Notes under the pieces: model-generated
Seen by the model: only the letters and a program-made list of their open reading frames with translations
What the model was told of the DNA's origin: nothing
Database searches by the model: none
Position numbers and translations under genes: made by a program
In this document: one piece after another, positions 1 through 64,000 of the stretch
Layout of the letters: each line of letters opens with the position of its first letter
Position numbering within the stretch: position 1 is the first letter of the stretch
From: Octopus vulgaris
Lineage: Eukaryota
DNA length: 64,000 nt
Assembly: GCA_951406725.2 (NCBI GenBank)
Contig: OX597817.1
Location: 67,456,001-67,520,000, forward strand
Reading direction: 5' to 3'

Positions 1-1482
1 ATCACATAGATAAAATAAAGGTGCCCCACAATTTCTACCATCTTCAGCTTCGATCATCTCCTGCAAACTGGGTCCTAAGAATGTATTCGTGAGCACCTTT
101 AGCCTTAAGTGATCCACAAAGATGGTAGTACCCTTGGGTAATTCAAATGTAGCCCTCGATAGGCTATTGGAGTATTCTTCACCAAGTGTGATTAAGAAAC
201 TTGCTTCCCAACCACGTTTCATGGGTTCAGTCCTACTGCGCATGTAAAGTGTTTAATGAACTGTAGCCTCCTGCCAAAATTCGATATTCTTGTATCTTTT
301 AGGAATTATTATTTATGTACGTGAAGAGTAGTAAATTTGAAGAATCGGGAGTACCGGATAAAATGATTTACGGACTTAGTCACACCACTTTATATAAGGA
401 GTTCAAATCATCCCCAGGTTTAGTTGTTTTTTTTTTATCTATGTAGAGTCGATAAAATGACGTACCACTCAACACCAGCATCGACTTAATATACAAAAAC
501 CGAACGTATATTGTATATTCCAAGTTGCTGGTCACAGTTTTCACTGAAATAGGTGAAATTTTACCGAGAGGCCCATATTTTCAATGGAAATATCATAAAG
601 TAAGTGATTTTTATAATATTTTCTTTAAATTCTGGCAAGACCAGGTACTTCTGTTAATATTCCTATAAAACATCAAAGATGTCAATGGAATTATGATAGA
701 AGATAAGAAGATCTCACTTGATAACTGATATTTAACTCGGTTCAAATGCTCTGGCATATGTTTGTTAATGATATACAGCTGAAGTAACATATTTAAAAAG
801 ATCTTCAGTTAGGTGCCTCAACCATTATGGTTTCAGCTGGAACATGGCACTTGTCACAGGATCCTGACGAATATTCTCACCTAGCGGGGATTTCGCTTAA
901 AATGGAAAATGTGTGCGTGTAGATATGTGTATATGTATATATAATGTATATATGTAAGTATACATGTATGTACAGAGGGAGAGAAAGCGCGGGGTCAGAA
1001 AAACATTTTGACAGGAAATGTTAAAACAGCAACGCCATCTTACTGAAAGGTTAAGGATTAATATTTCTGTTTTTAAGAATGTCCCAGTTGTGTATAGTCC
1101 CTACCAATCCCCAACTTGCCTAATTTTTTTTTTCTTTTCTTGAACACAGATTTGAAGAATAAGTTCAGAAGCTACTTATGTTTATAATTCCATTTTCAAC
1201 AACAACGGAAGTTGTGTGTGTGTGGTGGGGTCGTGAGTATGTGAGTGTAGTCATAAAGATATTTGTATGAATAAGTATATACGTACACGCATACAAACAG
1301 CTATAAAGGTACACAAAAGGACAGTTATATATATATATGATGACAACCATGTGTGTGTGTGTTGAGTGTTTGTATGTGTATGTAATAAGAATAAACGGTA
1401 AACCGACAGAGACAAACAAACGAAAGACTTGCATAAACTAAGAGAGAGACAGTCATAGTGATAAAAAGACAGGTAGAAAGAC

Positions 1483-1892
<410 letters not shown>

Positions 1893-2253
1893 TACTCTAT
1901 GAAGAAAGAAAAAGGAAAAGAAAAAAAGAGAATGTATAAGGCAAGAATTAAAGAAAGGAAAAGTGGAAAAAGAAATAATAGGCTACTTTTCCCAAAGGTC
2001 ATCTTTTACAACTCTTTTTGTCAACCATATCTTTGCATTATCTAGTTACCTGCAACAACACAAACGGAACATTAGTTGCACTAACTCGATCCCAGTCGTC
2101 CGATATCTGAAAGAGCCTCTATGCAGTCGCTCGACTGACCCACTAGAAACAACTGCCGAATCTCCCTTAAAATAATGTTCTTAATGCTGAAGATATAAGG
2201 ACTCATTTGCAATGTAGTTCTGACTACATTATGCATGGAAAGAACATCATTTT

Positions 2254-2404
2254 TATTTCTTTATTGCCCACTTGGGGCTAAACATAGAGAGGACAAACAA
2301 GGACAGACAAACGGATTAAATCGATTACGTCGACCCCAGTGCGTAACTGGTACTTAATTTATCGACCCCCGAAAGGATGAAAGGCAAAGTCGACCTCGGC
2401 GGAA
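2254..2404 (-). mobile_element. SINE family B, 3' part
   Basis: Reverse complement of GCCGAGGTCGACTTTGCCTTTCATCCTTTCGGGG...AATAAAGAAAT, matching the full copies at 10134 and 54409. Confidence 0.85.
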
Positions 2405-2562
2405 TCATTGATATGCGGTGTATTAAATCAGCTTATTTGCACGTAAAATTAATGAAAACTTCCTGCTGCCTCCGTCTTTCTTCTAATAAAGGGGAATATC
2501 AACCACGTTGATCTCGTCGGTTAAAGATACGTACGTCATGGGCACAATCACTTCCTCTAGAC

Positions 2563-3105
2563 CAGTGCTTTTCAAGGCTGGAGCATCTCCACCAACGGGA
2601 TTTTATTTTGGTAGGGCGTAGAATTTAAGAATATGGCGTAAGTAAATAGCAAGTAAGTAAAACTAGCAATAAAATTTTAATTGAAATTTCCTTTGGTTGC
2701 TATCGCCATGACGGTAACTGTCACTAATTCAGTTACGATGCGTATAAAGGCAAAACATCTTTGAAGATATAACAACGTGCGTAAGATAATGTAATTAGAT
2801 ATTTTATAAAAAAAAACAATTCTATTTTGTTTTGTTTATTACATATGTTCTTTGTGACATACTCAACTGTCGAACCCTACCAAATGACACGAAGTCATTA
2901 ATAGTAACTAGAATAAATATGGAGCTCCAAATACTGTTTATTTGTTGTTCAACTTAAATCGCATTGTGTGTGAATGTGTGTGTGTGTGTGTTTATGATTT
3001 ATGCTAAATTTCTTCACTCATGGAGGGACAGGCGTATGATTTTTTTTATTTTTGTTTTTTGAAAATCGAAGTGGGGTGCGAGACAAAAAAGGTTAAGAAA
3101 CACTG
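2563..3105. mobile_element. Non-autonomous hAT (Charlie-like) DNA transposon remnant
   Basis: Imperfect TIRs CAGTGCTTTTCAA...TTAAGAAACACTG. The left flank CTCTAGAC fits the NTCTAGAN hAT-Charlie target. The right TSD is not preserved. Confidence 0.5.
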
Positions 3106-3574
3106 CAACCAACCATTCCAATAATACAAAAAAAAACCCAAAAAAACTGGCAAATGAAGTTTGATAGTTTGGTTAATTAAGACTGTAGAAAGCGTTAAGA
3201 CAGGCAGTGATCATTTAATGAATAACACGGGTTATCAAATAAGCTAAACGAGCAAATATGTCTCAGTTTTCTTAGTAAAACGATACGAATATACATTTTC
3301 GGTGGTTTACTCGCGGTAAATTAATGTGTTTATTAATTATTACATTATTAGTGAGGGCAAACGCTTCTGTGATATTTAATACACAGTAATCAGAGAAGTT
3401 GCAAGATATAATTACAGTTTTCGCTTAAAAACGTTTAATTTCTCTTTATGCTACTAATATCAATGCAAACAGTATGATTAACACGACACTATATTTTAAC
3501 ACTTTCTGAAAGAAAAGACTTTTGTACTGAGCGAAATTTTAATTTATTCTCATGTAAATTAATAACGGTTAAAA

Positions 3575-3956
3575 ATTTTGACACAAGGCCAGCTGTTTCG
3601 GGGGTCGGGAAAGTCGATTACATGCTCAAGTGGTACTTATTTTATCGACCCCGGAAGGATGAAAGGCAAAGTCGACTTCGGCGGAATCTGAACTCAGAAC
3701 GCTTCTGCCAGCGTCTGTCAGCTCGCCGCCTTATCGCGTAAATTAATAATTTTTCTACTAAAGGTACAAGGCATGAAATTTGGTATGAGGAGATTAGTAA
3801 ATTACATTGGCCCCCAGTGTTTCACTGGTGCTTAATTTATCAACCCCGAAAGGATGAAAAGCAAAGTCGACCTCGGCGGTATTTGAACTCAGACTGACGA
3901 AATGCCGCCAAGCAATTAGCCTGGTGTGCTAACGCTTCTGCCAGCTCGCTCCCTTA
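3575..3956 (-). mobile_element. Two tandem degenerate SINE family B copies
   Basis: Both carry CCC.GAAAGGATGAAA.GCAAAGTCGAC.TCGGCGG and the head CAGCTCGC.(G/C)CCTTA. Confidence 0.8.
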
Positions 3957-4214
3957 TCGTGTAAATTAATAACAAGAAAGGGATTAACCTCTGTTAAAGT
4001 CACTTCCATAATCCAAAGTAATAATCTTGAGAAAGTCATAAACGCTGGTCAGCTCATAGTTAGTGGGAACCATTTGTTAGTATCTGCTTGAGTCATCTGG
4101 GGCAACCCTCCGAGCAGTGTCCCAGTCAGTCCCCATCGATGAGATATTTCTTCATTTGTAATGACTATGGGGCATGTGGCCAACCAACACGAACAGTCAC
4201 CCCGGCCGGATCCC

Positions 4215-5260
4215 CAAAGAAGAAAACACGATACGCTATGCAGTTGACATTGCATGCCTCTTTGACCCTTTGGGCTAGGTATCTCATTAAGCTCTCGAGT
4301 TCGATACGTACACAGTCTTCCACATTTATCAATCCCCTTCCTCCATTTGCTTTCTTCATGTATAGGCGATCAGTGCCTGTACGTAGATGATAGGTTCCAT
4401 GCATCATTAGGAGCTTTCTTGACTACCAGTCCATCTCCTTTAGCTCCTTCGCTATCCACTTCGGGATTCCAGCGCCATACCGAACTGCTGCGACTGGACG
4501 CGAGTTTATTGCCGAAATTATGTTTCTGGCATTCAGCTTTGAAGCCAATATTTTTCTCACTCGCCGTAGGTACTCTCTTTTTGTCTTTCCTTTCATGTCG
4601 TGTATTATTATTCCTTCGTAAAACAGTGTATCTAAAAATGCACCGTAGTCTTTAGCCATCTGTCAAGTCACAACAAGGACCTCAGACAGATGTGCGCTGT
4701 TTCCAATAAGGTTGCTTTTGCAAGACATCGATCTTGCATGGGATTTCCAGTTGCCTTAAGAAGCCTTGAATTTTCAATGGGATTTAGCTCAACGCTCCGA
4801 TCACCACTGTACACTTTTACATTACCTTCTCCAATTCCATATAGTTTAACCATTTCCACTTTCAATTCGGAGTACTTGGTGATTTTTTTCAATCTCTTTA
4901 CTCATAAAATTCATGTCATTTAGTATGGCTACATCAATGATCTGACAGTATTTATCTCTATTATTCAATATGACAATATCCGGCCGACGATGTTCGATTA
5001 CACGAATCGTCTGAAAATCATAGTCCCAGAGTATCGTTACTTTTCCATCCTCCTGCATAACTTTACTTGGTACATGCTTATACCAGTTCTCTGTTACTTC
5101 ATATTGGTATTTACGACATAAGAGCCAATGAAGATACACACACACTTTATCGTGGTGGCGCTTGTATTCTTTTTGTGCAAGGCTCTCTTAGCCACTTACC
5201 AAGTGGATCACATTTTCCACACTCTTACCACAGAGTCTGCATCTCCCTGTAACGTTAGTT
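4215..5260 (-). mobile_element. R4/Dong-type non-LTR retrotransposon remnant (post-RT region and restriction-like endonuclease), frameshifted and rearranged
   Basis: Minus-strand peptides RLYMKKANGGRGLINVED, KLNARNIISAINS, VYLHWLLC..ILWDYDFQTIRVIEHRRPDIVILN..IIDVAI (PD-D/ExK RLE motif) and KITKYSELK. A (TTA)n tract lies nearby at 5692-5750. Confidence 0.8.
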
Positions 5261-5689
5261 GTCCACATGATTTCAGCAACCCCTCAAATGCTCAAAACCC
5301 TTCTGAAGATTTCTTTCCTGATCCTGATCCGTGAAGAAACAGACTTGAAATTTTTACCGGTACAATCTTTACAAATCCTCACAATCTCTTAAAATTTTAC
5401 GGGATTATATTATTTTTACATTTCATCTGCCTTCTTCATAACCCTAGTATCAAATGGACATGATGAACCAATCAGAGAGTAAAGCCGATTTTTCTTGTCT
5501 TTTACTGTTATATCTGTTTGTTATGTTCCATCCTATCCGTTTGAATTGGAAAATTAGACGGAATCTTGTAAGTTTTCTTTCCAAGGATTCTGCTATATAC
5601 TTTCAGCTTCAAACCTGCATTTTTGATAAAGCTTCTAGTGTTAAGTTTTCACCTCTTGATCATGTCTCCATAACTTTATTCTCCCTATG

Positions 5690-5750
<61 letters not shown>

Positions 5751-6819
5751 CATATACAATAGGCTTCTGCACAGTTTTCGCTCACCATGATTCCACTCAC
5801 AATGTATTAATCAATCTGAGGCTATGGTTAGAAGACACATAACCAAAGCACCGCAGATTGGTATTGATCTTGTAATCAAGTGCATGCGAAGCAAATGTTT
5901 TGACCCCGATATCAATGTGTGCACCTTAAATGGTTGTAGGCATTTCATTCTATTCATACATATCAGTCTACAGCACACAATTAATCTTAATTCTTTCCCG
6001 TTCTGCTTTACTGTTACCATAATTGTTCCTGTTCTAAACATTTCTTATACGTTGCAAAGTTTTCTCAGAATAGCATGACCATCATTTCTAATCTACCTCC
6101 CACTACGTCACAGCTTATTTATTTTAAAACTTGATGCCTTAATGTATAATGTTGTGATGTAAAGCAGATTCGGAGATGAGATTCCTAGTTGAGCCGAGAA
6201 GATGTAAGTCTTGGATAAAACTGACACTTTCAAAAAACAAAAGTGCTTACGAAACTCTTCTGTCTAAAAATATTAAAATATATCTACAGCTTGAAAGGTT
6301 TGGATTTAAATCTTTCAGCTAATTGTACAATTTGTAAGAAATTAGTTCTGGAAATTGCAATTAACATCAATTAACACAAACAATTTGCTTTACTTTTTCT
6401 AACGTTTCAGGAAACCCTAGTAGTCATTCCTGTGAGAGTTATTAAAAACAAAAAATAAATGAAAATAATATAAGCCTGCTGCTTCCCTAGAAGGGGAGAG
6501 ATTAGTCATTCATTAAATTGGTTTAAGTATTAATTCCAGTAACCGAGTCTTTGGTTCCTCGAGATACACTGTTATTTCTTTGCCATCTGTGTATATGACT
6601 TAATTACTCTGTAATTATCAGCTGAAATAGAAATTTCTAATAATCAACATTCTTCTTATTCTCTTCTATCATATTGGTTATAATTAATAGAAATTCCAGA
6701 TTTTTCTTTTTTAGTTATCCTTGCTTTGCCCCATCTACTGAATGGAAAACCTTGTTTCTGTAACATCATCAGTGGTATAATGAGGATCGGACAAATACAT
6801 TTTAAATGTATTTACTCGC

Positions 6820-7050
6820 AGGCGCAGGCGTGGCTGTGTCGATAAGAAGCTTGTTCCTAACCATGTGGTCTTGGGTTCAGTCCTACAGTACGACACCTTA
6901 GGCGAGTGTCTTCTACTATCGCCCCCGGACGGACCAAGGCCTTGAGAGTGAATATGGTAGGCGGAAAATGAAAGAAACCCATCGTTTTCGTATTTATATG
7001 GATGTGTGCATGTCTGTGTATATCTGTGTGTCTTTGTGTTTGAGTTGTGA
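6820..7050 (+). mobile_element. SINE family A, 5' part, diverged
   Basis: GGCGCAGGCGTGGCTGTG..GGGTTCAGTCC head with A/B-box-like motifs. Confidence 0.75.
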
Positions 7051-7133
7051 ATTGAGAACTCCTTTCTCATTCGGTCGACACTATGTACGCATATGTAAAC
7101 ATATGTGTATATGTGTGTGTGTATGTATTCATG

Positions 7134-7168
<35 letters not shown>

Positions 7169-7211
7169 GTTTAAATATTTGTTGTGCAAGATTTTCTATG
7201 TGAAGTCGTGT

Positions 7212-7676
7212 GTTGAAACAGATATTGTTATATTTCGGAATGGTCATATTGCCAGTTTAGCCAATAAAAACACACGCACTATTATATTTATTTTTTACAT
7301 TAATCTTAATCTTATTTCGGCCAAAGTTCTTTCGTCACACTCCTGTGACCGCATCAGTGGTCCTTTGTTTTCTTCTCACTTACTTGTGTCTCTCCTTACT
7401 AACCGTCAGCCATTTTGTATTTCTATTGTATGTCTTCATTTGCGCATGCTTATATCTCTATGTGCGTCTATGTTTATTTAGTGTGTGTGTGAGGGGGATG
7501 CCTGTAATATTTGTATCTTCTGGTTATATACATTCTTGTAATTTGTATTTTGTTTTTGTTGTTGTTGCTTTTGTTCTAATTTTGTTCATGTGTTTACATC
7601 CACCCATTATTATCATTACATATGCTTGTATGTATAACAACAATATTAGTAATAATAATAATAAATCTAATTGAAA

Positions 7677-7723
<47 letters not shown>

Positions 7724-8160
7724 TATATACATATATATATATATACATATATACACACACATATACACATATACATACACATATACATATATATAGTTAT
7801 TCATTTCTATTTCTTTAATTATCTGTGTATTTATTATGTTTGCGGGATCCACTATCGTCATATGTTGTGGTGTGCGCTATTGCTCCATTCTAGTTTTCTA
7901 TTCAGGCTAGGTTTATTTTCTATTATATGTGTAGCTTCTGTAATTTGTCTAATTGTTGCATCTGTTCTATGTGTGGACAATATCTTAATCTCTATGTTAT
8001 TGATTGGTACAGAATCGATGAGCTTTTACCTTCCTTGAGTTGTCTCCAATGTTCATTCACCCGCTCACCAATGCTTCTTGCTGTTTCCCCTACGTATGTT
8101 ACTGTCTTGTTACTGCATCGTCCCTCTATACATCTTATACTATAGACCACATTTCTGGCT
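7212..8160 (-). mobile_element. 5'-truncated Penelope-like element (GIY-YIG end plus 3' pLTR); same family as 50990-52450
   Basis: Reverse complement aligns along its length with 51480-52450. It encodes VVYSIRC..YVGETARSIGERVNEH and has an internal (TA)n at the same position as the other copy. Confidence 0.85.
7319..7362 (-). ncRNA. Hammerhead-like motif (type I, non-canonical core)
   Basis: CCA CUGAUGCG GUCAC-AGGAGU-GUGAC GAAA GAACU U UGG; twin of 52280-52323. Confidence 0.5.
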
Positions 8161-8370
8161 TTACTCTTTTACTTGTTTCAGTCATTTGACTGCGGCCATG
8201 CTGGAGCACCGCCTTTAATCGAGCAACTCGACCCCGGGACTTATTCTTTTTGTAAGCCCAGTACTTATTCTATCGGTCTCTTTTGCCGAACCGCTAAGTA
8301 ACGGGGACATGAACACACCAGCATCGGTTGTCAAGCAATGCTAGGGGGACAAACACAGACACACAAACAA

Positions 8371-8378
<8 letters not shown>
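8159..8378 (-). mobile_element. SINE family A, 3' half
   Basis: Reverse complement of ..GGCGGTGCTCCAGCATGGCCGCAGTCAAATGACTGAAACAAGTAAAAGAG; near-identical to the copy starting at 8535. Confidence 0.9.
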
Positions 8379-8439
<61 letters not shown>

Positions 8440-8479
8440 TGTATGTATCTATGTATGTATATATATACAAAATTTAGAA

Positions 8480-8533
8480 GACTGTCCACTAAAAATGGAT
8501 AGCCTATAGGCTATCCATTTTTAGTGGTCAGTC
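8480..8533. repeat. 54-bp palindrome next to (TA)n
   Basis: GACTGTCCACTAAAAATGGATAGCCTA|TAGGCTATCCATTTTTAGTGGTCAGTC, one mismatch. Confidence 0.9.
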
Positions 8534-8534
8534 C

Positions 8535-8746
8535 TTTTACTCTTTTACTTGTTTCAGTCATTTGACTGCGGCCATGCTGGAGCACCGCCTTTAATCGAGC
8601 AACTCGACCCCGGGACTTATTCTTTTTGTAAGCCCAGTACTTATTCTATCGGTCTCTTTTGCCGAACCGCTAAGTAACGGGGACATGAACACACCAGCAT
8701 CGGTTGTCAAGCAATGCTAGGGGGACAAACACAGACACACAAACAA

Positions 8747-8817
<71 letters not shown>

Positions 8818-8870
8818 TACGACAGGCTTCTTTCAGTTTCCGTCTACCAAATCCACTCACAAGGCATTGG
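8535..8870 (-). mobile_element. SINE family A, 5'-truncated
   Basis: Matches the family consensus, including the internal (TA)n. Confidence 0.9.
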
Positions 8871-9386
8871 TCTAAATTTTGTATGTAAAACAATTTTTAA
8901 TCTTCGGATTTTTAAAAAATATGCTAGGCCACCGGTTTTAATTGATTAATATCAATTTCTACCCTTATTATTTAAGTTTACATATATACACTTGGTCGAA
9001 TTGTCCAAAATATTAAACGATGAAAATTGATACTACAACGATTGCTTTGCACCACACAAGAAGAAATGTAATCGCCTGCTGAAATAACAAACGAGTTCGT
9101 TGGTCTATTTAAAATAACCCTTTGCTGCTGTTAATATCAGAACACACACAGTTGGATAACACGATAGGAGATTACTTCTTAGAGACGAACGGCCTGGAAA
9201 TGATCAGGTAGGAGGTGTTTGGTTGTTAAAGTATGTTTTCGAGCAGGAGTTGGACTGTTTGTTTCAAATTTCTTCAATTCGTTTACTTCTTGGATAAGAT
9301 CTGTCTCACCGAACAGGATAATATCAATGATACTAAAAAAACATAACTTCAAAATGCAGTTTATTGGCTTTCTAAAATTGATTCGC

Positions 9387-9453
<67 letters not shown>

Positions 9454-9708
9454 TGTGTTTGTGTGTATGGGTGGGGGAGGTGTGTCTAAGTAAGTAAATA
9501 TGTACGTTCTAAATTTACGTCATGATCTGTTGCAGTCTTCGAGTCTTGACCAGACCTAAAGACTTAATATGTAAAAAGACGAAAACTAATGTTGCCCTGC
9601 CAATAGCGTAAGCGACAGTAAGTGAAATGGCTTCATCCAGTAATCGACAAAATAACCTGCAATATACATATATACATATTTATCTATCCATCAATATATA
9701 TGCATGTT

Positions 9709-9755
<47 letters not shown>

Positions 9756-9802
9756 GATAGTTGATGAATGATTTAGATATATTTCTCCATTTTCTTATTT
9801 TG

Positions 9803-9873
<71 letters not shown>

Positions 9874-9974
9874 ATACACGCACATACGTAATCACATACA
9901 CGCATACATATACGCTTAGAAATTCATACATATAAAAATATACATACCCATCAAGGCATATGTACAAATATTTG

Positions 9975-10024
<50 letters not shown>

Positions 10025-10133
10025 TGTATGTATCTCCCTCCCCCTCTCTCTCTCTCTGTATATATATATACATACATACATACATACAAACATACATACG
10101 TACATACATACTTACGTACGTATATATATATAT

Positions 10134-10365
10134 AAGGCGGCGAGCTGGCAGAAACGGTAGCACGCCGGGCGAAATGCGTAGCTGTATTTCGTCTGCCGTT
10201 ACGTTCTGAGTTCAAATTCCGCCGAGGTTGACTTTGCCTTTCATCCTTTCGGGGTCGACAAATTAAGTACCAGTTACGCACTGGGGTCGATGGAATCGAC
10301 TTAATCGCTTTGTCTGTCCTTGTTTGTCCCCTCTGTGTTTAGCCCCTTGTGGGTAGTAAAGAAAT
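10134..10365 (+). mobile_element. SINE family B, full length
   Basis: Head AAGGCGGCGAGCTGGCAGAA..GAGTTCAAATTCC (B box), central GCCTTTCATCCTTTCGGGGTCGA, tail TTAGCCCCTTGTGGG..TAAAGAAAT. Confidence 0.9.
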
Positions 10366-10750
10366 ATATATATATGTATGCACATACATATATCAGGATG
10401 TCTGTACGTACACACACACACACATACAGGCACACTCGCACACATGAGTGTTGACATGAAAGTAGTGAAAATATAGATATTACCTTTTAGTTAGATTAGA
10501 TTAACACTTCCCTCTATACCAAGATACAAATCAACATAGCTTCCATCACATGCGATGCGCGGTCGTTGAACCCAACTTCAGAATCCCCTTTGAAAACATT
10601 CATGAAATCGTTGTTCCCAGCGTGACTGCCCTTCACTAAAAATCGGAAGATGTTATATAAAAGTTGTAGGGTGGATGGAGGAACAAATAATCAGTCCAAG
10701 TTGCCGATTGCTTGATTTGTTACCAAGGATGTATATAAAAAAAATTGACT

Positions 10751-10916
10751 GGCGCAGGAGTGGCTGTGTGGTAAGTAGCTTGCTTACCAACCACATGGTT
10801 CAGGGTTCAGTCCCACTGCGTGGCACCTTGGGCAAGTGTCTACTACTATTGCCTCGGGCCGACTAAAGTCTTGTGAGTGGATTTGGTAGACAGAAACTGA
10901 AAAGAAGCCCGTCGTA

Positions 10917-10990
<74 letters not shown>

Positions 10991-11209
10991 CGTATGTGTT
11001 TGTGTGTCTGTGTTTGTCCGCCTAGCATTGCTTGACAACCGATGCTGGTGTGTTTATGTCCCCGTCACTTAGCGGTTCGGCAAAAGAGACCGATAGAATA
11101 AGTACTGGGCTTACAAAGAATAAGTCCCCGGGTCGAGTTGCTCGATTAAAGGCGGTGCTCCAGCATGGCCGCAGTCAAATGACTGAAACAAGTAAAAGAG
11201 TAAAAGAGT
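10751..11209 (+). mobile_element. SINE family A (tRNA-derived, internal (TA)n), full length
   Basis: Head GGCGCAGGAGTGGCTGTGTGGTAAG..GGGTTCAGTCCC and (GTAAAAGA)n tail; more than ten copies in the window. Confidence 0.92.
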
Positions 11210-11210
11210 A

Positions 11211-11508
11211 TGGGATTGCAACTAGAAAGTTCGCCTCCGATGCACAAATCCGGGCAAGGTTGTTTATGGAAGACCAGCAGTCACCCTTGTATAACAGCAC
11301 CTCCTCCACACCACCGATGTTTTCCAAGGGGAAAGCAAAGGCTGATACAGCTTGGCACCAGTGTCATCGCAACTCATTTCTACAGCTGAGTGAACTGGAG
11401 CAACGTGAGATAAAGTGCCTTGCTCTCGAGTACAAGACTCAGCCGATCTGAGAATTGAACTCACTACCTCATGATTGTGAACTCGAATCTCTAGCCACTG
11501 AACCATGC
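11211..11508 (-). mobile_element. SINE family D
   Basis: Reverse complement matches 44885-45216 (GG.TCAGTGG.TAGAG head, CACGTTGCTCCAGTTCACTC). Confidence 0.8.
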
Positions 11509-11838
11509 ACAAGGATGTATATAGTTGTGCATTATCATGGTGAATGAATTTCATTTTCAGAATCTTTTTCTGTCTCTTTCTGTTGATAGCTTCTCTGAGC
11601 TTTTTGCGTGTTTCAAGTAACTATTCTATGTTCACGGTGTAGCCACAATCCAGAAAATTAATGCCAATGACACCTTTATCATTCCCCAAAGCAGTCATCA
11701 TGGCATCATTTGCTTTTGAGAAGAGGTTTTGGAGAAGAGATATGACAATATTCCATAAGCTGAGCCTTCGTTTCGGATAATAAAGATAAGCTCACCTTTC
11801 ATTCCCTGTCGGATCGCAAAAAACCGTGTCTTCATATA

Positions 11839-12044
11839 GGCGCAGGCGTGGCTGTGTATATAGGCGCTGGCGTAGCTGTGTGTTAAGAAGCTTGCTTCCC
11901 AACCACATGGTTCTCGGTTCAGTCCCACAACGTAGCACCTTGGGTAGGTGTCTTACACTATCGCCTCGGGCCGAGCAAAGCCTTGTAAGTGCATTTGGTA
12001 GACGGAAACTGAAAGAAGCCCGTCGTATACGACGGGCTTCTTTC

Positions 12045-12083
<39 letters not shown>

Positions 12084-12090
12084 CATATAC

Positions 12091-12163
<73 letters not shown>

Positions 12164-12380
12164 CATATTTATGTGTGTGTTTCCATATCTGTGTTGTCCT
12201 CCTCCATTGCATGGCAACCAGTTTTGGTGTGTTTACGTCCCCATAACTCAGTGGTTTGGCAAAAGAGACCGTTAGAATAAGTACCAGAATTTCAAAAAAA
12301 TAAGTTCTAGGATCGCTTACATCGACTAAAAGGCAGTGCTCCAACATGGCCGCAGTCAAATACTGAAACAAGTAAAAGAA
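11839..12380 (+). mobile_element. SINE family A, diverged, with an internal 38-bp palindrome
   Basis: Matches the family; fold-back at 12009-12046. Confidence 0.85.
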
Positions 12381-12382
12381 TA

Positions 12383-12820
12383 TCAGAGCAGACTTTCACT
12401 CGTCTCTCCTTCAAATCGGGTGTCAACGGCCGAAGTACTTTCTTTACATTCACTTTCCGATACCCAACGTTTTCCGTCCTCTTTAATGTATTGTGACCAC
12501 AGTCCAATAGAGCAGCAAACTTGCGAATTGTGGCTAGTTTGTCCGTTTGAATCCATCGTCCTCTCTCTGGCAGTTCGTGTTTGTTGTGGCAGTGGATGGT
12601 TTGTATTCAATGTTGGTTTCTCCTCTAAACAACTTTATCCATTTGTCTACATTGCTCTTGTTAATGGTGTTATCTCTGAACAACCTGTATCCTTCTGTGG
12701 ATGTCAGACAGCCAGCTCGTTCCTTTGTCAAGAACTTAACGACGACACGTTGCTTCTGCCTGAAGCCCATTATTTGTATGAAATGAAGCAGAACTTCCTA
12801 TAAAGGAAGAACTATTCTAA
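12383..12820 (-). pseudogene. Mariner transposase N-terminal (HTH) remnant
   Basis: KQRVVVKFLTKE..INKSNVDKWIKLFR and RKVNVKKVLRPLTPDLKERRV (degenerate WVPHEL region); frameshifted. Confidence 0.65.
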
Positions 12821-12955
12821 CAACATGTGCAAGCTGAACAGCCAATGTCAGTTAATAAACCATGCCCACTTTTGCATTACCTTTGATACAACATTCATCA
12901 GCATGTGTGCTTCTGTACATAAATACACTCAGATACAAACACGCACGTACACACA

Positions 12956-13009
<54 letters not shown>

Positions 13010-14015
13010 TGCATGTGCGTGTGAATAAAGTAGTTGTTTAGCTCCAGGTCAACTCTGATTCAACGGGCATTCCAGCCGTATATATCGCATCCTTTTCTTG
13101 GCTACCGCTTTTGCCTCATTTGAAGGAAATTTGTGATTTGACTTCTATTTCTAGCAATCGAAGCGATTACAAAGAGGCCCAATTGTGGACTACTCTCACG
13201 GACATTTTATTAATTGCTCTGTTGAATCGATTGGCAAAGTTCAACAGAGAACAGTAATGAGCGAAACCAAGAAGAAGAAATACCCCAAAAAATGATAAAT
13301 AGATAAATAAATATAATGGAACGCATAAGTTACTTTGCAACGTAAACCCATACATTTAATCACAATTTTATTTCAATTTGACTAGCACAAGGCACATTTC
13401 ATAGCAGTTGATTGGATCAGTTTTGTATATTATTGATAGTTACTTCATCTAGCCGCGAAAGCAGGGAAATGAGACTCGGACGAAATTTAATATTGTCATG
13501 TATTTAGTCCGATGTGCTACTGTTTCCGCCTACACATCTCCTTCCTTATCATACTAAATATTGTAACTTAATATTTTATGTCAGTTTCTCGAAGCAAAAT
13601 AAATATTATCTGAAACAGACATAATATCTGGTTTGCGCTCGCGCTGAGATTTAAAATTGTACTTTTATGTTCTTATTTTAAGTGTTCATCATCTTTGTTT
13701 CCCAAAATCTTGCATTAAATAGATTTCAAATCTCCAAGTAAAGAAATTTTAATTCTGAGTTCGTAAGTCAAAAATTCTTCCTATTTGGCTGAACATAAGT
13801 CACTTATTTCCTTCCACAGCCCGACCTCAGAGAAAGAAGCAAAAAATGATATACAAAGGTTAATTTACGTGCATATATGAATGTGTATGTATGTATGTGT
13901 ATGTGTTTATTATGTATATAGGAATATATGCATAAATGAGCACGTATATAATATATATATATATTCATAAGATTATATATATTATGTATGTATATTACAT
14001 ACATACTACATATGT

Positions 14016-14082
<67 letters not shown>

Positions 14083-14084
14083 CT

Positions 14085-14253
14085 ACACACGTTTTTTCGT
14101 TCCTTGTTTCTCTCCTTGTTTTTTCTGTGTCCTTTTCTGTAGAAGAGCGTAGGCTCGAAACGTAAAATAGTTTTTCTTTTCCTGAGCGTTATACTAATAC
14201 ATCTGTTTGTTTTGTACACCACCTGTCTTCGTCTTTTTTTTTTCGTAAACTCT

Positions 14254-14257
<4 letters not shown>
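14085..14257 (+). mobile_element. (TA)n-anchored pLTR-like stub, family H1, with hammerhead-like motif at 14133-14167
   Basis: Same family as 25540-25780 (+) and 29358-29545 (-). Motif TTT CTGTAGA A GAGC-GTAG-GCTC GAAA CG TA AAA. Confidence 0.6.
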
Positions 14258-14296
<39 letters not shown>

Positions 14297-14302
<6 letters not shown>

Positions 14303-14416
14303 AAGGAGCTTCTACAGGACTAGAACTGTTTCATTCAAAAGAAATCATCAGGAAGAGCTTCCTGATGATTTCTTTTGAATGAAACAGTTCTAGTCCTGTA
14401 GAAGCTCCTTCTATAA
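14297..14416. repeat. Perfect 59-bp-arm fold-back between two (TA)n tracts, with a 3' tail to 14491
   Basis: Arms 14297-14355 and 14358-14416. The tail GGTTAACCCCGACTCAACCCGG.ACCTAC is shared with 29278-29306. Confidence 0.92.
14356..14406 (+). ncRNA. Type I hammerhead ribozyme (mirror copy on the minus strand at 14307-14355)
   Basis: Stem I AGCUUC/GAAGCU, canonical CUGAUGA, stem II UUC-UUUU-GAA, GAAA, stem III CAG-UUCUAGUC-CUG, predicted cleavage after GUA. Confidence 0.8.
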
Positions 14417-14488
14417 AATAAATTAATTTACTCTGCTATGTATTGAGTACCTTATTTACTGTGGTTAACCCCGACTCAACCCGGGACC

Positions 14489-14540
<52 letters not shown>

Positions 14541-15524
14541 CATACATTTGTTAACCTCTACAAATATTGCTGAAGTTTTGTCACTGAAAACCTAAAAATA
14601 TTCTAATGGTGAGTTACACTGGGGCGGGTACCTGTTATAATTGAACTACATGTAGCTCTTGCTATAAGGACTGAACAATTCTTTGGCTATTGAAGATACA
14701 AAATTCTATATAAATATCAGAGAACTAAGAGAATTTAATAATTATATATAATTAAAACTGTTTCGAGTATAGACATGTAAATTAAATAGATTAATTGTAT
14801 TATAAACCTGATATAAATAGATTTTCATTATATAATAGTTTACGCTAAGTTTATATTAGTTAATTAGGCGTGTATATCATATTCGTGATTGGAGAAAAAA
14901 GAACCTTTATAATAATATGAGTATTACTTAAAGGTTTGTCAGTAGGTTTAATAAACAGATTTGCACTAAAGTGTTCACCTTGAAAAAAGTGTTTACAACT
15001 ATCCATATGGTATTGTTACACACCATATTTTTTTCTACTTTCAACTACAAATATTGTTACAATATTCTCACATTTCAATAACATTAACTATACTATCTAT
15101 TGCTAGGATATTGACACGCATAAGACAATGTGCTAAGCAGGTAGATCGTTAGAGCATCGGTTAGAATGTCTTGCGTCTCGTAGTATTCATTCTGGCTTTC
15201 TTTGCTCTCTGTTCAAATCCCGCCGAGGTCAACTTTACTTTTACGAGGATCGTGCCCGACAAACACAAAAAAACCATATAATTTATTAGTCTAAACATAT
15301 GACGCATTCTCCCACTTCCACAAGTATTGTTAGCACATTCACACACTTCAGATGAGCACAAGATCTAGATTGTTCAGGGTATTCACATAATAGCATTTAT
15401 TAACCTTGAGCATTAGTATGCGTGTTTTTCAAAATGCATCTAATTCTTTTTCAAGAGAGAGATCTCTTAGTGTCAGTCTCAAACATAAAATGATAATAAT
15501 AATAATAATAATAATAATAATAGG

Positions 15525-15992
15525 TATAAAAGATGGGCTACAGCAAATATTCTGCTCAATACCACAGATTTGCTTGTCAGTTGTTTGACCTTAACCAGTT
15601 GAGCATGTCCCTTAGTGGCTGACGATATGTGCATCTCTGATCACGAGCAGAAGTAGTGGGGGAGCATCATAGCCATGTGTTGAGAGGGATTATTTGGGGT
15701 TTGAATAGTTCACCTCTGGAAACATGGGTGCTTCTTTCAACATCTTTAAACAACCCTTATACAGGGACCGTTTGAGCGGGATGGGCTACTCAACCTGAAG
15801 AAAATTCTAACTGGGCCCCACCTGCAGGTTATGTGCTGTTTATCTTGATATGAGATCACCATGTCGCGCACATATGGTTGTGATGCATGTGCCTGGTGTA
15901 CCTTTATCAGACGGGTAGTCATGATGGGTATATTGGGCTTCGTATATTTTACCCCAGTGTCACTTTGATGGCATGAACTGCTCTCTCACTCA
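15525..15992 (-). mobile_element. Non-coding (TAA)n-flanked interspersed repeat, family T
   Basis: Reverse complement aligns with 38980-39450; (TAA)n on both sides. Confidence 0.85.
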
Positions 15993-15997
15993 ATAAA

Positions 15998-16076
<79 letters not shown>

Positions 16077-16467
16077 GGCGCAGGAGTGGCTGTGTGGTAA
16101 GTAGCTTGTTTACCATCCACATGGTTCCGGGTTCAGTCCCACTGCGTGGCACCTTGGGCAAGTTTCTTCTGCTATAGCCTCGGGCCGACCAAAGCCTTGT
16201 GAGTGGATTTGGTAGACGGAAACTGAAAGAAGCCCGTCGTATATATGTATATATATGTGTGTGTGTTTGTATGTCTGTATTTGTCCCCCTAGCATTGCTT
16301 GACAACTGATGCTGGTGTGTTTATGTCCACGTTACTTAGCGGTTCGGCAAAAAGATACCGATAGAATAAGTACTGGGCTTACAAAGAATAAGTCCCGGGG
16401 TCGAGTTGCTCGATTAAAGGCGGTGCTCCAGCATGGCCGCAGTCAAATGACTGAAACAAGTAAAAGA

Positions 16468-16469
<2 letters not shown>
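16077..16469 (+). mobile_element. SINE family A, full length, inside (TAA)n
   Basis: Matches the family consensus. Confidence 0.92.
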
Positions 16470-16512
<43 letters not shown>

Positions 16513-16529
16513 TAATAATAAGATAAGAC

Positions 16530-17510
16530 ACTTACATACATACCTACAGTTTTCGAACACATAAACGATCAACTTTGAAACTTTTAATAACAACAACTTC
16601 TGTGAATATCTATCCTTTCCTTTCTCCCTGATTATTCGGAAATGTAAACAAACTCTTTATTCCAAGAACATTACAGTTTCCTCTATTCGGACAGATCATC
16701 TCCAGTAAATTTTAAAACTTTAATATCTACAATTCTCTGTAAAAATTTAACCTTCCTTTTCTTTCCTTTCATTTCTCCCTGAGTATTCGAAAATGTAAAC
16801 ATCCTTTCTATTGCAAAAACACTACAGTCTTCTCCGAACGGACATACAAACGAACATCTCAAAAAAAATGTAGAAACCTTAATATCTCCAATTTTGTGGG
16901 AACATTTTATCTTTCCTTTTTTTCCTGACTACCCGAATATGTAAACATGCCTTTCACTGTAACAACAAAATTAAATGCACGAAAAAAATAAACCAAAAAA
17001 TTAAAGCGGTAAGCAACTGCCAATATATACATACTGCACAACTACAAAAACTGTAAGCCACAGCAAAACGTTTAAAAAGAAAAGAAAAATTCCAAAAGAA
17101 AAAGAACTTCAGAAATTAAAAAATTCAACATCTCTTCCTCCTACTATTCCCACAGACTGGAATATCTACAATTTCCTGTGAATATTTTAAACCTCCCTCA
17201 AAATAATTTAGGGAACTTACATACCTATAGTTTTCGAACACATAAACGATCAGTTTAAATAAAAAAAAACTTTAATATCTACAACTTCTGTGAATACCTA
17301 TCCTTTCCTTTCTCCCTGCTTATTCGAAAATGTAAATATCCCTTTCATTGCAAAAACACTACTGCATTCTCCAACTGGATAGACAAACGAACATCTCAAG
17401 AAAACTTTAAAAGTTTAATATATAAAATTTTGTATTAAGCTTATCCCTGACTACCGAAATATGTAAACATACCTTTTATTGCAACAACACAATTGAATTC
17501 ACAAATTCAA
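16530..17510. repeat. Degenerate ~150-bp unit array with a higher-order duplication
   Basis: Recurring ACTTTAATATCTACAA..CCTTTCCTT..CCCTGA.TATTCG.AAATGTAAACA..ATTGCAA.AACAC near 16580, 16717, 16876, 17270 and 17410. TTTTCGAACACATAAACGATCA occurs at about 16550 and 17231. Confidence 0.7.
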
Positions 17511-17532
17511 AAATTCACGGACGTGAATATCA

Positions 17533-17578
<46 letters not shown>

Positions 17579-17589
17579 TGCCAACATGT

Positions 17590-20500
17590 TATTGAAAGGG
17601 CAGCTGCTGAACAAGAATCTTTTTTGTGCATGGCACAAACGATTGTACAGCAGCTAACCTGGCTCCATCAAACTCCAACTCGCAGATGGGACTATCCACA
17701 ATACACAAGACCGCCACAGCAAATAGACCCAAGGTGGACACCGCCGGCAACAGCATACACCTCACCTCGATGCTCCTGCTGAACATCAGAGGACTGCTAA
17801 CACTCAGTAACAGGACAAAAATCCCGTTCTTGAGACACTTTGTTGCATGCAATCAAGCCTTATGCATAGCACTTACGGAAACACACCTGAAGCCGGACAT
17901 AGCAGATGCGGAAATACACATACCACAGTATGTTGTACTACGGACCGACAGAAAAGAAAGGAGTCATGGAGGAGTTGCTATATACATCCGTGAGGACCTC
18001 ACACCCCAGGTCCTTTTGTCATACTCAAATTCGGTGTGTGACACACTAATTGTACATATAAGGCAACTTGGTGTAGTTATATGTGCTACATATCACCCTC
18101 CAGATGCCCCAAGCCATGTAGGCAAGTTTGAAGACTGCCTTATAAAAATAGAAGTTCTAGTCACATTAGAATAACACATAAGTGTACTTCTTATGGGAGA
18201 CTTCAATCTACCCAATGTCAGATGGCCCGAGGGCCTTTCTCTCCCAGGAATGACACGATGTGAACGAGCACAGGCGAGGTCCCTCCTGAACCTCATCAAC
18301 ACTCTGTACATGGAGCAAGTAATACTCCAACCAACCAGGGCAGGTAACATACTGGATCTCTGCTTCATAAATAATATGGATCTTATCCATAATGTGAAAG
18401 TGACACTGACACTACTCTCGGATCACAACATGGTAGAGCTGACCATGTAGGGCCAAAGGAAAGCATGGACATGCAGCCTACAAGAAACTCTCGGAATCTT
18501 TCCAGCTTGAACTTCCATAAGGCAAACTGGAAACAAATTGAGAAAGAGATCCTCAAACAAAACCGGCCTGAATGTCTATCCTCACCAGACATCGACATGA
18601 AACTTCAACAATTCATGTCTGTAATGCAAGCCATATGCTACAAATGTGTCCCAGCGAGAAAGGCCACTGTACACAAGAACAAAATCCCCAGAGAGAGGAA
18701 AATTCTAATGAGACGGCGTACAAAAGTTTCAAATCGCCTAAACAAACAAATTGAAAGCAGTGAAAAGTCCCGCCTGAAAATAAAACTGTTGGAAATTGAA
18801 AAATGTCTGCAACTCTCCCTTGAAAAAGAAAGAGCAGACAAAGAAGCCTGGGCTATAGACAACATAAAATCTAACCCCAGAGCTTTCTACAGGTATGCCA
18901 AAGAAACGGCTACGGTGCACTGTAGGATAGGGCCACTCCTTGAAAATGATGGCACACTCACAGGAAATCCATTGAGGATAAGTGAAATACTAAATGAGCA
19001 ATTCAAGAGTATTTTCACTCCACCCCTAGGGCATTTTCAAGTCAGCAATCCAACTGACTTCTTTACCACTGCAGATATAAAATCGGAGGCGTCAATGATT
19101 GATTACATCAATATAAAGGAAGACGATGTAATAAAGGCTATTGATGAAATGAAAACAAACTCAGCTACTGGCCCAGATGGATTCCCAGCAATCCTTCTAA
19201 AAGTATGTAAGAGAGTCCTAGCAAGACCACTGCAGTTCCTCTTTCAGAGCTTCCTTGCAACTGGCAAACTTCCAAGAAAATTGAAGGAAGGTAAAATATG
19301 CCCTATTCATAAAGGAGGTAGCAGAGCGGAGGCCAAGAACTACAGACCTATCTCTCTGACCTCACACATCAGCAAGGTCATGGAACGAATAGTCAGAAGG
19401 AAACTAATCACCTTCCTTGAAGAAAATGACTTGCTGCCTGACACCCAACATGGTTTCCGACCAGGAAGAAGCTGCTTAACTCAGCTCCTACAACACTATG
19501 ATTGGGTGCTGAAACGACTGCTCAACCACTCAAATGTGGAAGTCATATATCTCGACTTTGCAAAGGCCTTTGATAAAGTCGATCATGGAATGCTATGTCA
19601 CAAACTGCGTGATCTTGGCATAGTTGGAAAATTGGGAGAGTGGCTTCATGACTTTCTGAAGGATAGAAGTCAGGTGGTAGTTGCCAATTGGGCCACTTCC
19701 ACTAACACGCAAATAGTGAGCGGTGTTCCGCAGGGCACTGTTTTGGTACCACTACTGTTCATAATGGCCCTCTCAGACATGCCCTCAGCCACGCAGAGAG
19801 CCACGATCACAAGTTATGCAGATCATACAAAAGTTTCACAGGCAATACAGAACCCCGAAGACACTAATCACCTGCAATATGAGCTGGACAAAATATATAA
19901 GTGGGCTGAAAAGAATAGCATGTAGTTCAATGCTGAAAAGTTTCAAGCTCTATGCTATCAGCACGCAAAACTAAATGCAATACCCAATAAATACACTGGA
20001 CCTGGAGGGACTGAAATCCCAGAGGCACAATCAGTGTGAGACCTGGGTATTTACATGAGTGATGATGCAACCTTTCATGTGCATGTGTCTAAATTGGCAA
20101 TGAAATGTAGGCAGCTGACCGGATGGATTCTTAGAACCTTCAGAACAAGAGACCAGGAAACCATGATGGTCCTCTGGAGGACACTTGTCCTAAGCCACTT
20201 TGACTATTGCTCTCAGCTATGGTCACCATCCAGTGTCAAGTTAATCACAGAACTTGAGGCGATCCATCGAAGCTACACGAAGAAGATAGCCTCTGTGTAG
20301 CATATAAGCTATTGGGAAAGACTCAGGAGATTGAGACTCTATTCCTTAGAGCGTAGGCGAGAAAGATATGCCATAATATACATCTGGAAGATCCTAGAAG
20401 GACTTGTCCCAAACTTTGGCATCGAGAGTTACACAAATGCCAGAACTGGGCGCCACTGCATAGTGCCAAGGACTCCAAATTTGGAGATACTGTGATAGCC

Positions 20501-20795
20501 TGGGCTTCCGAGGCCCACAGCTCTTCAATATCCTCCCGAAGAACCTAAGAGACCTGCATGGGGTGGATGCAGATGTCTTTAAAATGAAACTGGATCTCTT
20601 CTTGTCAGGTATCCCAGATGAACCAACTTCACGACAGGAGGTGCAGATGAGGGCAGCTGCATCGAACTCTCTCATGCACCAAATGGCAATTGCTAAAAAG
20701 CATTCGTGCAGTAAAATCATGTAGCAACGCCAAATGGTGGTGCCCCAGAATGGCCACAGCTTGTGAGCTGAAACTAAATAAATAAATAAAAAAAT
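17590..20795 (+). mobile_element. CR1-like LINE ORF2 (APE endonuclease plus RT), inactivated by stops and frameshifts
   Basis: APE motifs LNIRGL, IALTETHL, GGVAIYIR, MGDFN, ILDL, SDHN. RT motifs GPDG, NYRPISLTS, QHGFR, YLDFAKAFDKV, SGVPQGTVL and YADH (YADD degraded). (TAAA)n tail at about 20775-20790. Confidence 0.92.
18465..19925 (+). pseudogene. Largest remaining RT reading frame of the CR1-like LINE (486 aa)
   Basis: From the ORF track. The catalytic YADD reads YADH and there is a premature TAG at 19923-19925. Confidence 0.85.
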
Positions 20796-21688
20796 ATCAT
20801 TGTTGTTGTCTCTACAAGTAATTACAAATAGAACAGGTTAAATTTCTTCTTCTCAAGGCCAAGGTTAGTGCTCTCAGTGGTTGCTAGTAGTAATAAACAC
20901 ATTTGACCACTGCTGACTCAAAGGGTGCGAAGATTCTTTTGTGTCTATGTCTGACCTCCCCACCAACTGCCGAATCTATTTTATAGACCTGTAGAATTTG
21001 ATCTATTCACCAAGCTGCTACTTACTCCCACCTAACGATTTCTTTCAACAACCACATATTTGTTATTATCTCAAGTACATGACAAAAGTTGAAAATAAAG
21101 AACATTTAATAAAATCTTTTAATTATAAATGGAATAATGATAATAACAGTGGTAGTGTTGGTGATGACGATAATGATGAAAATAAAAATAATGATAATAT
21201 TCTGCAGCTGCTAATACTACAAATACTACAACTACTACTATTCTGATAGCACAGGAATCTGAGGCCCAACTACCACTACTATCACTACCCCACCACTGCT
21301 ACTATTGCTGTTGCTGCTACCACAGCTGCTTCTACACATAGATACAACAATTACAAAAGTAAAGGAAAGAAAGGCAATAAATGACAACGATGATAGAAGA
21401 CTGAAGAAGAGTCTGTTCACCGAAGAAGATTACAAGGGAGCAATGGACTCTCTGGAAAGTCATTCTGCATGACAGAACATCGCTGAGGAAGGCCAGCTCA
21501 TATAGTGTAATTTTCTATGCGGCTGTCCATGTGAAGAACACTGGAAATTGGTGCCACCCCTGCCCTGCATGGGCCTGTGTAACCTTTGAGTCTGTTAATA
21601 CAACAATGACAAATAGGAAAAAAAAGGTCATAAATAAAAACAATAATACCAGTGATATCAGTGATAATAATAATAATAAGAAGAATAA

Positions 21689-21900
21689 TTTTCTACTCTA
21701 GGCACTGGGCCCGAAATTATTAGGCGGGGGGCGGTCGATTAGATCGACCCCATAACGCAACTAGTACTTCATTTATCGATCCCGACAGGATGAAAAGCAA
21801 AGTCGACCTCGATCAAATTTGAACTCAGAACGTAGCGGCAGACGAAAAATCGCTAAGCATTTCGCCCGGCATGCTAGCGTTTCTGCCAGCTCGCCGCCTT
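21689..21900 (-). mobile_element. SINE family B
   Basis: GGATGAAAAGCAAAGTCGACCTCG..GCCAGCTCGCCGCCTT. Confidence 0.85.
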
Positions 21901-21908
21901 ACATAATG

Positions 21909-21985
<77 letters not shown>

Positions 21986-22480
21986 TAGAAGAACAAGAAG
22001 AAGAAGAAAAAGAAGAGGAACAACAACAACAACAACAACAACAACAATTATTATTACAACCAGGTAACCGTAAAAAGTCTCAGGCAACAATATTTGAACT
22101 TATGATGTATTTTCATTTGTCAACACAATTGAAGGTTTAAAATTAGATCAGATGCAATATTTTTAATATTTATTTGATCTTATTTAATACCATGAATTAA
22201 AACACATTCACATAAATCTGGGCGGGGCGAAAAAAAAATTGCAATGATATGCGCAGAAGTTGGTGAGTTTATATTTGTAGAATGATACAAATGCACACAC
22301 ACGCATACACACTCTACACATACAAACGCAAACAGTCATACATATGAATGCATACGTAGTAATACACACAAATATAGATACGCAGACATGCATACATACG
22401 CATACAGACACATATATATATAAACATGTACGTATATATTCATGTATGAATGTATATGTATATGTTTGCCTATATGTGCA

Positions 22481-22851
<371 letters not shown>

Positions 22852-22963
22852 AATTTCAACAATTGAGGGTAAAATTAATTAATTATTAATTAATTTCACC
22901 AAGTGTTCAGTATGCAAAGGGACCATTTAAGGCGAATTCAAATTATTACAATATATAAAAGGG

Positions 22964-23256
22964 CTTAGTAAAATAAATTACTTTGCCGCATACTGAACTC
23001 ATTAGAAATAGCAGCTAAAAAACTTTTTTAAAAACCATTTCTAATACTTAAAGAAAATCTCTCTCGTATAGTGTTTGGTCAACTCAACTCACGAAAGTTT
23101 GGGGGTAAAGTTTACCCCCAAACTTTCGTGAGTTGAGTTGACCAAACACTATACGAGAGAGATTTTCTTTAAGTATTAGAAATGGTTTTTAAAAAAGTTT
23201 TTTAGCTGCTATTTCTAATGAGTTCAGTATGCGGCAAAGTAATTTATTTTACTAAG
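22964..23256. repeat. Perfect 146-bp-arm palindrome (1-nt centre at 23110) between (TA)n tracts, with an extra tail at 22852-22950
   Basis: ..TTTGGGGGTAAA G TTTACCCCCAAA..; pairing continues about 11 bp further past a 3-nt indel. Confidence 0.92.
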
Positions 23257-23296
23257 TTTTATATATTATATATGTATATATATATATATCTATATA

Positions 23297-23373
<77 letters not shown>

Positions 23374-23763
23374 GGAGTGGCTGTGTGGTAAGTAGCTTGC
23401 TAACCAACCACATGGTTCCGGGTTCAGTCCCACTGCGTGGCATCTTGGGCAAGTGTCTTCTGCTATAGCCCCGGGCCGACCAATGCCTTGTGAGTGGATT
23501 TGGTAGACGGAAACTGAAAGAAGCCTGTCGTATATATGTATATATATATATGTGTGTGTGTGTTTGTCCCCCTAGCATTGCTTGACAACCGATGCTGGTG
23601 TGTTTACGTCCCCGTCACTTAGCGGTTCGGCAAAAAGAGACCGATAGAATAAGTACTGGGCTTACAAAGAATAAGTCCCGGGGTTGATTTGCTCGACTAA
23701 AGGCGGTGCTCCAGCATGGCCGCAGTCAAATGACTGAAAGAAGTAAAAGAGTAAAAGAGTAAA
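23374..23763 (+). mobile_element. SINE family A
   Basis: Matches the family consensus. Confidence 0.9.
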
Positions 23764-25539
23764 GGGGAATATTCTTTGTGTTGTATGTCTTGTACTCTGT
23801 TTTTTTGTTGTTTAAAGAAAGTCTGTTTCCATGTTTTTTTATGTTTTCGTTTCTCATTGTGCTCTACGTTTTGTTCTTGTGTCCTGTACCCATATATGCA
23901 TGTATATATACGTATAGATGTAGGCATGTACATATATGTATGTATGTATGTATATGTAAATATGTGTATAAATGTGTTTGTGTCTGTGTGAGGCAAATGC
24001 GAATAAAGGTATATTAAATAGGATAAACGCTAAAATCATGATTTATCAAAACTATATTTGCTCCGACAAAGAGAGCACACAACTCTGAAATGACAGGGGA
24101 GATAATCTCACGAATCAAGAAATCCTATGATATGACATTTCATATGTAACAGGAGAATCTGCAGATGCGGGTAGGTTCCTAGCTTATCGTGCGTCATTAG
24201 CACAGCAGTTCTCCTACCTTACCTCCAGTAGACATAAGACATAGACATATACTGAAAGAATAGAGGTCAATTATAGTTTAGGTAATTTGCATAATTAGAA
24301 CGATAATGATTAATTTTTGATTTATTGAAACTTTTAGTTTTATGTCTTTATTCATCATTGTTGTTACTGTCCACGCTAAGTTGTTTCTCTTAGTTCATGT
24401 TCGTTCAATGTGTGTGTGTGTGTGAGAAAGAGAGAGAGAGAGAGATAGTTAGTGCGCATACATATCAAAAGGAATCAAAGGTCCTTCCCGTGCGGGTTTC
24501 CTGGATTCTGTAGCGTATGTATACTCCCACTAAACGAGATGCCGGTCTGTCCCATTTTTACTTTCTGGATGGACTGGAGTAACGTGAAATGAAGTATTTT
24601 ACACTGGAACACAATCCAGTCTAGGATACGAAACTGCTATCTTACGATCGTGAGTGTAACACCCTATCCACTAAGCTACGCGTCTCAACTGCACGTATAT
24701 ACATAGGTATATGCACGCATGTATGTATGCATGCATGCATGCATGTATGTATGTATGTATGTATGTATGTATGTATGTATGTATGTATGTATGTATGTAT
24801 GTATGCATGCATGCATGCATGCATGTATGCATGCATGTATGTATGTATGTATGTATGTATGTATGTATGTATGTATGTATGTATGTATGTATGTATGTGA
24901 ACGTTCAAAAGAGCGGACGTGTTTTTTTTTCGCTTTCTCTCACTCTTCTACTATTTTCTCTTTTCTAAAAAAAATTTCTCACAGCGTTCACTATTTTCTT
25001 CTCATTATGGTCAAACGACCCATCATGTTTGTTTCCGTTCGGTTTCCTTGTATGTCTCCACTGTCATGTTTTTGTTCCCAACTTTGACCCAACTTCGACC
25101 CTCCATTAATCCTAAATTATATTTTAGAATTTATGGGAGCAACTATCTTTGAAGATTCATATTGTCCCTTGAATGCTTCGAATGAGAAATAGATAGACAG
25201 CCGACAACTAATGACGGGTCCTTTCTCTGCGTTTACTTTTCCTGTTTTCCATTTTCCCCATTTACATATTTAACTCATTTGTTTACGCATTTCATGTTAT
25301 TTGCACCGTTGGTGACGTCCTGTACCTATATATGCATGTGTATGTATGTATGTATTTATATATCACACACACCCTTATACATACTAATACATACTAATAC
25401 ATACACCAACCCTATACATACACACGTCCAGACCTCTCATACGCACTAATACTCTCTCATACACACACACACACACCCTTATGTTGGAGCAGGTCATTCA
25501 ACCCTATTATCTCCCCTAATTTCGCTCTCGCGTCTCATG

Positions 25540-25877
<338 letters not shown>

Positions 25878-26028
25878 TATTTACTATTTATCACACATAC
25901 ATATATACATACGTACATACATACATACATACATACATACATACATACATACATACATACATACATACAAACATACATACATACATACATACATACATAC
26001 ATACAGAGAGAATGCGTGAGAGAGAGGG

Positions 26029-26096
<68 letters not shown>

Positions 26097-26424
26097 CAAT
26101 AATAGAAAATTGTCAAAGACAACAGCATAAGCTCGTGGAAATCCTCTTGCTTAAATCAGAGGATTTCAGTAATAACAGGGGGAAAGAAAACAATATTCGA
26201 ATAAGTAGTGCTAATCTACAAGTATCAAAAGCAGGCGTGTTCAAAACAAAATCTATAAAACATACACATCACATAAAATGACCAATAAACAAAATACGTA
26301 GCGAAAACTATCTTGACACTAACTGCCAGACATTAAAAAGCAGAAATTACAGTGACTCAAGAGCCGACAGTTTAGTTCACTGGTACCTATTAAATTTATC
26401 GAACATATATATTGTCATGTTTTG

Positions 26425-27205
26425 CAGTCAATGACACCTGTCTGTAGGTGTTATTATTAAAATTCAAAAAGTTGTTTTGGAGGATAAACTTAAGGCCCTC
26501 GATGATGAATTCTTTTTTTATTCTTTCCGGGACCTCATTGGGTCCCGGAATTTAATTCCTCAGAATTTAATGGCTTCCAGTCCATATTTATGTGGGATCG
26601 TAAGGTAAAGGTTTATTACATCAATGAAAATGTCTTTATTGGTATGTTTGTAGAGATAATTTAGTAGGTCCAGGTAATCTCTTACAATACTTGGTATGTG
26701 TTTAAGTATTGGTTTTAAGAGGATATCAATAAAGTTGCTTAATATGTGTGTTTCAAAGTTTGGGCCTGTCACAATTGGTCTCAGTTTGAGATCAGTGGGA
26801 TTAGGTACAGTGATGCAGGTTGAAGTGGACCTTTTGCAAGCTTCGGTAATAATTTTGCTCTTGTGGATTTTTGGAAGCCCATAGAGGATGCTGGTTTTGC
26901 AATTAACGTTTGTTATGTAGTCGCATTCCTTTGCTGTTAAGTCATTTCGATATTGGCAAATGAGTGCGTTTAATTTGGTCATTGTTTTTGATTGTTGGTA
27001 GTTGACTACTCTTTCATAGTAGGTAGTATCTTGTAAGAGGTGAGATACAGAGTTTTGTATTGTTCAGTATCCATAATGACGACAGTACTACCCTTACCTG
27101 CTTCCTTGATTGTGACGTCATGATTGTTTCGTAACTTATAGATGATTTCCCATTCCCTTTTACTGGTGTTGGGTTTGGGTTTAGGTTGTAGAAGTTCACT
27201 ATAAG
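26425..27205 (-). mobile_element. PLE reverse transcriptase N-terminal half, inverted relative to the downstream half
   Basis: ILYGLPKIHK, LKLRPIVTGP, FIDVINLYLTIP, EFIIEGLKFIL; homologous to 60100-60780. Confidence 0.85.
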
Positions 27206-27229
27206 GAAAGTTTGAAATGTAGTCACAAA

Positions 27230-28030
27230 ATTTTCCAAAGTTTTGTTTATTTTAATAATAACACCTACAGACAGGTATCAGGGACTGCAATGGGAACTAA
27301 AACTGCCCTTACTTATCCAAACCTGGTGATAGCCTACCTAGAATTACAAATTTATGAAGAATCCAAATACGGCCTGTCTTTCCACATATACCTGTTGGAG
27401 AATTGGAAACGCTACATCCTATGGTCCCACATACTCGACCAACTCATTGATTTCAAAAACTTAACAGTGTCAACAACCATATCCAATTTACAATGAAATA
27501 TAATCAAGACCAACTTCCTTTTCTTGACATTCTTATTATAAAAAAAAGGCTTCAACATTGAAACTGATATCCACTACAAGCCAACTGATTCCAAACAAAG
27601 CTCCTGTTCACCTCCAATCACCCAAAGCACACGAAGACATACATCCCCTTCAACCTAGCGAGAAGAATCTGTACAACTGTCCCAATTTATAGAACACTAA
27701 ATAAAAGACTCCAAGAACTAAAGGCGATTCTTCTCGAAAGACATCATTAGTTGACAATGGAATAGAACGGGCCAAGATAATTGCTACCCAAGACTTACGA
27801 AAACCGAAACACACTCCCGGTACATCAAATAGTCTACCATATCCCTCAACACACAATCCAAGAAATGCAGACGCTTACACAATTATATACAAGAACATCC
27901 CACAGCTGAGTCAAGACCCACATCTAAAAAAAGTACTCGCAACCCACAAAATAAAAAAAACAAAAGACAACCCAAATCCCTAAAAAACCTACTCCCCAAT
28001 GCAAAATTACCTAACACAAGCACACCGATA
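27230..28030 (+). mobile_element. PLE reverse transcriptase C-terminal half, degenerate
   Basis: YRQVSGTAMGT, QFTMKY..LPFLDILI, IHYKPTDS, IPFNLARRICT. Confidence 0.85.
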
Positions 28031-28645
28031 GTGTGTGTCAGTGTGTCACATTTTGACACCCCTCTCTCACTATTCAATACCACTTCTACTTCCCTTGCTG
28101 GGGTGAGAGTAATAGTAGGCATAGAGACGGTTAGGGCAGTAGTAGGTTGACAGTTGAGATGGTAATGGGGTGATTGTAACTGTATGAGCTGTAGTTGTGA
28201 TAGAAGTGGAGGCAACAGTGACGAAGGTGGTGGTGGTGGTGGTGGTGGGGTAGCTGAGGCGGTCAAGCATAACGGTGATAGTAAGGGATGTGAAAGACAG
28301 TGGTGATGGTGGTCGAGGGGAAGGCGGTGAAATCAAAAGTGTTGATGGTGGGGGCGTCAAAAGTCTGAATAGTGTGTGAATCGAGGTTGTTGCTGGCGAT
28401 GGTGGTTGTACTGATGATGGTGATGGTTGAAAACAATCAACAGAAAAGAAAAGAGAGAGAGGAAGAGGTTAGACGGAAAAATATATTCTGATCCTGTGAA
28501 TGGGAAAACAAAAAAATATTGCTTATCATAAAGCTTTGTAGTAAATTCCAAGTCGATATATTATTGTTTTGATGAAAATTGTTCATTGCTTGAAAAATAT
28601 TGGTCAAGTTTAATAAAATTTAATATATACTCAATGCATGAAGTG

Positions 28646-28746
28646 TCATTATTGGGTTCAACGCCCAATGAAGAGCCCTTCACAGGAGCTCGCTGAAAAG
28701 CCGCCCGATAGAGCAGCTTTTAAGCTAGTATGTATGTATATGTGTG

Positions 28747-28783
<37 letters not shown>

Positions 28784-29127
28784 TTTATAGAAGGAGCTTC
28801 TACAGGACTAGAACTGTTTCATTCAGATGAAATCTTCAGGAAGCTGGCTGTCAAAATAAGGTCTGGTATTTATACATTTAGGCAGATTTAATGGGGTGAG
28901 GTGGGGGACGTTTTTGGGTAAGCAGGGCACAAACTATTGTTCTTAGGGGAGTGGTCAAAAGGCCAGAGAGTTTATTGAAATGAGAAGAATCACTGATTCT
29001 TCTCATTTCAATAAACCCATTAAATCTGCCTAAATGTATAAATACCAGACCTTATTATGACAGCCAGCTTCCTGAAGATTTCATCTGAATGAAACAGTTC
29101 TAGTCCTGTAGAAGCTCCTTCTATAAA

Positions 29128-29176
<49 letters not shown>

Positions 29177-29306
29177 CACACGTATACATACATACTAGCT
29201 TAAAAGCTGCTCTATCGTGCGGCTTTTCAGCGAGCTCCTGTGAAGGGCTCTTCATTGGGCGTTGAACCCAATAATGAGGTTAACCCCGACTCAACCCGGC
29301 ACCTAC
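28646..29306. repeat. Nested fold-back unit containing (TA)n and two mirror hammerheads
   Basis: Outer arms 28646-28895 and 29016-29277; inner 23-bp-arm hairpin 28970-29016; tail 29278-29306 shared with the 14.3-kb unit. Confidence 0.9.
29066..29116 (+). ncRNA. Type I hammerhead ribozyme (mirror copy on the minus strand at 28795-28845)
   Basis: AGCUUC CUGAAGA U UUC-AUCU-GAA U GAAA CAG-UUCUAGUC-CUG UA GAAGCU. It differs from the 14356 copy only at N7 and in loop II. Confidence 0.8.
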
Positions 29307-29345
<39 letters not shown>

Positions 29346-29357
29346 CGTGTGCGTGTA

Positions 29358-29545
29358 TAGTGAGAATTTATAAAAAAAAGCAAATAAAAAAAAGACGAAG
29401 ACGGATGTGTAAACAACAAAGAGATGTATTAGTTTAACGCTCGGGAAGTGAGAAAGTCTTTTACGTTTCGAGCCTACGATCTTCGACAGAAAGGAACACC
29501 GGAATAAACAGGGAGAGAAAATAGAAAAAGTTTTAGTGGCTAGTG
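29358..29545 (-). mobile_element. Stub family H1 with hammerhead-like motif at 29458-29493
   Basis: Reverse complement CTTT CTGTCGA A GATC-GTAG-GCTC GAAA CG TA AAAG. Confidence 0.6.
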
Positions 29546-29654
29546 ATAAATATAAACACACATAAACATATATGCGAATATATATTGTCATGCCTTGAGT
29601 TCTATTCTCTAGCTTGATTCTCCAAAACTTTGTGTGTGTGTGTGTTTGTATGTA

Positions 29655-29726
<72 letters not shown>

Positions 29727-29873
29727 CATCTCTGTCTCTGTCTCTTTCTCTGTCTCTCTTTCACTCTCTAAACAGCTGTTGTAATGGCGGTGTGGGTTTC
29801 CACCCCAACATTCGAAACTCGGAGTTTTATCATGGCAACCGAATAATTGTCACATTATATTTACAGATAAATT

Positions 29874-29914
<41 letters not shown>

Positions 29915-30267
29915 ATAAAACGGTAAGATAACAAAAGAAAGAAAGAGACCTCAATATTATGTAAATAGAGGAAATTTATCTATACAATATGTTACATTAC
30001 TCGGTAGTCAAGATATAACTCTGAGTTTCAGATGCCGAAGTGGAAATCCACAACACCATCTCTTCGGTTATCTGGCTATTTGAAAACGTTATGAAAAAAT
30101 ACCGTTAAAAATGAAGGGAAATTACTCTGTTATAACTCTGCTTTGCCTGCGTACTTATACATCGCTCGCATTTTTCGTCATAAAAATTATATAAAAATAC
30201 ATAAAAATATATAAAAATATATAAAAATATATAAAATCTTCTTGGGACATAACACAGAAAGCATGTT

Positions 30268-30994
30268 CTATCCGTTTTCTTTAGGGGACCAAAAACGTAA
30301 CAGAAATTTAGTCACATGTGGGCATGATCCGAAAAGCTCTGTCCTTGTATTTAGACATGTGGTAGGGTCTAAGCTGCTTTTCCAGATAAGCCATCTCTCC
30401 ATGTCGCATAAACCGCACCTTCCGCTGCCGTTAGTATAGGGCTTACATCTGGCCAAAATCTTCCATTGTATGTTATAATCGACACCTTTATCTCTTAAAG
30501 ACCAAATATGATTGGATAATTGTGTCGCTTTTCTTTTGTTCCAGTGCCTAAAGCTCAAAGTGTGGTTATTGAACCTGGCCTTGAAATTACCCTCTGTCAG
30601 GCCCACGTATTTCTTCGTCGAAACGGTGTCTTTAGTGGTTATAGAGTTTACGGTAGCTTCATATATGATGGTCTTGGACATGCAAGCTCCATTTAGCGGG
30701 CACAATTCTTTATTCCTGCATGAACAGCTGTTTTCTTCTTGTGTTTTTTGTATGTTATGATTGATTATGTTTTTAAAATTGGTAGTTGAACTAAAACTAA
30801 TTTTTAAATTGTGTCTATTGAAGAGTTTCCTATAAGCATGGTTAACTGGAAAATGTCTATCTATCAGTGCTAGGAAATATTTACCTATATTGAAGGCCAC
30901 CTCGGGTGAGTAAGGGGGCGTAAACCAGATGACCTTCCTATTTCTATTATTCCTTTTCCTTATTGTTGGGCTGGTGATAGGTGTATATTTTATT
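30268..30994 (-). CDS. PLE C-terminal linker plus GIY-YIG endonuclease, 5'-truncated, uninterrupted (left arm)
   Basis: The frame runs through the spacer as IKYTPITSPTIRKRNNRNRKVIWFTPPYS. Motifs CSCR..CPLNGAC, IIY..YVG, FKARFNNH, CGLCDME, LNTRTEL..CPH. Confidence 0.8.
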
Positions 30995-31700
30995 CAGCCC
31001 AACAATAAGGAAAAGGAATAATAGAAATAGGAAGGTCATCTGGTTTACGCCCCCTTACTCACCCGAGGTGGCCTTCAATATAGGTAAATATTTCCTAGCA
31101 CTGATAGATAGACATTTTCCAGTTAACCATGCTTATAGGAAACTCTTCAATAGACACAATTTAAAAATTAGTTTTAGTTCAACTACCAATTTTAAAAACA
31201 TAATCAATCATAACATACAAAAAACACAAGAAGAAAACAGCTGTTCATGCAGGAATAAAGAATTGTGCCCGCTAAATGGAGCTTGCATGTCCAAGACCAT
31301 CATATATGAAGCTACCGTAAACTCTATAACCACTAAAGACACCGTTTCGACGAAGAAATACGTGGGCCTGACAGAGGGTAATTTCAAGGCCAGGTTCAAT
31401 AACCACACTTTGAGCTTTAGGCACTGGAACAAAAGAAAAGCGACACAATTATCCAATCATATTTGGTCTTTAAGAGATAAAGGTGTCGATTATAACATAC
31501 AATGGAAGATTTTGGCCAGATGTAAGCCCTATACTAACGGCAGCGGAAGGTGCGGTTTATGCGACATGGAGAGATGGCTTATCTGGAAAAGCAGCTTAGA
31601 CCCTACCACATGTCTAAATACAAGGACAGAGCTTTTCGGATCATGCCCACATGTGACTAAATTTCTGTTACGTTTTTGGTCCCCTAAAGAAAACGGATAG
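30981..31700 (+). CDS. PLE C-terminal linker plus GIY-YIG endonuclease, 5'-truncated (right arm, identical peptide)
   Basis: 239-aa ORF in the track. The GTG start lies in the spacer and is probably fortuitous. Confidence 0.75.
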   Translation: MYILFSPTIRKRNNRNRKVIWFTPPYSPEVAFNIGKYFLALIDRHFPVNHAYRKLFNRHNLKISFSSTTNFKNIINHNIQKTQEENSCSCRNKELCPLNGACMSKTIIYEATVNSITTKDTVSTKKYVGLTEGNFKARFNNHTLSFRHWNKRKATQLSNHIWSLRDKGVDYNIQWKILARCKPYTNGSGRCGLCDMERWLIWKSSLDPTTCLNTRTELFGSCPHVTKFLLRFWSPKENG

Positions 31701-31894
31701 AACATGCTTTCTGTGTTATGTCCCAAGAAGATTTTATATATTTTTATATATTTTTATATATTTTTATGTATTTTTATATAATTTTTATGACGAAAAATGC
31801 GAGCGATGTATAAGTACGCAGGCAAAGCAGAGTTATAACAGAGTAATTTCCCTTCATTTTTAACGGTATTTTTTCATAACGTTTTCAAATAGCC

Positions 31895-31957
31895 AGATAA
31901 CCGAAGAGATGGTGTTGTGGATTTCCACTTCGGCATCTGAAACTCAGAGTTTTATCT
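31895..31957 (+). ncRNA. Type I hammerhead-like motif with CCGAAGA core (mirror copy on the minus strand at 30011-30073)
   Basis: Stem I AGAUAA/UUAUCU, CCGAAGA, extended stem II GAUG..GUGGA-UU-UCCAC..CAUC, U GAAA, near-palindromic ACUC-A-GAGU, then U. Confidence 0.65.
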
Positions 31958-31979
31958 TGACTACCGAGTAATGTAACAT

Positions 31980-32032
<53 letters not shown>

Positions 32033-32707
32033 ATAAATTACTTCATTGTACGTAACTGAAGGAGCATTAAATTAGAATAAACATCTACATACCATACATA
32101 ACTTATTATATACACCACTGAAAGGCGTGATGTTGTGGTTTTTGTCTGAGAGAAAAATCTCCCAATAGACATGTGTGAAGATCACAATGTATATCGGAGC
32201 GAGGCGAACATCGACCCAGCAAAAATGATAAGGGGATAATGACGATGATGATGGTGATTAGCAGCAGGAGGAGGAGAATAAAGGAGGGGGCAGGAGGAAA
32301 ATAGGAAGGGGCATGAGGTGCATTGGGAAAAGAGGGAAAGGAAGAAGGATAAAGGTAGTATGGAAAATATTTCTGCAAACAAGTAAATTTTCCAGTTAAA
32401 AATAACTTTCACGTGTACACACAAACACTCGCGCACGCATCACATGCTGATAGAAGCATAAACTTAGCTACCGTTGAAAATAACATTACGGAAGAGCGAA
32501 TCATCAATAAATTAATTAAGAAAAATCACACATATTTCCCAAATGAGTTGCATCAGATTCGAAAATGCTGATATGCTGTGTGTGTATGTGTGCATGTGTG
32601 CGTGCGTGTGTGTGTATGTATATACGCACACATATATACTGAGATCTCCGTGGTATGTTATATAGTATATGCATATAAATATATACATACATACACGCTC
32701 TCTCTGT

Positions 32708-32742
<35 letters not shown>

Positions 32743-33437
32743 TATATGTTTATTTATATACATACACACATACATTTAACCGTAAGGAAGCACGTTTTAA
32801 GAGTGTTTGTGCTTTGAGTATTTACCATGGAAAAAAAGTAAGACAGTATTAACATTTTTAACTAAGCAGCTACAGGTTTCAATCGCTTTAAGAAGACAAT
32901 CTAGTCATGCTGAAACAAAAGAAAAAAACTTAATTGACTATCGTAAATTTTAAGCCACTTTTTAAAAGTATTTTTGACTGGTTATTCCCTGAGTTTGTCC
33001 ATGCCATGCCCCACCTCCTTTACGTTATAGAATATTGTAAGAATGTCGTCTTTAATTCGAATGATGTGTGACATTACACAAGCTCCTCTATTTAAACGAA
33101 TGAGTACGTTATCTGAATCTATTACTTAAGTCTGTTATAGGTTAATTCGATATACTTATTTAATGTACGATCTACCTATTGCATAATTGCTTTATATACT
33201 GAATTCCGCTGACGGAGTAATGTTTAACCAGAGGCTAAGCTAGCTGACACTTGCTCGAGGGACTACACAGTGACACTGAATCCGAAACTATATGGTTACA
33301 ACGTGAAATTATTAACCATAAAGCTATGCCTTCGTTACATAAGCACACACACACGTACGAATGTGTATGAGCAACAGCGCGCGTGAGTATATGATCTATA
33401 AATGTAAATAATTTTGTGTGCATATATATATATATAT

Positions 33438-33642
33438 TATTTTATTTTTTCAGTTATTTGACGGCGGCCATGCTGGAGCACCACCTTTAGTCGAACAAAT
33501 CGCCCCCAGGACTTATTCTTTGTAAGCCTGGTATTTATTCTATCGGGTCTCTTTTTCCCAACCGCTAAGTGACGGGGCCGTAAACACACCAACAGCGGTT
33601 GTCGAGCGATGGTAGGGGGGCAAACACAGACACAAATAACAA

Positions 33643-33700
<58 letters not shown>

Positions 33701-33815
33701 CCATCTACCAAATCCACTCACAAGGCTTTGGTTGGCCAGAGGTGCCACGCAATGTGGCTGAACCCGGAACCATGTGGTTGGTAAGCAAGCTACTTACCAC
33801 ACAACGACTCCTGTG

Positions 33816-33817
<2 letters not shown>
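33438..33817 (-). mobile_element. SINE family A with internal deletions
   Basis: Matches the family on the reverse strand. Confidence 0.85.
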
Positions 33818-33892
<75 letters not shown>

Positions 33893-34309
33893 ATGTATAT
33901 ATGCATATATGTATGTATGTATGCATGTATGCATGTATGTATGTATGCATGTATGTATGCATGTATGTATGTACGTATGTATACATGTGTGTATTATACA
34001 TGTTTGTATTCAATTTCCATTATTAATAATATTATGAATATTATCACCACACCCCTTGCTAGTTGTTTGTTTACATAGTCGCTTGTTTCACCAACTTTCA
34101 GAAACAGTGTGAAAGATGTGATAAATTATTCATCGTGTTTATCTGTATTCATTTAGCACATGCCTGGAAATAGTTTATAATCTCAGAACTGATTCTTTGC
34201 CAATCAGCTAATTCTTTTATTGTGCATCATCATTAATTCTCTTGTTTTTGTTTTTGTTTTTGTTTTTGTTTTTTTTTTTGTTGTTGTTCTCATCACTGAT
34301 AATTATCAT

Positions 34310-34414
34310 AGTCGTCATCATCGTCATTTGTCGCCGACGCTACCATCAAAATCGTCATCATCGTGGTCCACGTCATCATCATCATCAACACCATCATCGT
34401 CATCGTCATCGTCG

Positions 34415-34480
<66 letters not shown>

Positions 34481-34648
34481 CCACCATCATCATCACCATC
34501 ATCATCATTTTCGTCATAGTGCTCTCACTGTCGCTGTCGTCATCAGAATCGGGGTCAGCATTATCAACAGTATCGTCGTCGTTGTCGTCATCATCATCAT
34601 CACCACCAGCATCATCATCATCATCATCATCGTCGTCGTCGTCGTCAA
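34310..34648. repeat. Imperfect (CAT)n/(CGT)n trinucleotide tract
   Basis: Directly visible; source of the poly-S/H/D/M ORFs. Confidence 0.9.
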
Positions 34649-35026
34649 ATGCAGATACAAAAAAAAAACAGGCAAAAACTTTAGTACACGAAACAAATGA
34701 GGGTGACTCTGCAGCAGAGAAGTGAGAAACCTTCACTTAGGTGGGTGGAATCAAGATACAACAGGATACCGACCGGCATCTTTTGCAAACTGATTCCATC
34801 AAGTCTTTAAGATTTCGTTGAACACTGAGATCTCTCACATTGTACGGGGATAGGTTCGTTAGCACCATACTAGCAGAGGCACCCGGCGTTGCCCAGGAAC
34901 GACATTGTTCCATATATATTAGAAGGAAAAAAAGTAAAATGTGTTGTATAGAAATTTATTCTAAATTCAGTTTATTCTTCAATTGGGAAACATGGTAAAA
35001 TCAATTCTGAATTCATAATACAAAAA

Positions 35027-35077
<51 letters not shown>

Positions 35078-35097
35078 GTTATTATTGTTATTTTTAT

Positions 35098-35227
<130 letters not shown>

Positions 35228-36001
35228 TCTATGATTATTATTATCATTATTATTATTATTATTATTATTATTTCTTTATTGTCCACAGTGGACAAACAAG
35301 GCTACGTTGGCTCGAGGCTGTAGTAGAAGATACTTGCCCAAGGAGATGCTTCTCTGTTTCTTTCTCTCCAATGAGGAAGTGAGCGTCCTCATTGGCATTA
35401 TGCACAGACAGATAAATACACAGACATCTGCTAATCTATATATCTATATTGTCATTCCTAATTCGGAGAGCCATAATATTCAAGCTCTTCCAGAAGCCTC
35501 GGTTCATTCTTTATTTATTTTATTTTGAGTTTGGTCCCGCTTTCTGTTCTTACTGCTTCCTTTCCGTCGACACAAGATGGACTTACTCATCACCTCTGAG
35601 CAGTTTTATATCGTCTGCCTCCCTTTCCGTCAGCATTGAGAGTAAAGCGATTTTATTTACCTCTCATTCCGCCCGGGCTACCACTGGAACGGCAACCTAG
35701 ATTACAGTCAAAACAGCGGCAACAGCAGCCGTTCAAGAATTTGGACCTGGAGATCTCCATTTCCAGCGACTTCGAGGGCCACCTCCCTGTGGTGTCGGAC
35801 ATCAACGAAGAGCCCTCGACTACAACAAGACGACCAAAGTTTTTTTTTTCCAAGGTCTGGGGTCTCCCGCCCCTAAGCCCTAGACCATCACCTATTCACT
35901 CTTACCCGTCTTGTTGCTTAACAACAACAACAACAGCGGCAACAGCAACTGTGGTTTTCAGCTCTGGAGCATGCTTCTCTCTGCTGGTCTCGTGTGTGTA
36001 A

Positions 36002-36037
<36 letters not shown>

Positions 36038-36506
36038 CCTCTTCTGATCAGTAAGCTCTCATGTGGCTTCTATTACAAAATATATAACAAATTAGCTTTC
36101 TGCTTTGGACTATTAGTCCAATTGATTTGCTGTCCACTCTTGCAAGAGAATAATACAACTGTTGAATGACCTTGAGTTATCGTGGATCAAATCTGCGCTC
36201 ACCACCGATCCATGCTGTGCGGCAATGTTGGTGGTATGCCAATGGTCAATATTAGAATAAATGTATTTGACTATGAGTTTCTTACTCTACGACTGTCACT
36301 CTGTCTCTGTCTCCTTACCTCATATTTGGTCTTAAAGGGCTGGTACGTATTTCCATATGCTCCGTCCTTAGACTACAATGCACCCTTCCTTTCACATCTC
36401 GGTCAGGGTTTTCTCCAAATCCATCTCCGAGAATGAATATAAGCTTTCTGTTTTTCACAACATATGCAATAATAATGATTTCTAACGTTGGTGCAATACC
36501 ATACAA

Positions 36507-36673
36507 AGAAGAAGAAGAAGAAGAAAGAGAAGAAGAAGAAGAAGAAGAAGAAGAAGAAGAAGAAGAAGAAGAAGAAGAAGAAGAAGAAGAAGAAGAAGAA
36601 GAAGAAGAAGAAGAAGAAGAAGAAGAAGAAGAAGAAGAAGAAGAAGAAGAAGAAGAAGAAGAAGAAGAAGAAA
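36507..36673. repeat. (GAA)n microsatellite
   Basis: Directly visible. Confidence 0.95.
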
Positions 36674-37080
36674 ATAATAGTAGCAACAGTAGCAATTCAA
36701 AAGGTGATTTTGTAAAAATCAGTATTGGGTTAATTGACAAGTGAAATATATATTTGAATTTTTTCTCCATTATTTGTTGTCAGTCATTTAATTGTAGAAC
36801 TAGTAGTTGTTGTTAGTAGTGCTGCAGCAGTTGTTATTGTTGTTGCTGTTGTTATTCATTTGAATTGATAATGTTTCGATTGAATATAATTCTACATACT
36901 TCTACTATTGTTATTCTTGACAAATATTTCGATTTACACTTTTACACCTTGTTTTTTTTTTATCTTTTTTAATTTCATTTCCTTTTAGTTTTACTCTTTG
37001 TCGTTTCTGATAATCTAATCTTAGACATGCATCGCTGTAGCGGTTACTACTGCTCCTATTCCTATTGCTATTGTGATTGT

Positions 37081-37400
37081 GGAGTCGCAATGGCCCAGTG
37101 GTTAGAGTAGCGGACTCGCGGTCGTAGGATCGCGGTTTCGATTCCCAGACTGGGCGTTGTGAGTGTTTATTGAGCGAAAACATCGAAAGTTCCACGAGGC
37201 TCCGGCAGGGGGTGGTGGCGAACTCTGCTGTACTCTTTCGCCACAACTTTCTCTCACTCTTTCTTCCTGTTTCTTGAATCTCTTCCGAGAACTATGTTAA
37301 GGGTGCACGTGTCTGTGGAATGCTCAGTCACTTGCATGTTAATTTCGCGAGCAGGCTGTTCCGTTGATCGGATCAACTGAGACCCTTATCGCCGGAGTGC
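37081..37400 (+). mobile_element. SINE family C with a tRNA(Arg)-like head
   Basis: TGGCCCAGTGG (A box), GCGGAC-TCG-CGGTCGT anticodon-arm-like segment, GGTTTCGATTCCC (B box), followed by a non-tRNA body. Confidence 0.7.
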
Positions 37401-37436
37401 TATGTAGTGTTATTGTTGATGCTGTTGATGTGTAAA

Positions 37437-37640
37437 AGCTGGCAGAATTACAACTTCGGATAAAATGATTAGCAGCATTTGTTCCTGCTCTTTACGTTCT
37501 GTGTTTAAATTCTGCCGAGGTTCACTTTACCTTTCATTCTAAAGGAGTCGATAAGATAAAGTACCAGTTGGACATTAAGCTGATGTAATCAGCTACACCG
37601 CTTCTCAAATTGTCAGTCTTTGTACTTAAAGCAGAAACAA
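37437..37640 (+). mobile_element. Old SINE family B copy
   Basis: AGCTGGCAGAA..TGCCGAGGTTCACTTTACCTTTCATTC..GTCGATAA. Confidence 0.65.
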
Positions 37641-37739
37641 TAATAATATTTTTATTAGCTTTGTGCAAAAATTAGAAAAAAATATTATTAATCTTTTAAT
37701 TCAAGTTTTGTTGGAATTCCTGGAATCTTGCATGAGTTG

Positions 37740-38130
37740 CAGGCTTGCTACCAGTAGCCTGCTGTACCAAGCTATATGGTCTTTTCAACTAATAGTTTCC
37801 TGATGATTCTGGCCGTGTCAAGGAGGAATACCTTGTGTAACAGCTCTACCGGACACTAATTGCCATTTCTTTTATGTTCCTCTCAGTATATTTTGATACT
37901 GTTCCCAAGGCCTCAACAACAGCTGGCACTATCTTCACATTATTCCACTTTCACGGTCGGGCTCTCACATATTTAAGAGGTTTGTATACGTCAACTTTCT
38001 TGCCTTCCTGCTTAACTATATATGGGTCAAATCTGCATGCAACATCAGTTATAGAGCACATGTGGTTTGCTTCGTCCACCACCACTAGGTCACATATGTT
38101 GTGCTCAAGAAACTGGTCTGTCAGGGAAGC
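37740..38130 (-). mobile_element. R4/Dong-type RLE 3' fragment
   Basis: TDQFLEHNICDLVVVDE..ITDVACRFD..KQEGKKVDVYKPL, then IVPAVVEALGTV in another frame. Confidence 0.65.
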
Positions 38131-38172
38131 ACCTGATCTGTTAGAACTGGAAATTATTGTTATTATTATTAT

Positions 38173-38725
38173 TGAGTGTGAGAGCAGTGCAAGCCAACAA
38201 AGTGACACTGAGGCAAAATATACGAAGCCCAGTATACCTGTCATGACTACCTGCCTGATAAGGGTACACCAGGCACATGCATATGTGCGTGACATGGTGA
38301 TCTTATATCAAGATAAACAGTGCATGACCTTGCAGGTAGGGCCCAGATATTCTTGAGAATTTTCTTCGGGTCAAGTAACCCATCCCGCTCAAAAAGTCCC
38401 TGAATAAGGATTGTTTAAGGATGTTGAACAAAACACCAATGTTTCCAGAGGTGAATTCTCTAAACCCCAAAAGATCCTTTTCAATACATGACTATGATGC
38501 ACTGCCACTACTTCTGCTCGTGAAAAGAGATGTACGTATCGTCAGCCACTAAAGGACATGATCAACTGGTTAGGGTCAAACAACTAACAAGTAAATCTGT
38601 GGTACTGAGTAGAATATTTGCTGTAGCCCATCTTTTGTACCAAGACAAAACAATGTACATGATAACACTTCCAATCAATTAAGATCAGAAGCCATGAGAG
38701 CCACTTCCTGGTACTACTTCAGGAT
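38173..38725 (+). mobile_element. Family T repeat, older copy
   Basis: Aligns with 38980-39530 with scattered substitutions; flanked by (TTA)n and (TTG)n. Confidence 0.85.
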
Positions 38726-38773
<48 letters not shown>

Positions 38774-38896
38774 ATTATTATCTTTTCATTCAATTTTGTT
38801 TCCATTTCTTGCCGAGTGTCTTACCGACATCTAGGGCAAAGAAACTCACTGTATACCCTGGTAGACCATTAAAATAATGACACTAGATTGATTATT

Positions 38897-38933
<37 letters not shown>

Positions 38934-38979
38934 CCATTATTATTATCATTATTATTATTATCATTATTATTATTATTAT

Positions 38980-39530
38980 TGAGTGAGAGAGCAGTTCATG
39001 CCATCAAAGTGACACTGGGGTAAAATATACGAAGCCCAATATACCCATCATGACTACCCGTCTGATAAGGGTACACCAGGCACATGCATCACAACCATAT
39101 GTGCGCGACATGGTGATCTCATATCAAGATAAACAGCACATGACCTTGCAGGTGGGGCCCAGTTAGAATTTTCTTCAGGTTGAGTAGCCCATCCCGCTCA
39201 AAAGGTCCCTGAATAAGGGTTGTTTAAGGATGTTGAAAGAACCACCCATGTTTCCAGAGGTGAACTATTCAAACCCCAAATAATCCCTCTCAACACATGG
39301 CTATGATGCTCCCCCACTACTTCTGCTCGTGATCAGAGATGCACATATCGTCAGCCACTAAGGGACATGCTCAACTGGTTAAGGTCAAACAACTGACAAG
39401 CAAATCTGTGGTATTGAGCAGAATATTTGCTGTAGCCCATCTTTTATACCAAGACAAAACAATGTACATGATAACACTTCCAATCAGTTAAGATCAGAAG
39501 CCATGAGAGCCTGGTACTGCATCAGGGCAT
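38980..39530 (+). mobile_element. Family T repeat, ~550 bp, non-coding, inside (TTA)n
   Basis: GAGTGAGAGAGCAG..CTGCATCAGGGCAT; three copies in the window. Confidence 0.88.
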
Positions 39531-39569
39531 TTATTATTACTATTATTATTATTATTATTATCATTATTA

Positions 39570-39641
<72 letters not shown>

Positions 39642-39654
39642 TTATTATTATTAC

Positions 39655-39716
<62 letters not shown>

Positions 39717-40100
39717 CTACTACTACTATTACTAAAATTCGTTTGCTGCAGCTTTTTGTATATTATCATGCACGTATGCAAGACAATTCTATTCCACTTC
39801 AACTCGTTTATAATTTTTATATTCGTTTTTGTCAACGGTTTATAGTTATTATTCTAGAGTTTTCATCAATTTTGAAATTACGCAGCTCCTATCCAATCAG
39901 CTTTAAATATTTGTTACCAAATTATTATCACTCCGCCATATATAAGCAGTTGTAAAGGATTGTATTGTTACGAAAGTTCAGTTTTGTCTGATGATCGGTT
40001 TCGTGAAACTGTGAATAACAGCTACTGAAGATTTTCAGCTTCAATAAAACACTTTATTATATTTTTGGTATTTGACTACTATTTTCACCTGTGTGAGATG

Positions 40101-40153
<53 letters not shown>

Positions 40154-40214
40154 TGAGTATGTGAATGTGTGTGTATACATAAATATACATGTATATGTAC
40201 ATGCATACGTACAT

Positions 40215-40254
<40 letters not shown>

Positions 40255-40696
40255 GCACACACACACTCACACATACACACACACACACACCACACACGTG
40301 TGCACACACACATGCACACACACATGCACACACACACACACACACACAAAAATATGCTTACCACTTATATATTTTTTAATGTTGAACTGACGATGATAAT
40401 ATGTAAGGACTATCCAACATGACTACTAGAAACACGTATATTAAATACATTTAAAAATATCAACATTTAGTTTTGTCATTATTCTGATATATGTGTGCGT
40501 GCATGTGTGTTTGATGTTTGTGCTTGCATACGTATATATGTGTTGTGTGTCTGTGTGTGCGTTTGTGCGAGTGTGTATGTGCGTGAGTCTGTAAAGATTA
40601 CAGCTAATATGGAGAGACACTTGAAAAGTATCATTCAACCCACATATTGAAATATATACATACAAGCATATACATACATGCTAACATACATATATG

Positions 40697-41095
40697 AGTG
40701 GCTGTGTGGTAAGTAGCTTGCTAACCAACCACATGGTTCTGGGTTCAGTCCCACTGCGTGGCATCTTGGGCAAGCGTCTTCTGCTATAGCCCCGGGCCGA
40801 CCAATGCCTTGTGAGAGGATCTGGTAGACGGAAACTGAAAGAAGCCTGTCGTATATATGTATCTATATATGTGTGTGTGTGTGTGTCTGTGTTTGTCCCC
40901 CTAGCATTGCTTGACAACCGATGCTAGTGTGTTTATGTCCCTGTCACTTAGCGGTTCGGCAAAAGAGACCGATAGAATAAGTACTGGGCTTACAAAGAAT
41001 AAGTCCCGGGGTCGAGTTGCTCGACTAAAGGCGGTGCCCCAGCATGGCCGCAGTGAAATGACTGAAACAAGTAAAAGAGTAAAAGAGTAAAGAGT
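40697..41095 (+). mobile_element. SINE family A
   Basis: Matches the family consensus. Confidence 0.9.
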
Positions 41096-41468
41096 AATAT
41101 AGATACATACATACATGCACACATACATATATACATATACACATATAAACATACGTTCATATAAATATATATATAGCAGCATGACATAGCATTCGCATAG
41201 GGAAGAGTGAGAGTCATAGTTAACTTTCCAAAACACGATTGAATATCTAAAGACAAAAATACCATTTGTTTCAAAAATTATCAAAGGATATAAATAACAA
41301 TTGCAACTGTCGAAATGATAAAGTGAGCCTTATGTTAATATTTTGTTTTCTTTTGTTTATTTTGTGTATGTATGTATGTATGTATGTATGTATGTATGTA
41401 TGTATGTATGTATGTATGTATGTATGTGTGTGTGTGTATGTATGTATGTATGTATGTATGTACGTGTG

Positions 41469-41506
<38 letters not shown>

Positions 41507-42038
41507 TATACATGCATATATATATACATATATATTTATTCCTATATATATATATATATATATATATGTATACATACATGTATACATGCATATATACATA
41601 CCTATATATATACATACATATATATATATAATCACATACATATATATATATATACACACACATTATATATATACCTATACACATATGTAAGTATATGTAC
41701 GAAGTGTTAAGCATGACATATGCATTTGTATGTATGTGCGTGTGTGTGTGTGTTTATGCATGTTTGTCTATTATATGCATGTATAAAAAAAAATGGAAGG
41801 ATTAGGGAGTGTAAAGCGGAAGGGGAAAGAGAGTAGAGAGAAAAATATGAGAAAGCAATTGCCTCTGGCATAATAACAGAAAGTATGTAAAGTATACGGT
41901 TACTGGGAGAGGTGTAACTGTATGTGACTTTGTGAATTGGTGTAGAAAATAGAGAATTCAATTTTGTCATAGGAAAAGTTTATTATTTTCTTTACTATTG
42001 CCGTTATCCCTGTGATTGTGTATGTATATGTACCTTTG

Positions 42039-42077
<39 letters not shown>

Positions 42078-42501
42078 TATGTGTTTTGTTCAGGGTTTGT
42101 AAAAGTGTGTATAGAGAAATATATTAGTCTATCAGATTCCGACACAGTCCGTTTTTCACGTTTTATTTTTATGTTTGCACTTTTACAATGATACATATTA
42201 CAATGTTGCAAGCACTTTCATGTTTTATAGAAAGTAACAAAGTAAAAAAATACGTAATTTTTCAAATCAAAACAATAAGCAATAAATATACTTTCTTGTT
42301 ATTAACAATCTTCAGGTAAATGTTTATGGAGTCGCGACCCTAACAAATAGCAAACGTGCTTCACTTTTGAGATCTGTACTAAAATAACAGAATCATTCCT
42401 TTAAATCGTATCAGTTTGATGAACGCTGTTACACAGTTTAGATTGATCGAACTTATACATACAAACATTTTAACCAGTTAGAAACACCTCCATTAATAAT
42501 A

Positions 42502-42716
42502 ATTTCTAATAAAGGAACAAGGCCTGAAATTTGGGGTGGGGGATAATTAGTCGATTACATCGAACCCAGTGCATAATTGTTATTTAATTCATTGATCCCG
42601 AAAGGATGAAAGGCAAAATCGACCTTGACGGAATTTGAATTCAGAACGTAAAGACGGACGAAATGCCGCTGAGCATTTTGTCCGGCGTGCTAACTATTCT
42701 GCTAACTCACCGCTTT
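42502..42716 (-). mobile_element. SINE family B
   Basis: GATCCCGAAAGGATGAAAGGCAAAATCGACC..AATTTGAATTCAGAACG. Confidence 0.8.
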
Positions 42717-42784
42717 CACTTCAATTAATAATACTGTTGATATTACCACAGGTTTTGAGTAAAATTAAACTTTAAATTAATATT

Positions 42785-43142
42785 AATCTTCCTGGTAGCA
42801 AGTTTATTGAAAGGTGGATGAATATCACAAGAATGGTCAGTATGAACGGACCAATTCTGAGGATACACCTGTGAAAAATTAAAAGGAAATATAAAAGGAG
42901 AAAGGGTCTCTCTACCCCACTTTTGACCAGGCTCCCGTGGCTTTTATGGGTTTTCCACGAGTAACCTTTCGAAGCGCCTCCTCCTATTGGGAGTTTTAAT
43001 TGTAACTTATATTTCGTTGTTATCCTGCTTTTGTACACAGACTTTTTTCAAACGGACAAAACCATTTGTAACTTTCGTCCTGTGTTTTGTCCCTTTATGT
43101 TTTAATTGATTTTTGTTAGCCCTTGTGGCCAATAAACGAATT
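42785..43142 (+). mobile_element. Putative L1/Tx1-like LINE 3' end
   Basis: Short terminal peptide LPGSKFIERWMNITRMVSMNGPILRIHL*, then a UTR ending TTAGCCCTTGTGGCCAATAAACGAAT and (TTA)n. Confidence 0.5.
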
Positions 43143-43153
43143 TATTATTATTA

Positions 43154-43214
<61 letters not shown>

Positions 43215-43289
43215 CCGCCGAGGTTGAATTTCCCCTTCATCCTTTCGGAGTCAATGACATAAATTTTGTTGTTTAGTTAAACTTAGCCT

Positions 43290-43680
43290 TTGTCAACAAT
43301 TTCTCCAACATTTTGGTTGCCTTTTACTTTGAACAAGTGTACCGTCAGTAATTATATATAATATTTTTAGTTCGTTACTTTGATGCCAGATAATTTGGAC
43401 TTAGTGACGTTAAAAATGTTTTGGCGATTTTGATAGACTATGATATTCCGGTTTGGTGTTCTTTCTTGGGTTGCTCTAAGTTGTTCTAAAGGAATTTGTT
43501 AAGCATGTTGTATACCGTTTTCTATAAATAAGGATGAATGTTTTTCTTTCAACAGAGATCCCTTGAGTTCTGTGAGTCGTTTGTCTCTGGTATCTATTTA
43601 AAAAACGACAGTACAAATTCTCCTGACTAGGCTGTATGGGTGTATGGAATATTGTTTTGCATGCGCTGGCAGAACTTACT
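43290..43680 (-). mobile_element. Old PLE RT-thumb/linker remnant
   Basis: Across frames: NIPY..RRICTVV..DKRLTELKGSLL..IENGIQHA..QSKRQPK, homologous to 61141-61500. Confidence 0.65.
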
Positions 43681-44884
43681 CTGTGTAAATGATTGACTCT
43701 CTTGGCCAATGAGCCATTTTGTAACACCTGCTTATCAAATATATATATTAAAAAAAAACATATTTACTCATGTTTTGAGTTATATTTTTCTGTCAATCTG
43801 TACAACCAGATAGTTATTACTAGTCTTCGTTTTTAATATTTTCATATATCAAATAAAATAACAAGAATGTAACGCTTCTTTGACTTCGTAGATATAGGAA
43901 GGTTATAACTCGTTTACCCTTTTAATGGCTTCATGCATCAAAAGCTGAACCTCCGCCTCATTAAGTATGTTGACACTAACTTGACAACTATGATATAGTC
44001 ACGATGACTTGCATGTTTTGCCGATTGAACGCAAATATGCTAACCACTATTGTATTCATCACAAAATACCAAGTTCTCTATCTGCTGAAATGCATTAAAA
44101 TTGAATATGCAAGTCATCATTTTGAATCTTACTGTCCACCTTGTATATGATTAGTTTTTTCGGGTATTGACATGTATCCATCTAGTTCTGCCAATTCCCT
44201 AGTCTATGTTCTTTCTTGTCCATTTTTTTTTTGGCCCTGATTGTATATTCGGTCACTCTCTATGAGTCAATCTTGACATCGTTTTAGACATAGTGTATCT
44301 AGGATGATTTGTCCTAGATACTGTATGTCTGAAAAATAATATATTGCCCAATAAAAGATGTAGCTAGATAAAAAGTTGGTTGTTATTTCTTAGAAACCAG
44401 GAGTCAATGTATTTATTTTCGTTGTGAACACCGTGATAATTATTTCACAAAATATTTTCGCCTTAAACATTTATACTGTCAAGTATATTTGCCTTAATAT
44501 TTATAAAAAGGAAAACAAAACTCACAAGTTGTATTTTGTTTGAACTTACAGTTTAGTTTTTTGTCTGCCTGTTTGAAACAAAGTACCTTGTTTGTCAAAT
44601 TAGAAGAAAAAGAAGGATTAGCTAATAAATTATTTTAAAATGCTAGCTAGTTAACAGTTTATTTTTTTACGGTATGATTTTTTTTTTGTCTAAATTGAGA
44701 AACAACCGACTTGGTTTCTAATAAGAAGACTACGAACCAAACTGTAAATAAAGCAAAGCAATACTTTAGACACTGCTTAATGCGGTTCCGCTAACCCACA
44801 CAGACAATTTAATTGATTCTCTAATGTTTTGAAGTGTAAATGTACATGAATGCTTATATGTAACTATGTATATACGAATGTGAA

Positions 44885-45216
44885 GGCGCGTGGCTCAGTG
44901 GTTAGAGCGTCGAGCTTACGATCGTTAGGTTGTGAGCTCGAATCCCGGACCGAGCTGCGTGTTGTGTTCTTGAGCAAGACACTTTATTTCACGTTGCTCC
45001 AGTTCACTCGGCTGTAGAAATGAGTTGCGACGTCACAGGTGCCAAGCTGTATCGGCCCTTGCCTTTCCCTTGGACAATATCGGTGACGTGGAGAGGGGAG
45101 GCCGGTATGCATGGGCGACTGCTGGTCTTCCATGAAACAACCTTGCCCAGACTTGTGCCTCAGAGAGTAACTCTCTAGGTGCAAACCCATGGTCAGTGTC
45201 TGACCGAAGGGGGTCA
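44885..45216 (+). mobile_element. SINE family D (tRNA-derived head)
   Basis: GGCGCGTGGCTCAGTGGTTAGAGCG..GAGCTCGAATCCC, then GTGTTGTGTTCTTGAGCAAGACACT. Confidence 0.85.
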
Positions 45217-45779
45217 CTATGTCACTATATACGAATATGTGTGTGTGTGTGTGTGTGCATTTGCCCCAGATTTTTGGTCATTTCGTGACTGATCCACATT
45301 CATTTTTCACTGTAGCTGTATATCTGTGTTCTTTTGTGGTATTGCTCCTAACAACCTCTGTCTTTTACTGTCATTGTAGCACTACCTCCGCATGTATTAT
45401 TTGAAGTATTATAGTTCAGTTCCTAACAAATTTTCTGATTCTTTTCTTTACCTCACTTTTTTATCTTTCATCCCCTCAAACTGCCCCTCTCCTTTTCATA
45501 CGACTTCAAATCTTCAACCTCATTTCCATTCATTTGCTCATTCTCATATTAAGAACAAAACTGGCTGAACTATAACTTCTAGGCAAGTAAGGTTTACATT
45601 GACTGATGTTTACTTGATACCAACCAGTTCCAGTTTCCAAAATCCCAAGAAGCCATTGGGGTATTTTTACTGTAATAAATAACAAATAAGGTATTTTAAA
45701 ATGTATGAGTAACATTAAATTAAATTAAAATTTCGGCGATACTAGAGATTAGAATAGCAAATTACGAAATGCTTTGATT

Positions 45780-46110
45780 ATCAAAAACTTCCCGTTCTTT
45801 AAGTACTTAAACGAGACACGTTTCAAGGGGTGGCTCATATTCTCATTCCCTACTGAGGTCTGATACAGCAGCTTTCCAGTTGGAATGGTGCGCTATTTCC
45901 TGAAGAAGATTGGTCTGGAACCCACACAACTAAAGAAAGCCAGCAACGAGATAGGAATGACAGCTGTAACTAGTTCAAGGTAGCTGAGGTTGATAAGCGA
46001 CTGTAGGCAAATATTAATTCAGTCCTCGCTCACTCAAGCGAAGCGTCCTGGATAAGGGGGAAAATACTTGTGACTCTGTAATACCTGCTGACGATACGGA
46101 AGGGTTTCCG
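45780..46110 (+). mobile_element. Possible HERO/NeSL-type RLE retrotransposon 3' remnant
   Basis: GWLIFSFPTEV*YSSF..RYFLKKIGL..LKKASNEIGMTAVTSSR* resembles the GW..FPVEVGCRGF..AE..S.WLW C-terminus. Confidence 0.4.
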
Positions 46111-47836
46111 ACATTGCAATAGATTCAGAAGACGAACTTCCAAAACCTCTACGTAGTCCCTGCAGTTTCTGCGTATGCAAAGCATCTCCGATAATTCGTC
46201 AGTATCTGCTCGAGTTTGAATATTTTTAACCTGCGCACGCCATCCATCTCAATCCCGTATTAGTTAAGGGAGGTCTTCGGGGAAGCATCCAGTGTTTCAT
46301 TATTTCACTATTACCACATGTCATCGGTCATCATATTGCGAACCACAATATGAATTTTGCTCATCCTGCTCTCATTCACTCGTTCACTCGTTCACTCACT
46401 CAATCATTCTTTATTTCATGCTTATACACAAGGTAGTGAGATCTTTGGTTACATGTCAATAAAATAAGGAAACAGATAAATCGTAGAATGTTACATCAGA
46501 AGTGCTATTTGATTATTATTCGAAATCATGTGAACGGAGACGATACAATGTCTCATATGAGCTTGGCGGTAGTTGAGCATTTTAAAACATTTTTATTGTT
46601 ATGTGCAAACATGCTCATTAATATTAATTTATATCATTGATTTACTATTCTTAAATTTAAACTATAATCTGTATTTCTTTACATTATATAAAACTATTCT
46701 GTTTTAATATCAATCGATTTTTTCTCTGTCCTTTGTATAGATCATTTCATAATTCAATTTCAAATATATTCATATTTATATGGCAGAGATAGACATAACA
46801 CTCGACATTATCCATGCAATTCATGGAAAGAAACTCCCGCCCGAGGTTTTTAAAATGTATATTAAAAAAATAAAACAGACAAGAGAAATAACTTCAGAAC
46901 ATGAATTTCAGTAAATCATGGCCTAACTACTCAGTTGGTATGACTGTGTGTTCCTGTGTTTATATGTGTATGTGAGTGGAAATGAAGAAGAAGAAGAAGA
47001 AGAAGAAGAAGAAGAGTGGGGGGACAAGGTATAAAATAGGGAGTATCGTTGCAGCAAACAAAACAAGTAGAGCCAGAATGTTGGTAGTCATGCAAAGACA
47101 TTTAGCAAGGGTGTAAAAACGTGCTCTGTATTTTAATGGATATAAGTTGACAGATGATGGCTTAGGTAACTAAACGAACCGGTAACTGGAACTATTCACC
47201 TGCAGAAAAGGTATGCGATATACAATTAAGGCTGTACTGTTAAACCTATAGTTCAAGAGCAGCTTGGAGAAATGGTGGAAATAGGAGAGAATGGAAGAGT
47301 AAAGTATCCTTAGCCATTTTTTTTTTTTTTGAAAGCCTTTGTATGTTCATTTATTTCGTTATTTGGGTTCCGTATGTTAATTTACTTTAAATCAGCCCGA
47401 GCTGAATGGGTGCTGAGTTTATAGAAGGGCCAGGCACGTCTAAATGTCAAGTCATTGGAGGGTTCGATGTTTTTTGTTCTGCTTTTTTCCTATTTCTCCT
47501 CTCATGAATCTTATGTTTTGTGTGTGGTTGTGTGCTTGTGGGTTTATTTTTTCGGGTATTTTGCTTTTGTTCTTTCTTGTTGTTGCCTAGAAGCATACTC
47601 TGCTTCACTGCTCGTTCGTTCAGCTCATTTAAGTTGGAATATTAGCTTTCCAGGGATCTCGAAAGAAAAGGATGCATTTTTTTATTAGTTATGTGCGTGT
47701 GTGCGTGTAGTTGAAAATAATCACAAGGTCTCAAAATTAATTTAGACAATGTGCAAGGACACACACACATAAACAAGAGTATGCACGCACATATTTCTAT
47801 ACTATATGACTAAGTGTGTATAATTCTCTAAGTGAC

Positions 47837-47872
<36 letters not shown>

Positions 47873-47914
47873 ACACACACATACACAGAGTTCTGTTAAA
47901 TGTGGTATCTTTTT

Positions 47915-48274
47915 CATCTTTCGTTTGTTTCAGTTATCAGATTTCGGCTATGCTGGGGCTCTACCTTCAAGAATTTTAACATGATGAATTAATACCAGTG
48001 CTTATTTTTTTTTAAAGTCCGGAACTAATTCTATCGGTCTCCTTTGCGGAACCTCTAAGTTATGGGGACGTAAACAAACCAACACCGGTTGTCACGCATT
48101 GGCACACATATATACATACACACATACACACAATATATATGTATATTTATACAACAGGTTTTCTTCAGTTTCCGTCTACAAAACTACTCACACGGCTTTA
48201 TTCAGTCCATGGCTGCTGTAGAACCTTGCCCAAGGTGCTATGTGGCTGGGAAGCGAACTCCTTACTCCACAACC
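47915..48274 (-). mobile_element. Old SINE family A copy
   Basis: Degenerate match (TTCTATCGGTCTC, GGGGACGTAAACA, TTCAGTTTCCGTCTAC). Confidence 0.7.
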
Positions 48275-48811
48275 ATATAAATATATGCATGTAGGTAAAC
48301 ACACACACACACACAAACCTGCACTGAAATACAGTAGAATTAGTATGGCATGAGGAAGATCATTGTTCAAATGTATACTCGACATGCGTAAAGCACAGAA
48401 TGGATATAAATTCATTATCAGTCAACGTTACGGATGACACATGCAGGTCTTAGAGGGGAACAAAACGTAGATGAGTTACCCGAACTTTCTGAGCATGTCC
48501 CACAGTAAATCGCGGTTGTCGGAATCAAAGACTTTACACGGGTCAAAGATGTCAGAGTAAATCTCTTACTTTTCCTGAGAATTGTCGTGCCTCAAGGATC
48601 ATTTCGACCGAAAGCAGCCTCGAGACTTGGGAAACACTCTTGAAGCTGTTCTGGAAAAAGAGACATAATTGGTGATGAGCGAAGATTTTTTTTTTTCCTG
48701 TGACTTCTGAGATTGTTATACTTGAGCTGTTATTACACTTAGAGCAACCAGTTTTCTTGCTAAATACACTGAAACAGATTGAGCTCCTTTGTCAGGTTCA
48801 CTCTACATCTT

Positions 48812-49050
48812 TTATTTTTTTTACTTGTTTCAGTCATTAGATTGCGGCCATGCTGGAGCACCGCCTTGAATAATTTTTTAGTCGCATGAATCAATCCCAG
48901 TACTTATTCTTTTGTTAAGCCCGGTACTTATTCTATCGTTCTGTTTTGCCGAACCGCTAGATTACGGGAACGTAAACACACCAGCACCGATTGTCAAGGG
49001 GTGGTGGAAGACAACACAAACACAATGCACTCACACACACGTAGATATAT

Positions 49051-49115
<65 letters not shown>

Positions 49116-49178
49116 CGACTGGCTTCCTTCTGTTTCCGTCGACCAAATCCACTCACAAGGCTTCTTACCACACAGCCA
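48812..49178 (-). mobile_element. SINE family A, diverged
   Basis: TGCGGCCATGCTGGAGCACCGCC..CCAAATCCACTCACAAGGC. Confidence 0.8.
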
Positions 49179-49421
49179 TTATATGTTTCAAAAGATACTG
49201 TTGCGCTAGGTTCACCTGAGAATTAATTACTTTGATTGTATGAGTATCTGGGGAATATTTAAACATTGCCACATTCATTCAGAGCAGGTAAACTCAGTTT
49301 TCGAACAACTGAAACTTCATCGTTCAAACCGACAGAGAACCATTCACACACACACACACACAGATACACACACACACACACACACACAAAACACATACAC
49401 GTATGTATGTAAACGCGTTTA

Positions 49422-49457
<36 letters not shown>

Positions 49458-49856
49458 CGTGCGTTTCTGCGTGTGTACAGAGCAGTTTTGTAGCGGTAAG
49501 GCAATTGTGGTAGCTTACTGGATCGGGTTGTTAAAAGTTGAGCTATATAGATGGATGGGCAACGGGTAGAAGAAAACGAGGAGGTTTGCTGAGAATAAAT
49601 AAATAAATAAATAATGGACGAATGAATTTGCTAGAGAGGGGTTTGTGAAAGGTGTAACTGAAAGAGGGCAAAAAGAAAAAAGAAAAACATATATAGAAAG
49701 TATAAAAACCCTAGAGAAATTGAAAGCAGACGAAAGAAGGAGGGTATCCACCATCACAACCACCACTACCACAATGGGGTGGAGACTGTTTTTGTTGATA
49801 TTTTCTGTCTTTTTGTTGAGAATGAAGTGAGAGAATGACCAAGTCTGAGAGGGGAC

Positions 49857-49937
<81 letters not shown>

Positions 49938-50469
49938 TAGTAAAAGTGAGATAGAAACAGAAAAAAGAGAGAGAAAGAAGGAGAAGGGAATAGATAAAAA
50001 AGGAATGGGGGATGGAAGAGAAAGCAAAAATACAGTAGTTATAAGAAAATTGGCTGTTTGGAAATAAAGGACTTTTTGAAGAAAGTGAAATAGTAGAAGT
50101 ATATGTGGTGGTCGCAGTGGAGAGGGTTTAAGCTTCAGCCATGTGAAAGGTAAGGAATGTTAAGGATACTGTAAAGAAGACAAGGGAGTGCTAGAGAGAG
50201 AATTACACACTCACATACACACACACACACACACACATACACACACACACACACACACACCACACACGCTTGCATACAGACACACAAAGCATATATAGAT
50301 ATACATGTGTACATACATATAAGTTGGATGACCACTAAGTGAACATCCAATATGCTAGATGTAGACCCCATATGGTCTGACCACTAAGAATGTTCTCAAG
50401 AAAATTCAGCAAACGCCAAAACGTAAGAGAGCAAGACAAATGAAAGAATACAAAATATAAGAATTAGTC

Positions 50470-50988
50470 CATAGTTACCACTTACGTAATATATATGTAA
50501 ATGTCCGCAATTCATCAGTGTGACCATCAAAGCAAAATATAATTTGCAGAACTATACACGGGACGTCCACATGAGATTGAACATGCATATAGTTCTACCA
50601 ATTACATTTGGGGTTATATTTCAAGTCTTCGTTTTGGCGCGCCAAAATATGGGAAATAATTCTGCAGAAAATAATTCTCTGCAGTGACTTTTGCCGGTTA
50701 GAGGACATGGTTATTTAAATTTTACCTGCAAAATTCATTGCAGAGAATTATTTTCTGCAGAATTATTTCCCATATTTTGGCGCGCCAAAATGAAGACTTT
50801 TGAAATATAACCCCAAAAGTAATTGGTAGAAATATAAGCATGTTCAATCTCATGCGGACGTCCCGTGTATAGTTCTGCAAATTATATTTTGCTATGACGG
50901 TCACACTGACGAATTGCGGACATTAACATAGAAAACTTGGCACACGCATAGCGCTGCGTATATGTGCATTACGTAAGCGGTAACTATG
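50470..50988. mobile_element. Palindromic MITE-like (fold-back) element with long diverged arms
   Basis: Termini CATAGTTACC..GGTAACTATG; arms about 50470-50698 and 50723-50988 with substitutions and indels; non-coding. Confidence 0.7.
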
Positions 50989-51402
50989 AAATCGGGTATG
51001 TGACTAATCGTCAGAATAATGAGAAATGTGTCACGCATGTGCGAGCCTACAGAGTTAAAGAGACACATACAATATTTCATTCACCGCATGCAGTTCTCAG
51101 GTTACAGCCATAAAGAATCAGAGTATACAAAGGAGCCATTAAGAAATTTGATAATATATTATGTAATGATAGGAATGGGATTTGCCCACTCTATAGGAAC
51201 AAGTCATGGAACACTATAGAAAGGACAAAAAAGAAAATAGGGAAGGCCAACTCTTGGTATGATAGCCATAAACACCAGAGTGTCATGTTCGTTGACACCA
51301 CCCCTGGAGGTGAACTGGCGTACCGCTTTAGAAGGACTCTAGACAAACTTAAGCTAAGAATTAAGGTTGTTGAAAAGCCAGGCAACCCTATCAAATCTAT
51401 AA

Positions 51403-51813
51403 TTGGTAGAACCTATCCTTTTAGTAGAACCCCATGTACGGATAAGTACTGTATGTAGATTTAGCCCACAAACAAACTGTAAAGCCAGAAATGTAGTCTA
51501 TAGTATAAGATGTATAGAGGGACGATGCAGTAACAAGACAATGACATACGTAGGGGAAACAGCAAGAAGCATAGGAGAGCGGGTAAATGAGCATTGGAGA
51601 CAACCCAAGGAAGGTAAAATCTCATCGATTCTGTACCAACACGCCGAACAGGAACACGAGGGATCAATCAATAACATAGAAATTAAAATATTATCCACAC
51701 AGAGATCAGATGCAACAATTAGACAAATTACAGAAGCTACACACATAATAGAAAATAAACCTAGCCTGAACAGAAAACTAGAATGGAGCACTAACACACA
51801 CCACAACATATGA
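51403..51813 (+). pseudogene. GIY-YIG endonuclease domain of the PLE
   Basis: VVY..YVG motif with conserved R, H, E and N. The upstream frame is broken. Confidence 0.8.
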
Positions 51814-51871
51814 CGATAGAGGATCTTGAAAACATAATAAATACACAGATAAATAAACTAATAGAAATAAA

Positions 51872-51911
<40 letters not shown>

Positions 51912-52279
51912 TATGTATATATATTTTTTTATTTTTTTATTTTTTTTTTACTAAAAAAATTTTTTTTTTAGATTCGATTTATTATTATTATTACTAGTAT
52001 TGTTGTTATACATACAAGCATATGTAATGATAATAATAAGTGGATGTAAACACATGAACAAAATAAGAATAAACAAAAACAACAAAAACAAAATACAAAT
52101 TACATGAACATATATAAACAGAAGATACAAATATTACAGGCATCCCCCCACATACACACACTAAATAAACATAAACGCACATAGAGACATAAGCATGCGC
52201 AAATGAAGACATACAATAGAAATACAAAATGGCTGACGGTTAGTAAGGAGAGACACAAATAAGAAAGAAGAAAACAAAG

Positions 52280-52323
52280 GACCACTGATGCGGTCACAGG
52301 AGTGTGACGAAAGAACTCTGGCC
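52280..52323 (+). ncRNA. Hammerhead-like motif in the PLE 3' region
   Basis: CCA CUGAUGCG GUCAC-AGGAGU-GUGAC GAAA GAACU C UGG. Confidence 0.5.
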
Positions 52324-52469
52324 GAAATAAGATTAAGATTAATGTAAAAAAAAAATAATAAATAACACTGAAGCAAAATAACACCAAATATATAGTGCGT
52401 GTGTTTTTATTGGCTAAACTGGCAAAATGACCATTCCGAAACATAACAATATATATATATATATATATT

Positions 52470-52503
<34 letters not shown>

Positions 52504-52543
52504 TGTATGTATGTATGTATGTATGTATGTATGTATATGTGTA

Positions 52544-52591
<48 letters not shown>

Positions 52592-52684
52592 GTAGAAAGA
52601 GAGATAGATAGATACCCGGGTGAGCACAAAATGTGAAACAAGGTGGAAAAAAGAGTACTCAAATACCAGAGGTAGGGTAATATG

Positions 52685-52804
52685 CTTTATTTAAAAGCAG
52701 CAGAAATATAACAAAAGCTGTTACTCAGAGTTTCACGGTCCCGTTCGTCGGACAGTGAAACTCTGAGTAACAGCTTGTGTTATATTTCTGCTGCTTTAAA
52801 TAAA

Positions 52805-52805
<1 letters not shown>
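52685..52805. repeat. Fold-back (~51-bp arms) between (TA)n tracts, with a tail at 52590-52684
   Basis: Arms 52685-52736 and 52755-52805, with two small differences. Confidence 0.9.
52718..52755 (-). ncRNA. Minimal type I hammerhead with CCGACGA core
   Basis: CUGU CCGACGA ACG-GGAC-CGU GAAA CUC-U-GAG UA ACAG; all three stems close and the predicted cleavage triplet is GUA. Confidence 0.72.
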
Positions 52806-52868
<63 letters not shown>

Positions 52869-52951
52869 ATAATATTAGGGGGTATATCCAAACTTACAGG
52901 GAAAAATTAGATTTAGGATTAAATCAAATTTCACAGTATAAATATAAATCT

Positions 52952-53133
52952 AATTAAATTAGAGATAAAACCACTATTAAACAACTCAAACAGTGATAGA
53001 TATAAACCAACACAATTTAAAATTTTATAATGTATATATATATATTGTATATTATATTAATTCTTTTTTTTTTGTTTTGGTTTACGTCTATCACTGTTTC
53101 AGTTGCCTAATAGTGGTTTTATCTCTAATTTAA

Positions 53134-53135
<2 letters not shown>
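52952..53135. repeat. Diverged fold-back (~59-bp arms) between (TA)n tracts
   Basis: AATTAAATTAGAGATAAAACCACTATTA..CAGTGATAGA..AAACCAA pairs with its inverted copy at 53077-53135; tail at 52865-52951. Confidence 0.85.
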
Positions 53136-53183
<48 letters not shown>

Positions 53184-53186
53184 GTA

Positions 53187-53752
53187 TAGGGGTGGGACAT
53201 AATAATGGAGACACCTTGCATCATAGCTTCATAATTTTTAAATATCTATAAAACAGTCAAAAGCTTGTTTATTTTTATGTATTTTGATTTATTATTAGTA
53301 CTGCTTAATATGTTTTAGCAAAATTGCTGATTCTTTTCAGATATCATCAGAAAAAGGTAATTAAAATTCATTAAAATGACGGATTTATCGGACTTTCAAA
53401 GAAGTCAAATTGTTGATGCTCGTATGGCAGGCGCTAGCATAACGAAAACAGCCGAAATGTTTGGTGTATCAAGAAGTACTGTCTCGAAAGTAATGACAGC
53501 CTTTGAGAAAGAGGGAAAAAATCTCCTCGTCGAAAGAAAACTCCGGAAGAAAACCAAAACTATCAGGTAAGGACCGTCGGACTCTAAAGCGAATTGTTAG
53601 AAAGGGTCACAAAAGTACAGCTCCCAAAATTACTGCAGAGCGTAATGACCACCTTGAGAAACCAGTTTCCACAAAAACTATTCGCCGGGAGCTGCACAAA
53701 TCCTGATTTCAAGGGAGGGCTGCAATCAGAAAACCACTACTTTCAAAAACAA
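53187..53752 (+). mobile_element. Tc1 transposon 5' remnant (TIR region plus HTH transposase fragment)
   Basis: MTDLSDFQRSQIV..GVSRSTVSKV, SGRKPKLSGKDRRTLKRIVRK..VSTKTIRRELH, RAAIRKPLL; frameshifted. Confidence 0.85.
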
Positions 53753-54408
53753 TGAATGAAATAAACATGAAATGGAAAAATCGTATAAATAAAAAGGGTA
53801 TTACTACAGATGTGTACGCCCTCGACTTTGTTGCCTCATAACATCCAGAAAAATGGAAAGTTTTTAACAAAATTTTCTACAAATACCGCTTAGATGTTGT
53901 GACTTCAGAGTATGTAGGGATTTATGGAAAATAATTTTTCCGATGGTGTGGGGAGAGGAATCTTGGAAAATTCACACTGTCTGACTTTTTTCCCCCTCAT
54001 AACTTTCAGGAAGTTGAGTGTCATTTAATGAAAATGTATACAAATCCCTTTCAAACAGCGTAGATTATGAATTTCCACATTTTTTAAAGCCACAGCCTTC
54101 AAAATGATGGGGTGGAGGCATCTTTGTAAGAAAATAGTTTTGGAAAGTCTTTTTTTACACTTCCTCCCTCATCATCTTACTCTGGACCTATTTTGGCCAA
54201 TTTTTCCTTTTTTTTTTTTTTTGCAGTTCAAAACCATAAGAAGAACATTTTCGTTAAAAATAATAATAATAAATTGTTAATAATCTCAGAGGGAAAAGTG
54301 AGTGATTTAAGGGCGACTTGGCTATTGTTTCTAGCACATCCAAAGACAACCCTCCTCGTTTCCTTATCACTCTCGCATGTATTGATGATTTTCAATATTT
54401 TTCCCCAT

Positions 54409-54812
54409 AAGGCGGCGAGCTGGCAGAAACGTTAGCACGCCGGGTGAAATGCGTAGCCGTATTTCGTCTGCCGTTACCTTCTGAGTTCAAATTCCGCCGA
54501 GGTCGACTTTGCCTTTCATCCTTTCTGGGTCGATAAATTAAGTACCAGTTACGCACTGGGGTCGATGTAATCGACTTAATCCCTTTGCCTGTCCTTGTTT
54601 GTCCCCTCTGTGTTTAGCCCCTTGTGGGCAGTAAAGAAATAGGTATTTCGTCTGTCTTTACATTCTGAGTTCAGATCCCGCCGAGGTCGACTTTGCTTTT
54701 CATTCTTTCGGGGTCGATAAGTTAAGTACCAGTTGCGTATTGGGGTCGATCTAATCGACCTGGCCCCCTACCCCCCAAAAATTTCGGACCTTGTGCCTAG
54801 AGTAGAAAAGAA
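54409..54812 (+). mobile_element. SINE family B dimer
   Basis: A full monomer to about 54643, followed by a second body with a different tail. Confidence 0.88.
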
Positions 54813-54859
54813 TATTTCCTCCCATAAATACATTTGTATGCTATAAAAAAGAAAAATTG

Positions 54860-55127
54860 AGAAATTATGAATTTTCGCCGTCTTCAAAATCATTTGGACG
54901 GAAAAAACATGAATTCTATAGACGAGGTCAGAACAGTACTGGAGGAGTATTTTTCGTCACGGACAAGTGAATTTTGGAACGGGCTTTGCAAGTCTATCAG
55001 ATAGATGGAAGAGCATTGTAGAAAATGAAGGAGAGTATATTTTAGATTAAAAGGGAACTTTGTTTATCTTAATTTTGAAAAATAAAAGAAGTGTAAAAAA
55101 AAAATACATTATTTATGGGATGATCCA

Positions 55128-55130
<3 letters not shown>
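54860..55130 (+). mobile_element. Mariner 3' remnant
   Basis: C-terminal EEYFSSRTSEFW..RWKSIVENEGEYILD* and a TIR-like TTTATGGGATGATCCAGTG. Confidence 0.6.
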
Positions 55131-55194
<64 letters not shown>

Positions 55195-55525
55195 CGTGCG
55201 TGTGTGTGTTTGTTTGTTTGTGTGTGTGTGTGTGTGTGTAATTATAAGATCCAAGGATATAAGTATCGGAAGTTTCTAAGCTTCGAACAGTCCGTGGTAG
55301 GTTCAGGTACAATAATACTTTATTGGCGACGGTAGTAAGCTTTACCCATATCGCAGTTCGATAAGCGAAATTCAAAAAAATTTTTATCGCTTACGGTTAG
55401 CAACTTGAGTCGCTATGAACACGAATAAAAATCGAAATTGTGGGAGTGGAGCAGGTAAAATTTTCCAAGGTCTCTTCAGCTTCATGAACAGCTAGCTGAG
55501 TACCCTTCGTTGAGTAATAATCATA

Positions 55526-55652
55526 TCAACCACAAAGTTCCGGGTTCAGTCCCACTGCGTGGCATCTTGGGCAAGTGCCTTCTACTATAGCCTCGGGCCG
55601 ACCAATGCCTTGTGAGTGGATTTGGTAGACGGAAACTGAAAGAAGCCCGTCG

Positions 55653-55683
<31 letters not shown>

Positions 55684-55915
55684 GTGTGTGTTTGTGTGTC
55701 TGTGTTTGTCTCCCCAACATCGCTTGACAACCGATGCTGGTGTGTTTACGTCCCCATTACTTAGCGGTTCGGCAAAAGAGACCGATAGGATAAGTACTAG
55801 GCTTACAAAGAATAAGTCCTGGGGACGATTTGCTCGACTAAAAGGCGGTGCTCCAGCATGGCCGCAGTCAAATGACTGAAACAAGTAAAAGAGAAAAAAA
55901 GAAAAGAGAAAAGAG
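55526..55915 (+). mobile_element. SINE family A, lacking the extreme 5' end
   Basis: Matches the family consensus. Confidence 0.9.
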
Positions 55916-56021
55916 AATCAGAGAATCTGCTCGCTAGGAAACACATGCAGCCTGAATTTCATCTGCCAGCAAACTCATTATTGGTATAAATTTTTCAGTT
56001 TCTCTCTACCAAATCCACTCA

Positions 56022-56400
56022 CGAGCTGGCAGAAACGTTAGCACGCCGGGCGAAATGCTTAGCGGTATTTCGTCTGCGTTACGTTGTGATAAGGCGGCGA
56101 GCTGGCAAAAACGTTAGCACGCCGGGCGAAATGCTTAGCGGTATTTCGTCTGCGTTACGTTGTGATAAGGCGGCGAGCTGGCAGAAACGTTAGCACGCCG
56201 GGCGAAATGCTTAGCGGTATTTCGTCTGCGTTACGTTGTGAGTTCAAATTCCGCCGAGGTCGACTTTGCCTTTCATCCTTTCGGGGTCGATAAATTAAGT
56301 ACCAGTTACGCTCTGGGGTCGATGTAATCGACTTAATACCTATGTCTGTCCTTGTTTGTCCCCTCTGTGTTTGGCCCCTTGTGGGTAATAAAGAAATAGG
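56022..56400 (+). mobile_element. SINE family B with a triplicated 76-bp head
   Basis: Units at 56022-56087 (partial), 56088-56163 and 56164-56239, then a normal body. Confidence 0.9.
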
Positions 56401-57065
56401 ATTTATAGCAGAAGACACTTGCCCAAGATTCCACTCGGTGGGACTGAACTCTGAATAACGTGTTTGGAAAAGCAAACCCCCTTACCACACAGCTGCGCCT
56501 TCTATTTAACGAAAAGTTCAGAGAGGGAGTGGGGAACAAAAAGAAAACAGCCCTGCTTCGCTGAGAGGTGGGTAAATAGTTATAGTCTATATTTAGAAGG
56601 AAAACGAGAAATAAGGTTTATACTCGTCATTCTTCCCTGCTGAATGTGGAGAAAAGAAAATAACCACAACAACAATCACAACGATAACAACAATAAAAGA
56701 AAATTTTATAGTTCACTTGCTCTTTCAATGTCTGTCTGCATGCCTGCTACTTGCCTGCCTGCTTGTCTGACTGTCTATCCGTCAGTCTTGTTGTCTGTCT
56801 ATGTCAGTCTGTCATCTGGCTGTCTGTCTGTACGTGTATGTATGTATGTATGTATGTATGTATGTATGTATGTATGTATGTATATACACCCATATATGTG
56901 TATGTGCGTGGGTAGTCTGTAAATGTGTGTGTGCATACGAACGCACACACACACATATATATAGATAAAACTTACTTGGAAGAGGATGCCTGGAGTTCAG
57001 TCATATAACAATATAAATAATACATACATACATGCATACATACATACATATATATATATATATCT

Positions 57066-57129
<64 letters not shown>

Positions 57130-57178
57130 GTATATATATATATATATGTATGTATGTATGTATATATACATATATATG

Positions 57179-57217
<39 letters not shown>

Positions 57218-57574
57218 TATATACATACATATATGTACATACTTAAATCTATACGTATATATATAAATATGCATATGTGGGTGCAGGACGTCATGAAACG
57301 TCTACAACAAAAAATACGAAGCAGGAGTACATGGAACATGAACTATTCTTTCGAACAACGAAGGACACAAATGGAAAACAAAACAAACAACATAAAGAAC
57401 GGCCCTGCTGTAGCTATTTTCTCCATTTTTTTTTCTTCTCCACAACATCATACCTTTCAAGCAATGAAACTGGAAGACAACATTATTATAGCCAATTTTC
57501 AGATTTTTTTTACTGCCTTTTAAAAAATGCATATTTTGCGAATGAAAAAAACTAGACCCTAATCCTTGTCTTCA

Positions 57575-58122
57575 GTTCCTCTTCGGTGGTCGCAGTCTGG
57601 GGAGTTACGTGGCCAGATGTTAGGAGTGATGTGGTCGCAGAAATTGCCTGACAACCATGACGGAGTTATCCTGCTTGTGTGGCATGGTGTAGAGTCCTAT
57701 TGCCAGACATAGGGTCTTCCAGTAGCTACCCTCTTCATCCAGGGCAATACTACCTCCTGCAGGTATTTGATGTAGGTCTCCGTGTTGAGTTTGAGGTTGT
57801 GTAGGAAGATGAATTGAGGCACAATGTCGCCATCACTAGTGATCACTTCAAACACCATGATGTTGACTGGATGCTTAACTTTTAGATTGAGACCCAAACA
57901 CTCTGAAATGTTTGCATTGGAGCTTCCGGTGAGAATGTCAAGCAATACAGAATGTTGTTTTCAAATTCCTGGGAGAGTGGATTGCATTATGGTGCTGTTT
58001 TTCTCACAGACTGTGCTCAACTGACCCTACTATGCTGTATCGTCGACAAAATCAAAAATAAACGATGCGCACGCACGAAATAAAAAAATTAAATACCGAC
58101 AATTTATCCATCGCACCCTGTG
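57575..58122 (-). mobile_element. Tc1/mariner superfamily (maT/DD37D-like) transposase remnant
   Basis: KHPVNIMVFEVITSDG..YIKYLQEVVLPW..YVWQ*DSTPCH..WPRNSPD; possible terminus CAGGGTGCGATGGATAAATTG at about 58119. Confidence 0.7.
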
Positions 58123-58146
58123 TGTATGTGTGTATGTGTGTGTATG

Positions 58147-58208
<62 letters not shown>

Positions 58209-58243
58209 AGGTTGAAAAGGAACACACGAGTTGATATGTATAA

Positions 58244-61200
58244 GGAAAATAAGACAAGGTAGAAAATATTAAAATAATATCATGAAGAACATTTTAGTAC
58301 CGGTTCCAGCCTTTGCGACTTTCTCAACTTGGATTAAAGCATGAAAAACAATTAAATTGTTGAAAAATTAAATGAAATGTTTTTTAAAAATATTTCCATA
58401 GTTTTCAAATGTAAGGAATATTTTCTTTTTTTCTGTCTGTCTCTGCCTCTCTTTTTTACTCTTGTGAGGGCTTGGTAACAGGTACATATTTTATATATCA
58501 TATCCCACACGAGATACAGAAAATGCCGACAAAAACAGACACAGTCACTACTTATAAATGAAGAAATACTGAAAGAACTCAAGATAATCAACACAAATCT
58601 GTCAGCGTGTTTTAACAAATTCGACTCGACACATGGACCGAATCGAGAGAACATTGAGGAAATCGATACGAAAAATACAACCTCCGAAATTGTCGAAAAC
58701 CTTGGAAACTTATGCGAAACAGAACATTTTTCTCAAACAACGCCAACCAAGGACCACCGAACGAGGCAGCATATGCGATCAATACACTAACAACATACCA
58801 AATGAAACAATACACAGTACAACAATGAAATCACTCAGAGATAGAAAGTTCGCCTTTTGGAAGATGATCCAAAACAACAACAAAGCGAATGTATACGGCA
58901 AATGGCTCAATCTGACACCGTTAATTCCCCCGTACAAACTCCAGATCAAAGCCATTATAGATGAACCTGAGGCGCAAATACGCCTCAGGGAAAGAATACC
59001 ATTGGAAAAATGAAGATGGAAATAGAACTTCTAAAACTGAGGGCTCAGACGAATGAAGATAGAGCAAAATCCACCGATGAAGAGATCAACCAAGAAATTA
59101 AACAAAATGACTCAAGGCCCCGACCTAGAGAAGATATCCAAACTAGGGAAAGAGGATTGTGATAAAGACGAACTGAGATCCCTCCAACGCTGAGGAAAAA
59201 AGTGCCACTTGGTTCTCAAACTATGAAACTGTCTTTCAAACAGAATACACTTCCAAAAACCCTTTCCTAAGACTAGAAAATCGAAGCAACACTCAAGCAC
59301 AGATTCACACCTGTCTAAAAAACCGGAACCATCACCCCCTACCGAAAAAGAATAGAAGACCTAATCCTAAGTTTGTAACCCACCATCATCGGGAGTACCT
59401 CAACATGAAACAGAGAAATGAAAATCATTACCCGCAGGATAGATATTGCAACCTTCTCTCCAATGAAATTTTCGTTCCAACAATCTACTAAACAACCACG
59501 CACAACAAACCCGTACCACACGTAATAATTACCAACGACAGCCCCCTAAAACACCACATCCGAACATGAAATATAGAGACACACCTTTCAATACCTTCCC
59601 AAGAACCCGCACCAGAAATCACATCAGGGCACTCCACAACAAGGAACAACTACATAACAGCAACCGACCCGATCTCAATCATTTTTGAGACCCAATACGC
59701 AAACACAGAGATACGAGATAGCACCAGACAGACAGGAAGAACCAAAAATGATAAACCAAATAAACAGCAAATCAAATCAACATAATCTCCAAAGGGCTCA
59801 ATTTTACACCCCCACCAACGCCCAAACTACAACGAAATGAATGAAGCCGTCTCGGAATTCTGTAGAAAATTACGACTCACTGAGGAACTATACGACAAAT
59901 ACAAAGAGGACGAATCGTTAGTCCAAAATAGAAGTAACAACACCCCTTCAAAAAGTAAGAGCAAAATTCTTGACCATTTCTATGAATACATCTCGAATTA
60001 CCCACATCAAGATATACACAAACAAAAACACAAGCCAAACTTCAGCAAAAAAAAAAGAATGGGTTGAGCTGAACAAATTAAAAGCTGGTAAAGATAACAA
60101 TCAAAGAGGCCGATAAATGGAGTGCAGTTGTCTTAATTGACACGTTATACAATACAACTCTAGCACTAACCATATGAAAAGATCCAACACTATAGTCAGC
60201 AGAAAATAATGAGAAACCTAAAATCTATGTTAAACCTATACAGAGAAGGGCTCACCGACAAGGAATATGATTATATGACCAACTTCAAAAGTAAAACCAG
60301 CCAATTCTACAGTATTCCCAAGATACACAAAAGTGAGAAAATAAGTAACGCATGCAGGATAGCCACATACATAATAATCAAGTTCCCTACTCTTAATGAT
60401 CTCAAATTAAGACTTATAATAGCAGGTCCCGCATGCGAAAACACCACCTCATTAACTTTTTAGACACCCTCTTAAAACCATTCCTTAAGTATATCAAAAG
60501 CTACATAAGGGACGTCCTAGATATGCTCAATCACCTCCCTAAAATAATAAACAAAAACACCCTACTAGTATCCACCGATGTAGTCAGCTTCTATTCTAAT
60601 ATCCCCCGCAGCCTAGGAACAGCGGCAATTCAATTCTGGCTAGAGAATTAATCCAATGAACTCCCACATCACATCAAAAAAGAATTCATAATAGAAGGGC
60701 TAAAATTCATCTTGGAGAATAACTACTTTGTCTTCAACGACAACTTCTATCGACAAAAATCGGGGACTGCAATGGGTACGAGAATGACCCTACCTCCTTT
60801 GCTAACCTAGTCATGGGATACCTTGAAATCTTTATCGTAAGGTACTAGAAAATACGGCAACCCATTCTCCCTCTACATAGAAAATAACTGGAAGAGCTAT
60901 CTGGATGACTGTTTTGTTCTTTGGCATGAAAGTACAGAGAGATTTAAAGAATTTCAAACACTAATAAATGGACTTGACGTAAACATTCAATTTACAATGG
61001 AATATAGCCATCAATAACTTCCATTCTTCGACATCCTCATTAAGAAATCTAACAACGAAATAGAAATAGATATATATACTATAAGCCCACGGACTTCAAG
61101 CAATATCTACCGTTCAACTCAGGCCACCCCAGATACTAGAATGAATATCCCTTTCAACTTAGCAAAAAGGATTTGTACTATAGTTTCTAATACAAGCACC

Positions 61201-62442
61201 AAGGAAACACGACAACATGAACTAAAGGATATTCTCGTTACCAGGAACTACCCACCATCATTAATTGATATAGGCTTTCAACGTGCCCTACAACTCGACA
61301 TCCACGAACTCAGACATCCTAAATCAAAGAAAGATTTACAACCTTACCATACATCTCCACACACAACCCTCTTAAGAATAAAACCTTCGACACCATCCTC
61401 CAAACATACCCCTACTAAAAAGGGACCACAGAATGAATTTAATCCTCCAAACCTCACCGTCATAAAAAGCAAAAGACAACCCAAATCTATGAAATGTCTC
61501 CTAACACAAGCCCAAGTACGCTCGACAACACTGAAACCGTCAGTAAAATAAATGCAGAAGACCTAACTGTGGTATATGTGTCAACCTATTTGAGGGATCG
61601 GAGTTCTTTTTCAAACAGTGTCAATATATGTATTCACTTGCTCTGGGTGTCGGGAGCAATACATAGGCCAAACCAAAAACAGTCTACGTCAAAGGATGGC
61701 TGTACATAGATCCCAGATCAAAATTCGGGAATACAAAAGAATAGCATTCAGCGAATACATCGACATTTGCGCCACTAACAAACAACCCAGCTTCAGAATT
61801 TTTCTCCTCTATAAAACTCAGGGACGATGCAACTTGTAGTCAGCGCATTGGTAAAAAGTAATATTTTACCACAAAATATAAACCCTTTTTGAATGCATAC
61901 ACCATAAATGACACTATTAGAAGGGCCTCAGAATAATACCCAAGCACATTGTTGAAAACGATATATTCAGAACAATCACTACCCATGAATCTATTAAGAA
62001 CAGTTCCAATCACTACTATTACAGCCACAACAGGTCACTTTTAGGTTAAGTCACTTGACCATTTAAGAGGATTCCACCAACAACCTTCAACTGTCATACC
62101 ACTTCCACATTCTTCTTCTTCTTCTTCGCCGCCTCCTTTCTCAGCTGCTACTACTGCTTAAACAATCAAAACCAAGAACTCATATCAAATGTTAGGACTA
62201 CTACTACCTGCTACTTGCTACCAAGCCCTCACAACGGTAAAAAAAGAGAGACAGACAGAAAAAAAGGAAAATGTCCCTTGCATTTGAAAACTATGGAAAT
62301 ATTTTTTAAAAACATTTCATTTAATTTTTCCACAATTCAATTGTTTTTCTTTAAGTTGAAAAAGTTGCAAAGTCTGAAACCGGTACTAAAATGTTCTTCA
62401 TGATAAAATTATTTTAGCATTTTCTACCTTGTCTTATTTTCC
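58244..62442 (+). mobile_element. Near full-length degenerate Penelope-like element (Neptune-like) bounded by inverted pLTR copies
   Basis: SKGLNFTP, FCRKLRL, TIKEADK, FYSIPKIHK, DVVSFYSNIP, QKSGTAMGT, YLDD, NIPFNLAKRIC, CRRPNCGIC linker, IYVFTCSGCREQYIGQT..RQRMAVH. Inverted repeats 58244-58483 and 62212-62442. Confidence 0.9.
62351..62390 (+). ncRNA. Degenerate pLTR hammerhead (mirror copy on the minus strand at about 58293-58332)
   Basis: UUGAAAA AGU-UGCAAAG-UCU GAAA CCGG UA CUAAA, with palindromic ACCGGU. The other copy has stem II AGUC-GCAAA-GGCU. Confidence 0.45.
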
Positions 62443-62553
62443 ATATATATATAATTAAAAAGTAATGTAATAATACATTACGGAGGTTGTATTATAAGCA
62501 ATTAATAATTATTTATGAATATATCAATGGCCAAACATTTTATCATAAAATTC

Positions 62554-62900
62554 ATAGAAGAATGTTTATAATTAGGAACAAGTCACAATTATAACTAAGA
62601 GGGTTTCAAAACCCTTACATGTTTAAAAATAACAGCCAAAACCGCTATAAAGCCATTTTTATCATTCATATTATTTCTCTTCACAATTGAAACTGTTTGC
62701 AGGCGATAAGACAAATAGAATCTACAAATTAAAAATAACTGGTTAATTCCCTATTGCAATTTCGACGTGAAGAGAAATAATATGAGCGATAAGAATGGTT
62801 TTATAGCGGTTTTGCCTGCTATTTCTAAACATGTAAGGGTTTTTTTAAACCTTCTTAATTATAACTGTGACTTGTTTATAATTATAAATATTTTTCTATA
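62554..62900. repeat. Diverged fold-back (~130-bp arms) near short (TA)n
   Basis: Arms 62554-62683 and 62767-62900, e.g. ACCCTTACATGTTTA/TAAACATGTAAGGGT and TATTATTTCTCTTCAC/GTGAAGAGAAATAATA. Confidence 0.85.
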
Positions 62901-63439
62901 TATGTGTGTGTGTGTGTGTGTGTGGATGGATAGACAAATAGATAGATAGATATGTACATACACGTATATACGTATATATATATATATAAAATACAAAATG
63001 GGACAAGAACACAAAACATTCAGATAGACGATACAAAAAAAAAAACAAGGACGGGTCATTCGAAGCTTTTTATCCTCAGTCAAGAACCGGATCATACTCG
63101 CAATTTCGGCTGATTAATCTTGAGATTGCTCCAATCTGGCCAGCCCCAAGGAAAAACTAAGCTAAGAACATTAGCTTCCTTGGAAAAAAGCATCGAATGT
63201 ATAGGAAAACAAGGACGGAAAAACAGACGATGTCACCGCCTTAACAACAACAACAACAACAACAGCAACAACAACAATAACTGTAATAACTAGCGGGACC
63301 CATGAATATTTCACGGAATTATTGGTAAACTTATTGGGTTATTTCAGAAAACCTTATCCAAAAAACCTGAAAGCGTAGTCTATGTTGTGTCTGTATCATT
63401 GAAAAGTTCCGATTGAAAATAATTCCCCTTCGTTATTTT

Positions 63440-63590
63440 TGCACAAGGCCGTCAAGTCTGAAGGGTTAGAAAAGTCGATTACCGACTTTAGTGCTCAACT
63501 GGTAATTACTTAGTTGACTCCGAAAAGATGAAAGCGATGTTGATCTTGGCAGCATTTGGACGCAAAACGCAAAAACCTGGTTAAATGTTA
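63440..63590 (-). mobile_element. Old SINE family B copy
   Basis: AAGTCGATTAC..CTCAACTGGTA..CCGAAAAGATGAAAG. Confidence 0.55.
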
Positions 63591-64000
63591 CAGAGAAATA
63601 CAGTTTTCGTAAACTTATGAACGAAGATTAAAACTACTGTTGTTCTATGAAATAAATGGTTTATCGATAGCAAATGACTTGATCCACTCTTCAGTGAAAA
63701 GACTTAATATGAGTCTCATACAACAACCAATATCTCTATCAAAACAGTTAAATGATTATCCAGGAACAGCGGAAGCCATTACTAGAACATTCTAGAGTAT
63801 ACCCTTTGGATGAAATACTTTCCGATCACCTTTTGTTCTTGGCAAAATTTGAATCATCTCAAAAAACAAACGAAAATACGAAAAATGCCAAAGAAGTAGA
63901 ACGTGAACAAAATTACTGATAAAGACCTGGCTTAAAAGACTGAAATACAGATAAAAAGTGTACTTTTACTCTAGTATGAAACGCACGATATAGTTGAGGT

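Follow-up and report, generated by a model that had tools for sequence, protein, structure and literature searches.

A probable fold-back insertion of a Hydra-type Penelope-like element accounts for a hammerhead motif in octopus DNA

The segment at 14297-14491 of the octopus DNA analyzed here (the window, 64 kb in total) is likely to be a dead, 5'-truncated insertion in a (TA)n tract, folded back on itself and derived from the 3' end of a Hydra-type Penelope-like element (PLE). Its source is likely to be a high-copy Hydra-type family, and the inserted part would correspond to the pseudo-LTR (pLTR) with its hammerhead ribozyme, followed by a tail. The segment, hereafter copy 1, adds one more family to the known PLE fold-back pattern and is not a new type of element. 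The PLE origin offered in the original prediction is supported by the shared layout and by the published pattern of PLE insertions.

Copy 1 is composed of (i) an inverted arm (14297-14355, minus strand) that forms 59 perfect pairs with 14358-14416 and carries a minus-strand ribozyme core with C3 at 14351, (ii) a 2-nt apex (14356-14357, plus strand) that also provides the first two bases of native stem I, (iii) a direct arm that ends with a 3' flank (14407-14416) common to both arms, and (iv) a one-sided plus-strand tail of 75 nt (14417-14491). The two arms are 100% identical. The tail contains the motif TTGAGTAC at 14443-14450 and a stem-loop with an AC-rich loop at 14470-14485, a candidate start of reverse transcription by its likeness to the stem-loop described in PMC11167929. 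A (TA)n tract adjoins the element on either side, the left one at 14257-14296, as read from the sequence, and the right one, written as (AT)n, at 14492-14537. The hairpin therefore measures 120 bp (14297-14416) and not the 195 bp proposed earlier, the rest being tail, whereas its centre had been placed correctly at the 5' edge of the ribozyme, since the apex coincides with the start of stem I. Since stem I is without its first two bases in the inverted arm, it measures only 4 bp in the minus-strand ribozyme; a complete motif, claimed for both strands, is found on the plus strand. The exact 195-bp form occurs once in the window, and public contigs do not resolve hairpin apices.

These features agree with those of EN+ PLE insertion units: an inverted 5'-truncated copy adjoins the direct copy head to head, the tail is one-sided (75 nt in copy 1 and 30 nt in a second copy, copy 2), and a hammerhead lies in the pLTR. 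In the available text of PMC8557442 and PMC3846280, PLE insertions are described as having an adjacent inverted 5'-truncated copy and a one-sided tail of 30-40 bp, and Hydra elements as inserting in (TA)n (PMC8557442). The (TA)n target of copy 1 matches this Hydra-clade trait but is unspecific, as Naiad and other elements share it.

The perfect identity of the copy 1 arms might also be produced by assembly or amplification, the fold-back being an artefact on an ordinary 3' fragment. We regard this as highly improbable: the arms of copy 2 differ from one another by substitutions, by (AT)n length and by a deletion, older fold-backs with diverged arms (69-90% identity) occur in the same window, and the tails are one-sided. 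Hardly credible, too, is a MITE or a small-RNA hairpin gene with an incidental likeness to a ribozyme. The inverted repeat is perfect, lies in a TA context and gives a weak match to MIR319 (29 bits vs 54), but it is central and not terminal, its tail is asymmetric, and a complete ribozyme is far beyond chance.

The hammerhead motif in copy 1 is real and more than a chance occurrence: a strict descriptor, applied to both strands, found three hammerhead motifs in the window and none in 300 shuffled sequences of the same 64-kb length (order-1 Markov). The type I hammerhead occupies 14356-14406 of the plus strand, with stem I formed by 14356-14361 and 14401-14406. The core elements CUGAUGA (14362-14368), GAAA (14381-14384) and GUA (14398-14400) are present, as had been reported, and the predicted cut follows 14400. 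Stem II (14369-14380) includes a U·U pair and 3 bp, with the loop at 14373-14376, and stem III consists of 4 bp (ACAG/CUGU) and an 8-nt loop (14388-14395). The palindrome CUAG is indeed contained in this loop, and the pair that closes stem II, 10.1-11.1, is U·U (14369/14380) and not the usual G-C, both as noted before. On the plus strand, stems I, II and III can form with 6-7, 3 plus U·U, and 4 bp, respectively; the 6 bp given for stem I are the native ones, and a junction G pair brings the plus-strand stem to 7 bp. The core positions C3-A9, G12-A14, A15.1-U16.1 and H17 are present in all three to four ribozyme copies. According to folding predictions, the hammerhead-constrained fold of the isolated motif lies within 1.8 kcal/mol of the ensemble. 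The description of this hammerhead as canonical was nevertheless overstated, as Rfam yielded no hammerhead match at the gathering level, the best being Hammerhead_3 (12 bits vs 48.5, E 3.9). A window-wide Rfam scan gave no hammerhead among the matches listed (150 of 197).

By analogy with described ribozymes, the U·U pair is a known, tolerated variant and no defect. U10.1-U11.1 was described as a natural variant by Perreault et al. (PMC3088659), and the axolotl HHR_Amex2, with U·U at the base of helix II, shows 22% cleavage as a monomer (PMC7229834). Among the 25 Hydra-clade families of File S2 in PMC8557442 (26 rows, with one family appearing twice and two families sharing one motif), a count by eye shows a stem II that begins with U·U to be the commonest form, with 14 families, and the stem III sequence ACAG/CTGT to be present in 4. 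A pattern built from the octopus element, with the same stem II, matched 13 viral and metagenome loci, none of them from this octopus family. Eleven of these loci (5 of the 7 unique ones) are complete phage- or bacterial-looking hammerheads of type III or I, with a chance of 0.9% each; having been found by this very pattern, they do not bear on convergence. Type III and I hammerheads sharing the letters of the U·U-closed stem II were observed in L001 (2001-2024), L002, L004, L008 and L009, whereas L011 and L012 from the same scan are not complete hammerheads.

Among known systems, the Hydra-clade EN+ PLEs (Craig et al. 2021, PMC8557442), which include Hydra-1_Obim, resemble the octopus element in the type I hammerhead near the 3' end, the (TA)n target, the inverted 5'-truncated copy and the one-sided tail. 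By eye, Hydra-1_Amil and Hydra-2_Amil also have, as does copy 1, a TWGAG(Y)A motif past the ribozyme (PMC8557442). The differences are loop III, with 8 nt in the octopus element vs 1-3 nt in the 25 Hydra rows, and the tail, with 75 nt in copy 1 vs the published 30-40 nt (PMC8557442). A motif search of the available PMC8557442 supplement, in which line breaks might mask a match, gave no match to the octopus ribozyme sequence. The minimal hammerheads that occur alone in truncated PLEs of metazoans (Cervera and De la Pena 2014, PMC4209133) are likewise dispersed single motifs, with opposite-strand pairs 100-700 bp apart and a palindromic loop III suiting dimers; unlike them, the octopus motif has a full 4-bp helix III and a short helix II, and lacks both a G10.1-C11.1 pair and an extra base after A9. 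In Anolis, the Poseidon element PAc (Frangieh et al. 2024, PMC11167929) is similar in its AT-rich target, its tail, an AC-rich stem-loop near the element end and, as proposed for copy 1, copying from RNA uncut at the ribozyme, whereas its ribozyme overlaps the start codon and no ORF starts after the ribozyme in the octopus element. A recent octopus repeat annotation (PMC13282606) gives 31 Penelope-like families as recently active, and its available text contains no mention of ribozymes.

Copy 1 does not represent the full length of the family, since at least 148 nt of additional upstream sequence are present in copy 2 and in public contigs. Copy 2 is a larger fold-back (28646-29277) centred at 28993 and reaching 148 nt upstream of the ribozyme; its position 28845 maps to 14356. 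The left arm (28646-28992, minus strand) contains 147 nt of native upstream sequence, an internal (AT)n and an unrelated-looking segment of 108 nt, with a TATA box at 28874-28867 and a third ribozyme copy at 28845-28795. The right arm (28994-29277, plus strand), which is ~73-75 nt shorter through an internal deletion, has a TATA box from 29037 and a hammerhead at 29066-29116. It is followed by a one-sided plus-strand tail of 30 nt (29278-29307), 92% identical to 14457-14495, and then by (AT)n. The inverted repeat of copy 2 passes through the (AT)n into this 108-nt segment (28646-28753 and 29170-29277) before the 30-nt tail; the segment may be flanking host DNA that was copied during fold-back synthesis, or it may have been captured in the template. 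As a degenerate ribozyme it was rejected, because its core fails. The left flank of copy 2 compared with the tail gave p = 0.012, which is not significant over 15 pairs.

As stated in the original prediction, copies 1 and 2 differ only at N7 and in loop II: 3 of 68 positions differ over 29066-29133, namely 14366 (N7), 14373 and 14375 (loop II). The confinement of all three to N7 and loop II has p = 2e-4 if only those five positions are counted as free and p = 0.08 if all loops and the 3' flank are. Parts of the stretch are contained in 20 of 24 listed public runs (11 studies, 5 coded organisms), four of which were compared by their contig records (973, 508, 90 and 133). Among the matches listed, loose ends run past 28992 in three of the four and diverge at 28845 in three of the four, which shows several subfamilies with a common ribozyme and different sequences immediately before it. 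In the two arms of copy 2 alike, letters in the minority in the runs are present at 28861 (~98% other letter in run X1) and 28826 (~90%), and the arms were therefore copied from one template. Variant places in the four runs number two in the 51-nt ribozyme, both in loops, eight in 28846-28861 and one in 28862-28898; biased by a 3% cut over very different depths, and with copy 1's own N7 variant unlisted, these counts are only consistent with constraint on the ribozyme. The constraint proposed for the ribozyme is supported for the source family and not for copy 1 itself. Contig depth is far greater over the ribozyme than just upstream in all four runs, more so in X4 (RNA only by guess), but such depth cannot rank parts, its dips track private variants of copy 2, and it was used neither for copy number nor for the start site. 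The contig records list neither joints nor molecule ends.

No ORF is joined to the ribozyme family, the longest contig records reaching only a pyrimidine-rich upstream region; consequently, the Hydra assignment rests on the form of the ribozyme, the target and the tail.

The 195-bp unit had been interpreted as a minimal non-autonomous element with a working ribozyme. The ribozyme core is indeed intact, and the direct arm begins exactly at stem I and finishes at the end of the tail. In addition, the consensus of X1 loose ends resembles a second fold-back centred within ~7 nt of that start (18 of 20 letters by eye), this consensus being mixed, with 11 contigs and an agreement of 0.81. We nonetheless find this interpretation very unlikely, as the ribozyme fold is predicted to be excluded on both strands, the upstream TATA region has been lost from copy 1, and the sister copy 2, with a different centre, runs together with the contigs at least 148 nt further upstream. 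Moreover, the fold-back, the one-sided tail and (TA)n are also found on a neighbouring element with a Hydra-type ORF, and they are the published PLE pattern (PMC8557442, PMC3846280).

In a different, retrozyme-like scenario, the family would be a tandem repeat devoid of ORFs (non-LTR retrozyme) and a source of circular RNAs, with copy 1 as a solo inverted offspring mobilised by a PLE. We consider such an origin unlikely. The same 30-nt tail terminates copy 1 and copy 2 ahead of (AT)n, no head-to-tail copy exists within the 64 kb, and no joints are listed in the four runs, the last point being a weak one drawn from contigs only. The canonical contact between loop 1 and loop 2 involves the terminal A of loop II, and the loops II of the two copies (UUUU and AUCU) are without it. 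As defined in the available text of a preprint, a retrozyme requires at least two ribozyme-bearing units in tandem (bioRxiv 10.64898/2026.07.22.740005), an arrangement absent from the 64-kb window. On the other side, the helix sizes (6 bp in I, 4 positions in II and 4 bp in III) are near those of canonical type I, no ORF is joined to the family in the sequence examined, and the same preprint argues that retrozymes derive from pLTRs. The axolotl HHR_Amex2 (PMC7229834) is likewise a type I hammerhead with a U·U-closed helix II on a short non-coding repeat; in contrast to such retrozymes, the octopus copies are head to head, and neither a monomer nor a circle can be released by two ribozymes that lie on opposite strands.

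For a PLE insertion, a series of steps can be proposed. As shown in vitro, AT-rich DNA is nicked by a PLE protein, which then uses an AC-rich stem-loop as the internal starting point for reverse transcription of an uncut RNA (available text of PMC11167929). The anatomy of copy 1, the longer sister copy and the arm identity are observed in the sequence, and we infer the following steps: the PLE reverse transcriptase-endonuclease would nick the (TA)n target, and reverse transcription would start inside the tail of an uncleaved RNA, at the tail end, copy 136 nt through the uncut ribozyme and stop at the 5' edge of stem I. The cDNA would then fold back and copy itself for 59 nt, and the product would join the other target end at an AT-rich site, which would leave the tail one-sided.

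The hammerhead in copy 1 is predicted to be dead in a read-through transcript. Folding predictions for the whole element give a hairpin of -112 kcal/mol and a ribozyme probability of ~5e-54, compared with 0.05 for the isolated motif and 0.006 for an arm with the tail. Owing to the head-to-head arrangement, transcription of either strand would reach the antisense arm first, and the read-through RNA is therefore predicted to form a 59-bp duplex with no ribozyme. The ribozyme would likely act only in source copies, weakly or as a loop-III dimer; two ribozymes are predicted to pair via stem and loop III (-14.8 vs -2.4 kcal/mol), and dimer-acting hammerheads have precedent (PMC4209133). If ribozyme motifs in PLE fold-backs are self-silenced as predicted, assays must use one arm only.

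A possible but doubtful explanation for the centre of copy 1 is that PLE transcription starts at the first base of the hammerhead, copy 1 being a complete strong-stop cDNA that folded back and did not jump. Tentatively, synthesis would then have started internally in the tail and run off at the 5' end of the RNA. Otherwise, and with the greater probability, a stall at an RNA structure or chance truncation would explain this centre. In copy 2, 29 nt separate the start of the TATA box TATAAATA from the first base of stem I, which has the context CC/AG, and the direct arm of copy 1 starts exactly at that base; the octamer occurs 22 times on the two strands of the window. The 18-nt spacer between the TATA box and stem I varies strongly in sequence with its length kept, as seen in ungapped records with 10-15 differences and in a compensating +1/-1 in X7, and the single variant place listed in 28862-28898 is a count biased by depth. 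By eye, in the available new Hydra consensus sequences, a TATA tract is found 28-38 nt before stem I in two of six, and a YCAGT word at the start of stem I in two of six.

Several observations count against a start site at the ribozyme. Four of the six consensus sequences have no clear TATA there, and the Hydra-ORF element of the window has CC/AG but no TATA. Just one of four fold-backs is centred at this position, and another is cut inside the ribozyme. Penelope of D. virilis has a TATA-less internal promoter (PMC2377424). A TATA box with an initiator in a pLTR has already been noted for Adineta (PMC3846280). In the openly accessible literature searched, we found neither a Penelope start site at the ribozyme nor a strong-stop product. 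If the start-site reading is true, the ribozyme defines an LTR-like R region, and solo ribozyme stubs are failed strand transfers that map PLE start sites. Two questions would become testable, the role of PLE hammerheads and the origin of tandem and inverted pseudo-LTRs with tails, both stated as open in PMC8557442.

Self-comparison of the window revealed 19 inverted matches within 3 kb after masking, several of them fold-backs. Of the four hammerhead-bearing ones, three have their centres 0, 148 and ~910 nt upstream of stem I and the fourth has its centre within the ribozyme, as truncation would predict. The largest is the 3' end of a Hydra-clade PLE of another family (29913-31994), a 1000-bp fold-back (arms 29974-30973 and 30995-31994) with an ORF at 30981-31700, its own hammerhead variant from 31895, a 61-nt one-sided tail and (TA)n on both sides. 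The ORF product shares 45% identity with an RT-EN protein of 702 aa in a 223-residue alignment and is a GIY-YIG C-terminus with the CxCX5C linker, CxxC and CxH, the motifs that define the Hydra clade. RT-EN ORFs of this clade are expected to have RWK, DKT and CxCX5C and to lack CCHH; DKT is present in two of its three homologues, and the third starts later. Pfam gave only sub-threshold GIY-YIG matches for the window ORFs and nothing for P0001-P0003, and a search of genome and viral contigs found no loci for the Hydra-like protein P0001. In the ribozyme of this element (31895-31960), position 4 is C, stem II is long and the site reads GUU; a related fragment lies at 29784-29855. Another fold-back of a different family (52578-52805, with the inverted match at 52685-52805) is cut inside its hammerhead and has a one-sided tail similar to 14417-14491. 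The alignment of this tail with that of copy 1 has p = 0.002, the floor of 500 shuffles, and a score of 41, barely above the 40 of the best of 1704 unrelated windows; for the tail of the ORF-bearing neighbour, p = 0.06, which is not significant. The tails of copies 1 and 2 both end in a stem-loop with an AC-rich loop.

The motif TTGAGTAC is a candidate recognition motif on sequence grounds. A relaxed form has 11 matches in the window, and the only two exact ones (14443-14450 and 52662, the latter on the minus strand) both lie in one-sided tails, 43-57 nt past a hammerhead cut site; words resembling it occur in published Hydra 3' ends.

Other repeats were observed in the window. A third repeat family (14080-14256, 25590-25769 and, on the minus strand, 29386-29520) has a hammerhead-like end with CUGUNGA, an extra A and a GAGC/GCUC stem, ending at (TA)n, and copies 1 and 2 each adjoin a copy of this family across (TA)n, a nested landing pattern. 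Fold-backs with no detectable hammerhead, with arm identities of 69-99% and several of them beside (TA)n, lie at 22957-23256, 44546-44747, 50494-50930, 52952-53135 and 62554-62899. Further probable PLE families are represented by broken fragments with RT and GIY-YIG sequences at 26560-28030, 51403-51813, 58588-59013 and 61018-61900, and a broken LINE with endonuclease-like and RT frames (RVT_1, E 3e-25) at 17611-19925.
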